Below are positions 1 through 64,000 of a DNA stretch of 64,000 bases, in pieces. The notes below the pieces were generated by a model. That model was given only the letters and a program-made list of their open reading frames with translations, did no database searches and had not been told where the DNA came from. The translations under genes were made by a program, and so were the position numbers. The DNA comes from Kondoa subrosea. Taxonomy: Eukaryota. Position 1 is the first letter of the stretch. Every line of letters begins with the position of its first letter. The DNA is taken from contig BCIN01000008.1 in the NCBI GenBank assembly GCA_039545335.1, positions 248,001-312,000 on the forward strand, given 5' to 3'.

Positions 1-1585
1 TGTATAGCTACTTCAGCCCTTTTCCATTCTCGAGTACTCAAAGCACTCACTCATCATGACCGAAAATATTTCTCCTTCTATTAACACTAACTTCTTTTTT
101 CTTAGGTTTCTCTTCCTCTTCCGGAATCTCCTCCTCCTCCTCTTCTTCTTCCTCACTTTCATCATCATCAGATCCTTCAGTCTTCTTCTTTTTCTTTTTG
201 GGTGTAGGTTTCTTTTTCTTTTGGGTAGCTTTTTTGCGAGGTTCAGGTGGGTAAGGTTTAGCTTCACCGAAATGTTTAACGAATTCTGGATCTTCAATCA
301 CCTGTGCGTTGAAGAAGGGAAAATCAGCTTAAGTCTGATTGGTATTTCTCTTCTCCTGCGCACTCTACGTAATCGACCAGCTATTTGAAAACAAAATCCC
401 TATCAGTTTATGCTTAATAGGAGAAGAGAAGATAATCATACGATCCTGAGTGATGTTGTGTCGGATAGTAGCTAATTCATTCTTATCCGGTGACCATTTC
501 CCAGCAGCCAAAAGAGATTCGTTAGCTGCAGCAATGTGAAAATCTGTTTGTTAAAACAGCCATTTAAGCTCTTGCTAGAGCAAATAATGAGTGTCAAACG
601 AACAATAGCCTGCAAAAGGTCCTTTTCTGCCTGAACGAGTGATCGATGCCGCTGGACAGAGTCCAGTTAAGATCTGACAGAAGAATGATGTAAGAAAGAC
701 ATACAGAGGTTGCGCTTGTAAGGTCGCTTGTCAGGACTAAAGCGAACATCTCTGTATATGCGATGGGTGAGATCCTTGGCTGGTAGGATCGGTAGAGTTG
801 GATCTGCCGCTTGAAGGAAAGGAAGCAGAGCATCGACGTGTTCGCCCTTGTGTGCTTGTATGAGCATAGTCCGAGAAGAGGTCAGCTGAGAGCGTACCCA
901 TTGCTTCCAGGCGTAGCGATAGATCGGATCATGCTCACTGTGCAGAAATACTCACCAATTAGCTAGAAATCCAGCATCGGTAGGTTTCACGCACGCAAAC
1001 CACTCCTATGAGCATCATTTTCTTATCAGCTTCACATGTCTTTGAAGTCAAGACACTCACTCGATCGTTGCATTCAGGCTTTCTCAAATCGCGCAAGAAG
1101 TCCATCGTGACTGCAGAGTAAAGCGACTCAGCGACGACGGGACGAACGGTAGACTCAGACTCACCTTTAGAGATACAGCCCTTGTCGACTTTCTCTTTCT
1201 TTGGATAAACTAGTTCTCGCTGAACTTCCTTCTTCTTCTTCGGACTGACCTTCTCCTCTTCATCAACCTCGTCGTCTTCTTCTTCGCTTGAAGTAGCAGC
1301 TCGTCCGAATTTAGCATTGCCAGTGACTTTCTTCTTGATGCTCTTTTCAACTTTAGCTTTCTTAGCCTTGGGTGCAGCAGTCTTAGGTGAAGCAGCAACT
1401 CTCTTCTTATGTGAGACCTTAGCAGCAGCAGCGGCTTTCTTTTTGGGTTTTGGTTTCTCCTCTTGTTCGGATTCAGATTCCTCCTCTTCTTGTTCTATCG
1501 CATCGCTAGCCTCAGACTGTTCTTGTTGATCTGATTCAGCATCCAAGTCCTCTGAATCGCTCAAATCACGCGATTTCTTTGCCAT
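1..1585 (-). CDS. DUF2461 (TIGR02453-like) family protein with acidic/lysine-rich tails; multi-exon, 3' end probably runs off the window
   Basis: Spliced translation gives NDR|EWFA|EHD, HRIYRDVRFSPDKRPYK and GRKGPFAGYYFHI, typical of DUF2461. ATG at 1585; GT-AG introns. Confidence 0.8.
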
Positions 1586-1736
1586 GTCAACTGGAAGCAC
1601 AATGATGATCGATGATGATGGTCAACCCCATTTCGGATTCGCCTATTACATACACATTCTCCCGAATAAAAACATATGATTGTCCTAAACATCCTCTTTC
1701 CTTCTTTCTTATATACACACAATCTGCCAAGACTGT

Positions 1737-4700
1737 TCAATAAGTGTTCTTCGCATGCTTCAGTATTTCGGTTCTGGCTTTTTCTATGGCAGTTTCCCAC
1801 TCTAATGCTTGTCGTGCTGAACTGCATGCCAATTTGTAGCTATGACTTATGTGCAGTACTATGGCAGACGTTCAAAAATGAATTCTATCAAAGTACCAAC
1901 TCCGAAAGAACGTACCTGTAAATCGATCATCATCTCTGCTGCTCTTCAGCGAGCATTCTGTGAAATGATCAGCATTCGCAACCACTTCAGCAATAAATTG
2001 TACGAACCTTCAAGCGGTATAACCTATTAGAAAGCGTCAGAGGTTATTTCCCTCTGCAACTTCGAGCAGAACTCACATTGTGGTATATTACATTCTGAGG
2101 AGTGGTCAGAATGAGCATATCGTTTGTTAATATAGCATGTAATTCTTTTCCCGATCTTCTGGCTTTGAAAACCGTGCCTTCTTTCAGAATCGCTCGTCTT
2201 CCCATCAATCGTGAGGGTGCAGTGAGATCAAGTCCCTGCATTGTGACAATAGTAAGAGCTTTCTCCGGAGCACAGATCAGGATCGTACCATCTCGCTTCC
2301 CTCAAACACAATGGTATCAGACAGTTGACGTAATCGTTTCTGGTTCTCCGCCTGTTCGCAATGATCAGCTATTTTGATCATGATAAAGAGAAGGCACGAT
2401 TACTTCTCGTATCGTTTCATTCGTAGCTGTCAAGACTTCTTCGGCTATTCGTTGTACTTTCTTCAGATCGAGCCAATCAGGATTATCTTCGTCAGTCTAG
2501 CAACAGTATTAGCTTCTTTCGTGACGATGAGGATGGTCACATACGTAGCGTATGATCTGACCAATCAAGAGCGGATATCGTGTGAGACGTTGCATGGGCT
2601 GCAGTAAGAAGCTCTCCAATTCCAAATCATTCACACGCGACTGCGATTGAGATTATTGATACCGAAACAATCTTGCTCAAGTGATGCAAGCTTACCTCAA
2701 GAATGGCCGCAACTTTTGTGTCTGATGCTTTGAGCTCTTCTAGCATCTCGGCGGCGTTACTCTGATCTTTTCGTCAGTGACAGAACAGCCAAGATATTTA
2801 GCTGCAGACCTGATTTGAGCACTATGGTAATCAAAAAGCATAGATATTAGCGAATCTTGTTAATGCCGAAGAGTCTTTCGACGTACGTAAGGCCTATATA
2901 TGCCCAGATTGACCATATGCCGCAATAAGAGGTCGCCAACTACAGACAGGAAATCAACTCGCATCATGCTTGCAGCGGGACCACGTACTCTGTGCTATGT
3001 ACAGCCTGGCTGATTCTTGCCTAGCCTCTAGGTCGCTGTAGAAGATTGTATTGAAAGTCTGCGCCCGAGTGAGCTAAGTCAGTGACGTCGTAAGATCCGC
3101 ATACAAGAAGATCCTCGACTAAATTATGATTTAACAATGGAATCTATCAGTTTGAACGAGACGTACTATTCGCGAAGATAACTTGAGCAGCTTTGACACT
3201 GAGAATATCTTGCAAACGAGTGAAGAAGACATTGATAATCAGCTGCAAGGACTTGAGATATGTTCCTTCAGTTTGAATGAGCTCAAAGATGGCTTCTTGT
3301 CGTTTACGCTCGCGTTCAGGCAGCTGAGCCAGAGCTTCGGGATCAATCAAAGAGGACCACGTTGTGCCAACAGCAGCAACTGAAGACGATTCAGCAGGGC
3401 CACTGATGACTCTTGTTACGGAAGTATTGGGAGCTTTGCGATCAGTCATAGCTGTGCTGCTCCGGCCAAAGACAGAGGAGAAGAAGCTGGCTGTCTTGCT
3501 TTCTGTCGAATGCAGGCTGAGGTTAGGTGATCCACCATCTGCTGTTGGCGGAGTGCTAATACGGGGAGAAGGCGCAGCGAAGGAGTACCGAGAAGCACTG
3601 CACAGAGTCAGACGAGCGTCGACCGTCGAAGAATATTCTTACACTACAGGCGGTATCGCAGGTAGCTCCCGCTGGAGCGCAACCCAGCGATCATACGCAT
3701 CTTCAGTATTCTGCTGCACTTCAAATTCAGAGTAAATAGGCGAAGGTTCATTCTCTTCTTCGACAACACTTGGCTGTCTCGGCGGTGCAGGAGCTTTTCT
3801 TCGTCGTGTTGGTGTCCGCGATAGTACACCAGCTGCTTCAAGCACTCGTAGACGCTCCTTTTCTCGAGCCTCAGCTGACGGCTCCTTGTCATCAGTTTCT
3901 TCTTCGGAGTCCGAGTCAGCTTCATTCGGCGGCGATTGAGAGGCCAGCGTGTGATCCGGCGCAGAAGCGCTCGTCTTGGAGTTCGCTGACACAGACGATT
4001 TGTCTATGAGGCCAAGAAAGGTTGCAACATTATCGAACATCATATTATATTGCAATGTATTGGAAGGTTTGGAAGAATATGCAAAGAAATCATGAGTCCC
4101 GACCTTTAGCCAGATGCAGTGATTCACTGACTTCCTTCCACTTCAAAGTACATTGCTGGTACCAGTGCACATCGACCGTTGTTCTCTGCCTTCCACCAGT
4201 CCGTTTCTGAGTGGTCCACAATCTTGTATGATTTGCCTGACTGAAGATCCATCTCTTCTTCCGAGGCAGCTGAGTAGTCGTAAATTGCATTGGCATTAAT
4301 TGCTGGAAGGTTTTGTCAATAACATCCGCAAGATTCGAGAGACAGACTTACAATCTTCAATGGACGCAACGTAGTTGGCGGGAAGCCTATCAGAGTTACA
4401 GAGTGAGCTTCATGCGAATGCGAATGAGGCGACTGACCATCCGGACTTTCCGTCTTTCTCGATCTTGCCATATACCCAGTCGTCGTTGTCATTCGCCGGA
4501 TGCGTAGTAAGAATGACATGCTCATCGACAGAAAGATCATCCGGTCGATCAGAGGTCGCGGAGTATGCATATAAAGTACGCGATCTCGTCGCTATTTGGC
4601 TGGATCAGAAACAAAAGAAAAGCTGAATTGAGAAACTCACACCGCGAATAGTCGACACCAGCTACTTCGGAGGATACCAGCCCAACTGCAGCTGCAGCGT

Positions 4701-7700
4701 TTGACACTGTTCCAACAACGCTGCTCATCGCATTTGCAAGGAAACCTCCTGATGACTGCTCTTCAGGTTCCTCTTCCATACTTTCGTCATGCGACGGCAA
4801 TGCATTCGCTGAGAGTGAAGGGGCTTTGATCGAGTCCGAGGCCAGTCCTCCATACCAATCGACGCTCTGCCGATGATTGGCGTTGTTCGCGTTGGCAATA
4901 GGTTCTTGCGGACTTTCTTCCGGTACTGGTGCAGCTCGAATATGAGGAGGAGGTTCCGCACTACCTAACACTTGACCAGCTAGAGCGCTCGAGCTTCTGT
5001 CGTTGGTCTTGGCCTTTTTCAGTCCAATACCGCTCTGAATTTGACCAAGAAGAGAGCTACGATCTACTGGTCCGGAAGGTACGCTGATGATAGGTGCTCT
5101 TGGAGCAGCTGGAGGAGGAGGAGGCGGAGCTGTACCGTTTGTACCGTTTGTAGGCGAAGCAGAATTACCCATAGCAGAAGTTGGCCGAGACGGCATGATT
5201 CCGCCGAACAGATTTGCAGCAAGCTGCTGCCGCTTGTTACGAGCACCCAATTCAGGTTCATCGTCATCGCTTGAACTCGAATCTGAGAAGTGTTCTGTTG
5301 GCATATCCCAATCTTCAGTTGGACGAGAAGGAGGTGGGATAAATGCAGGTTTGGGTGTCGGTGGCTTCTCGATAGGACTAGCTGTCTGATCTCGATTCTT
5401 GATGTTAAATGGGTTGGTCTTACTCAAGGGAGCATCAGTAGACGAGGAAGTTGCTGCAGGAGTAGGCAAATTTGGTCGATGGAAGGGGTTTGTGCTACTC
5501 TTCGGAGCTTCTGATACTGCAGGAGGCGGCGGAGGCGGAGCAGGAGGCGCGATGTTTTGAGGCTCAGGTAGTGATGCAGAAGGAGCTTGAGGTTTGGCTT
5601 GAGGTGGTGCGCGAACAGGTTGACGGCTCTTAGGAAGGGGCGGAGGCGGTCCTTTTGCTTTCTGAGGACTAGCACTAGCAGCTCCAAACATCTCTTTCTT
5701 CTTCTTGAAATCTTCCTCAAGCCTTTTGCTTTCTTCCAGCTCTTCTTCCATTTTCTTGATTCGCGCCAATTGATCAGCTTTGGCTTTAGCTAATGCAGCT
5801 TCTTTTTGTCTCAATTCATCTTCATCCTTGTCCAATTGAGATCGAGCGGCATCGGCAACTTCCGCTCCACCTGTGGGAACAGACATAGCTGAAGCGGTCA
5901 CTTCATTCGAAACTTGCTGCAAAGCCTGTTCAGCTTTCTCGTTGTACGCTTCTTGCTGGGAGATATCTTTCATCTTCTCCTTCTCCAATTTCAATTGACG
6001 TTGTTTTGCACGATCAGCTGCTTCTTGATCAGCATTGACAGGCGCGGGTGTACTTGGTGCTGAAGGAGGCGTGACTGGTGTAGGTTCGGCTTCCTGAGAG
6101 ATACCTAGAGCACGGAGACGTTCTTGAACTCTTCTAGCGGCCTCGGCACGAATGTATTCTTTTCTTTCCTCAGGTGACATGCTTGAAGCAGAAGATTTTG
6201 CGGCAGCAGCAGGCGGTGGAGGAACAGCAGCCTTGACTGGAGCAGCAGGAGGCGGTGGCGGAGGTGCAGCGGCTTTCTCTTGCGATCTTTCAGGCGATCG
6301 ACGACCATTTCGACCAGAATCACCTCGACTAGATGGACGATCATAAGAGCCTCTTAAGTAGCCACGATCTTCTTCTTCATCTTCTTCTGAATCGTTTCTA
6401 GAGCGATCTCTGCTTCTGGGTCTTCGATCCTCGTAGCGAGAAGAAGAAGATCGGTCTTCATAACGTCCATACCGATCATTCCTGGAATCCCTATCTCTAT
6501 CGTTCCTTCTTTTTTGAGCAGCAACTTCCTGAGCTCTGGCTTCAAGCTTTCTCTCCAGTTCAGGCAACTTTTCAAACTTGAGTCGATCCAATTCCCGATC
6601 GAGCCTTCTTCTCTCGGCTTCTTTCGCTTCGGTTCTTCTCCCTCGAGAATTATGTTCAATATCCGATTGAACCCTCTTGATCTCATACAACAAATCGTCC
6701 TTCTCTTGCGCTAAAGCATCATCTTCCGCATCACGGTTCTTAGCAGAATTCAACAGAGCTTGAGAATTGTCTAGCTGTCGTTTGATTTCATCCAAATCAC
6801 CTTCTCCATCATCATTGGAAGCTCGAACAGTTTTCCTATCTAAATGTCGAGACGAAGATTTGTACGTTCCGGCACCTGTATCGTCATGTTTATACATTGT
6901 TGCATCTTTTCGTGAAGGAGGAGCAGGACCAGAGTGTAAAGATTTGGATCGGGTGTAATTGGCTTGATTGCCTCCTACTGCTGAAGCTTCAGGGAAATCC
7001 GAAGCGGTGTTGCGGACAGTAGTATCGTTCTTCAGCAAGTCTTTGAGGAAATCTACTGAATGACCTAAATCGCGAGAAGAAGGAGGAACGAGTTCAGCTG
7101 GTAGTTGAGCAGGAATAGGGTTGCCGTTGATGCCTGTGAATCGAAAAGCAATTAGAACAACAGCTCAAAGTGTCCATTCACTACTCACGCCGATAGATCA
7201 AGCCCATGGCGACGTGGAACTCTGCCAAGTTGAGCTTTCCTCGGTTCTCGGTATCAGCCAAATTCCTACTTTCGTTGAGTGATGTCCTCCACGCCAATGA
7301 CCTGATAATACTCACCAGACCTGCATCAGTTCATCTCGATCTAATCCACTCTGACCAAAGACTTCCTGAGCCATATTACCTGTGCATGATAGAACTTGAG
7401 CACAAGTCTAAACTTGTCATGAAAGCCCAAACACACCACTGATGAACCCAGATCCTTGTTGATCCCAAGCCCTGAAAATGCTATCGTAACTCTTCCTTTC
7501 ATCAGCCGATAGAGCCCACGGTACAGCTACTTGAGTTTGACCTTGCTGTTGCATGTTCTGTTGATAAGCTTGATTTAGGGATTGACCGCCTAGAGCTGAA
7601 GGTTGCGCGAATTGAGGTTGCGAGCCATAGATAGGTTGAGATGGGCTATAAGCAATATTGCATTCTAAGCTAAGAGTATAGCAAAATGTAAATGCAGCTC

Positions 7701-8218
7701 ACTTTGCAGGTAAGAAGGTCTGAGTGAACCTGTAAGTCCAATACGATCATGAGCTTTATCGAGCCGCCAATATATAAAACTCACATAGAGGGAACATGCT
7801 GAATCCCAAAGTTCTGCTGACCGAATGAAGTTGGCTGTGGAGAAATGCCCATCCCACTGGAGCTCAAACCAGTTCTAGCAGGAGCCAAGAAAGAAGATTG
7901 CTGCTGCTGCTGCTGCTGTTGTTGATACTGTTGAGGCATAGAAGGCATCGGAGGAGGAGCTTGACCACCAAATGACTGCATTGGAAATCCAGTTCGCTGA
8001 GGTTGCATGGAAGTCATCTGAGGTTGCAAGAAGCTCGGTTGTTGTTGCCCAGGATATCCAGTAGGCTGTGATTGCAAGAATTGCTGCTGAGGAGCTGGCC
8101 GCATGCCTTGTTGCATCTGATAAGTATTGGGCATGCCTGTTGGCTGAGCACCAAGAAAGCCTTGCTGCTGCCCATACTGGTGTTGTTGCTGCGGATAGCC
8201 TTGCTGCTGTCCCCACAT
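1737..8218 (-). CDS. CIN1: Intersectin/Cin1-like endocytic scaffold: QPTG repeats, EH domain, coiled coil, WH2, two SH3, RhoGEF (DH) and PH domains
   Basis: N-terminal Q-rich QPTG repeats; EH (IWNLADTENRGKLNLAEFHVAMGLIY); WH2 (DRSSLLGQIQSGIGLKKAKTNDRS); SH3s (RTLYAY...DDWVYG; AIYDY...DWWKAE...LVPAMYFE); DH start (ERKRQEAIFELIQTEGTY); PH (LMGRRAILKEG...ALEWETAIEKA). Exons join in frame to TGA at 1737-1739. Confidence 0.85.
7898..7923 (-). repeat. CAG/CAA trinucleotide repeat encoding poly-Gln in the Cin1 N-terminus
   Basis: (ctg)n/(ttg)n run on the + strand; translates as QQQQQQQQQ. Confidence 0.8.
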
Positions 8219-8402
8219 CCTTCACGCAGTCAAAGTCCGATAATCAAGAAGGAACGGTTCGAGAGCAAGGTGAGACCGAGGCGCATGACATGACAAAACA
8301 AGTAAGTCATCATCGCTATGAAGATACTATCGCACGGATTGCTAAAGCCCGTCTACATACAATGATAACAGAAAGATCGAAGAAACCGATGAATGAAACC
8401 TT

Positions 8403-10688
8403 TTACCGATGAGCATCTTCTTCTCTCAGTCCAAGCCCTAGCAACCCTTTCTCACTAGACGGCATCGACGCAAGCGATTCAGCTCGACTGCTAATTGAAG
8501 CGCCTCTTCTTCTTCGGCGGCTTGTTCGGGAAGAAGGGTTGGAAGGCATTGTTTGGAGGATTTCGATAGCGCTTTGTCGGACATCGGTAATACTGTACTT
8601 CATCTGAGCCCATCTTTCTAAAGAGGAGAAGTTACATACTTGAGTCGATATGCACTCGGAGTGAATCCTTTGCCGAACATACTATTCACAAACACTTCAA
8701 TCAGCTTACATTTCAATGTTCCATCTAGCGCAACATACTTATTGACATGATTCGAGCAAAGAGCAGCCACAAAGATATTAAAGATGTGAAGTGGAATGAG
8801 GGAGAAGACGGCATGGTAGCAATGCCGAAGGAAAGCATGCTCGAACCGCAAGAGTTTGGATTTACAGCCTGGTAGTCTTGTTCTTGGGTAGCAGCGTTTG
8901 GAGAAGGTTGCATCGTCTGTATTTCAACGTCGTTTCAGCTATCGATATAGCGAAAAGGGTCATTCAAACTTACGTAGAGCATTGTAATAACCGCAGCAAT
9001 GTAGCTAAGGCGAGATTAGCATGGTACGGAATTTTGGAGGAGGACTATACTCACAGTGTTCTGAACTCTCAATCGATCTAAATCATCAAAAGATTGACTC
9101 CAAAGCTGATTCAATTTTCGATCCAAAACATTGTGCTCTCGCTTGTATGCTGAATAACCAACGACCAGTATAGCTACCATTGTCGGCCAAAGTAAGACGT
9201 TGTAAAATGCTAAGATCGGTCTGGAATTCAGTATTGTTCCCGTTAGACCTAGAAGTGCGGTAATTAGGCAAGTGATTGAGGCGATGGTCAGGTCTATCTC
9301 ATAGTCAGCACAACTGGTGGATACGGTGTATGAGCACATACATATGAGAAGATCAGTGTTGCCAATCAGTACGACATCAGCTCCGTTCCACGCTGTTTCG
9401 CTTGGATCAACGATCGCAATCGTGTAAGAAGCGAGAACCTACTCCTCAGCCAAGTCAGGAGAGCTATTGATAAGCCAACCAAGCCATAAACGAACAGCTA
9501 CAAACCCATCAGCTCTTTTCGCTCTCTTTGACCGGTAGCACTCACTGTAGTGACGGAGAATAATAGAGTCCATTTGTGCACACTCCAAGCTTCTTTCGCC
9601 TCTGCTTCTTCTTCAGCCTGTTCATCCAGCTGTGCCCATAATTTCGGTATCTCGCTATCCTCGACGACTGGATCCACTTTCGTTATAGACGGAATCAACT
9701 TCAGTCCACTTGTTGCTCTCCTTCTTGCTGCCGGAGCATGTTTGTCTGCGAATTTCTGAGTGTATTTCAATGAACTATGAATAGAATTCTGATTGGTTGT
9801 ATTTGAAGCAGCAGAAGGAGCGAGATGAGAATATTTCGTATAGAGTGAATCGCGAGAAGAAGAAGCTGTAGAGAAGTGAGAGGAAGAGATGTCCGAGTCA
9901 GTTCGGAGCATTCGTCGACTGCTGCTTGCTTTAGATGGCCAACCGCTATCGGAACTGAGCAAAGAACTTCGTCGAGACATGGATGAAGAAGTGCGAGTGC
10001 TTGAAGGTATTGACGGAGGTCGAACGACCTTCCGAATCGTTCGGATAAGAGGAACTTCAGAACCTGATGTTAAACCGCCAGAATATCTGCAAACCAATCA
10101 GTAGGTGAAGACGCAACGGAGATGCACCTACTCGCTCGTGAGTATTGTATCGCTTCTCCCTATCGTCTCCTCCGTCTGCTGCGTCTCGTTCATAATCATG
10201 CCTGGAGCTAAGTTCTCTTTCTGCAGGTAGACTATAGGAAGAGTGCTTGGCAGATCAACGGGCACAGAGGTCACTGGGATGGGTGGAAGAGGACTGCCAG
10301 GTAGTGGAAGAGAATGAGGTGTTGCCAAACCAAGTGGACTTCGTGCTCTTGACTGTTGCGAATGACCAGGTGTCAATGCCATCAGTGAGCTTCTCAGAGG
10401 CTGAGCAGATGCTGAAACTGGTGATTTGCTTGCTGTGACGAGGAGATTGCTGATGATGCCATAGACGTCGTTATTGTTTGATACCGGAGACCCAACATAA
10501 GGAATAGGTGTACTGATTGACGGAACTGTCATTGGAATGGCCGCTTTCAGTGACGGTAGCGCTTCGATAGCAGCAGCTACGGTAGGCGAAGTCTTGCTTG
10601 CGTCTGGACTTGATGCCTCCAGAACTGGGGTTCTCTTGCGCAAGCCAATGCTAGGAGAGCTTCGAATGGCAGTGGATACATTGTCCAT
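8403..10688 (-). CDS. Tetraspanin, basidiomycete Tsp2 type, with long Ser/Pro-rich N-terminus
   Basis: Spliced: HKWTLLFSV, GLTGTILNSRPILAFYNVLLWP, LHCCGYYN, CYPRTRLPGCK, ALCSNHVN..FGKG. Four TM segments and a CCG motif. Confidence 0.8.
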
Positions 10689-11214
10689 GCTAGTCGCAGA
10701 GCGAACGACAGGGTATAGGCACAGATACACAACAGTTACAGACAAGAAAATCGACAGCAACAAGTCAACAGACGACTTCAGTCAGATTCGCAATCATAAG
10801 ATTGCTTCGCATAAAGCAAACTTGGTACACGATGTAAGGACAAGTACGACACAGCATCTGAGAGACACAGAAGCAATGAGGATTGGGTCAGCTTGATAAA
10901 TTTATGGACAATCCGCGACTCCTGCAAACGCGCCGACTCTCTGCGATTTCTGACAAGACGGTCAGCCAGTATGAAAGCAGGCAAGCGTCCCTTTGCGGCG
11001 TCGCGTTTGGCAGCAGAACTCGATCCTTGAAATTGCGTCGAGCTTTGTCTTACGGCAGCCACTGCAATGAATCGACAGTGAGGCCTGATATCTTAAACTG
11101 CACAAGAGCATGCTTGACTCCTGCCACGATTTCGCGGTCCGAGCAACGTTCGACTCTTCATTCTCGTTTCCCTCCCCCTTGTTCTTGTTCTTTTCTTATT
11201 TGTTCATCTTGGAA

Positions 11215-13312
11215 ATGGCTCCACGGAAGCGCAAGAGCTCCTCTAGTCAAGCTGCAGAACCGAGTAAACGAGCTCGTAGCTCTGAGCCTTCGTTCTACGA
11301 CGAGCTTGAATCTTCCCCTGGGCCTTCTCACACGCGGTCTCGATCGAACAGTGTCCCTGCTGTCAGCTCAAGAGGTCGTAGTCCTTCTCCATCAATTGCA
11401 GACGGAGCGAGCAGAAGCAGACCCAAATTGAAACCGTCGAGAATCATCAATTCTATACCCGTTCCGCTCGTCTCAGAAAGAGGTATTCGCTTAGCTTACT
11501 TTGGAGATGGGACTTTAGGTCAATTTGGGATCGGATTGGAAGATTTGAAGCATGAACCGATCGTTAAGCAGCATGCAAGTCATCTCCTTGATCGCGCCGA
11601 ACAGGCGCTGAAGAATCTGCAGCCAATCAACGACATTGAACTAGAAGACATAGCTTGTGGTAGTCTACATACCCTCTTATTGGACGCGAAAGGCCGAGTT
11701 TGGTCATTTGGCATCAGTGAGTTCAACTTGACATCATCCTGCTCAAGCTGAAGTGATAGGCAGACGATAACGGAGCTTTGGGTAGATCAACGGAAGCAAA
11801 TGATAATCAAGCTACGGAAGAACTTGAAACGCAACCTACCTTGGTTTGGCTTGAAGATCATCGAGTAGTTCGAGTTTATGCTGGCGATAGCTTCTCCGTT
11901 GCTCTGACCGACGAAGGTGCTCTGTATGCTGCCGGTAGCTTCAGAGGATCGGAAGGGTTGTTAGGCTTGATCGAGAGTGAGATCGTTTCGGTTTCCTTCC
12001 AGCAACACAGGATCTGGTCAGAACTGGTCATTACTCAAGTCAGCTTTCTTAACATATGTAACTTATCGGATTCCCATCCGTCTTGAACAGGTCGCTTGTG
12101 GGCAAGATCACCTTGTCGCGCTGACCGCGTATGCTGTTCGCTAAGGTTTCTTTTGGCATGTTTGCTGACCAATAAGATAGGGAAGGACACGTTTGGACTT
12201 GGGGCAACGGGCAACAAGGTCAATTGGGTCGTAAACTGATTCAGCGCAGGAAAGCAGCAGGACTTCGACCGGAAAAGCTATCCTTGAAAGATATTTGCTT
12301 GGTCGGAGCGGGTCATTATGTCAGCTTCGCCGTTGCAAGAGATGGGACAGTATATGCTTTTGGTCTGAATTCCTTGCAGCAATCCGGTGTAGCTGAAGAA
12401 GATGGCGGGTACGAATCGATGATTGCAGGTCCCACTTCTGTCAGAGCTCTTCATCCTTCGCAAAATGGAGGTAGACATGTGACTCAAATCATCGGAGGAG
12501 AGCATCATACTCTTTTCCTACTAGATGATGGATCGGCAAGTCCTGCCCCCTTCTTTTGAGCTTGTTCTGACTGTGGGGTCTGCGCTAGGTCATGAGCGTT
12601 GGACGTTGCGATGGATTTGAATGTGGAATCGCCGAATCACATGAAGCGATGATCTCAGCTGCTCTACGGCAAACTACAGCAGCAGACACATCCGGCCGAT
12701 CAGCCAGAAGACTAGAAGCAACAAGCACCCGAGCGATGGCAGCTACAAGGCGTACACTGAACCGGACTACCAGCTCTTTCCAATCCCTTGCGCTAGATGA
12801 GAATGGGAAGAAAGTGGTTGAGCAGGAGTCACCTAATGTAGAGGATCATCTTATGGTCGATACAGACGGTATAGATGCTGCGTAAGCTTTCTGTTCAGAG
12901 GCAGAATTGCAGCTCATTTGATTCTCTTTTCAGTGTTCAAGTAGCAAATATGACTGATTCCACTGCTAATCTTTTCGAGTTCATCCCCGCACCTGTTCAA
13001 GTCGACTTTCCGCAAGGTGCACAGATTCGTCAGCTCGTTGTAGCGCCTCGACATAACTTCGCAATATCGCTGGAAGGACGATTATTCAGCTGGGGATATT
13101 CACCAGAAGAATGTTTAGGTCTTCCTAGCGGTGCGTCTTCCGTACTCTTTCACTATACCGGGTCTTGATCTGAACATGAATACGGAAAAGATTCGCTGCA
13201 AGCCACACCTCGTGAAGTCCTCGACGCGGAAGGGAAGAGCTTGAATGCCATTAGAGCAGCAACAGGAGCAAGACATTGTATGGTCTTGTATAATACAGGA
13301 GCAGCGATATGA
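11215..13312 (+). CDS. RCC1/BLIP-II repeat protein (Pim1/Srm1-like)
   Basis: Repeated motifs IACGSLHTLLLD, VYAGDSFSVALT, VACGQDHLVALT, GGEHHTLFL, ATGARHCMVL; basic N-terminal NLS-like PRKRK. Confidence 0.85.
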
Positions 13313-13409
13313 ATAAATTAATGCACATATTAGCCATAAACTATATATATACTTGTAGCTATGCAACATGGTTCTTATTATGCCTTTTTATTACTCTTAA
13401 ACCCAAAGT

Positions 13410-15179
13410 TCATGCAGGTGAACCCGGCTCTTCTGTATTCCGCACCAACATCTTCTTACAACTCGTCCAAAACGTCGATACTTGCGTATGGCATTCGAAT
13501 GTGTAAGCTGTAGCAAGGACGATCAAAGCACCAAAGAAAGTTTGCAATGTAAGTTGATAGTTGAAGAAAGCGATACTGAGTGCGAAAGTCAAGACTGCTG
13601 ATGCCGAAAGAGCGAAACCTTTTGCTACGTTATCGGCATATTTGATGACCAAAGCTGATTCAAACCAATTAATTTAAGATGAAAGTGAAAAAGGAGGGAA
13701 GAATAAAGAACTCACCAGTCAATAACCCTCCTACAGTCTGAATAAAGATCACCACCCATGTAAAGATCGTGAAACCCGAAAAGAAGTTTTCTTCAACGTT
13801 CGTCCCTTGATTTTGCTGATTACCGCTTGAGAAACAACTGACTACGACACTGAAAGCCAGACTGAAGAGCGATAGTTGGATGTTCCTAATCCAGAGTGAA
13901 GCTGGTGCATCCATCTTTGCCAGAGGAAGGTTGTGCAGAGCGCTTAACCGTCTGATTCGGTCGGTAAAACCAGAGTTTGAAGTAGATTGCCAAGCGAGTT
14001 GCATATTAGTAGAATAAGGAGTTAGTGAATTGGATCGAGCGCGATCTTGCAGTTGATGTGAACTTGACGAAAGAGTGGGTGTCATAGACCAGGTTGAGCG
14101 TTTGCTTTGCATTGGATTTGGGTCGGCCAGATCTGGCGTGATTTGTTTGGGTGTCTTCTTGAGAATCAATTCGAAGTAGGTAGCTGCGATTGCGCTAGCG
14201 AAGCAAGAAATTACGACCGCGGCGAGACCGATGAGCTGTTTCCGACATAGAGCTGCTTCCAATGTGGAGTGATCCAGTTTTATAGAGTGGGAAGTTGCCA
14301 TCTCTTCTATCTTGACGCTCGCTGTTGAATTTGACCCAAGCTGAACAGCAGCTACCCCTATACCCAGCAACAGCAAAGATGCCCATTGTATTGCGTTGTA
14401 TTTCCGTCTCAGCATGATTACGGCGCACAGAGCAGTGATGACAGTCTGGATCGATGCTGAGCATATACGTGACCAATGATAGAGAAGGAGAGCTCACCTT
14501 AAGCTGGAAAGTAATCTGAAAGACTGGCATGGACAAATTGCGGGCTGCTACATATCTGTACGTCCAGGTCAGTCTTGAGTTCGCGCTCCGTATATGAACG
14601 ACCGACATTAAGTTGTTCTGTAAGAGGAAAAGGATCGCAGGAAGTGCCATGTGCAGAATGCCAATCGAAAAGACTTGTCGAAAGACTTTGCGATGTATCC
14701 ATGCTTCGTCAGATGCAGTAGAAAGATTATTAGATGATCTTGATTCCGCTAACAATTCCTCTTCTTCCTGTTCTGTCCCGCTGATATTGATCTTCAGAAC
14801 ATTTGGTAGATCGCTATGTCTAGCAGAAGGTGTTGTCTTGCTGCGTGCTCGATGATTTAGCTGCTTTTCTGCTGTTTCTCGCATTGCCAGACCGGTAGAA
14901 AGGATCAGCTTGCCAAGTTCTTACAGAAACAAATAAGGTTCTTTTCAAGCAAGATAGCGACGCAAAATTACCTGTTACCAGAACAGCGCTAGAAGCTTTG
15001 TATGATTGATGATCGCTTGAAAGAACATGTTGCGAGACATTGATACTGCATTGCTTTTCAGTTGACGTGATCAGCTTGACAAGCAGAATTGCTCACACTA
15101 TAGCGAGAGCGGTCGACTGTAAGCAGACGGCTGCCAAGCTGGCGAATCTCTTTCCTTCGGAAGTGAGCAGCTCTGGCAT
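13410..15179 (-). CDS. Nucleotide-sugar transporter (SLC35A / UDP-galactose transporter family)
   Basis: ALPAILFLLQNNL, VFQITFQLK, LWIRNIQLSLFS, VIKYADNVAKGFA motifs; multiple TM segments. Confidence 0.9.
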
Positions 15180-15817
15180 AGCTTTAGAGTAATTGAGTTG
15201 AAGCTAGCTTCAAGAAAGGCCAGTTGCGCAGCAAAGCGAGAGTGATAGACAAAAGCAAAGCAACACTGGAGAAGGCTACAGCTCCAGCAGCAGCACAGTA
15301 GCAATGATTACGGAATATAGCAACGACCAGCGTGCTGTCGCGGGAATATGCGAGCTTTCGGTATATGATTGTATGGGTAGAAACGAGAATGCCACCAGCC
15401 CTCTGGACCTGCTGAGTCGTGAATCTTTTGCTCGCAAGAATCAGGAACAACTCCAATTAAGTCACGGCACTAGAACCCTTTAAGGCAACATTCAAAATCC
15501 AAGCGAATGGCTGTCAAGACGAAAAAGGCAGATTTTCATTACCAAAGGACCAACGTGTGAAGCCTTGCAGGGTTCGTTCTGCATGCATAGCAGCTGTGCT
15601 GAGGCTCTCAGCTTGCGATGTGCAGAAGTCGCTTGTTTTCATTCAATCTCGCATTCATTTTGCCATCCATTTCAAAAGTTTCAGCCCTGTTCCTGGCGGG
15701 TGTATAAGCCATCCCGACAGGCCTCTCTTTGTCTAGCCCTTTACTCCTTTCTTGCTTTTTGACTTTTAGCCTTTGCGTTTTATTGCCGTTTCTTGTCGTG
15801 TTCCATTTCGCAGGAGT

Positions 15818-17468
15818 ATGACTTCAGCGCATCTCGAGAAGACAGACTCGCAATACAGAAGAAGACGTAGCACCCATACACCCAATTGTCCCTCACCACT
15901 TCATTTGGCTTTATCAAGCAAACTCCCTCCTACACCAACTACTTCAAGCTATCCAAGCAGTCCAATGAAAGCTTCCATGTCAGATCAAGAAGAGAGCCTC
16001 TTGGGGCATCACACACCGCGCTGGCAATTATCAGATCGACGGCCTTGGCTCCAAAGACATGCTTGCGCTCTTCTAGGCTGGACCCTAGCTTTTTCTTTAC
16101 TCTTCACGCTACTCTATTCAGTTCCAACATTACCTCAATCGACTTTCAACCGACTACAAGCTCTAACAACAGGAGCAATGTCAACCTCAATCGATCCAAT
16201 TGTGGCAGCTAATACAACTCAAGGCGTAACATTGGTTTCCGCTTTCTTTGCTGTAAAGAACGGCAAGAAACATCGGTTGGATGAATATTGGGGTTGGATC
16301 CATAACTTCTTGGGACACGTTGAACAACCTATCGTTTTCTATACTTCACCTGATCTGTTATCGCAGATGCAAAGTTTACGCGGTGATAAAGTGAGGTCTT
16401 GTTCTTTCCCACAAGTGAATCATCTTCTGATCATACTCATGACTGGATAGCCTGTGACGTTCATTACGGAGTATGAAACAGCAGACGAAATGCCACCTAT
16501 CTTAGAATTGGGAGGATCAGCCTGGACGGAACAAATGAACAAGATTGATCCAGAACAATGGAAACATGTTGCTGGCGTTTATGGACCCTGGACCGCGAAA
16601 CCTTGGATGGTTCAACAAGCCAAGAATACCAATGTGTACAACTCGACTTATTTCTTTTGGGTACGTCCCCATCCTCTCATATTCATAGATTCTCCTGATG
16701 CTGAGATTAACTACTACAGGTTGATGCTGGTGGATTCAGAGAAGATCAAATTGAGCATAGTTTCAAGGCATTACCTGAACAACTTGATAAGCTTTACTCC
16801 ACAATACCGGACGATACAATCGTTCTAGGTGATGCAAATATGCCATGGCCAGAGGGTTTAGAATACGTCAAGGCAGCTAGTAAGTTCATCTGTCTTCACA
16901 GTCATGGCTTCTCTTTAATCTGTGTTGAATAGCTTTGACTGGAGAAATGGACAGAGCGGATTGTCATATTCAAGGTGGTTGGTTTGGCGGGAAAGGTCCT
17001 GCTTTGGACTGGTGGGAGAAGGAAACTCTACGAGTCACCGCTATACAAGCTGGTTTACAAAGGTGAGTTTTCCATACTGCCTTCAATGGAGATATCACAT
17101 GCTGACTAATGATGCCTTTCAGATTTTCTGGGAAAGAACAAGATACTTGGACACATACAGCTAGAATCAATTGGCCAAAGATTTTGGTCATGAACGTGAG
17201 CGTCTTGTTATGTAAAAGAGAAGCGTGAACTAAGTAGAGTGCTATGCAGAATTTCATAAACAATCTGCATTGCGGACCTGAGTGAGCCATTGACCTGTGC
17301 TCGGAATTGTTGTATGCTCATATCTTCTTCTGCAGCTTCTGGTTCTCGTACGAGTACTGGTCTGACTCGCCCGAATGCGAAGTCTGGATGTGGAACGGAC
17401 CGAAACTTGCGCGAGAAGAAGAACAGGAGAAGATAGCAAAAGCGACGGATCCGCAAACACTTCGATAG
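15818..17468 (+). CDS. HtrL/YibB (WlaTC)-like putative glycosyltransferase, type II membrane protein
   Basis: One N-terminal TM segment, then VTLVSAFF, YWGWIHNF, PIVFYT, YNSTYFFW|VDAGGFR, IQGGWFGG, GKEQD. Exons join in frame. Family assignment is from recalled motifs. Confidence 0.6.
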
Positions 17469-17602
17469 TGTCCAGGGTGTAATTCTATGGGTTGTACGAG
17501 TGTCATGACTATTTATTACAAGCAGATTGACTCTGTGATCGCACGTTCTTGCCCTTTCTCTCCAAAACAGCCCCGCGGGTCCTGATACCTGGACATGAAG
17601 TG

Positions 17603-19727
17603 ATGAGGAAACCACGAATATATCAATGCGCAGGCTGCCTGGCCGCTCTATATCTCTGCTCTGCTGTTCCAACCTATTCGACAAAACCTTTGACCGGACG
17701 ATTTCTGTCAATCTCAGACATGTCAGCCCCTTCGGGACTAGGTCTGTATGACCACTGAAGCTTATGGTGTATGGCTAGACATCTGGATTATCACTACAAG
17801 CACGGCAAGAGCATAGCAGGATCTTGCCATTCGAGGAAACCCAATGACAAAAAGGATACAGCTAGCTATTGGGGCTCACCAGCAACGGATTGTGATGCTC
17901 CTTCGACGCTGGTGGATGCTGTCTTTCATGAGCTAGAAAATTGGCGAGACAAGATAGATTTCGTTGTATGGATGGGCGATAATGCAAGGTCAGCCTGCGG
18001 AATATCAGCGATGGAATTGCCAGATATTCATGTTATCGCAGACATGATATCGATTCTTCAGTACCTAGAACACTCAATGAAATCATCGACTTGAATCAAG
18101 ACATTTATGATCGAATGTCTCAAGTCTTTCCTGACATACCTCTTGTGCCATCGATAGGCAACAATGATGTCTATGTAAGTCCTTCCTTTAGCTATGGATC
18201 ATTACTCATTTCGAAATCAGCCTCATAATGTCATGTCGCCTGGTCCATCTCGGACACTCAATTCCCTTGGAGCGTAAGTTTTGGCTTTTTACTGTGCCTA
18301 CCCAGGCTGATTGATGTAATAGTATCTGGCGAGATCATGTACCAGAAGAAGTAGGTCTGTTGTGACTGCTATGAGTACGTTGCTCAAATTTACAATCAGC
18401 AATACCACACTTTCGCTCGCGGTGGCTATTTTGGCTCTGAAGTCATCTCAAATCGACTCGTAGTTGTTTCCTTGAATACCCTCTTCTGGTTTCAGAGCAA
18501 TTCGGTCAGTCTATGAGCTCTCTTTGCAGCCCCGGATTGCTCAAAGACTGTGAGACTTGCAGCTTGTCGATGGATGTCCACCTGATAATGGACACGGCAC
18601 ACGAGATCCTGGAACAGAGCATTTACTCTGGCTGCAGAATCAGCTCGATCTTTGGAGAAGTCGAGGCAGTGAGTTAGCTCAATTTATTTCGAAGGCCGAG
18701 TCTGATTTGTTCTTTAGTGCAAGTTATCTTATCTGGTCATGTCCCTCCAGCAAGCTACTACGACCAATGCTACGATCGATTCGCAGAAATCAGTCTAGCT
18801 TACCAAGACACCATTCTAGCTTCAATTTTCGGTCATCAAAACGTTGATCATTTCACCATCTTTACTCATGAGAAATCTCGGCGGCATAACAAGCAGAAGA
18901 AACATCATTTCTCGTCCATTCAATCAGTTGCCGATTTACCTAATACTCTACAAGATGCTTACACTGCTTTACCGAAACGTCCCAATGAAGATAACTACGT
19001 CTTCAATCATATTGCTCCAAGCGTGATACCTACTTTCCAACCTGCTTTTAGAATATGGAGCTACAACACAAGTCTGAGCGCAGGAGCGGTTTATGATCCA
19101 CATAAAGAAGGTCAGGTCTTATCGAATTCGTGGACGGAAGTCAAAGGCGAGCACGAGACCAGTAATGAAGATGGAATAGTAGGGCAGCTGTCTGTAGAGA
19201 GCCCCGAGGAGGACGAAGATGAAGAATTCGGAGAAGATGAACAAGAACTTACACTCCAGTCTCAGTCGAATCCTCTACTCTCCTCTTCCTCTTTGACTGA
19301 AATGAGACACAAGAAACGCAAGAAGAAAAAAAGCAAGAAACATCGCAAACCTTCTTACGATCCTTTACCTCGCTACGTTTCTTCCTCTTCACCTTCAAGA
19401 ACGAATCGATTTGGTACTTTACTTGGCTACACTCAATACTACTTACCTCTTGATAAAGTCAATGCGCATCATGGTTATGCTCATGCGAACCAGAGTGAAC
19501 CAAGACCTTGGCCCTTATGGGAAATCGAGTATACGACTTATACTTCCTCTCAAGCTAAATCTTTGGGCTTGCTAAAAGGTAATGGATCGGAAGAAGATCA
19601 TATAACACCTTATGAAATGGAGGACCTCACTATAGGGAATTGGTTGAAATTGAGTTTACGTTTGAGTAAAGGGGGAAAGTTCTGGGAGTCGTTTGTAAAA
19701 AGAATGTTTGTACAAACTACTACATAA
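17603..19727 (+). CDS. PPN1: Vacuolar endopolyphosphatase (metallophosphoesterase)
   Basis: GRFLSISD, DCDAP, WMGDNARHD, PSIGNND, LSGHVPP, FGHQNVDHF, PSVIPTFQPAFRIWSYN, LLGYTQYY, YEMEDLT. Confidence 0.9.
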
Positions 19728-19887
19728 CAAGTTCTTTCTAGATGGAATGCTAAGGGTGTACAAATGTATATATGAGATATTAACTTATGAGAATGAGATT
19801 CCTTAAATGAAGTTTGAGTGAAGGTGATGCGATGGCAGTTGTTTCGAGCGAGTTGAGCTTGCGAGGAAGAAAGGATATGATATGATG

Positions 19888-21019
19888 TTATTTTGCGGAT
19901 TGCGATATAGCGCCAGCCAGGTCGTCAAAGTTGTCCGAATCAGAATCCGAATCTTCACCTTCGCTTCCTTCTGATGATGAGCTTGAATAGAGTCCGGATG
20001 ATTGTCCAGCTGGAGGTGGTTTCGGCAGACTTTTTCCTCCTGTTTGAGGTCTCTGTTGTTGTTGTTGCAAAGAGAAAGAACCGTTCAGCGAAGGAGATGG
20101 CAGTGGTCGAATTGGGTTAGCTGAAGAGGAAGAAGTTGTAGCCCGAACTTGCGGAGACGGCAATTGCAGAGGTTTCGGAGAAGCTACATTGCCTACTTTA
20201 GGAGAAGCAGTTGATGACAGTTTTGGTGTACTGGCTCCAAGTTGTGGAACTCTAGGGGATGGACCAGCTGAAGGTAATATTTTGGGTGAGGGAACGTTTG
20301 GTGTAGATGCTCGACTCGGCTGCCGGCTTGTGTTGGCTACTAGACATGGTCAAACATGATCAAGCGTTGTGCCGAGAAGTGCCCTACCGACAGCATTCTG
20401 TGATCCAGGCGCGGAGAAAGTCAATCTTGGCGCAGTGAATGACTTGACTTTAGAAGTGCGTGAGAAAGAGGCCAATCGGTGCAAAATATAGGTCTGCAAG
20501 GTAGAGGTGGTCAGTGCTTTGTATAGAAGGGTGCCCAGCCAAACGCGCACCTCTGACTCGTCATCCCAAATCAGTACGCAATCTACTTCTTTCGCTGCCT
20601 GCTGTGTTCCAGTATAGTATACAGTCTCATTCGACTGTATTCGATCGGGTCAGCGTCAATAGAGGCCTGACCAATTGGCAATAGACGACTGACATTCGAT
20701 TGGAACTGAGCCTGTATGTTACCGGGTGGATCCAGAGCAGGATCTTGTATAGCTATATGACCTGGCTGAGCTGCCAGAGACTCCGGCTTCACATTGTCTG
20801 TCCTCCTGTGATCTTCAGCATTGGGTCAAGACATCGGATTCGGAAGCACGAACAGCGAAAAGCGTGGTAGCTCTGGTCTGGCTCTTCGCTATAGAAGTCT
20901 GGAGCTACTTGCACTCTCGCCCCCATTCAATTGCTGCTCTAGCTTCGTCAAACCGAGAATACATGTTCTTGCCTTTGAACCGCTCCTTTTGTTGATCCCG
21001 ACTCGAGAAGCAGAGTCAT
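19888..21019 (-). CDS. EAF (ELL-associated factor) domain transcription elongation protein
   Basis: Spliced: SYHAFR|YNVKPES ... YTGTQQAAKEVDCVLIWDDESE|TYILHRLAS, followed by a Pro/Ser-rich and acidic tail. Start codon is tentative. Confidence 0.75.
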
Positions 21020-21108
21020 CCAGGACAGGCAACTCCTTGTGCTGTGTCTGAAAAGAAGCTTGTGCTTACTTTTAATCTCATGCGACGATCGTGAACCATT
21101 GCTGCTCC

Positions 21109-22939
21109 ATGCGACCTCTACTCTCAAGAGAGTTTTCCAAGTTCCAGCTTGAAGCAAGTCGGGCTGCCAATGCAGTAACAAGCTCAACAAGTCGAAGGAG
21201 GCCATTGCTCACAGTCGTTCTATCGTTCTCATTGGTCTCGTTTTTTCTCTACTTACTTGATCGAAGTCAAAGCTCGCTTTCGAGTTGGTCATTAGACAAG
21301 ATCAGAGTACAATGGGCTGGAAGCTATCAATTGGGATGGCAGAAAGAAGAAGCTCAATACGTACAAGATCTCCTCTCGCCTGGATGGGCAGGAATAGCAG
21401 ATTCATATTACAGAGGACCATTTGAGCAAGATCGCAAAAGAGCAATTACAACTTCGAATATAGCTAATATCTTTGATAACATCACTATAGCTCCATACTC
21501 TCTATCTCTTCCGTCTACCTTCTTACTTTTCAACCAATACAACGATACTCTTGGCAATCTTATCAATCCTACTTCACCTGCTCCTTTCTTAGGAACTCAT
21601 TGTCTAGCACATTATGGATCTTCAATATGTCCACTACCATACATGTGCACACCAGCTCATCCCGATTCGCATCATGCTCAATCGCAATTGTCTTCTGGAG
21701 GACCATGTTCGCAATGGGGAAATGGTGTTCTTTCTTCCGTCGAATTGGGTGTCAGAGCACTGAAAGAACATTTCCGGATATCAGTCAAAGATATCCATGA
21801 GAAATCATCAGAGGAAGATTATGTTCGACGAGTGAGAGAAGCGCGGTTGAAGAAAGGCAGACCGAATGATGAGATTAGAGATTGGGACGTGAAAGGTAGC
21901 TGGGTTGGAGAACATTGGCAACCGAAAAGAGATCCGTTTGGCGAATATCGAACTCTTACTCCAAGTGATATACATCAATGTTTCGCTGGGAAAACAGTAT
22001 TGATGCAAGGCGATTCTTTGGTTAGGCAGAATTATATCCGGTTGAGTAGGTCCTGTTCTTTGGGTCCTTGTTATCAACTGAGTATGGCATTCAGTCAATT
22101 ATTTGCGCGGAATCCCTTCTTCAGCGGAAAGAGTAAGCCTTGTCTAATATACAGAGGCACATCTGATTGCCTGGAACAGGTCTTTGAGTCTAATTCGACC
22201 TATACTGTTTACCTAAATGGAACAGACTCGCTTTCCATGCCTTCCCCGCCGAAAGATGAAACGGGTCTCTATCAAATCATCTTCCTCCCACACGACTTCT
22301 CATTCTCTTCCAACTTCAAGAAGTACTCAGTTTTGTCAGCTGATCATGTTCTTCTTGGCTTGAATTACTGGTGGACGGTCGATAAAGACTTCTGGCCGAT
22401 CCGCAGAGAATTAGATAGGCTGTTGACGAAATGGTCTGGAACACTTTCCTGGTTCGCCACACCGCCAAGATCAGATAAGAAGGAGGACAAGGAAGTGTAT
22501 GCAATGCGAAACAGAATTGCCAGACAACATGTCGCTGAGCGGAGATGGTCAGCCTTCTTGCCCTAGCGACTTGTATAGTGACTAATATGATACTTACAGG
22601 CAAAACGGGACATATAGAATGCATGTCGTTCCAGTTGATCAGATGTACGATCTGGCAAACAATTGGCCGTTTCAGCGAAAGTGAGTACAAGCTTACACCT
22701 GAATACGCAGAGTTGATCACGGACACAGTCACGGGCCATCTGGAACCGAAGACATACATACAGGATGTACAATGAGTGGGGCCCAAGGAGCGATATCAGG
22801 TTTGCAAGGTATTAATGCACCAGTAAGCTCTTTCTTTGCGTGATTATGCACTTTCTGATCTATACGGCAGAGAGGATACGATTGCAGAGATATTACAAGC
22901 ATGGCTGTACTCCAGAGTTGGCTCAATTCGATATGTTAA
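21109..22939 (+). CDS. Type II membrane SGNH/PC-esterase-like protein (putative glycan O-acyltransferase/esterase)
   Basis: N-terminal TM segment; CFAGKTVLMQGDSLVRQ (GDS motif); C-terminal EDIHTGC and DCRD...VLQSWLNSIC* after splicing. Confidence 0.6.
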
Positions 22940-23049
22940 TGGATGAAGAATAGTACACAGTCGTCAAAAGTATACCCGCATCCTTTAGAATTGTATAATC
23001 GTATCGTATCTGCACTATCGATCATAGCATACATTGTACACTGAAATAA

Positions 23050-23795
23050 ATTATGAAGCAAAGGCTGAAAGTAACCAGTGTGGCATCTGCAGGTAATTCT
23101 ATCAACGGTGCGATGTCCGGATAGTAGCCAGGAATTTTGCGGAATGGGAGACCATGCTGATCAGCCCTAGTAATGATAATCAGCCAAAACTAGAAGACAG
23201 CTGAATAGAGTACGTACCAGTGATCAAGATGGAGATGGAAATCCGAAGCCTCCTCAGGAAATAAATTCCGTGCTGGAAATGCCTTATCTTCGTCATAAGT
23301 GATGACAAAGTATTTGCGCCAGAAGTGATTGAGTGCCTCATGATCTTGGAAATCATCATCCATCAGCGCTTGCCAGTCTATATCTCGATCTCGTCTGAAA
23401 GCTGCCGCCTGTGCCCTTAGCCGTTCGCTAGCCTCCCTCACTTCATGCATCAAAGCATCCCGTCTTGCTTGCAATGTTTCCTGTTGCTCTCTTCGTCTTT
23501 CCAGCTTTTGGTCAAATTCCAGATTTTGCTTCTTCAAATCCTCAATTTGTTGCGTCAACACTATCACTCTGTCTTGGTATTCCACTTCTTTACGTTCCTC
23601 TTCCATCTTATCATCAACCTGTGCCGCCAATTCATCAATGCTCCATTCCGTTTCTTCCACATCCAGATTTTTTAAGGTTCGAAGAGTTGCAAAGACTGCT
23701 GTTCTGAGCTCGTAGCTCATTTCTTTATCGGAGAGACGCTCTGTGAGCTGTCGATGTTGAACTCTTTCTTGTACTCGTGCCTCCCAGCATCCCAT
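23050..23795 (-). CDS. Hypothetical coiled-coil protein; 3' end uncertain
   Basis: About 190-codon E/R/Q-rich ORF from ATG 23795, with a GTACGT donor near 23217. Confidence 0.5.
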
Positions 23796-24012
23796 TGTGG
23801 TTTTGGGTTGAGGTTGATGAATGGATACAGAGGAGGGGCTTGGAACGCCAAATTGAAAGGTACAATCAGGGGAGAAAGAAGCGGAAAGAAAGAAGAGGAA
23901 AGAAGGCAAGCTCAGGATCACTGACCCAACCTGAACAATATATTCAGAACTGAGATTTTTTAGAGACAACGATACGCGTACCAAGTCACGTTCTCCAAGA
24001 TCCCGCTCAGCA

Positions 24013-25037
24013 TCACTCGTCTCCTATAGCTAATTGAGGCTCCTTTTGCGCTCGTCGAAGTTGCTGAACTTTTGCTGCCCTTTTGATTCCTTCTCTTCTC
24101 CCTTCAGCATATTGTTTTGCTTTCATTCTTGCCTCAGAAAGATCTTTGGCAGTCTTGATATGTCTTTCTGTAGGTCCAGTAGGACTAGCGCCAGCAAACA
24201 GTTTCGTCTCTTCTCCATTTAGCAAACGTTGCTGAGTTTCTGGGTGCGATGCAGGAATAACAGCTAGCATTTGAAAGAGATAGAGAGCGAGTGAACAGCC
24301 TCCTAAAGACCAGATCAAAGTACGGTTGGACATGACCGGCGAGATTGGTTTATCATGACGGAAATTTGCAGTATAGAAATCGTCCTGTCGATAAGCGTCT
24401 GGCGTCCACATGAAATAGTATAAGTATGGATGTACAGGAGCTCGAATCGCTTCAATTACCTTGATGCCAGTCCCATTCAGAACTAGGATAATGAGCTCTC
24501 TGATGCGCTTGATTCGGCGGACGAGTTCTCGGTGTGCCCCATGGATTGTGCCTCATATCAAGAGGTACTTCGCTGTACAGTCTAGATGCAGTGTCCCATC
24601 CTGCTCCGAAGCGAAGATATGTTTGACGTTTGTTCGAGTCCCTGTTCTCAATCTTTCAGCTCCTCCTTACACATGACCTAGCCCTACGCCTACACACCTC
24701 AGCAAATCATAAGCTGCCTGGATCTTAGTGAATCGATCATCTATCTCTTGAGCTTGAGCTGAAGTTGAAGCTACTTGCTGAGCATGCACGACATCCGGAT
24801 GATAGGCTTTGCACATTTCTCGGTAACGTTTCTTGACATCATTCGAGCTTGCATTGCGAGGTAGGCTGAGGATCTCAAAGGCTACATTTGCATAAGATGA
24901 GAGCTTTCGAAATGTAACGATACAGCGAACGCACGAGACGCATTCGGATTGGTAGGGAAAGCAGCAAGAGTCGAAGCAGCTCTCTGACTAGCAGGACAGG
25001 TGCAGCGCAGAGCCGATAAGGTATAAGATCGCATCAT
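24013..25037 (-). CDS. Mitochondrial J-domain protein (Jid1-like)
   Basis: Presequence-like N-terminus, FPTNPNAS|PFEILSL, VKKRYREMCKAYHPD (HPD motif), RFTKIQAAYDLL; C-terminal TM segment. Confidence 0.8.
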
Positions 25038-25183
25038 CACGGCTGTATGAAAACAACTTGGAGTCGATCGCGATCAGGTAAGCCTGACTGGTTTGCTTGC
25101 AGAAATGCTCTCGTGTGCTACCATTATTCATCATTCTTTCGTGTCTACAGCTATTTGTACAAGAAAATGTCCGAGACATGCAA

Positions 25184-28100
25184 TCACTTCTTCTGATCAT
25201 CTTGCCTTGCTTGGATAAGGGAAGGTCGAATGATTTCCGTAAAGACAGATACCAGCTTAGGTATATGAACGAGTTTCGGCGGTTGAATTCCAGGTCTTTT
25301 CTTCGTTGGTCTTGTCTTATGTACAGTTTCTGCAGCAGGATCTTGCGAAGCATCAACGAATTCTTCGTCAGACGAATCAGCCAAATCTTGCTCTTCTTCA
25401 TCAGACTCTTCCGCTGCCAGATCATCCACATCTTTGCCCATTTTACCCAAATGCAAATTCTCCATGACTTCACTAACGAAAGCAGCATCTTCGTCCGTCT
25501 CTTTACCTTCACCATTCAACAACCTTCTTCTCATTCGTTCATGATGTGCTACTTTCAGTTGTCGATGGTATTCTACAACTGCATCCACTTCAGTCATGAC
25601 TTGCATTCTTTCTTCTCCAGCATGAGGTAAGAGAAATTCGAGAGAAACTGGTGAAGGGAAACCATCGCGGATGAGATTGACAAAGAGCTCAATCCATCGC
25701 ATCAAGTCATCGAATAGACCGCGACCTTTTGAATGTACTTGGTGGACGAAATGGTAGAACGCGTTCTGATGTCTTTCTACCAAATCAATGAAGGCTTGTA
25801 CTGTCTTTGATGGAGATCCATTCGTATCTGTTCGTATCTTATCAGGCCTGCATACGGCTGATGGTAGCTCGTTTTACCTTGTTCTGCAGCATCGACAGTC
25901 TTGATTAGATCATTGATGAATGCTTGCAAATCCGACAGTGACTCTGAGATGTTTGCAGCTTTGTATACTTGTGCAAGAGGTGAGTAGAAGATAGTCACAA
26001 TATCTTTGAGCACTTCTGAAGTGCTGCCCTATCAAGTCAAAGCTCGGTTTAGCACAGACAATGTGTAAAGCCGAGCTATTGACTGACCTCGAATATCAAT
26101 TCGATCATCTGACTCTTGTCCCTCGCTCTTGTAGCCAACCGAAGGTAAACATGCAAATCTTCAAACAACCAAGCTTCATCGTTATCTGGACCTTCGTCAT
26201 CGTCTGGATTGGCCAACTTTGCTCTATTTCGCAGGTATTTCGAGTAAGCAGCATTACATCTTGCGACTTTGGCCATCTGCGTAGGTGAAAGTCGAGGTTC
26301 GCCAGCTCGTAAAATACTTGCTATCAGATCGATATTGTCCGCAACTGTGGAGGCCCGAGATTGAGCACAACATATCATGCATGTAATACATCTCAGACTC
26401 ACCTGCTTCTGCTTTGTAGTATTCCTGAGCATCTCTTGAAGCATTGACATAATCATCAACCTTCTTCACCATGACAGGATCATCAATTTTCTCGGCGACC
26501 AATCTCATATCCTCTTTGATTTCTTTTACTTCATCATTCAATCCACTGGTGAAGATACGTTGAAGTAAGCTTGATTGACCAAAGGGACGAGCGAGGAAAA
26601 GGTCGAGGAAAGATCGGATCATTGCTATTGGGTTGGAAATCTTGAGAATACCGCGCATAACGAAATAAGGCATCATTCCGTGAATACGTTTAAGTTGTTG
26701 AAAATTGGCTGAAGAATTGTCGGAGCCTGCGAAGATTTGATAAATCGTCGAGGCGAGTCTGATATGAACAGCAGATGAGCCAATCTTCGATACGCAAAGC
26801 TGATGCTCACGATATTCGCGCCCATTCCATGACTTTACGATACTCAATAGGCAGATCTTGGACGTTCTCAGTTTCTCGAATGATAGCAAACACTTTTCTT
26901 AAGCCATCTGTCCGCAGAAGGTTTTGAGCACCCAAAGATGCAAAATCACCATCTGGACGAACCTTTCTGAACCAATTGAGCTTTGAATGTCCGCAAATGC
27001 ATGTCTAATTCCCCAACTCTCGCTTCAACTTCGTCTCTGAACTTCTGTGCTTCGACTTCTCTAGTTCTGTCCATCTCTTCTCTTACTTCTACGTCTTTCT
27101 TTTCTTGACTTGTAAGGGTAGTAGGTTCATCCAACAAGAACTGTCGAAGTAGATCTGAAGAAGCAGTAGTAGGATTTGAGAGCAAATGACGCAAGTATGC
27201 TCGCAGAGTCAAGCGATTTCGTTCACGAGACAGAGTAACAGGTGTCTCTTCGTCCAAGGAGTAAACGGAATCTGCATCTGAATTACCAGGATCGTAAGCT
27301 GAGGAAGAATGAACTCTAGTATGAGCAGGTGAAACAGTCGGTTTCGCATCGGTCGCTCGACGATCTTTGGCTGGAGGTGGTCGAATGTCTTCTTCTGGGT
27401 TGTCTTTTCGTAGCTATTACAAAAGTAAGAGATAAGCTGCATGGTATAGAGTATAGCATACCTGTTCTGCGAGTCTGTAGAAGTCTTTGTACCGCCTAGA
27501 TACAAGCACATCTTCCTGTCCTGCTCTTCGTGTTCGGATGATGAACTCTTCTCGCGATGAATTACGAATCCTTCCTTTCACTACTATATTCCTCACAGTC
27601 ACTACATTGACCTGAAATTCTTTTTCGCTTTCTTTCTCCCTCTGAGCAGAAGAGACAGGAGGAGGTGGCAAGTCTTTGTTAGAACTCGTTGTTCGTATGG
27701 TGTTGCTTCCAGAAGAATTGGTAATGCGGACCACATCTTCTTGACCTTTGTTGTCGGTCAAGCGAATAGCGGAACTCATAATCAGGGAAAGATGTTTTTC
27801 GAATTTGCCAGTCAACTTCCTTCGCTTGGTCTCGTCTTCTCTATCATCACTCGTAGAAATGTTCCGGGAGAGGAAAGAATGCACGAAAGGTTGTAGTTTC
27901 TCTCGATAGAAATCCGCTTTAGCATTTGCGAGCAAAGGGAAGGAGAGAATGAAGTGATGCAAGATGAATCTAGTGAAGGGCAGGTCTACATCTTCTGCTC
28001 GACGAAGAGGAGCACCTGATGATACGTTCTGGCCTGGTTTGGAAGGAGCGAAAGGAGGACCTAATACAGCCAATGCATCTGGTTTGGATAGCTCGTTGAG

Positions 28101-28377
28101 TTCTTCGGTGAGTCTTAACGTGACCAGTTCGCGTTTGAGGTAGTGTGCTGGTCCAACTTAGTTCAAGACGAGTAATCAACGAGCTTGACAACTAACCTCG
28201 CAAAGGTGTCAAGGCATTCTTGTCTGAGATGGTCAGCGGTCTGATGTCTGAGTCTAAGGGGTTGCTTTCTTCTTCAAACGGACTTGCGTAGGGAACAGCA
28301 GCTGCTTGGTAAGGCAGATCCAATCTTAGAGAGCTCGAACGAGAAGAGGTTCGGAACGGAGCAGGGCGGCCTGACAT
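25184..28377 (-). CDS. PX-associated/PX/DUF3818 protein (Lec1/YPR097W-like)
   Basis: LTPLRAHYLKREL, VSRRYKDFYRL, RERNRLTLRAYLR, SFLDLFLARPFGQSSLLQR, RHQNAFYHFVHQVH. Confidence 0.85.
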
Positions 28378-28628
28378 TTAGGCAGACTGGTATCTCAGTG
28401 CAAGGCCGTATCTCAGACGGACCAGGTATCTATTTGCGTTTTGGTTTGGGTGTAAGCCTGCGAAGCTTCCAAAGTGACGAAATTGGGTGTTGCCTTCGCA
28501 CGGCGAACATGTATGCTAAGATGTGCCAGTCAGCATTATGTTCTCTTGCTTGTTACAACCCTGCGCGTTGCGAGCTGTGATTGTACGCACTCCCTACCGC
28601 ACGAAAGCGATTTGCATTTCATGTACAA

Positions 28629-29198
28629 AACGTGTTTTCTTCCTTTCTTCTCGCTCTGAACGTGCTTCTTTGCATGCTATATATGCTTCCTCATCCAGAC
28701 TGCTGCTTGTGTTTCTGTCATTTCATGTCGGTTTTGGGTCGACCGCCAAAACTGTCGAGACTTTTGATTCAAGCAACTCTTTGCTGGCTGCTGCAGCGAC
28801 GCGCGTTTGTGAACCTTTTTCCTCAATCTAGCACGCTTTCTATGGATATTGTCGCTCTTGGGTCTTGAAATGACATTTTTCGTTTACACAACTTTATCAC
28901 GACGATACACTGCAGACGCTGTAGACGAATCGGTACAAGTCATGACCTACTAGTTCTCTATTGTGCACTTGCTATCACATCACGTTTTGCTTCATGCCGA
29001 ATTTCAGGGCTTGTTTCGGGCATACTCAATTCCCGAACTTTGCTATATTTGTACAGTGGGCCTGATAGTTAGTGGAGATTCAGATGCTCCGCAGGCGTTT
29101 CTCGATCTCCCTCTTTCTGCTCCCCGCCAACGTGTGCTGTACTTTTAGTAGTAGTACTCCATCTACTGCTTATTTCTATCCACTCATTCAATCACGTT
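28629..29198. promoter_or_regulatory. Cluster of five CACGTT/AACGTG (Pho4-type bHLH) boxes upstream of the GIT1-like gene
   Basis: AACGTG at 28629, 28659 and 29129; CACGTT at 28981 and 29193. Confidence 0.45.
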
Positions 29199-29277
29199 CT
29201 CGAGCTCCAGCAAAGAACTTTTCAATTTTCCCGTCCAACTCAACCTTCACTCCGCTTCCTAATCAAGAATCAGCAAC

Positions 29278-31722
29278 ATGACTACCCCTCGAAGCAAATG
29301 GGGCAAGATGGCAACAGTCTGGGCTTGTGGTGCTGCCTTGTTCTCAGATGGTTATGTTAACGCCAACGGAGGTTAGCGTCTCCACTCGAACTCTCTTGCA
29401 TCTCTCATTGTTAGTGCAGGAGCGTCCCGTTATGTGATCAAGAAAGCATATCCTGGCTCATACACAGCTTACTATGGCACACTGTTCTCTTCGCTCGTCT
29501 TTGTGGGTGTCATAATAGGACAAGTCTCTTTCGGTATTCTATGTGATCGAGTGGGACGCAAACCGGGAATGAGCAAGTTCCGATTTTGATTACTCAGCTG
29601 ACATTCACTAACTAAACATTACCTCTAGTCTTCGCTTCCGTCTGGTTGGCTCTCTTTTCTCTCATTTCTGCGCTCGCATACGGAGGTGACAATCCCGACA
29701 CATTGTACGTTTCGATCTTTGAGTGGACTGACATGAACAACACATTGACGTGTGTAACGTGATAGATGGAAATGCTTGATCGCCTACCGCTTTTTACTTG
29801 GTATCGGAATTGGAGCAGAATATCCATCTGGATGTGAGTAAATTGTACTTTCAACATTTCGAGCGCTGAAGAATAGCTACCGTTAGCCGTTGCTGCATCT
29901 GAGAATACCGAAGACAAGTGAGTTATCTAGCTGTTTACCAGCTCTGAAACTCTGCTAATATCTCAAAATTAAATAGCGGAGTGCCCAAAAAGCATCAACA
30001 GAAGCTACTGGTCGGCGCTACCAATTCTATGATCGATCTTGGATTTGTGGTCGCGTATTGTTTGCAACCTTTCTCAGCAGCCAGGACATTCGCTGATATT
30101 TATGCTTTTTGACTGCTACAGTGTATGCCCAAAGCCTTTTCAATAGTCACAATCTTCACTCATGCTTCTTAATTGCCATAGGGTGCCTTACTTCTGCCTT
30201 ATGATCTTTGGTGAAGGTCGCTTGGAATGGGTCTGGCGTCTTACCCTTGGTTTCGGTTTGATTGTGCCAATGCTAGTCTTGCCTTTCCGAATTGCTATGC
30301 GCGAACCAGCTCTATACCGCAATGGATCTATGCAACAATTGAAATTCATGGAACTGCCTTGGGCGTTAGTTGCTCAGCCGTTTTGCTTTCGCGCCGAAGC
30401 TGATTTTGGATGTGTCTTAAGTCTGACGTTCAAGAAATACTGGCCAAGACTTCTCGGAGTGTGCGCTGCTTGGTTTGTGTACGACGTAAGTTTAGATGTG
30501 ATGTTCTGGTGCATTGGAACTGATCAGTGGCACTCAGTGGGTCGCATACCCAGCTGGTATCTATTCGAGCAACATCGTCGACGCCATCATCCCTGAAGGC
30601 ACTATGTTGCAAGTTTTGGGTTGGGATGCCGTTATCAACGCTTTCTATCTCCCCGGTACTCTTGTCGGCTTGTTCTTCGTAGGTTCAAACAAGATCATGG
30701 CATTTGCTTGATGAACTGAATACTTTTGTATTAGGTTGATTGGCTCGGTCCCAAATATTGCATGATTGTCGGATTTGTTTGCCAAGCTATCATCGGTTTC
30801 GCCATGTCTGCAAGCTACGAGACTCTGCAAAAGAACATTGCTGGCTTCGCTGTTGTGTACGGAATCTATCTTTCGTTTGGCGGTAAGTTCTTCCGCCCCT
30901 TGTTGTCTGTCTGTTACTTATTATGCCTGTTAGAATTTGGACCTGGTAGGTCTACAAATCACGAGAGCCGCTGAATACTGATCATTGTAATGAAGGAAAC
31001 AATTTGGGAGTCCGTAAGTGCTCCTCAACAATCCGTTTCGATGGAGCTTACGCTTTTCTTGTTCAGTTGCTGCGAAGGCCACTGGTCCATCAGCCGTCCG
31101 TGGTATCTTCTACTCGATCGCTGCTGCAATTGGAAAAGTTGGAGTGAGTTTGACACCTCAGTGCAGTTGTATAGCATACTCACAATCCTTTATAGGCCTT
31201 CGCTGGTAGTTATCTCTTCGTATGTTGTTGCGTCCGACCTCTTTTTTTTCGTGGGCTGATTTGTTTCAGACCGATATTATTACTACTTTCGGTGGTGCGG
31301 GAACCAAGAAAGGAGACACCGGACCTGTATACATCGGGTCAGGTTTGGCTTGTGAGTTTGTGCACGCTCCATTCTACAACCAGTCTGATCAACGACCTAT
31401 GTGATAGTGGTCGCTGCTGTCATTACATACTTTATGAGTACGCTCAAGTCTTGCTCTCCGTTCTCGTTTATTGACATCATCTTCAGTTCCAAACATCAAA
31501 ATCGATCACATGACTGATGAAGATGAGATCTACCGTGAGTCTGCTGTGTTGCCCAAACATTGATCTTGCTTACGTCTCGGAACAGGTCAATACCTGGAGC
31601 AAAACGGCTTCGATACTACTCGTATGGGCGCTATCGCGGCTAAGAAGACCGATGCCGAAAGCCTGGATGACAAGCCCAGTCTTGGTCGCTCGGACAGTGA
31701 CGAGAAGGTGACTCATATCTGA
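29278..31722 (+). CDS. GIT1: MFS glycerophosphodiester/glycerophosphoinositol permease (Git1-like); highly fragmented by introns
   Basis: [82 protein letters not shown]. Confidence 0.85.
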
Positions 31723-32453
31723 GCAGAGACATCTTTGGATCCAGATGTCGAAGAAGGGTTTTTTTCTGGGACAAGGGTTTCTTACAGATGTAATATATCA
31801 CATGAGCAGATCTGTGCATAGCAAATGCAATAATTTGGGCTATTGCGATCCGGCTAAATTTCGCGTCTCTACTTTGACAGAAATTCTGGGACGCCTCTCT
31901 TCCCTCAACCATTGCAAATTGCATGATAGACCCATCTAATAGAAGCCCTAGCTGTGATTCCCTCAGCAGCCTGTAAGCGCTGGGCTGCTCGTCACTCTCC
32001 ATCAGCACGTTTCTGATGTTGTATCTTTTTTTTCTTTTCAAAATGCGTTTAGAGTATCAAATCTGGCCAACTACCACGGTTGCTTAATCGGAGTCGAAGC
32101 TCAGGACGACGACTTTGGCTAATTGGCCTTTCGCTTTATCCCTTTCAAGGCTGGGCAAGGTTTTACAAGATATTCAAGCAGTGTCCTGCTTCGCTCGGCT
32201 TCCAGCATCTGGCGCTCTGCTCTTCGCTCTGGCTTGAACGTACTTCAAAGCAAATGAGCATTGGCCTATTTCCTGGATCTGTAGAAGTTTAGCATCGACC
32301 TTCGTTTCATTGTGTTGTCATCGCCTATTCAAGTGTCAAAAGCCGGGTGTATCATTTCTGAACTGCTCAAATCAAATTGCAGTGCTCTCAAGAACGCTCA
32401 AATAAGCTTGGCCCCACACAGACCATCTTCCCACCCGGATTACATGCAACAAG

Positions 32454-34737
32454 ATGGTCGCTATTCTTCCATCTCTCCCTCATCTTTCTCTTACTCCTCG
32501 CAGCGGTTCGCCAGCTCCAACACCGCCAGCAACTGCATACAGTACTGCTCCAGCTGATCTCATCAATGATGCAGCTTCTCTGGCAAATATCAAAACACCC
32601 TCAGTCGCGACCAACGGTTTAAGTGGTTTGGCCAAACGGTCGCTTTCCGCTACTGGACTTTCTCGCAGGCCTTCTGGCGATGCTACCGCTCGGTCCAAGT
32701 CTCTTGCGCCATTGACCAAAGCCGCAAATGGTCATACAGAAGCGGACACTACAGCCTCTGGCACAGCAAGAAATTTGCGATCTCTATTGGCTTCTCGCAG
32801 CAACACACCTGTCAACACACCACCGCCTTCAGTACCTTCCACTCCTGGTCTTCCTTCGGCACCAATTCCAGCAGCGACACTTTCTTCTCAACTCGAAGCC
32901 AGCTATGTTAGTAAAATCTCATTGCGCCTTGGTGAAGCAGTAAATAAGGTCTTTCCCGCTGCCTTGCCGCTCGACTATCATCAAGCGATTGTATGGAAAG
33001 GTCGCTGCTCACCCAGACCGGACAGAGCAAAGGAATTAGGCGACCTTATCTTGTTGTAAGTTTTCCCCGTGGATTTTGACACGATTTGAAGCTGAGGCAT
33101 GCCACACAGTGAAAGTCAACACTCAGCACATGACGTCTATATACTTCGAACTCTGATTCGATCAGCTGTCCTACGCACTCTTACCATCTTCCTCTCTCGA
33201 ATCGAAGCATTGGTTCTAACTCCCGCAACAGAAGCAGCAGCAGCAATCTTGTTCGTTCCCAAGGTCCCAACAGACCTAATGGGTACTGTTCAGCCAGCAG
33301 CGCAACGCTTCAATTTCGAAATCGTTCGAGCTGTCTACGAAATTCGCAATGCACTCAATCTCACTTGTACTTCTTCCGCACCAGCTATGCCCTCTTTTGT
33401 TCAAGATGCCCTCTTACCTTGGATCACAAAGTGTGATGGACTGATTGGTCGGATCATGACACCTGTTGTCCTGGAAATCAAGAAGTCGATTGCCGTCACT
33501 GTCTCTAAGGCAAGAGATGCAGTCCGACGAACCAATTCTGGCCATACTCTGACATCACAACCATCGACACCTGCTCAACCTGGTCCTCTATACTTGAAAG
33601 AGTTGGCAAGTCAGTTGGAAACGGCAAAGAAGCTGTTCGAGGAAGTGTTGCGATGTGGGAAAGAATCAGACAAATGGATCGTCAGCGTCGCAACTCACAT
33701 TACGTGGAAAGGCATGCTGGCTTTCTCAGCTCGACCATGCCCTGTTCCAGATTCTGATCATCCTCCCGTTCGACCTGCTCCTCCTCACAAGAAATCAAGC
33801 CTTATGCCTACTACTTCTCGTTCCAAGCTTTCTCTTCGAAACGGCAGAAGATCTCCTTCACCTCCACCGATAGTAGCGCCGTCTACTCCTGAAGATGTGG
33901 CCGCTAGCAAGCTTGTTGATGAAGTAGCGGCATTCAGACAACTCATCGCTCACTTCGCCAATCATATCTTACCTGCAGAAGCTATTGAATCAGCAGCCAT
34001 CAAGACTGAAAAAGTCAAGAATGCTCGAACTATCGAAGAACTTTGTGAAGCGTTTGCTCTTCTCCCAGAATTGGAACCAGCAGCAGAAGGAGAAGAAGAA
34101 GATTTAGCAGAAGAAGCTATGCATGAAGCTTTGTTGGCGTTGAGTTCCTTCGAATTGGTTCTGAGAGCGTTGAAATGGCCAGCTGAATTAAAGAATGCTT
34201 TCATTTGGGATGATCAAGAAGACTCATCATCTTCCTCAGAGGAAGATGATGCTTCTTTACCAAGAATGACTCCATCTGCTATTTTCGGTTTGGTTGGACC
34301 TCATTCGCCTGCTACACATGTAGCTGCTAGACAAAGAGCAGCATCTACGAAAACTATTATCAAAGCCGCTCTACTCAAAGAACCTTGCGCTGATTTAGAC
34401 AGAGCTTTGGATACGCAACCACCTCTGATTACGTTCCATCTGCTCGCTTCAAGATTACCAGCTGGAAGATGTCATTCCTTCCGTTTACCTCATGAAGTTT
34501 GGGGATTGGCTGGTGGTTGGCAAGAATACGAAGCGCAGTTGAAAGGCTTTGCAATGGGTGAAGAATGGCATGAAGAAGTAGGATGGCAGATGACTGCTGA
34601 ATTGGATAGGTTGAAGAAGGATGTTGCGGCACCTGAAGGAGAATGGGAAGAATTACTTAGGTGAGTCTGCGCATATTGAAAGTATACAAAGATGTCTGAT
34701 GTGGATCCTTAGATTGGCAATCAAGGCTGAAACTTGA
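32454..34737 (+). CDS. Hypothetical protein of ~730 aa, three exons
   Basis: ORFs of 201 and 521 aa joined by a GT-AG intron (~33056-33108); short terminal exon LAIKAET*. No family recognised. Confidence 0.75.
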
Positions 34738-35010
34738 ATACATGGCAGCATAATATTTAGACATGGAAGTAAAGGAGGAGGAGAAAAAAGATCTGTTAGC
34801 GTTAGTACTTGCATTTGTACACACGTCCTATTAGTTCAAGCTTGCAAAATCACTCCCAAGTTGGAGCACAACCAATTTCGTTTGACTTCTATTCTTTGGG
34901 CTGCTCAGAGCTGCTGGACATAAGAGTGCCCCTGCTTGTTCCCTAGACAACCGACATTACTGTTCTCCAGGTAGCAGAGTCGACAAGTCTTATTCTGACC
35001 CGCTTCCCCA

Positions 35011-37014
35011 ATGACGCTCGCTTTATTGATCGCTTTCTGCACTGCTGTGTTTGCGTATGTTTATACAAGATATGGCACTAGCTCTTCCCCTATTCCTCGT
35101 ATTGGATCAGCAGGTCCATTTGGATATTTGCGACAAGCTCTGCGCTTCGTAATGTCGGCGGAGGCTTGTATTCAGGAAGGCATTGAGCAGTTTCAAGGAC
35201 ATCCCTTCATTATTCCTGTTTGCCTTGCTGTCTAGTCCCGCTCTCTTTTTGCTCATAGTAATCGCATGACAGACGATTGGTGGAAAGCTGTACATTATCT
35301 CCCCCAAGAACTATGAAGCGCTCAAGTCAAGTGACGATTCTGTTTTGAATCAGCCTATTCAGGTCAATGAGGTGCTGCAGCTTGATCATGTAGGTTTTTA
35401 GTAAGCCAACATTCTGCACTTGCTTACGATTCAGACTTTCGCAGACCATGAATCCAGATCAGCAAGGCAACCCTTTCCAAGCAGCAGTAGTACGAACAGA
35501 TGTTACGCGAGGCATTGCTGGGTTTATCAGTCCCCTATTAGACGAGACTGTTCTAGCTCTCACGGAAGCTCTAGCTCCTGACGAAGGTGCTTGTAAGTCT
35601 GATCACGATCTTCACAAATATGGTCTGAAGGTATTTCTGCAGCATCAAAGAGCATACCTGTCTTCCATAATTTTACACATCTCGTCGCAAGGATTTCTGG
35701 TCGGGTCATGACTGGAAAAGAGCTTTGCAGAAACAAGGAATACGAACATGCGATCGTTTCATTTGCAGAAGCAATTGTGCCTAAAGCTCAGTTGCTCAAT
35801 TGGACTGCTGCTCGTCTTCGTCCGTAAGTTCTATACTTGGTCGATTGTCAGAAGCTGGTCTTAGTCCATCGAATAGAATCCTGAGTAAGATCCTGGATCG
35901 AGTCATCGGAGGACCTGACAAATGTATATCTCTGTTGGTGCCATATCTGGAGAAAAGAGTGCCGGCAATCTTGTCAGAAGCTGCTGAACCGGTGAGTCTT
36001 ATTCCGTTTCAAAGTATATGTCTTATCTACCTTGGCAGACGCTTATCGGCGATAGTCTGATCATGCGAGCACCTCAAAGCGAGATCAATAATTTGCCTCG
36101 TCTCGCTATGCGTTACATGAGTCAGTTTTGACTTCACCCTGAAAAGCGTAATCTGATCAGTCTGATTCTGTTTGTTTGGGAATCAGACTTATCATTCGGT
36201 TCAATTCACACGACATCAATCAACATCACACATGCTCTCTATCACCTTGCTGTCATGTCACCAGAAGAGATCAACGAGTTTCGTAGGGAGATAACGGAAG
36301 CAATTGAGAGTGATGGCTGGACGAAATCTGGTTTAGCAAAGTTCAGGCGAATCGATAGTTTGTTAAGAGAAGTTGGTCGTTTTTATGGTTTGGGTCATTG
36401 TGGGTTCTTGAGTACTTATCGCTTGCCTAGCTCACGCAAAGGCAGTATTGATGGCTCGACTACTCGTGAAAGATGCTGTTCTTGAAGATGGTTCGCGGTT
36501 ACCAAAGGGAGCTTTAGTTGCTCTTGCTAGTACTCAAGTCCATTTCAACCCCGCCGTTTATGAAAATCCATACACCTTTCAGCATGATCGATTCATCAAA
36601 ATGCGAGAAAAGCAGGGATCGGATCTCAAGTATGGCTTCACGACTCAAGATCCTGATTTTTTACTGTTTGGAGCTGGTCGTCATGCGTGAGTAGCTTTCA
36701 TTCACGACATAGTACACTTGTTGATGTCACTTTCAGATGTCCCGGAAGGTAGAACGATCAATATTTCCATCTGGAAGCTTGTGTTGATGCCACTGTCCAG
36801 GTTCTTCGCTTCTGCTGAATTACGAATCATGCTAGCATTCATTCTTCTGAAGTACAATCTTTCGCTCGCCAACGAATCAACACAAGTTCCACCTCCACTC
36901 AAACTCAATGGCGCAGTGATCCCTGACGCGAAAGCTCAAGTTACTTTCACTCCTCGTTCGCTAGAGAAAGCAGCTGGAATGGATTTGTTTTCAGGCTTCG
37001 GTGAAATCTTGTAA
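35011..37014 (+). CDS. Cytochrome P450 (CYP512/ent-kaurene-oxidase-like clan)
   Basis: N-terminal anchor, I-helix SFGSIHTTS, EVGR (ExxR), FQHDRF, heme motif FGAGRHA|CPG|RFFA. Confidence 0.9.
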
Positions 37015-37041
37015 TTGTCTCAGTCTAAAGGTTTTTATATA

Positions 37042-38555
37042 CTAAGCATATATGCATTCATTACGTTCTCCTCGATCGTCTCTAATTGTACATTCGCAAA
37101 AGATTGACCTCGATCACCAGATTTTCTCACCTTGAAGCGGGGAAATGGACACGTGGTGAAGTAGAGGTGCTTGCCATTTGTGCTGTATATAACGGCAACT
37201 GGTTTTCTCGTACTGCCAGCAATCAGATCAGCGACTGACTAAAGCAAAGTAGTAGCAAAAGCTAAGACTCACGAGGTGCGCTAATGTTGAAAACCTTCCT
37301 ATCTTTCCGTGCTGAAGAAGTGGTAGAAGAAGCTGTACTTTCTTCTAGATCGGGATGATAAGGTTCTTGAGCAGCAGCTGGTGATCTCGAGAAACGCTTG
37401 AACAAGGAATGAGTTTTTCCGACTGGAGAATTGGCATCTGGTAAAAGAGCTCTTGTTTGACGTAAAGAAGTGCGGAAAAGAATGCCCTAATATTGATGTT
37501 AGTGATCGTGTACCAGAACAAAGAAGAGTTAGACTGACGAGAATGATATTTAGTAAACCTATGACAAAGACCATCCAAGCAGCAATAGCTGGAAAGCTTT
37601 GCACTCTATATGGCGATATCAGTATCGGCCTTGCAGTGCAAGCCATGTGAACGTACTGATGCGAGAGTACACCGGCAGAGATCCAAACTTGGAACACACC
37701 GAGCCAACCAAGTCCATGATTTCTACCAAGAGGCTAGCAAACAAATCACATCAGTCAAATTCGGGCCTATCAATCTGGATATAGTCGACGTACTGGAAAG
37801 AACGTAGTATAGAAATCGCTCAACCAAGGGAAAGCCACTTCACTTCCGATCAGGAACAATAGAACAAGCAGATTGAGCCAGATGTAAAGGCAGGTGAACA
37901 GTATTCCGCCAGTTTGGATCGGTACTGATGTATTTGGGTAATAATCGCAATCTTCTAGGACTACTCCATCGTCATCTTGTTCTCGAGCGGTTGTTGTGGC
38001 AGCGAGGATCTGAGGTGCTGGAGTTGCACGAACGGCTAATCGAGCAAAAGTTGCGGTTGCTGCTTCGAGTGCCGAAGCTTTAGAAGCTGCTGCTAGAGTC
38101 GCTGCTGCTAATTCGCCAGATTGTGGTTGAACGAGTGTAGATGCTATTGAGAATCAATCAGAATGTCATCCGTCGAGGATATATAGAGGCTAAGCTTACC
38201 TGCTGAAAGTACGACGGGTGTAGCTGTATCTGTGGACCTGCTTGATGCAGTGCGAATGAAAGTAGTGGAAGAGCTCGAAGATCCGTTTTGGATGACCGAG
38301 ACTTGATTCCGTTTGCTGTAACCTTGTATATTGCTATAGGAACCGTTTAAATATGTTGAGAAGCTGTACTAATTTGCTCACTGAACCATTGACAGAATCT
38401 GAACGACAATGTGTCAGCTGCTGATACATCAATAAAGCAGAAGTCCAACTTACTTCGCCGACAAATAGCAAGATCATTGCAATAACCCCTACTACACGAA
38501 CAGCGTTGGCCAGTAGAAACAGCAGTGAGTTCTTCTTGAAGAGTGCAAGTAACAT
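37042..38555 (-). CDS. Fungal multi-pass membrane protein, function unknown; 3' end uncertain
   Basis: Spliced: LANAVRVVGVIAMILL, CDYYPNTSVPIQTGGILF, GMFQVWISAGVLSH, AWMVFVIGLLNIIL. Confidence 0.6.
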
Positions 38556-39042
38556 GTTGAGGGTAAAACGAATGTAAGTTCTTGTGAGTGATGGTATATA
38601 GCAAGTGCGAAAGTCAGGAAGAGAGCAAAACCAGAGAGCAGGGGACAATTTATAGATCAGAGCACACAATAGGACCTAGCCAATAGGGTCGTGTCGACGC
38701 CTGGCCAGCAGCGAGAAGATAAAAGGCCAACTTGCACGAGGGCCGAACAAAGGGAGCGTGTTGATATCAAGGACGGATTCGGACGTGATGGTGGTTATAG
38801 CGCAGAAGAGACATAGCAGAGGCTGGAATCTTACAAGACACATAGCGTTGTCAAGGAGATTGCATGAAAAATCGGTCTATTGTTTCAACTTAGCGAACTC
38901 TTTGGTAAAGCAAGCTTGATGCAGTGATTATGGTAATGCCGCGTTCGCGCTGGCCGATCTGGAGGTGAAGCAGCAAAGCAATGTAATGATCAAGTGGACG
39001 TGCGAATAACAATATTATGTAATCCCAGCTTGACCAGCTACC

Positions 39043-40011
39043 ATGGACTCGCTACTGTATCAGATCCCTCGCAATACGTGCGTATGGCCTGTACAAAGTG
39101 CTTTCCGACTAATGCATCCGTAGAATAACCGCTGTTGGTCTTCCTTTGATCTGCGGAATCGGTTCTGGTTTGGTAACGAGAAGCTCCGTGAATTCAGTCA
39201 GTAGCTGCTCTAGAGTCTCTGGATATACTTATCCAGTGCATGTAGTGGTATACAACGGTGAAGAAACCAGTGTAAGCTATAGGCAAAGTCATGCCAAACT
39301 TGCGAGATCTGATTTTGAAAGAAAGAGGAGAACCTCCGCGGGCTGCTTTTCCAATAGCATGGACTCTATTATATGCTGGTATATCTTGTCGGTCCTCAGT
39401 TCTGTGGTTCTTCGCTGACGGTTATTCAAGGGATGGGTTATGCTTCGCATCTCTTTGTTGAGGCGATGGACAAAGTGAGTTCCAGGCAATATGGAAGAGA
39501 AGCACAATCTCACGGCTATATCAGAGTCCTTCCGGAGCTGTTCGAGAAGCAGCACGCACTGCGTTATATCTACATTGGGCTCAACTCGCTCTGGTTAGTC
39601 ACTGACTTCTGCTGTCCTTCTGACCTGATGATCAACAGAATCTGAGCTGGACACCTCTCTGTGAGCTTAGTACTCTCCAACCCACTTTCGCTAACGTCAT
39701 ACAGTCTTCGGCATGCAAAGAACTCGTTTAGCATTAGTCGACATCCTTCTACTGACCGGGACAGTGTACAAGCTCACCGTAAGCTCTTCTCTCCCCTTGT
39801 TCAGATGTACCTTCGCTGAGGGGGCTTGAAGTCCGTTGCTGCACAAGTGGACGACAAAGCTTTTTATATTCACTTGGCTTATTCTGCTTGGTTGACTTGG
39901 GCTACATACCTGAATGGTAAGTTTACGTATCATTGATGACGGGATACTGATTTCCTTGCAGCCGGTATTGTGTATCTGAATCCTTCGCAACGTACATCGA
40001 AGAGACTGTAA
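39043..40011 (+). CDS. TSPO: TspO/MBR family translocator protein, 10 exons
   Basis: Spliced translation: MDSLLYQIPRNTITAVGLPLICGIGSG...SWYTTVKKPVGEPPRAAFPIAWTLLYAGMGYASHL...HWAQLALNLSWTPLFFG...ALVDI...YSAWLTWATYLNAGIVYLN. Confidence 0.9.
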
Positions 40012-40147
40012 CGAGCGTTGACTATTTGTCAAATGGGAGACTGTCAAAACTGGGAAATGAGAAACATAATTGGATAGCATAGCACACGCGGTGTTACAAG
40101 CAGAATCTATATTACAAGAGAAAATTCTATCATAGCTTCAAAGATAC

Positions 40148-41120
40148 TCATTCCATGAAAGGAAACATTTGCGCATACGTCTCGGAAGTTTGCAGAGGTG
40201 TCAGCTGACCCTGCAGAAAGGCCTTAACAAGCGTAGCTTTTCCTTGCAGAGATGGGACGCTTGAAGGCACTTTGTCCAGACTTGCAACATGTATCGTTAT
40301 CGATCTGGGTTGTCTAAAGATCTCTTTGACAAGCTTGGAAAGACTGTAGCAAATACTGTATATTTGAGGATAAAGAGTATCGAGTTTTACTGTCTTCAGC
40401 TTGCCTAGTTCAGATTGACATGAAGAGTCAAGACTAGCGGTGAAGTCTTGAATCGAGCTGCCGAAAATACTTGCATCAGGGTGGTACACCATAAACATTG
40501 AAGTACTCCGAATTGCTATTTGTATCAAGTTATTCACGCTGTGGAGCTGTATTTGTGACGGATTTCAATAACGTTCCGTCACAAGACAGGAAAACAGACG
40601 TACGTTTGCAACAAGACATCGACAGACATTCAAGCTCCTGGCATCGGCTGGGTGAGATTTGTCGCCATTGCGAGAGAATATCTGAGTTGTCATCGGATAG
40701 TTTGCTTGAGGATCGTATGGAATGATAGGAACAGACTCAAGGAAGGACGCGAGAGTGGCAGCGCATTTCAGGTGATAGTCGATGCGGTGAGAGATCAACG
40801 TATAGCTGCGTTGAGAAACGATGTCGACTATAAAATCAGGAGTTTTTGATTTCATCTCTGTTTCCTGAAACTTCGTATGATGCTATGCCAAAATCCGGGT
40901 CAGCATAAGCTTCATGTCGAGGAAAATCAAGACCTACTAATAAGAGGAATTCCATCAAATAAACGAGACTGCCTAGGCTATGTTCGTTCTGCACGAATTT
41001 CTGGACATCCAAGAAACATAACGACGAATGCGGGTCAGCATGATGTTCCTTGCTGGTGTATCGCTTGAAATCTATCATTTGCAATGAAGCGGCGGCGAAT
41101 GGGCCTTTCAGATTGATCAT
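40148..41120 (-). CDS. Orphan protein, tandem paralogue B (3 exons)
   Basis: Introns 40883-40937 and 40547-40603 give a continuous frame; clear similarity to the gene at 41547-42477. Confidence 0.75.
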
Positions 41121-41546
41121 CTTCAAAGAAATGGAACTGGTAAGACCTATATAGCAAGCAATTAGCCTCTATAGACAGCTGAACGTAAACAAATTTAGCT
41201 GACCGAAGAATCGGGGTGGTAGTAGAAGAAGAAGCACGAGAGAGAGAGCAAAAGCGCTAAAGAACTGATGACAAAGGGAATATTCATAGCAACGAGAGCA
41301 ACATCTCAAAAGCGAATACGCTGGAGGGACGCAAGGGAGAGCTGACAAGAACAGCGGCTACCTACAAACGACCAGTAGGCATGGAGCTGCTCCATAACAA
41401 AATCGAGGCTGACCAAGAGGAAGCAACATTCTGAATATTTCGAACCCACTAGATCAGCACAAGTCAAAAGAGTATCAGTACCATGCAGTGTTACAAGAGA
41501 TTCTAGTGTCCAAGAGTATGACGTTCGAGAAAGAATAGAAAGTACC

Positions 41547-42477
41547 TTAAGTAGAGAAGGGGAACACCTCTTGCAGCATGGTGTCGGCCTCTGAGCGTTT
41601 TAGACGTCCTTCTAACATCTTCAGCAGCTCGGAATCAATCTTGCTCCGCTTTGCGACGTGCGGTTTGTAATGCTTGGGGTTGAGCAAGAAAAGGGCTATT
41701 GCATGAATGCCATCAAGATATTCATACATGACGGGATAAGTTGCGTTGATACCAGCATCATCGAATGCTTTGAGAGTCTTTTTGCAAGACTTTTCGAATT
41801 CGGCAGCGAAAACATTCATTTGCATTGAGGACTGATTCCAGGAACTGACGTGTTCGCCAGACAAGAAGAGAGGATTGCACCGAATCACTAAGCGTGCAAG
41901 GTCCATTGCGCTATTCAACTATAGACCGTCCTTTGATCAATTATACTTTGAGGCAGTTATTGAACGGGAGTATTGCCTACATGAGCCATGATGCAACGAC
42001 AAATTAACCAATTCGTATGATCTACAGGGTGAGATACAGGATGGTAAGAACTTTGAGCATGGTATTGAACGACAGCGGTGTTCTTCAGGCGAAGAGCGAG
42101 ATGAGCAGCGTATTGAAGGTGATTATTGATCCCTAAGAAGATGTGCCCATAATTGCCATGGAGCACGATAGCTTGAAGGAACTCCGGCATGTTGGAGTTC
42201 GAGACCTTTCGTCGAACTTCCTTGTTTTGCTACGCAGATCACTCAGATCACTTTCGCTCAGAAACAGGCAAGGACATACGAGCAGAAGGAATTCGGTCAC
42301 TTGCACCAGATTGGCTAAACCATGCTCATTTTCATTGATCTTCTGGACTGTAATATCCCAAGGGCCAGCGACAGGAAAGCCGATCTTTTCCCAGTTTTCG
42401 TAAGCTGTCGTCCGCTGTTCGGCGCGAGTGAAAACCTCAATTAGAATATCTTGGGTCGTAAGGGGTAAGTTTGACAT
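41547..42477 (-). CDS. Orphan protein, tandem paralogue A (3 exons)
   Basis: Introns 42230-42279 and 41919-41980 give a continuous frame; same intron positions as paralogue B. Confidence 0.75.
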
Positions 42478-42844
42478 GGTATAGAGAGGTATGGAGTATG
42501 ATGAAGAAGAAGGAGAAGAGAAGAGAGCCTAATTGAGAATCAGATGAGCACGGATCTAACGGAGTTGCGCTGTAGCTCCTTCCGGTGCAAGCTGACTCGA
42601 CACGGATTTGACCAGGCACAGGATTGATGAGGACACACTCATGTAGGTGATCGCAGACTGATATCAGCTGCTTGCAATTCGCATCACTGAGATTGCTCTT
42701 GAACAAAGGACAGCTTTTGGCCCACGCGCTGCCTCTTCGGACTAGAGAATTGGCCAACGCAGGGTCTTTCGCGAGGATCAGAGCCCAGAGTCATCTACTA
42801 AAGTCGTTGCATTGGAGCAAGAATAATTTCGTTTCAAAGCAGCG

Positions 42845-43562
42845 ATGCCACTATTACCAGAAAACCCTACGACGACGGCAACAGCTCAGCCAAGCGAGGA
42901 AGAAGTGCTTGATCTAGTGGAAGCAGCTCGATATGGAGAACTAGACACTTTACAAGATTTTATCTCACGCTTTGGATCTGATCGAATAAAAGACTCAGTG
43001 GATGAATTTGGCTTGACACCTTTACATATGGCTGCTGCCAATGGTCATGAAGGTGTGTTGTGTATCTCAGACCCGCTAAATGAAAGCTGAAGGTAGAGAA
43101 TAAGATGTCGCAAAGCTGCTGGTTGAAATCTTGCCTGTCGACTGTCTGATCAAGAAGAACGAAAGGGGAAATACACCGCTACATTGGGCTGCACTCAAGT
43201 AAGTCACAATTATCTCCCCTTCTTCGATGGAAGCTAATGACAGGACTTGTAGTGGTCATCTCTCTGTTCTTCGCCTTCTCGTACCTCTTCTTACTCCAGA
43301 TCAACTTCTGATACGAAACGAAGCAGGAGATACAGCGGCAGATCTAGCGGAAGAGAGAGGGACAGAGAAGAGTCTCGAGTGCAGTGGTTATATAGAAGGA
43401 CAATTACCTGAAGATCCAAAAGAGAAGGAAGGTGTGACAGAGGAACCTGTGCCGGAATCTGAAGTGGAAGAGGAGAATGTAGCGGAGGGCGTGAAGAAGA
43501 TGGATTTGGCAGATCAAGCACCGCGGCAGCCGAATGGGCTAGACACGACAGCAGAGCGGTGA
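42845..43562 (+). CDS. YAR1: Small ankyrin-repeat protein (Yar1-like)
   Basis: EAARYGEL, TPLHMAAANGH, GNTPLHWAALN|GH, NEAGDTAADLAE; acidic tail. Confidence 0.75.
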
Positions 43563-43738
43563 CAACAGTGCTTGCGGAATGAATGTGGATGTGCTACAGC
43601 GGCAAGCGATGCAGGCTAAGCCGTACTGATCAGCGGTGTCAATTGAATGATTGGCAACCTTGTCTTGACACGACGATACATCTTCGCGGACGATACCCTA
43701 TTGCTGCAATACCATTGACTGCGTGAGGCTGGAATTGT

Positions 43739-44893
43739 ATGCTCTTCTATACCCAACGCTGTATATTCCCTCGCACAGCTTGCATCCGTCACAACATTCC
43801 AAGGACTGCCAGAATGTCTTCTACCACCCCTCTGCCTGTGCTCTCACAGCTACGAAATCTCTACGAACCTCTTAAGAATCAAGACGCTTGGTTTATAGTA
43901 GCCGTACATCTTCTCGCTTGTGTTATTTTCACTTCTCATAATGACGCAAAGACAGCTACTGCACTCGCGACTGCTAAACCTCACGCATTCCTTCCGTCTA
44001 TATATTCACTAGCTACATCTCCTTATGGACCCGCACCGTCTGAAAGAACTCATTCGCCAGAGAAGTTTGAAAATGATCCTTTACCTCGAAGAAAAGTAGT
44101 AAGGAAGATGAAAGAAACAATAACGAAATCCGCTATCCTAGTCGGGGTCGGAAAGAGTATCGAAGCGGCGTTTGATCTGAATTCTATCACGGAAGTATGT
44201 TACTTGCGTCTTTGAGTTGATCTCAAGGCTGATCAAGTTGCTTAGGAAGGTGATAGGGATGATGCTCAACCCCGGAAAGATTTTACTTTGGATGATACTG
44301 ATCGACAAAGAGGGCAAGAAGGGTTATTGAGAGTGTACGAGCAGAATCTAGCACCTAGTGAGTACCTCTTTGCATGATGTTGATCGAACTTAGCAAGGAT
44401 TCTAGTTGACGACAAGTTTGGTGATGCTCACGAGATGCATAGAATAAGTTATGATATTACGTGCGCCTTCTTCCCTTTTCTTTCGTCGTACCACTTAGTC
44501 TGTACTCAGATATGGTTATTTCGTAAGCTATGCCCCCTCAACGGGTTTCGAATTAGCTGAGCGACAAGTACAGCTTGGTTTATGCCGTCCTTATCATCCT
44601 ACTGCTCCTCTGACTTTCCCAGAGACTGAATTGTAAATCCTTACCTGTTTGCTTTACTTAGCTAAATTGTTTTCATCCAAAGGATCGTCATGTCGTGCTT
44701 TATTGGTCAACCGTCACCACGTGAACTGCTATGGCATCTTCGAGGTGCATTGAGAAGTGGTTGGACTAAAGAACAGGTTGAGATCATTCAGCAAGGTATT
44801 GAATTGATGTGTCTAGCTTGTGGTGTAGATGTGGAAACCTTGAAGAGTTTACCTAGAGTGAAAGATGTGCAAGAAGTGGATGACTTGTCTTAG
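43739..44893 (+). CDS. AhpD/carboxymuconolactone-decarboxylase-like fold protein
   Basis: KMKETITKSAILVGVGKSIEA, RQRGQEGLLRVY, DITYGYFL, ETELIVMSC, WHLRGALRSGWT. Confidence 0.7.
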
Positions 44894-44974
44894 AACATTT
44901 TACACCATCAAAAATGCATTTCAAACAATACACCGTTCCAATTTAATCAACAGTAGAATTCATACAGAACTTTC

Positions 44975-46124
44975 TTACAACTTTGCTTTGATCATCTCTC
45001 TGAACTTTTCTCCATTCATGACGCTTTCAGGATATGGCAAGTTCATATTGTTGTTACCAGTTTGCCAACTCCCCCCGTCTACGACGAGCTCAATTCCAGT
45101 GATATAAGAAGCAGCAGGACTGAACAAGAAGATTCCAGCATTAGCTATATCTTCCCTAGAACCCATTCTTTGCACAGGTGTTTCTTTGCTGATAGCTGCT
45201 AATCCATCTTTTGTTGCCAACCTTGACATGCCTTCTGTATCTGCTATAGGACCAGGAGCAATGACCTAAATAAAACATATGAACTTTGCCAAAAATCGGA
45301 CTCCCGTTATCTAATAAGATAAAAAACTTACATTAAATCTTATGCCTTGTGGACCAAATTCAACAGCCATAACTCGACTTAAAGCATCTATTCCAGCTTT
45401 CGCAGCAGAAACATGAGCTTGCAAAACAGTTCCAGAATAATGTAAAGTTGCGCTGATTGAAATATAAGAGCCTTTAGTTTTCTTAACTTGTGGTAAAGTT
45501 GCTTTCATTGTGTTGTATGTTCCAATCTGAGCATCACGATCTAGCTTTAAAAGAGGGAGAGGAAGGAGGTAAGACATACCACATCGATCTGCATTACTGT
45601 CGAGAATGCACTAGGCGATAATCCATCGATTGGGGCAAGAAAGTTGCCAGCCGCTCCGCAGATCTACAAGCTCATCATTAGCTGTATGAAGACTGGACGG
45701 ACGGACGACAAGTGACTTACAACAAAATCAATCCGACCCAGTTCTTTGACTCCTTGAGCAACAGCATTCTCCAGAGCTTTATAGTCTCTAACATCGGCAG
45801 ATACACCAACACATTTCCTGCCCGTGTTCTTACTCAACGTTTGAGCTGCTTGAAGGATGACTTCTTTTCTTCTTCCGACTATGATAGCATTGGCTCCATG
45901 TTCCATTAAACGCTCTACCATTCGATTGCATATTCCACTTTTGGTACTTTGAATGTGCGTAGCCAAAGAAAGGAACATTGATTGGCTTACGTTCCGCCTC
46001 CAGTACAGAATACGACCTTTTGAGACGAATATGATTGAGATTATATAGAGACGGGACAAAGCTTTACCTTTCCTGCGAAGATGTCTGGCTGGAAGATTGT
46101 TGATGATCTAGCTACTTCGTGCAT
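44975..46124 (-). CDS. SPS19: Peroxisomal 2,4-dienoyl-CoA reductase (SDR family)
   Basis: [61 protein letters not shown]-terminal PTS1 AKL. Confidence 0.92.
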
Positions 46125-46302
46125 ATTTTGCTACTTCTATGGTTCAAGAGCAAGTACAGTACAACACTCCAGAATGGATTTTGCGGAGGCCCCCTTCTTG
46201 CCTCTTCTTGCCTTACAACGGTCTACTAAAGACTTGTAGATATACACTTCCTGATCCTCGATTATCTCGCTGTCCTTGGTCTCAAGTTAGGCTGGAAAGG
46301 AA

Positions 46303-48335
46303 ATGACGGATCAAAATAGACTTCGGATTGCGGTAGTTGGAGGTCCAGCGAGCTCGTTATAACGTCTGGATCTATGCTCATTCGATTACTATTAGGCGGA
46401 ATTGCTGGTCTTACTTGTGCTCTGGCTTTACAAGCGCATCAGCGAAAAGGTGCGAATGTAGACATCAAAATATATGAACAAGCAGTAGGTGATGAGTCTC
46501 TTGCGAGCTAAGTCTAGTCAACTGATAAGATTTTGAATAGCCCAAATTCGCTGAAATTGGAGCTGGATTGTCACTGGGTAAGCACTCATTGAATCTTACG
46601 TAAGCGAATCTCAAGTCGTATTGATAGGTCCAAATGCTCAGAAAGCGCTTGAGCTGAGTAAGGATGATCGAATATCATCTACCTAAAAAGGCTCAATGTG
46701 CTTGATAGTCAGCGATGAAGTCGTTCAAGCTTTCCGTAAAGTAGCTCAGAACAATGATTTAAGTCCTGATTTATGGTTCGTGTTGCGTTATCTCGCTACA
46801 CTGGCTGAGGTTGTAAGCAGGTTCGATTTCATGGTTGGTGAACGGGATCATCCGCAATCCATGAAACAATTTACTACTGTCAGAGGAAAGAATGCAGGGA
46901 CTGGTAGTGTTCATCGGTCCGTTTTCTCCACTTCGCTGAATGTATTGTATCTAATTATCTGATACAGAGCTGATTTCCTGGATGAAATGATTAAACTCCT
47001 TGATCCGAAAATACCTCAATTCGATCATGCTTGTTCAGATTACACTATCAAAGAAGGAGAAGAAGAAGAAGGTGTTACTTTACATTTCGATCATCAACCT
47101 GATCAACAAGCAGATATTCTTATAGCGTGCGATGGAGTGAAATCACGTACTAGAAAATGCCTCTATGAACGAAAAGGTTTAGATGTGCAAAAACAAGCTG
47201 CTCGATATTCTGAATGGGTAGCTTGGAGAGGACTTGTTCCGTTGGAGAAATTCAGAGAAGCTATGGGCAACGAATGCAGTACTAAACAAATGTTGATGGG
47301 TCAGCATAAACATTTATTGCATTTCCCTGTTCGAGGAGGATCTTTGATCAGTAAGTATGTCTCTGCGTATATTACTGTGAATGTACTGAGATAAGTCGCA
47401 GATATTGTTGGATTCGTACAAGATACAAATCACAAGAAGTTAGGCAGTCATACAGGTTAGTTACTGGTAATCCCTCTGTCGCTGTACTCATCTCTATGAA
47501 GGTCCCTGGGCTGAACCGAGACCTAAAGAGGAGATGCTGTCAGTTCCGTATTATGCACATCGAGACATTGCTGACCGCTAATGCAGTGAGGATTATTCCA
47601 ACTTCTCTCAGGAATGTCATAATCTGCTGGAGGTACGGCATCTCCGGTTATATTCAGAACGACGTTCACAATTCTTCAGGCGATTGAGAAACCATCTATA
47701 TGGGGAATTTGGACATGTCCAGAGCTCGAGATAGCAGCAGAAGACAGAGTGGTTCTTATTGGCGATGCTGCTCACTCTATGACACCTCATCAAGGTACAT
47801 TTGCGCCCTTATTTAATCAATCTGGTCGCTGAACATTGCGGTTTCTCAAGGTGCTGGAGCTGGTCAGGCTGTCGAAGTAAATCCTCGGATGATCGTCTGA
47901 GACTCTCGACTGATCAGTAATCTAGGACTCGCTATTCATAGCTGCTCTGCTATGCGACTCAAGTGTTTGCGATTCGACGCCAAAAGCAAAATCAGCTCAG
48001 ATCCGAAAAGCTTTGGATATCTATTCCGAAGTTCGCCATACTCGTTCTACTAAAGTCCAGTAAGCAGTAAACAATTACACTGTGTCCTCAAGCTCAGTTA
48101 GTCGTAGACGTACTTCCCGCGAAGCTGGGTTGATGTACGAGTTTGACGGTGTCAATGGCGAGGGGGATGATTTGGTAAGCCTTTGCTCCTCTTTCTTGTA
48201 GCTTCTCTTATTTCTTATTGTGTTTTTGTGTCACAGAACAAGATAACTGAAGCTTTGCAAACGCGAATGAAGTGGATTTGGGAATACGATGTACCGGCAG
48301 AACTGGAAAAAGCAATTCAGAAGCTGAGAGCGTGA
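46303..48335 (+). CDS. FAD-dependent monooxygenase (salicylate hydroxylase-like)
   Basis: IAVVGG|GIAGL, EIGAGL, VHRADFL, LIACDGVKS, WRGLVP, VLIGDAAHSMTPHQGAGAGQAVED, RMKWIWEYD. Confidence 0.9.
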
Positions 48336-48586
48336 TACATCGTAATCGTAGATCGTGTTCAACGTGAGATACAGCAATTGTCATGATCTCGTGACGACAA
48401 GCATACAAGCTGAAACGCTCTGATGCTGCCCGTTCCTGCAGAAGAGACAGATATAGAGCAGACAAGCAGGAGATTTGGCAGAAGGGCTTGCAGAGCCTTC
48501 GCGTCCTAGATCACTTGCATTGCAGACATTTGTAGATCTTGTTTTCTTTCCAAGTCTTCCATCCTGACCCTACGTGCACAGCTACT

Positions 48587-49816
48587 ATGCCGCCCTCTCG
48601 TTTGATAGCATCGTCAACGCATGCATTGCGGAATAGCAGAGCCTATCATTTCGACACGCATCAATTGGTATCGAGGTTAGAGCGAGAAGGGTTGTCACCT
48701 CAGCAAGCGACGGGAATAATGACTGCGCTGGAAGATGTGGTTAAAGAAAGTATGAGCAGCTTAGTAGCCAACCTAGTCACGAGAGCAGAGCAGGAGAAAG
48801 TTCGTCCATGTCGCATTCATTCGCGCAAATGTGTATGACCGCGGTATACTGATGTGGCTCTTGTTTCTAGCATCAATATACGCAGAAGGTATGCTGACGA
48901 TGTTTAAGCGAGCTGGAAATGCACTGATCTTTCTCTGATCAGGTGGATTTCGCGAAGGTGAGTTGCTGTTTCTTTACATCTCTCCTCCCTATCGTGTGCT
49001 TCCTCTTGCACCCTTCTCGTCGCTATCACATAATCTCGTATCGTTGATCAATCTATTGTGTTTTCTTCTGCCTTTACTGCTCACTGGTGAAAATGCATCA
49101 TGCTTTTGAGACTGTTCAACTAATCTTTCTCCCCTGCATAACAGCTCAAATCCGAAGTCACTCTAGTAGAAAAACAAGATTATGCACTTTTACGATCAGA
49201 AAACGAAAGACTTTTATCAGACGTAGAGAAACTGAAACAAAGGTTAAGGGAAGAAGTATCTAAAACTTCTGCAGGAGTAAGGTTGGATCTGAATTTGGAG
49301 AAAGGAAGAGTGAGGGATGAATTAGGTCAGAGAGAGTTGAAGATTAGGGAAGTGGATACGAAGTTGGAAAGCGAGATTTCCGCAATGAAAGGTTAGCTGT
49401 TTCGCTTCTGCAAAGGTAGGGTCAGCTGATGAGTTCAGAATAGCTCATAGTCAGTCATGAGAACTGGTAGCAGTATCCTTGCTTACGATTCTTCGATTGA
49501 CAGTGGAGACTGTGTAAGTTCACTCGTGTCTCATTGAGGTTTCCTTTTCTCATTAGTTTATGTCCCTGCAGCAAGTTCAACATTCTGCAGGTATATTAAG
49601 GCTTCGATGAGCAGGGTCAAAGACTGACTGGTCATCTACAGTATCTCGTTGGTACACTGACTGGTTCAGGTGCTCTTCTTCTGGGTATGTCTTCCTGAAT
49701 AATCAACGCTGCACTTACTCACATATTTTTACCATAGCATATTTGGTTAGTCATACAGAGCTGCTGCAGATTGTCGCTGATCTTCCCGTTTGCGGTGTCA
49801 GAGGATGTTCAAGTGA
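48587..49816 (+). CDS. DUF1640 / CCDC90-MCUR1 family mitochondrial protein (Fmp32/Put6-like)
   Basis: YHFDTHQLVSRLEREG, QKVDFAKLKSE, AGVRLDLNLEKGR, KFNILQYLVGTLTGSGALLLAYLRMFK*. Confidence 0.9.
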
Positions 49817-50103
49817 TTCAATCAAGATTCTTAGGTTAGCCTTTCGTTTCTTCCTGCATTAATCCTGTGCTGACTCAGCAAATCTTGTAGCATGCGCATG
49901 GCTTGTAATATCAATGTACTTTTACTGCTCAATTACATCACATTTGCACATTCTGAAGTCTCGCACGACTCTCAACTCTCTTCCTTCTGGTGTAGTCAGA
50001 TTCCTGTACTATAGTAGATAAACTTCCAACGCTCAGATCGTAACATACTTCGACTTCCTAAGCTCGCGTTTCGCGTTTTTGCTTTTTCCTGGAACAACGA
50101 GCC

Positions 50104-52189
50104 ATGACTGAATCAGTACCAGAGAAGAGGAAAGCAAGCTCTCCCTCATCACCTCAGACTGAAATCAAGAAGCTCAGACTGGAAGATGCTTCTACCTTGA
50201 GCACGAATTCTTCACCTTTGGCATCTCGTTCACTTTCTGCTTCAAGCGAAACTATAGCTGCTCCTGTCCTTGTGCAAGCTACAGAATCTGCTGAGGGTGC
50301 TAAAGGCTCGGCAAGTGCTACTACTGTTGTTGGTAATGGAAAGAAAGGCGGAGGCAAGAAAGATAGAAATCAGGGTTTCAACAATAATTACAAAGGCAAG
50401 AAAAGGGATAACAATTGGTCCTCCAAATCTACTAGAGATGATGCATCTGCTACTAATACTACGGATGCGCCAACAACGACGGCTGATGGGGAAGAGAAGA
50501 AGGAGAGATTACCAAAGAGAAAAGTAGCGGTAGCTGTTGGATACTGTGGAACAGGAATGAGCGGCTCTCAGATGTGCGTAATCTGATAACGGCCATGTCT
50601 CGATGCTGAAGACTTCAAGATAGTAATCCTGGTGTCAAGACTGTTGAAGGAGAAATCTTCAAAGCTTTCGTTGCTGCTGGTTGTGTTAGCGAAGACAACA
50701 GTGTAGATCCGACCAAGGCAAGCATCAGTTACCTTGATACTCAATGTCTATTCTAAGACTCCTTTCCAGGTCAATCTCCTTCGAGCAGCTCGAACGGATG
50801 CAGGCGTGCACGCAGCCATTAATGTCATTTCGCTCAAACTCATCCTCAATCCGTCTTCCATGGGTCCAGAAACGACTCTCATTGATCACATCAATAGCTT
50901 CATGCCTGCAGGAATTCAGGTTTGGTCTATTACTCGAGTTCAAGGTTCTTTCGATCCTCGGAAATTCTGCGATTCAAGAATGTACGACTACTGTCTACCC
51001 ACTTATGTCTTCTTACCACCTAAACCTGGGACACCTATGGCTGAAACCTTGAAAAAAGCTCGATCTTCTTCTTCTTCTTCTTCTTCTGTAGTCGAATTCA
51101 GTGAAGCGGACGAGTTCTGGTCAAAATTCTTCTCTACTCTGCCTGCCTCTGATCCAGTCAAAGAAGTACCTACCGACGAGAAAACAGCAGAATCGCCTGA
51201 ATACCTCGATTCAGAATATTTCAAGAGAGAGACGCAAGCGAAGAATCAGTTTCGTTTGCCTTCTGATCTGTTGGAAGCTTTGCGGAAAGCAGCGGATGCT
51301 TACGTTGGTCCGCATAATTTCCATAATTTCACTGTTGGGAAAGATTTCAAGGATCGAAGTGCTCAAAGGAATATGAAGAAATTGACCGTTCGTAGCTACA
51401 TTTGTTCTCGCTCGCTTATGAGCTCATAGAAAGGTTTTGCGCGAACAGGTCTCGGATCCATTTGTTGTTGGCGATTGCGAATGGCTTTCTATCAAAGTAC
51501 ATGGTCAATCTTTTATGCTTCATCAAATAGTTTGTCCCCTCTCTCCTTCTTCCACTCTCTTATGCTTACATGCTTATTGTTCAGCGAAAGATGGTTGGTC
51601 TATTGATTCTGGTTGTCAGATCAAGAACTCCAGCTTCTCTCATACCCGAAACTTTTGGTCCAGCTCGAATTCATGTACCCAAAGCTCCTGCGCTTGGTTT
51701 ACTGCTAGAACAACCTGTGTACGAACAATACAACAAGAAAGTATCAGAAGCAAACAAACAAGTGGATGCACAAGTTGCTCGAGGCAAGATTTCGGTGGAA
51801 CATGCTGAGAATGAGGGTCAGAAAAAAGAAGCTGTTCAATTTGAGGATCCTGCTTTCCAAGTAAAAGTCAAGGAATTTAAACAAAAGAATGTTTATGATA
51901 AGATGTGGCTGGCTGATAAAGAGGAGCATGCGTAAGTTTTTCTGTCGCTTGCTTCCACTTTTGGATATGAATTTGATGAAACAACGTGAATAATAGATTT
52001 GCAAAGTTTTTGAACTTGTTGGATGTATACAAAGGACCGGATTTCACTTACCTCAACCCTGAAGGCATCATCCCACCTGAAGCGGTCAACCCTGGCAAAG
52101 ATAACAAGACGGGAGCTTGGAAAGCTGCTAAAGGACTCAAAGAGGATTCAGATGATGAAGTGCCAGTGCAGGGACAGGATGATGGGTAA
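50104..52189 (+). CDS. PUS1: tRNA pseudouridine synthase (TruA family)
   Basis: KRKVAVAVGYCG, RAARTDAGVHA, GPHNFHNFT, HGQSFMLHQIRKMVG, PKAPALGLLL. Confidence 0.95.
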
Positions 52190-52214
52190 ATGTGATGTCA
52201 CAAAGCAATTGTAT

Positions 52215-54183
52215 CTACTCCTGCTTAGGTACATGGCAATCCTCAACGTGCTGTTCCAGTTGCTGCTGTGTAGTGGTGACCCTTGCGCTGTCGCAGAAGA
52301 GAATATCGCTAGGCATTGTTGACATTGGACATGAGCGGAGTTTCCATGGTATCGAAAATAGTTGTCCCTGTCGAAGCGAGTCTTCGTACAGGTAGAGACG
52401 GCACACCATTTCCGCAGGGTTCCCGGAGTCTCCACCAGCTGATTCAAAAGCTTCGTCCGCTCCTGACACTGATGATAGCGATCATGGCATGTCCAGATGT
52501 GGTCGTGGATTAAGCTATCGGTAGCGGAGAGAAACCAACAGTGAGGGCAGCCCTTTGCTTTCCTTCTGTTCCGATCGCGAAGATCGATTCCACGGTTCAC
52601 TATGGACAAATTCTCCTGCTTGAGATGCGCAAGCTTGAAATGCTGCTCCAATATCAGCCAGGCGGGATCATCGATAGCGCGTGTAGGGTAGCAAGGTGTG
52701 ACATAATCACAAAGTGTAGCTGTAAGCTGTCCTCGTTTGTCTAGATCCTTCTCTTCCGCATGGCAATGGTATCCTACGAAGGGCGGCGTTGTATGCTTTG
52801 TAGCAAATGCGTGATCTTCTATCTCCTTCCTACTTGATGAGAATTCTCTACAGCCTTGACTAGAACAGTACCATATTTGCGTTGGTCGATCGTGTATCAG
52901 AGCGTGGAGGGCCGAAGTAACAGTGCTCTCCGATTTGAGAGAATGCTTTCCGTAGACGGCTGGCGCGAAGTATGGGTGAGCAGCACCTTGATTATCTACC
53001 AAATGCATGAGCTTGGGGACATAACACAACTCCAGACCATACAGGGCGGATGTGGATGCTCGACAGAGGCCCCACGGAATTGCTGATGATCTGCAAAATG
53101 CATCAGTCTGCGAACATATTAATCAGCAAGGCTTGAGATCCGAAGACACACAAGGGAGTTCTTGCGAATTGCGGACGTTTTGATTTTGGACGTGCTGAGG
53201 AGGCTGAGAGATGTGTGATGCTGAAACCGAAGTTAAGAGACATGCAGTCGCAATTGCAGAAAAGAAAACAAACGTTCAGGATGAGATCCAGCTGAACCAT
53301 GATCATGATTTTCGAGATGGCCTCTAGGCTGGAACGTGACTGGAGGATGGATGGGCTGGGTGCTAGAACCAGCACCGCCTGGATAGTTTGACAATTGTCA
53401 GCGGGGAAAGTGAAATCCGAGGCCCTAATACCTGCTGTGAAGCTTGAGTACTGCGACTGTTTATTCGAGCTTCAATTTCGGACTATAGCCAAAGTATATG
53501 CATACCTGAGCAAGGGTGGCTATTGATCATTCCTCAAACGTTATCCTCATATAAAATTGACCTTCACGTACTAGAAGTTGCATCCGGACGACAAGTCAGC
53601 GCTCCGATATCTTGAAGATTGGAAAATGGATGTCCGAATGCGTCAGCAGCCCCTATTATTCGATACGACATCGTGATCGGCATAAGTTTCCCAAGCCCGC
53701 GATCAACCTACCTGCTGCATATTGCTGATATGAATGCTAACCATGCAGTATTAGCTCTTTAATTCAATATACAACAGGCCTACAGGAGCCGGTACACCTT
53801 TCGGAAGAACATGTCAGAAGCAGTCATCCTGGTATCAAATCCGACTAACCAGAATTTCCACCATTGTGAGTATTCATTGGACTCATGGAGCGAATGTTAC
53901 TGGGCGCGACATGTCCAGGTTTGTCAGCACCGCCTCCAGAACAAATGGTAAGTATCCATCTTCGGGAACGGATTTCATTCTACCTGTTTGGAATTGATGA
54001 TGCTCAGGTTGATATTGAGGCTATTGCCGGTTAGCATCATCATATAGAGGGTTCTAGTAGAAGAGGCATACCGGAGGTTGAACTATCGATATCACAATAA
54101 CTCAGAAGTCATCTTCGAGCAAAATAGCCCGACTCACTAGCATTGCCATGTTTGTCGTGAGTTGATCCTTGGGCGTCGTTCAT
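52215..54183 (-). CDS. Multi-exon C2H2 zinc-finger protein with an apparent -1 frameshift near 52281
   Basis: Eleven GT-AG introns join in frame from ATG 54183 into the exon carrying CSSQGC..H..H, CPHC..HIWTCH and CAVSTC..HGNSAH. The last finger is split between two frames. Confidence 0.6.
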
Positions 54184-54817
54184 ATTGACTGATTCGATTT
54201 GAAAGTTGAAGAAGACAGTGGTTGGAAAAGAAGAACAGAAGAGAAGAAGAAATGCAAGCGACAACAAAGGATAGCTTTCGAAAGATCTTGAGCCTTGAAC
54301 ATCATCTCAGAGCAACTAAAGCATGCTTGCTACAGCCATGAAGCAGACATACTCATTCCATGCAACTTCCTACAGCATCACATGGGTCAATCGTCTGAGC
54401 AACTGAGTTCAGGTTCTCTAGCTTCGCCTTCATATCGCAAAGAGGAGGCAGTGGTAAGATGACGGAATATATCAAATCAATACGGAAAACGAATAAGCAC
54501 AGCGAGGTTCTGTTACATCAGTAAATCTGCCCAAAGCGTGTAAGCGTCGCAAGTTGGATTTGTTCCACGCAACAGCGCTTGCGTGAGCCATGCTTGCACA
54601 AGAATAGCCAAGAACAGGAAATGCGACAGGAAATCAGCGAAACGAAGCAGGGTATAAAGAACAGCATCTGTATTGCAAGTCCGTTTTTGCGATCGAGAAT
54701 TGCTTGCCGAATCATCCATCATTGCATATACAACTCCATGCTCATCCAATAGCAGCCCTTGTGACAGGTCGAGTAGATTGGTTGTAAAGGCGGAATGATG
54801 TTCAAGGGTTTATGCGA

Positions 54818-55471
54818 TTAGATGAAGCCAATCTATCAGCCATCGTCAGTGTCTACTTCTTCAATCACAAGTATAAACCAACCTTGTTAGCGACATCCAA
54901 AGCATCAACGTCAGGTAGCAGTCTAATGAATGCCTTTTTCTTTCCATCCGGGCTGTACATTCGCTTGTGATCAGGCTTGTCAAGCTTTACGAGAACAAGG
55001 CCGCTCACCGAATGAGAGTGTTGATTGAAGCAGCCTCAACATCGTACAACTTCTTGATGGCCTGCTTGATGTGCCTCTTGTTTGCTTTGATGTCGACAAG
55101 GAAGACGAGGGTGTTGTTGTCTTCGATCTTCTTCATTGCGCTTTCAGTGCAAAGAGGTTGGACAATAGTCCTGTAACATAACCAGCACATTGAGCTCTCG
55201 TACTCTTGAATTGCCTGCAAATTTCATTTTTGACAAACCTGTACTGGTCCATTCTTGGTGCATGAGGAATGCTCTTTCGTGGGTACTTGGGTTTACGAGC
55301 AAGGCGAAGAGTAGTAGGGCGGTGGAAAGTGGTGCTGGTGCGAACCTTTCGCGAAGTGTGAGATCCTGTTCCCTTCAAAGCGGCCTTCTTTGCTGCTTTC
55401 GCTTTGGCATCTTGTGGTTTAGTAGCAGAGCTCTTGCCCTTGGAGCTCTTGGTATCAGCCTTGCTGGACAT
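54818..55471 (-). CDS. RPL25: 60S ribosomal protein L25 (uL23)
   Basis: [66 protein letters not shown]. Confidence 0.97.
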
Positions 55472-56041
55472 ATTAGGGAGTTCGAAGAGTTTCTCGACGA
55501 GGGGAAATTGCTCTTTGAAATCCGTCGGATTTGCCGGGACTTGATGCCGGTCGCTCTGTAGGAGAGTGGAAGAGGCTCTTCCCTTCCTGCCTCTCTCTCC
55601 ATCTCTCTTTAAGAGGGTCTTCGCTGGATCTGGCTCGCACACAGAGCGCACTCTAGAGTTCTCAATTTTCTTCACTTTATGCTACAGTATAGGCTTTTGT
55701 CAATTCCGCAAGCAGCGCTGCTCTATATGTTTGCTTCTCTCCTCCTTCTCATCCTTGTCTTCATCATGTCACCGCCCTCGAGCGAAAAGCTTTACTTTGT
55801 TTTCTGTCACCTACCTTGTAAAAGCGCGTCGCATGAGCTGTCAAATGCGTTACGTAGTTCTCACTCGTCATCACTCTGTATCATACGGCGGATCTTGCTC
55901 AAGATGCTTCTCACATGTTAACCTTACTAATTGTGGTTATGTTATTTTTGGTCACTGATCAGTGATTAATAAACAATCACGCCTATCCGCTCAAGCATGC
56001 TTTGCCCCTGTACAACCACTTCTTCCAGTAGTGAAATCAAT

Positions 56042-56857
56042 ATGTCTGACGCATTCTACGAGTTTGTTGAAGCTCGCCGGAGTTACTACGGAATCAAGAA
56101 AGAATCGACTCTCTCCGATGAAGAGATCGTAGAGTCAGTCCGAGCATGGTCCGAAGTATATCTAAGGTCCTCATCTGTTTGCTGTGTCAGGCTGGTTCGA
56201 AAAGCGGTCAAACATTGTCCAACTGCTTTCAATATGCAATCCACTCGAGCTGTGGTTTTCTTGGGTGATGAGAGTGTCAAGGTAGAGCTATATTGAAGTC
56301 CTAGATTGCTCACATGATGCTGAGCAGTAATAACTTGATTATAGCTCTGGGACATTGTTGAAGAAGAATATGCCAAAACTTTAAACGATGACAAGGATAA
56401 GATTGAGACCAACAAGAAACGTATGGATTCTTTCAAAGCAGCATACGGCACTATTGGCTTCTTCGAAGATCAATCCGTTCTTGATTCTTTTCGACAGAAG
56501 ATGACTCAATTCCCTAAAGAAGCTTTCGAAGTCTGGTCAGAGAACTCTACTGGTATCTTACAATACATCGTTTGGACTGCTCTCAAAGCAGAGGGGATGG
56601 GCGCTAGGTAAGAAGATCAATTATCTTCACTCGCGTATTGCCTTCCGCTAATCTTGGTTCCTCTCGTGCACAGTCTCCAGCATTACTTCTCTTTCTCTCC
56701 TGCTATTCCCAAAGCAGCCAACAAGACATTCAATATCGACGAGAACTGGAAATGCACCGCTATTATGCCTTTCGGTGTTCCTACTGGAGGTCCTGGTCAA
56801 CCCGGTCGAGAAAAGACCTTTGACAAGGTTGAAGAAAGGGTTAGAGTCATCCAATAG
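56042..56857 (+). CDS. Nitroreductase, Frm2/Hbn1 family
   Basis: ARRSYYGI, KHCPTAFNMQSTRAVV, AYGTIGFFED, GILQYIVWTAL, GASLQHY, AIMPFG. Confidence 0.9.
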
Positions 56858-57000
56858 ACGTCAAGCCCAGCGATAGTAAAGAAAGTGTTATACTTTGTAC
56901 CGACTGTTTATAAGCGTTAGATAATCGATAATTGATAAGCCAGAGACATTTCCGACTTGACGCTTTCGAAGTTCATATATCCCTTCATCTGTTAGTAACG

Positions 57001-57777
57001 ATGGCCTTTGACAAGTCTGCGAATCAGTTGCTGGAAGCAATCTTTGGCTGTATAGAAGACGACATTATACCCAAGACTAGAGAACGCGTCAAGGCCGGGT
57101 GCAAAGTGTTTGGAGCGGCAATCTTGCGAAAGAGTGATCTAGGACTAGTACGTTGTCATGAACGATGCAAAGATCAAAAGATCATCTCTACACAGGTGAT
57201 TGCAGAAACCAACAATGAAATCACTCAGCCGCTCTTTCACGGAGAGGTCCATTGCATCTTCTGCTATAACAACTTACCTAATCGACCCTCTCCAAAAGAC
57301 TGCATCTTCGTAACAACGCATGAACCATGCAGCCTTTGTCTATCTGCAATCACTTGGTCTGGCTTTGATAACTTTGTTTACCTGTTCTCGTCAGTGATAT
57401 CCTCATTCTCGATTCGACTTGAGCTGATATCGTAGTCCAGATACGAAGACACTAGAGATGCATTTCAAATACCATACGATATTCAAGTCAGTCCGTCGCC
57501 AGGTACTTAAAGGCAATCACTGACGAGGCAGCAGATACTCGAAGCGGTATACAAAGTGCAAGGGAAAGAAGAGAAGGAAGACTTCGATCAACGACTCTTG
57601 TACAATAGAGAGAACGCTTTCTTCAAAGCGTTGAGCGTAGCGGATTTGATAGCGAAGCTGGAACCTAAAGAGCAAGAACGTTTTCAAAGGAGGAAAGCAA
57701 AGCTGAATGAAGAGTATGCAAAGTTGTCCGAAGTGTACCAGAGCAGCAAAGGAAATGCTGGCATTCCACTAGCGTGA
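57001..57777 (+). CDS. Zn-dependent nucleoside/nucleobase deaminase (cytidine/guanine deaminase superfamily)
   Basis: VFGAAIL, HGEVHC and THEPCSLCLSAITW motifs. Confidence 0.9.
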
Positions 57778-58247
57778 AATCGCGTATGACAAGTTGCGAG
57801 GAAGAAATGGAGCATGATCAACTGAGTTGAGAAGAACCTGATCAAAGACCTCGTCGACTGTTTGCTACGCGTTCAAAGTGACAGTAAGGCGAGTCAGTGT
57901 CATCGGAAGGGAATTCATGATCAAGCTGAGTTTGCGAAGAGGCTTAGTGAAGCATAGTGAAGCGCAAGTCGATTAATTCGAACGAAGGGAAAAGGTCGGG
58001 CAGAGTGGTAGAGGAAGGCTTATCCCTGAACTTATGCAATTGAGACCAGTAGACCATTGCTTAAGTAGTTCGGTAGCCATACACAGTATAGGGACTAAGA
58101 AGAGCGACAGCGTATATACGAGATGCAAAGATAAAAAGGCTGCAGACAAAGCCAAGAAGACACATTCGAAACAGTACAGCAGTAGCAAGACAAGGCATAG
58201 CAGAGCATAGCGAGCATAATTTACAGAGTGACAGCCATGAGAATGCT

Positions 58248-59313
58248 TTAGGGAAGCCTCTTTCCATCATCGCCATATACAAGTACTCCAGCGCATCGTT
58301 TCTGTTCTGTCAGTGCTGCACGTAATTCGATCAATCGGGACTTCCCATCGTGCTGATAATAGTGTCCTGATAGCCAGGCATATTTGACCACATTGTTCTG
58401 ATCGACATAATGCAACAAAGGCACTTCCGAGACCTTTTCTATGCCATCTTTGTCCTTGATGATGATCCGACGAGGCATTTCTAGAGCATGACCGCGCAGG
58501 TAAGGATCGGTAGGCGATGGATAACGAATTATCGTAACATTCTCTCGGGGTTGACCTGCGTGTTTGTAGTCGTGAACTTCGAAATAATCGATCTGTTGGC
58601 CTCCTGATACAATGCTATCGTGCCTATAGCAGAAGCGCTGATGAGGTCCAGAAGGTTCAATGATGGTTGGCCAGTGTTCGGGTTTATTGATAAGATCCTT
58701 ATGCTGTTGATGAAAAGCTTCCGAATTCTGCAAATGACTTTACTGACAGTGATTGAGCACACAGAGAGAGATACTAACTCTAGGCTGCATGCCCTGGGCT
58801 TCTTCCAATTGCTTTCTGTTCGAACGCAGCTCGTCAGGGAATTTGCCCTGCGGTACAATTCAGCTGTATCGGTGCAGATTGGAAAGGGCTTACATCCGGG
58901 AATAGCTGATATATGCTTTGCCATTCTTGATCGTGGCTATACGCAGAAGCAGTATGAAGTTGGGCCAGGCTAACAGGGTTCTGCTTGTCTAGTACATTGA
59001 TTTGAGTCCTTGCTGGCGTGTATGGATTGTTCTCGTCCATCAAGGACCTTTGAGGAGCATGAGCAGACTCATCTAAAGGCGTATCGACAGGCAGATTACG
59101 GATACGGCGCATAGTCTCTGAAGATACTGTTGAAGAAGGCGAGATGGCCCGGGCAGGTTGACCAAAGTTATGGACAGGAGAAGGCCCGACGTGATGAGAG
59201 AAGTCATCTTCCAAGTTCATACGTCCTCGGCGAGCGCTATATCGTTGGTAGTCGTGAGCACCAGGGAAGTCAGCATCAGGAAAGTCGCCATATCCGTGAT
59301 AAGGTAAAGGCAT
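58248..59313 (-). CDS. Hypothetical protein
   Basis: Three exons join in frame via GTAAGC..CAG and GTTAGT..CAG introns. No family recognised. Confidence 0.55.
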
Positions 59314-59952
59314 GCTGAAAGCTAGATCGTCGAGATGAGAGAAAGCAAAAGCCGAATGAGCAATCTCCAGATAGAGAAGAAAGGGAAAGCATGATCGCCT
59401 ATCGTGGCCGTAGATCGAGTCAGAGCGTTTGTATAGTGAGGGAGCGAGGCATCAGTACTGTCATACTGGAGGAGCATGAGTTGTCGAAAGGGGGATCCAA
59501 ACAATGAGTCGAGTCTTCAGATCAAAATTAGTAGGGCGTCAATTCGTATGCTTCATGGAATGAAGAACAGGACCAATAGACGGCAGGCATCCGACAATGA
59601 GACAGGCCAGCTCTCCAAACCAAGAATGAGCATCTGACCTCGCCAGCGATTCGCTCCTTCGAGGATTTGAGACTTGATGATGACTGTTTTGCATTGGGAC
59701 GGTCTGAAAATTACAATCCACGATTCGCAGCAGCATGCAAGACCAATTGGACAGGAAACTTATTGTTCGAGAAACTCCAGCTGCAGTTCGAGAATGGTGA
59801 TCTCCAGAGCGATTAGTCTGCACCACCAGCGATCATAAAGCGAGACGATCAGCGACTCAACCTGGCAGCGAAGGCGACAGCATAGTCACGGCTTTCAACA
59901 AGCATTGCAATGCCAAAACTTGGTCAACCTGTATCAACGACTATCGCGCCCG

Positions 59953-61449
59953 ATGACCACGCTAGACACGCGACTCTCAGCCTTGAGCTTGGATCCTGAA
60001 GGCAGCAGCAAGCTCCAGTCCAAAGTGAGCGAGATCTCATCCAAAAGTAAACACAAGAATTGTGTTTGACTTCGTATGTCACAGTTTCGAGCTGGAAAGA
60101 CTAATGAAGCAGAAAGCAGAGCCCCTCTGACTAAGATCCAAACGACTTCGCAATCGAAAACTACTACTTTCAAGCCTACTCGGCCTGCCTCCAATGCTGT
60201 CCCTTCCTCTTCCACTTCTCGTTCTGTTCCATCTTCCCAATCTTCTGTCGCATCTTCTTCTCAGCCTGTTGCGGCTCCTTCGTTAGATTTCGGTCGGTAT
60301 GACGGAGGCTTGGAAAGGGATGAGGCAGCTGCTAGAGGTGATGTGATTGAAGGTGAAGCGGCAACGGAATTGGCATTGGATTCTAGCTCTTCAAAGTGTG
60401 TCACTTCACTGCTCTTGTCTTTACCGAACTAATTGTACAAAAAGATTGACTCGCCCAACGAAACCTTGGAAATTTTCAGATTTCGAACTAGGTCGTGCTC
60501 TAGGCAAAGGCAAATTCGGCAGAGTTTATATGGTCCGAACAAAACATACAGAACCTCAATACATTCTCGCTCTGAAGTGCTTATACAAATCAGAACTCGT
60601 CAAGGATAAAGTAGAGAAACAGACACGAAGGGAAATCGAAATCCAATCGAATCTTCGACATCCTCATATCCTTAGACTGCATGGTTATTTTCATGACGAA
60701 AAGCGGATCTTCTTGATGCTTGAGTTTGCTGGAAAGGGAGAACTGTATAAGCAATTGTCGAAACATGGCAAGTTCAGCGAAAAGAGATCGTCAAGGGTCA
60801 GTGCAGGTCATAAGCTCTATCAGTCTATCGCTGATTCAAAGGTTACCGCATCTGACAGTACATCGCGCAAATGGCCGACGCCTTGCAATATTTGCATAAG
60901 AAACATGTCATTCATCGAGACATCAAACCTGAGAACATTCTGCTTGGCCTGAATGGTGATTTGAAGATAGGCGACTTCGGTTGGTCAGTGCATGCTCCGT
61001 CAGATCGGTGAGCTATTTCCCATCTGATCGAGGTCGAGCTGAAAACATTGATAGTCGATCAACACTTTGCGGAACTCTCGATTACCTACCTCCGGAAATG
61101 GTCGAGGGCAAACATCATACAAGAGAAGTCGATCTTTGGGCACTAGGAGTATTGACGTATGAATTCTTGGTCGGCGCTCCACCTTTTGAAGAGCTCAGTG
61201 GGGCGCAAGCGACCTACAAGAGGATAGCGAAAGTCGATTTGAAGATCCCCGAGACTGTTTCGGCTGAAGCAAAGGATTTGATAAAGAGTGTGAGTTGAAT
61301 ATCATACGGATAAGACGTAGGCTGATGTGATGCAACAGCTCTTGCGACATGATCCTGAAGATCGCTTGCCGATAGCAGATGTATTGAGGCATCCTTGGAT
61401 ACTAAAGTATAAGAAGACGAAAGACTCGCAACAGCTGGAAGCAATCTAG
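59953..61449 (+). CDS. IPL1: Aurora kinase
   Basis: [64 protein letters not shown]. Confidence 0.96.
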
Positions 61450-61728
61450 CGTCGCGTTTACTTATTGTGATAATGTACATTTGTCGGTAGCACAGTTCAG
61501 TTTGCATTCCAATCACATGGCATAGAGCATCTTTTAGCCAGTCTTTGCAAGTTCGAAGTCTACACTTCGACGTGTATAAGATTCACTCCTTGTTCCGGAC
61601 TTTCACGTTGAATCGGTCGAGAATTGCTCAGATACCACACAAAGCTCCTTATCACTGATCAGAGCTGTGATATCGCGTAGGAACAACCGCACTTGGCTTC
61701 GTGTTAATCCAGAAATACGTGATACATT

Positions 61729-63643
61729 ATGAGCGCCGTCAAAGAAGCCACTGCGGCCTCCAAGAAGCAGTCTGATGAAGTGTTCAAGATTCTCAGAGCT
61801 CAAAAGGCCAATAAGGTTAGTCTGCCACGCTTGAAGCATGCTGTCCATGCTGAATTATCGAATTCGCCAGATGTGCTTTGATTGTAAGTCTACATGCATC
61901 TAACCATTTGCGGGCCTAGCTAAAAGGATACTTACAGGCCAAGCAAAGAATCCTACTTGGTCCAGTGTTACTTTTGGCGTTTATATCTGGTGAGCGCGAC
62001 AGATAGTCAAAGTCTTGCTCGAGCTAAGCTTTCCTCTAGCTTGGACTGCTCAAGCAATCACCGCAATTATGGTGTCCATGTATCCTTTGTCAGGTCGACC
62101 AATCTCGATCTATGGCAGTACCAACAACTGCGCACGATGAAAGTCGGCGGCAACGCTTCTTTTAGCGAATTCTTAGCTCGTCATCCTGGCAGCGCTAGTA
62201 GTGGTAACGTCAAAGACAAATATACTTCAGCAACAGCTACCAAATACAAGGAGGAACTAGGCAAAAGAGCAGCTGCTGATTTAGCGCAATTTGGTATCGG
62301 TCACGTTGTTTTAGCGGACAGCGGTGTAGATATCGGCGGAGCTCTGGTAGTGGACGACAAGGATGGAAGCAAGGATGATTTCTTCGAATCTTGGGATAAG
62401 CCAGCAGTACCAAAACCACTCAAAAACGATGCGACTGCTCCTCCTCCTCAAATCTCTCTTACGCCAAATTCTTCTCGTCCTGCAACACCCAGAGCTTCTT
62501 CACCTGCTCCTCCTACTCCTACTGAAGCAACTAAACCAGTTGCACCTACAGCTCCCCGAACGGTCTCTTCTTCCGCTTTACGAAACGCTACACCAGCTAC
62601 CGCAGGTGGTCGAGCAAAACTTGGTTCTCGTCTCAACTCAGCATCCAGTATCACAGGCTCAACTACTTCCACAAACGCAGTAGGAGGTTCTAAATCGAAA
62701 CTAGGAGCAAAGAAAGCAAACGTGACTATTAATTTCGAAGAAGCAGAACGAAAAGCTAAAGAAGAAGAAGAAAGGATCAAGAAGTTAGGATATGATTCGA
62801 TCAGAGAAGCAGAGGAAGCTAGCAAGAAACAAAAAGAAGCTCAGAATGCTGCTATGGCTCAAGCGGCTAGAGATAATGCTGCTGCTTCTGCTGCTGGAAA
62901 ACATCAGAGAAAGACTAGCGATAATGAACGATTGGGGATGGGCATGGGACGATTAGGGTTTGGTCAGACTATGGGTGTTAGTGGAGAAGAAAGCGCGAGG
63001 TTGGCTGCTCAAGCCAAGAAAGCTGCGGATAGAAAAGCTGCTGGATATGATGATGGTACGTCAAGACCGCTCACATGCGATGAGGATCGCTCATCAGCAC
63101 CGACTGTTTCTCGCACAGATGCGCCTGCCGATATTCCTACTTATGCAAGAGAGAAGTTTTCAGCTCAGAAGGGCATATCGTCGGACCAATACTTTGGTCG
63201 CAACTCCTATGATCCCGAAGCTGCTCGAAACGCTCAATCTCGTTTAGCGCAATTCGCAGGAGCTACATCGATCTCTTCTAATCAAGTTAGTTATTCTATA
63301 GAAAGTTGCATTTTGTGCTGAGCCTCTTTTGCAGTACCATGGCATCAATGAAGATGAAGCCGATTTGGAAGAGTCTATATTGAACGGAGATTCACTAAGT
63401 AGTCTAGAACTTGGAGCTAGACAATTGGCGAAGACAGCAATGCAAAGCGCTGGATATGAAGATATCAACCAGTTGAAGGATGCTGTAAGAGATGGAGCAC
63501 TCAAAGTGAGTATACTTGTCCACATAACTATTATCAGCGCTGATCTTGTTCATTTATCAGCTGGGCGATTTCTTGCAGCGAGTAAGTCTGAAACTGTTTA
63601 TGCCAGGAATTTGCTAATCTCTGCGCGATTGTAGTATGCATAG
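61729..63643 (+). CDS. GLO3: ArfGAP, Glo3 family
   Basis: NK|MCFDC|QAKNPTWSSVTFGVYIC|LDCSSNHRNYGVHVSFVRSTNLD, KLGAKK, QKGISSDQYFG, ATSISSNQYHG. Confidence 0.93.
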
Positions 63644-64000
63644 AGTGTTGCAGATATAGGATGATAGAGGAACATATTGCATATCGTATCTCGTTTCAGT
63701 GACAGCACGTTCCGAAAATCTTTACAAGCTTGTTCTGCATACGCGAGGTTTCTTTCACTAAACTTTAAGAAAATCTGCCTTGTCGCTCTCTTTGGCTTTC
63801 TGTATTTGGAAAGAAGAGGGATGAGCCTGTTCTGGCCTTTGGGTGTGCATGGAAGTCGAGCAGACGCGCACGAGTGAATCAGATGAGAATCGAAGACAAC
63901 TGGATTCAGCCAAAGAACAGATCGCTCTGGCGGCTGCGGGCTCCCACACAGCTGCACACACAGTCGTTGTGCCCAACACAAACAATGCAAGCACAACTTC
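63598..64000 (-). CDS. Possible 3' part of a hypothetical gene entering from beyond the window
   Basis: Open frame of more than 130 codons with a possible GTGCGC..CAG intron. No motif recognised. Confidence 0.25.
   Translation of the reverse strand, partial: KLCLHCLCWAQRLCVQLCGSPQPPERSVLWLNPVVFDSHLIHSCASARLPCTPKGQNRLIPLLSKYRKPKRATRQIFLKFSERNLAYAEQACKDFRNVLSLKRDTICNMFLYHPISATLYAYYNRAEISKFLA

Follow-up and report, generated by a model that had tools for sequence, protein, structure and literature searches.

Can a single nucleotide serve as an exon of its own in a fungal transporter gene? The question is raised by a permease gene on the forward strand of a 64-kb stretch of DNA (hereafter the window, by which we mean the whole stretch that was analysed), where the base T30122 stands between the acceptor of one short intron and the donor of another. 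The initial annotation of this DNA had proposed to read T30122 as a one-base exon, with a Leu codon to which three exons contribute. Since a claim of this kind can be judged only within the architecture of the whole gene, we begin with the transcription unit that it concerns:

29278..31722, forward strand: gene for a Git1/Pho84-type MFS permease, with 19 exons, 18 introns and 489 codons plus stop under the one-base-exon model

The exon model was assembled by coordinates from an ATG at 29278 to a stop codon at 31720-31722, and its intron density amounts to 18 introns per 1.47 kb of coding sequence. Aligned with the homologous protein P0001 over 490 columns, the product of the model is identical in 429; the alignment has one gap, of one residue, near the N-terminus. 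The product also scores 735 bits against a profile HMM built from 121 homologues. P0001 in turn matches the Pfam families Sugar_tr (3.8e-34) and MFS_1 (6e-18); the single exons of the window that were compared with Pfam were too short to match (none of three). By full-length family similarity, the product of the window gene is a predicted Git1/Pho84-type MFS permease (PF00083, PF07690). Where its relatives bear names, the source annotations read glycerophosphoinositol permease or 'related to GIT1'. Expression of genes of the Git1/Pho84 type usually responds to phosphate. The nearest named relatives among the matches listed come from Meredithblackwellia eburnea, Pseudohyphozyma bogoriensis and Phenoliferia psychrophenolica, the first and last of which belong to the Kriegeriales (Microbotryomycetes). 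The host is an intron-dense fungus of the Pucciniomycotina, with its nearest named relatives in the Kriegeriales.

The stretch under discussion comprises the following features, all of them on the forward strand:

29977..30059, forward strand: exon 6, ending in phase 1 (...GCG TAT T); the tblastn alignment of P0001 runs through Tyr169
30060..30121, forward strand: intron i1, 62 nt, GTTTGC...CTACAG, with a CTGAT branch-like motif
30122, forward strand: putative one-base exon T, at the second position of a Leu codon T-T-G
30123..30181, forward strand: intron i2, 59 nt, GTATGC...CCATAG
30182..30364, forward strand: exon 8, starting in phase 2 (G GTG CCT TAC), 85% identical to P0001 over 61 residues
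30055..30181, forward strand: rival single intron, 127 nt, donor GTATTG, in frame, which would delete a Tyr-Leu pair

Both the junction sequence and the coordinates of the initial annotation match the window exactly. Unspliced read-through of the region leaves the frame closed. The flanking exons are one phase apart, so that one base is needed between them. In CTACAG|T|GTATGC, this single base has an AG upstream and a GT downstream, each of which belongs to a complete intron with a YAG acceptor. No AG intervenes between the CTGAT branch-like motif of i1 and its acceptor; the branch motif of i2 is degenerate (CTCAT or TTAAT-like), without a clean CTRAY. Of the four bases that could stand between the final T of exon 6 and the initial G of exon 8, T alone gives Leu. 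A direct splice from 30060 to 30181 had been said to shift the frame, and it does so, meeting a TGA at 30202-30204.

The family to which the permease belongs indicates what the junction should encode. With exon 8 as the query, four longer proteins were found at E <= 0.001 among 20 candidates, and all four read ...AYLVPYF... over the junction. With P0001 as the query, 663 proteins were found at E <= 0.001 among 7,994 candidates. The best 120 of these 663, plus P0004 from the exon 8 search, made up the set of 121 homologues that was aligned with the two competing models in MAFFT. Residues are present in both Tyr-Leu columns in 121/121 of these homologues, and the second column holds Leu or Phe in 120 of them. 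Tyr-Leu itself is found in the nine closest homologues among the matches listed (P0001-P0008 and P0011). The GFVVxxxVP spacing that had been attributed to Git1-type permeases thus holds in the alignment, where both residues are kept throughout. When P0001 was placed on the window by tblastn, the match ran through Tyr169 (ending at 30058) and resumed at Val171 (starting at 30183), which leaves Leu170 as the sole residue of P0001 unplaced at the junction.

A metagenome scan with the permease returned 20 loci. The closest three (L001-L003) are short, intron-free, transcript-like contigs, and the remaining loci are relatives at 32-45% identity whose matches are uninterrupted. L001, the contig of P0001, is 1,636 nt long and has a continuous frame; because it encodes P0001 without interruption, we regard it as transcript-like. 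Its Leu codon is CTA, not TTG, and L001 therefore says nothing on whether relatives share the split codon.

How many ways of splicing the region would satisfy these constraints can be counted. All GT-AG and GC-AG solutions with introns of at least 35 nt were enumerated in 30000-30260, which gave 95 single-intron and 514 two-intron solutions (609 altogether). The frame is open in 106 of them, and these open solutions were scored against the HMM of the 121 homologues. The one-base-exon model reached the top score of the enumerated solutions (735.1 bits), and it is the only canonical splice solution that is colinear with all 121 homologues. The second-best open solution, at 729.4 bits, uses a GC donor (GCAACC): a 118-nt GC-AG intron (30064-30181) would keep both Tyr and Leu and add a Cys between them. 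The permease gene does contain one GC-AG intron, at 29573, but the donor of that intron is GCAAGT, whereas GCAACC has no G at +5. The extra residue, moreover, occurs in 0/121 homologues and the intron would be twice the normal size, and we regard the probability of this solution as close to negligible.

A more substantial competitor is the 127-nt intron with the donor GTATTG at 30055, which the initial annotation had itself named as an in-frame alternative and which indeed exists and leaves the frame open. Its removal as one piece would produce a permease without the Tyr-Leu pair, and the internal AG-T-GT would go unused. Although in frame, this solution reaches only 724.8 bits, 10.3 bits below the one-base-exon model, and the two residues that it would remove are absent in 0/121 homologues. 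An intron of this length would also be twice as large as the largest of the other 16 permease introns (48-61 nt), while i1 and i2, at 62 and 59 nt, conform to the typical size that had been attributed to them. The splice signals cut both ways. G stands at +5 in 16/16 of the other permease donors and in the donors of both i1 and i2; the GTATTG donor has T. With a donor PWM, GTATTG scores -2.92, i1 scores 0.89 and i2 scores 2.80 (3.95 after the removal of i1), as against 5.35-10.59 for the other 16. The donors of i1 and i2 are thus weak by the gene's own standard, which counts against a one-base exon and in favour of the 127-nt intron, as does the fact that the AG-N-GT pattern is common by itself. 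The lack of a clean CTRAY motif in i2 likewise weighs against a one-base exon. Each half of the 127-nt intron, on the other hand, matches a recognisable family of introns over its full length; we return to this family below. On balance, we consider the removal of a single 127-nt intron very unlikely.

The size and donor preferences seen in the permease gene extend to the window as a whole. Intron-like candidates were defined as a donor with G at +5, a CTRAY branch and a YAG acceptor, and were counted window-wide against a Markov control. They are in excess at 45-54 nt (46 vs 18.1 in the control) and at 55-64 nt (29 vs 20.1) only, with no excess at 125-134 nt (24 vs 18.4 +/- 4.3). Likewise, when donors were paired with a branch and an acceptor at 45-64 nt, G at +5 gave 75 such pairings vs 34 in the background bin; A, C and T at this position gave no surplus.

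A further rival reading is a defective or mis-assembled locus, in which the 30060-30181 splice is simply frameshifted or a base is wrong, and in which the T between AG and GT is coincidental. In line with such a lesion, no protein identical to the window product was found in either database search (with exon 8 as the query, or with P0001 as the query among the matches listed). Against it, the other 17 permease junctions are intact, as is the whole 489-codon frame, which is colinear with an expressed relative. A comparison of the model with L001 gives pN 0.095 and pS 0.696, corresponding to a dN of 0.10 and a dS of about 2 (saturated). As judged from these substitutions, the permease gene is under purifying selection and appears maintained rather than decaying. 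The low dN relative to dS and the 17 intact junctions speak against a pseudogene in decay but leave room for a very recent lesion or for an assembly error. The coincidence would, besides, need to deliver the single base in four that encodes Leu, at a place where it yields two introns of normal size. We consider a defective or mis-assembled locus barely credible as an explanation.

The bare arrangement of an acceptor and a donor around a single base carries little weight on its own. YAG-N-GTnnGn with a partner donor and a partner acceptor 45-70 nt off occurs 9 times in the window on both strands, as compared with 7.8 +/- 2.6 expected from 30 Markov-shuffled controls, and the AG-N-GT pattern is consequently no rarer than chance. 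What goes beyond chance is its context: the pattern lies exactly at the unplaced codon (Leu170 of P0001) of a conserved protein, and T30122 divides the 122-nt gap in such a way that both introns have a size normal for this gene. Another AG-N-GT site, at 3643 on the reverse strand, looks by eye like an ordinary donor after TAG-T.

The proposal that T30122 is a one-base exon within a Leu codon drawn from three exons is accordingly supported by the 121/121 homologues, the splice enumeration, the sizes of the two introns and the G at +5 of their donors, all of them comparative evidence. We consider it highly probable that T30122 is a true internal exon of one base in this Git1/Pho84-type permease gene, included constitutively, and we infer that the mature mRNA carries it.

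If T30122 is an exon, introns i1 and i2 would behave as ordinary short U2-type GT-AG introns with one base between them, and each unit of about 60 nt would be recognised by intron definition. The Leu codon would receive its first T from exon 6, its second T from the one-base exon and its G from exon 8, and this Leu would belong to the conserved Tyr-Leu pair in a transmembrane helix. Because only 1 nt separates the acceptor of i1 from the donor of i2, the two sites cannot be occupied simultaneously, and the introns would be removed stepwise. Either order of removal leaves the motifs of the other intron intact. An RNA structure that joins the splice sites was considered as well and rejected: the 141-nt region folds worse than 200/200 shuffles (z = +2.89), and the fold z-scores of single introns are unremarkable (+0.55, +1.34 and -0.47). 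A search of 29900-30300 for known RNA families (Rfam) gave 0 matches at E up to 1.

The initial annotation had further suggested that skipping of such an exon could act as an on/off switch. The one-base exon would then be real but regulated, and the joining of 30059 to 30182 would serve as an unproductive-splicing switch for the permease. Skipping does shift the frame and leads to a stop eight codons on (30202-30204), and the weak donors of i1 and i2 might permit regulation. The 122-nt joining would, however, have to compete with two introns of normal size in a short-intron genome, and the documented plant case is described as constitutive (PMC4674806). A regulatory switch therefore seems unlikely to us, and constitutive inclusion of T30122 is the reading that we carry forward.

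How could two introns come to lie one base apart? A clue is provided by an intron in another gene of the window:

2822..2886, reverse strand: intron x of an intersectin-like DH/RhoGEF gene, 65 nt, phase 0, a sequence relative of i1 and i2

Taken by itself, the similarity between i1 and i2 is weak. They form the best of the 153 intron pairs in the permease gene, but narrowly (score 10 vs 8). Their alignment has 41 identical positions in 66 columns, and its score was reached in 4/2000 shuffles; a score of at least 10 is, however, reached by the best partner in 25% of 150 intron-like candidates. A tandem duplication as the whole explanation for i1 and i2 was rejected on this ground. Their relatedness becomes convincing because of the third member. 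When i1 and i2 were compared with the 229 other intron-like candidates of the window, x scored 19 with each of them, and the next best candidates scored 9 and 11. Identical aligned pairs number 44/61 between i1 and x and 43/59 between i2 and x, and 0/5000 shuffles reach either score. Against the 16 other permease introns, x scores at most 4. A profile of the three sequences recovers, within the 64 kb, these three only (E = 0.16 for the next hit), and neither blastn-short nor the profile search found further copies of the intron in the window.

Intron x lies 27 kb from the permease locus, on the opposite strand and in an unrelated gene. The exon upstream of x has a weak match to the Pfam RhoGEF domain (E 1.8e-5; 25.5 bits, just under the cut-off of 27.6 bits), and homologues of the gene carry PF00621. 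In all four of the homologues tested, the match ends at 2887, precisely where the donor of x lies, and the alignment picks up again past a 12-nt exon and another intron. On the strength of these alignments, x is a real intron of a DH/RhoGEF gene.

Introns i1, i2 and x are thus clearly related in sequence and constitute a small family shared by unrelated genes. This suggests an origin of the one-base exon in two members of a single intron family that came to be separated by one base only. We speculate, more tentatively and with rather less than even confidence, that i1 and i2 belong to a dispersed family of introns that copies itself, with x as a third and better-preserved member, and that intron gain produced the one-base exon as a by-product. 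The two copies could have reached positions one base apart within a single codon through two insertions, or through one copy landing beside its parent. If this were true, it would imply an introner-like invasion, past or ongoing, in this unusually intron-dense lineage of the Pucciniomycotina, and one-base exons would represent footprints of intron gain rather than rescued frameshifts.

One-base exons themselves have already been documented. Among the published cases considered here, the permease exon appears to be the first noted in the Pucciniomycotina, and what is new is that the two introns beside it are related in sequence to a third one, located in an unrelated gene. A practical consequence concerns genome annotation, as standard gene callers cannot place a one-base exon; the permease would be annotated as truncated, as frameshifted or without two residues of a helix. 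The same annotation problem is raised in the work on Fusarium and Coprinopsis (PMC12940212; PMC12230235). The pair of i1 and i2 would also offer a compact natural substrate for studying the order in which abutting introns are removed under intron definition. Together with x, it points to a possible intron family in a lineage of basidiomycete yeasts.

Several known systems resemble the permease junction in part. In stwintrons, as they have been described, an internal intron interrupts the donor, the branch motif or the acceptor of an external intron (PMC8469720; PMC5587772). The initial annotation had drawn this parallel, and there is a likeness, in that two U2 introns are packed together and would be removed by consecutive splicing reactions (PMC8469720; PMC5587772). 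It does not extend further: i1 and i2 are complete before splicing and merely abut, and neither interrupts a motif of the other. Nested stwintron readings were worked through by hand (an internal intron 30121-30181 that makes a new AG, and an external donor at 30055), and were rejected since they lead to a frameshift or to the deletion of two residues.

The resemblance of i1, i2 and x to introner-like elements is closer in some respects. A genome that carries introner-like elements has hundreds of nearly identical copies of them. Such elements are reported to be longer than regular introns and to have stable predicted secondary structures (PMC3609843). Two copies in one gene have been documented, and copies are described as degenerating until they resemble regular introns (PMC3609843; PMC4457414; PMC12130899). 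Like introner-like elements, the three introns are related across unrelated genes and include two copies in one gene (PMC3609843; PMC4457414). Unlike them, they are 72-75% identical rather than near-identical, and the three known copies come from 64 kb. Also unlike them, the three introns are of normal size (62, 59 and 65 nt), and no stable fold is predicted for them. Neither target-site duplications nor terminal repeats were seen at i1, i2 or x. Introners have been reported in basidiomycete fungi generally (PMC12130899), and the 2022 introner screen is reported to have named Pezizomycotina only among the fungi (PMC9860276). The term 'introners' was not found among the papers listed on Microbotryomycetes, Rhodotorula, Leucosporidium or Kriegeriales. 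The supplementary species lists of the two introner studies just cited (PMC9860276; PMC12130899) may name such taxa.

Among one-base exons proper, that of Arabidopsis APC11 is reported to be constitutive; cDNA and reporter constructs provided the proof of this exon (Guo and Liu, 2015; PMC4674806). There, as in the permease, a single base is needed to keep the frame (PMC4674806). The identity of the base is described as irrelevant to splicing in APC11 (PMC4674806). The authors invoke intron definition plus a stepwise, recursive-like removal (PMC4674806), and the mechanism that we suggest for the permease would, by analogy, be the same. APC11 is nevertheless a plant gene, and its flanking introns are far longer (one 422-nt region) than the 62 and 59 nt of the permease (PMC4674806).

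Closer to the host is Coprinopsis cinerea, whose long-read annotation is reported to contain 13 one-base exons in 13 genes, or roughly one per thousand genes (PMC12230235). Like the host of the permease, it is a basidiomycete with short introns, and many microexons are described in it (PMC12230235); it belongs to the Agaricomycotina, whereas the host belongs to the Pucciniomycotina. One-base exons had been called very rare when the permease exon was first proposed. That they are rare stands, while the 'very' is tempered by the 13 cases described in this one species (PMC12230235).

The closest parallel is the one-base exon of CYP621A in Fusarium, which is conserved in 20 or more orthologues of the Fusarium group and, in two species, covered by SRA reads (Nelson and Syed, 2026; PMC12940212). 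Its authors count it as the second case known and as the first from a fungus (PMC12940212). In both cases, a fungal nuclear gene carries a single base between two short GT-AG introns, and this base is the middle position of a conserved codon (PMC12940212). Both were spotted because the flanking exons are one base out of phase and the intron would otherwise have been, in the words used for Fusarium, 'twice the normal size' (PMC12940212). The base is a G in CYP621A, in the setting AG|G|GT, where it fits both splice-site consensuses, and a T in the permease of a basidiomycete host (PMC12940212). The Fusarium exon is confirmed by RNA reads, whereas that of the permease is predicted from sequence (PMC12940212). 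The proposed origins differ as well. For CYP621A, the loss of a base followed by the adoption of a cryptic exon has been put forward (PMC12940212). In the permease the flanking introns are sequence relatives, which would offer a concrete and testable origin of a different kind, namely two intron copies placed one base apart.

The two introns that flank the proposed one-base exon T30122 of the Git1/Pho84-type permease gene share mutual sequence similarity with an intron of an unrelated gene encoding an intersectin-like DH/RhoGEF protein:

2822-2886, minus strand, intron of the DH/RhoGEF gene
30060-30121, plus strand, permease intron upstream of T30122
30123-30181, plus strand, permease intron downstream of T30122

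The three, from two unrelated genes, are 72-75% identical across aligned pairs and form a separate intron family within the window; a search for a fourth copy in the 64 kb found none. Besides T30122, eight sites in the window display an acceptor AG, a single base and a donor GT with partner splice sites 45-70 nt away, a count in line with the chance expectation:

2549, 3606 and 49420, plus strand
58779, 33152, 32748, 3643 and 1801, minus strand

The site at 3643 (minus strand) looks like an ordinary donor after TAG-T.

Colinearity with homologues requires several further features:

29573-29628, plus strand, GC-AG intron of the permease gene, donor GCAAGT, 56 nt
30934-30945, plus strand, permease microexon, 12 nt
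30996-31013, plus strand, permease microexon, 18 nt
31196-31219, plus strand, permease microexon, 24 nt
2810-2821, minus strand, DH/RhoGEF microexon (Cys-Ser-Asn-Gln), 12 nt

Only the GC-AG splice keeps GRKPGM-IFASVW colinear with the homologue P0001; use of the neighbouring GT (GTTCCG) would break the frame. The DH/RhoGEF microexon directly adjoins intron 2822-2886 on its downstream side.

Another homologue, P0008, is labelled Gonapodya prolifera, a chytrid; it shares 65% identity with P0001 and ranks amid Pucciniomycotina proteins, above every Agaricomycotina and Ustilaginomycotina protein among the matches listed, an odd placement at variance with its labelled taxonomy.

The 1,470-nt coding sequence of the permease gene (29278-31722, plus strand) is split by 18 introns, an extreme density of roughly 12 per kb; for eight Pucciniomycotina species, the current mean is tabulated as 2.8 per kb (PMC8476143). 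The DH/RhoGEF gene (1700-4300, minus strand) also appears densely interrupted by introns.
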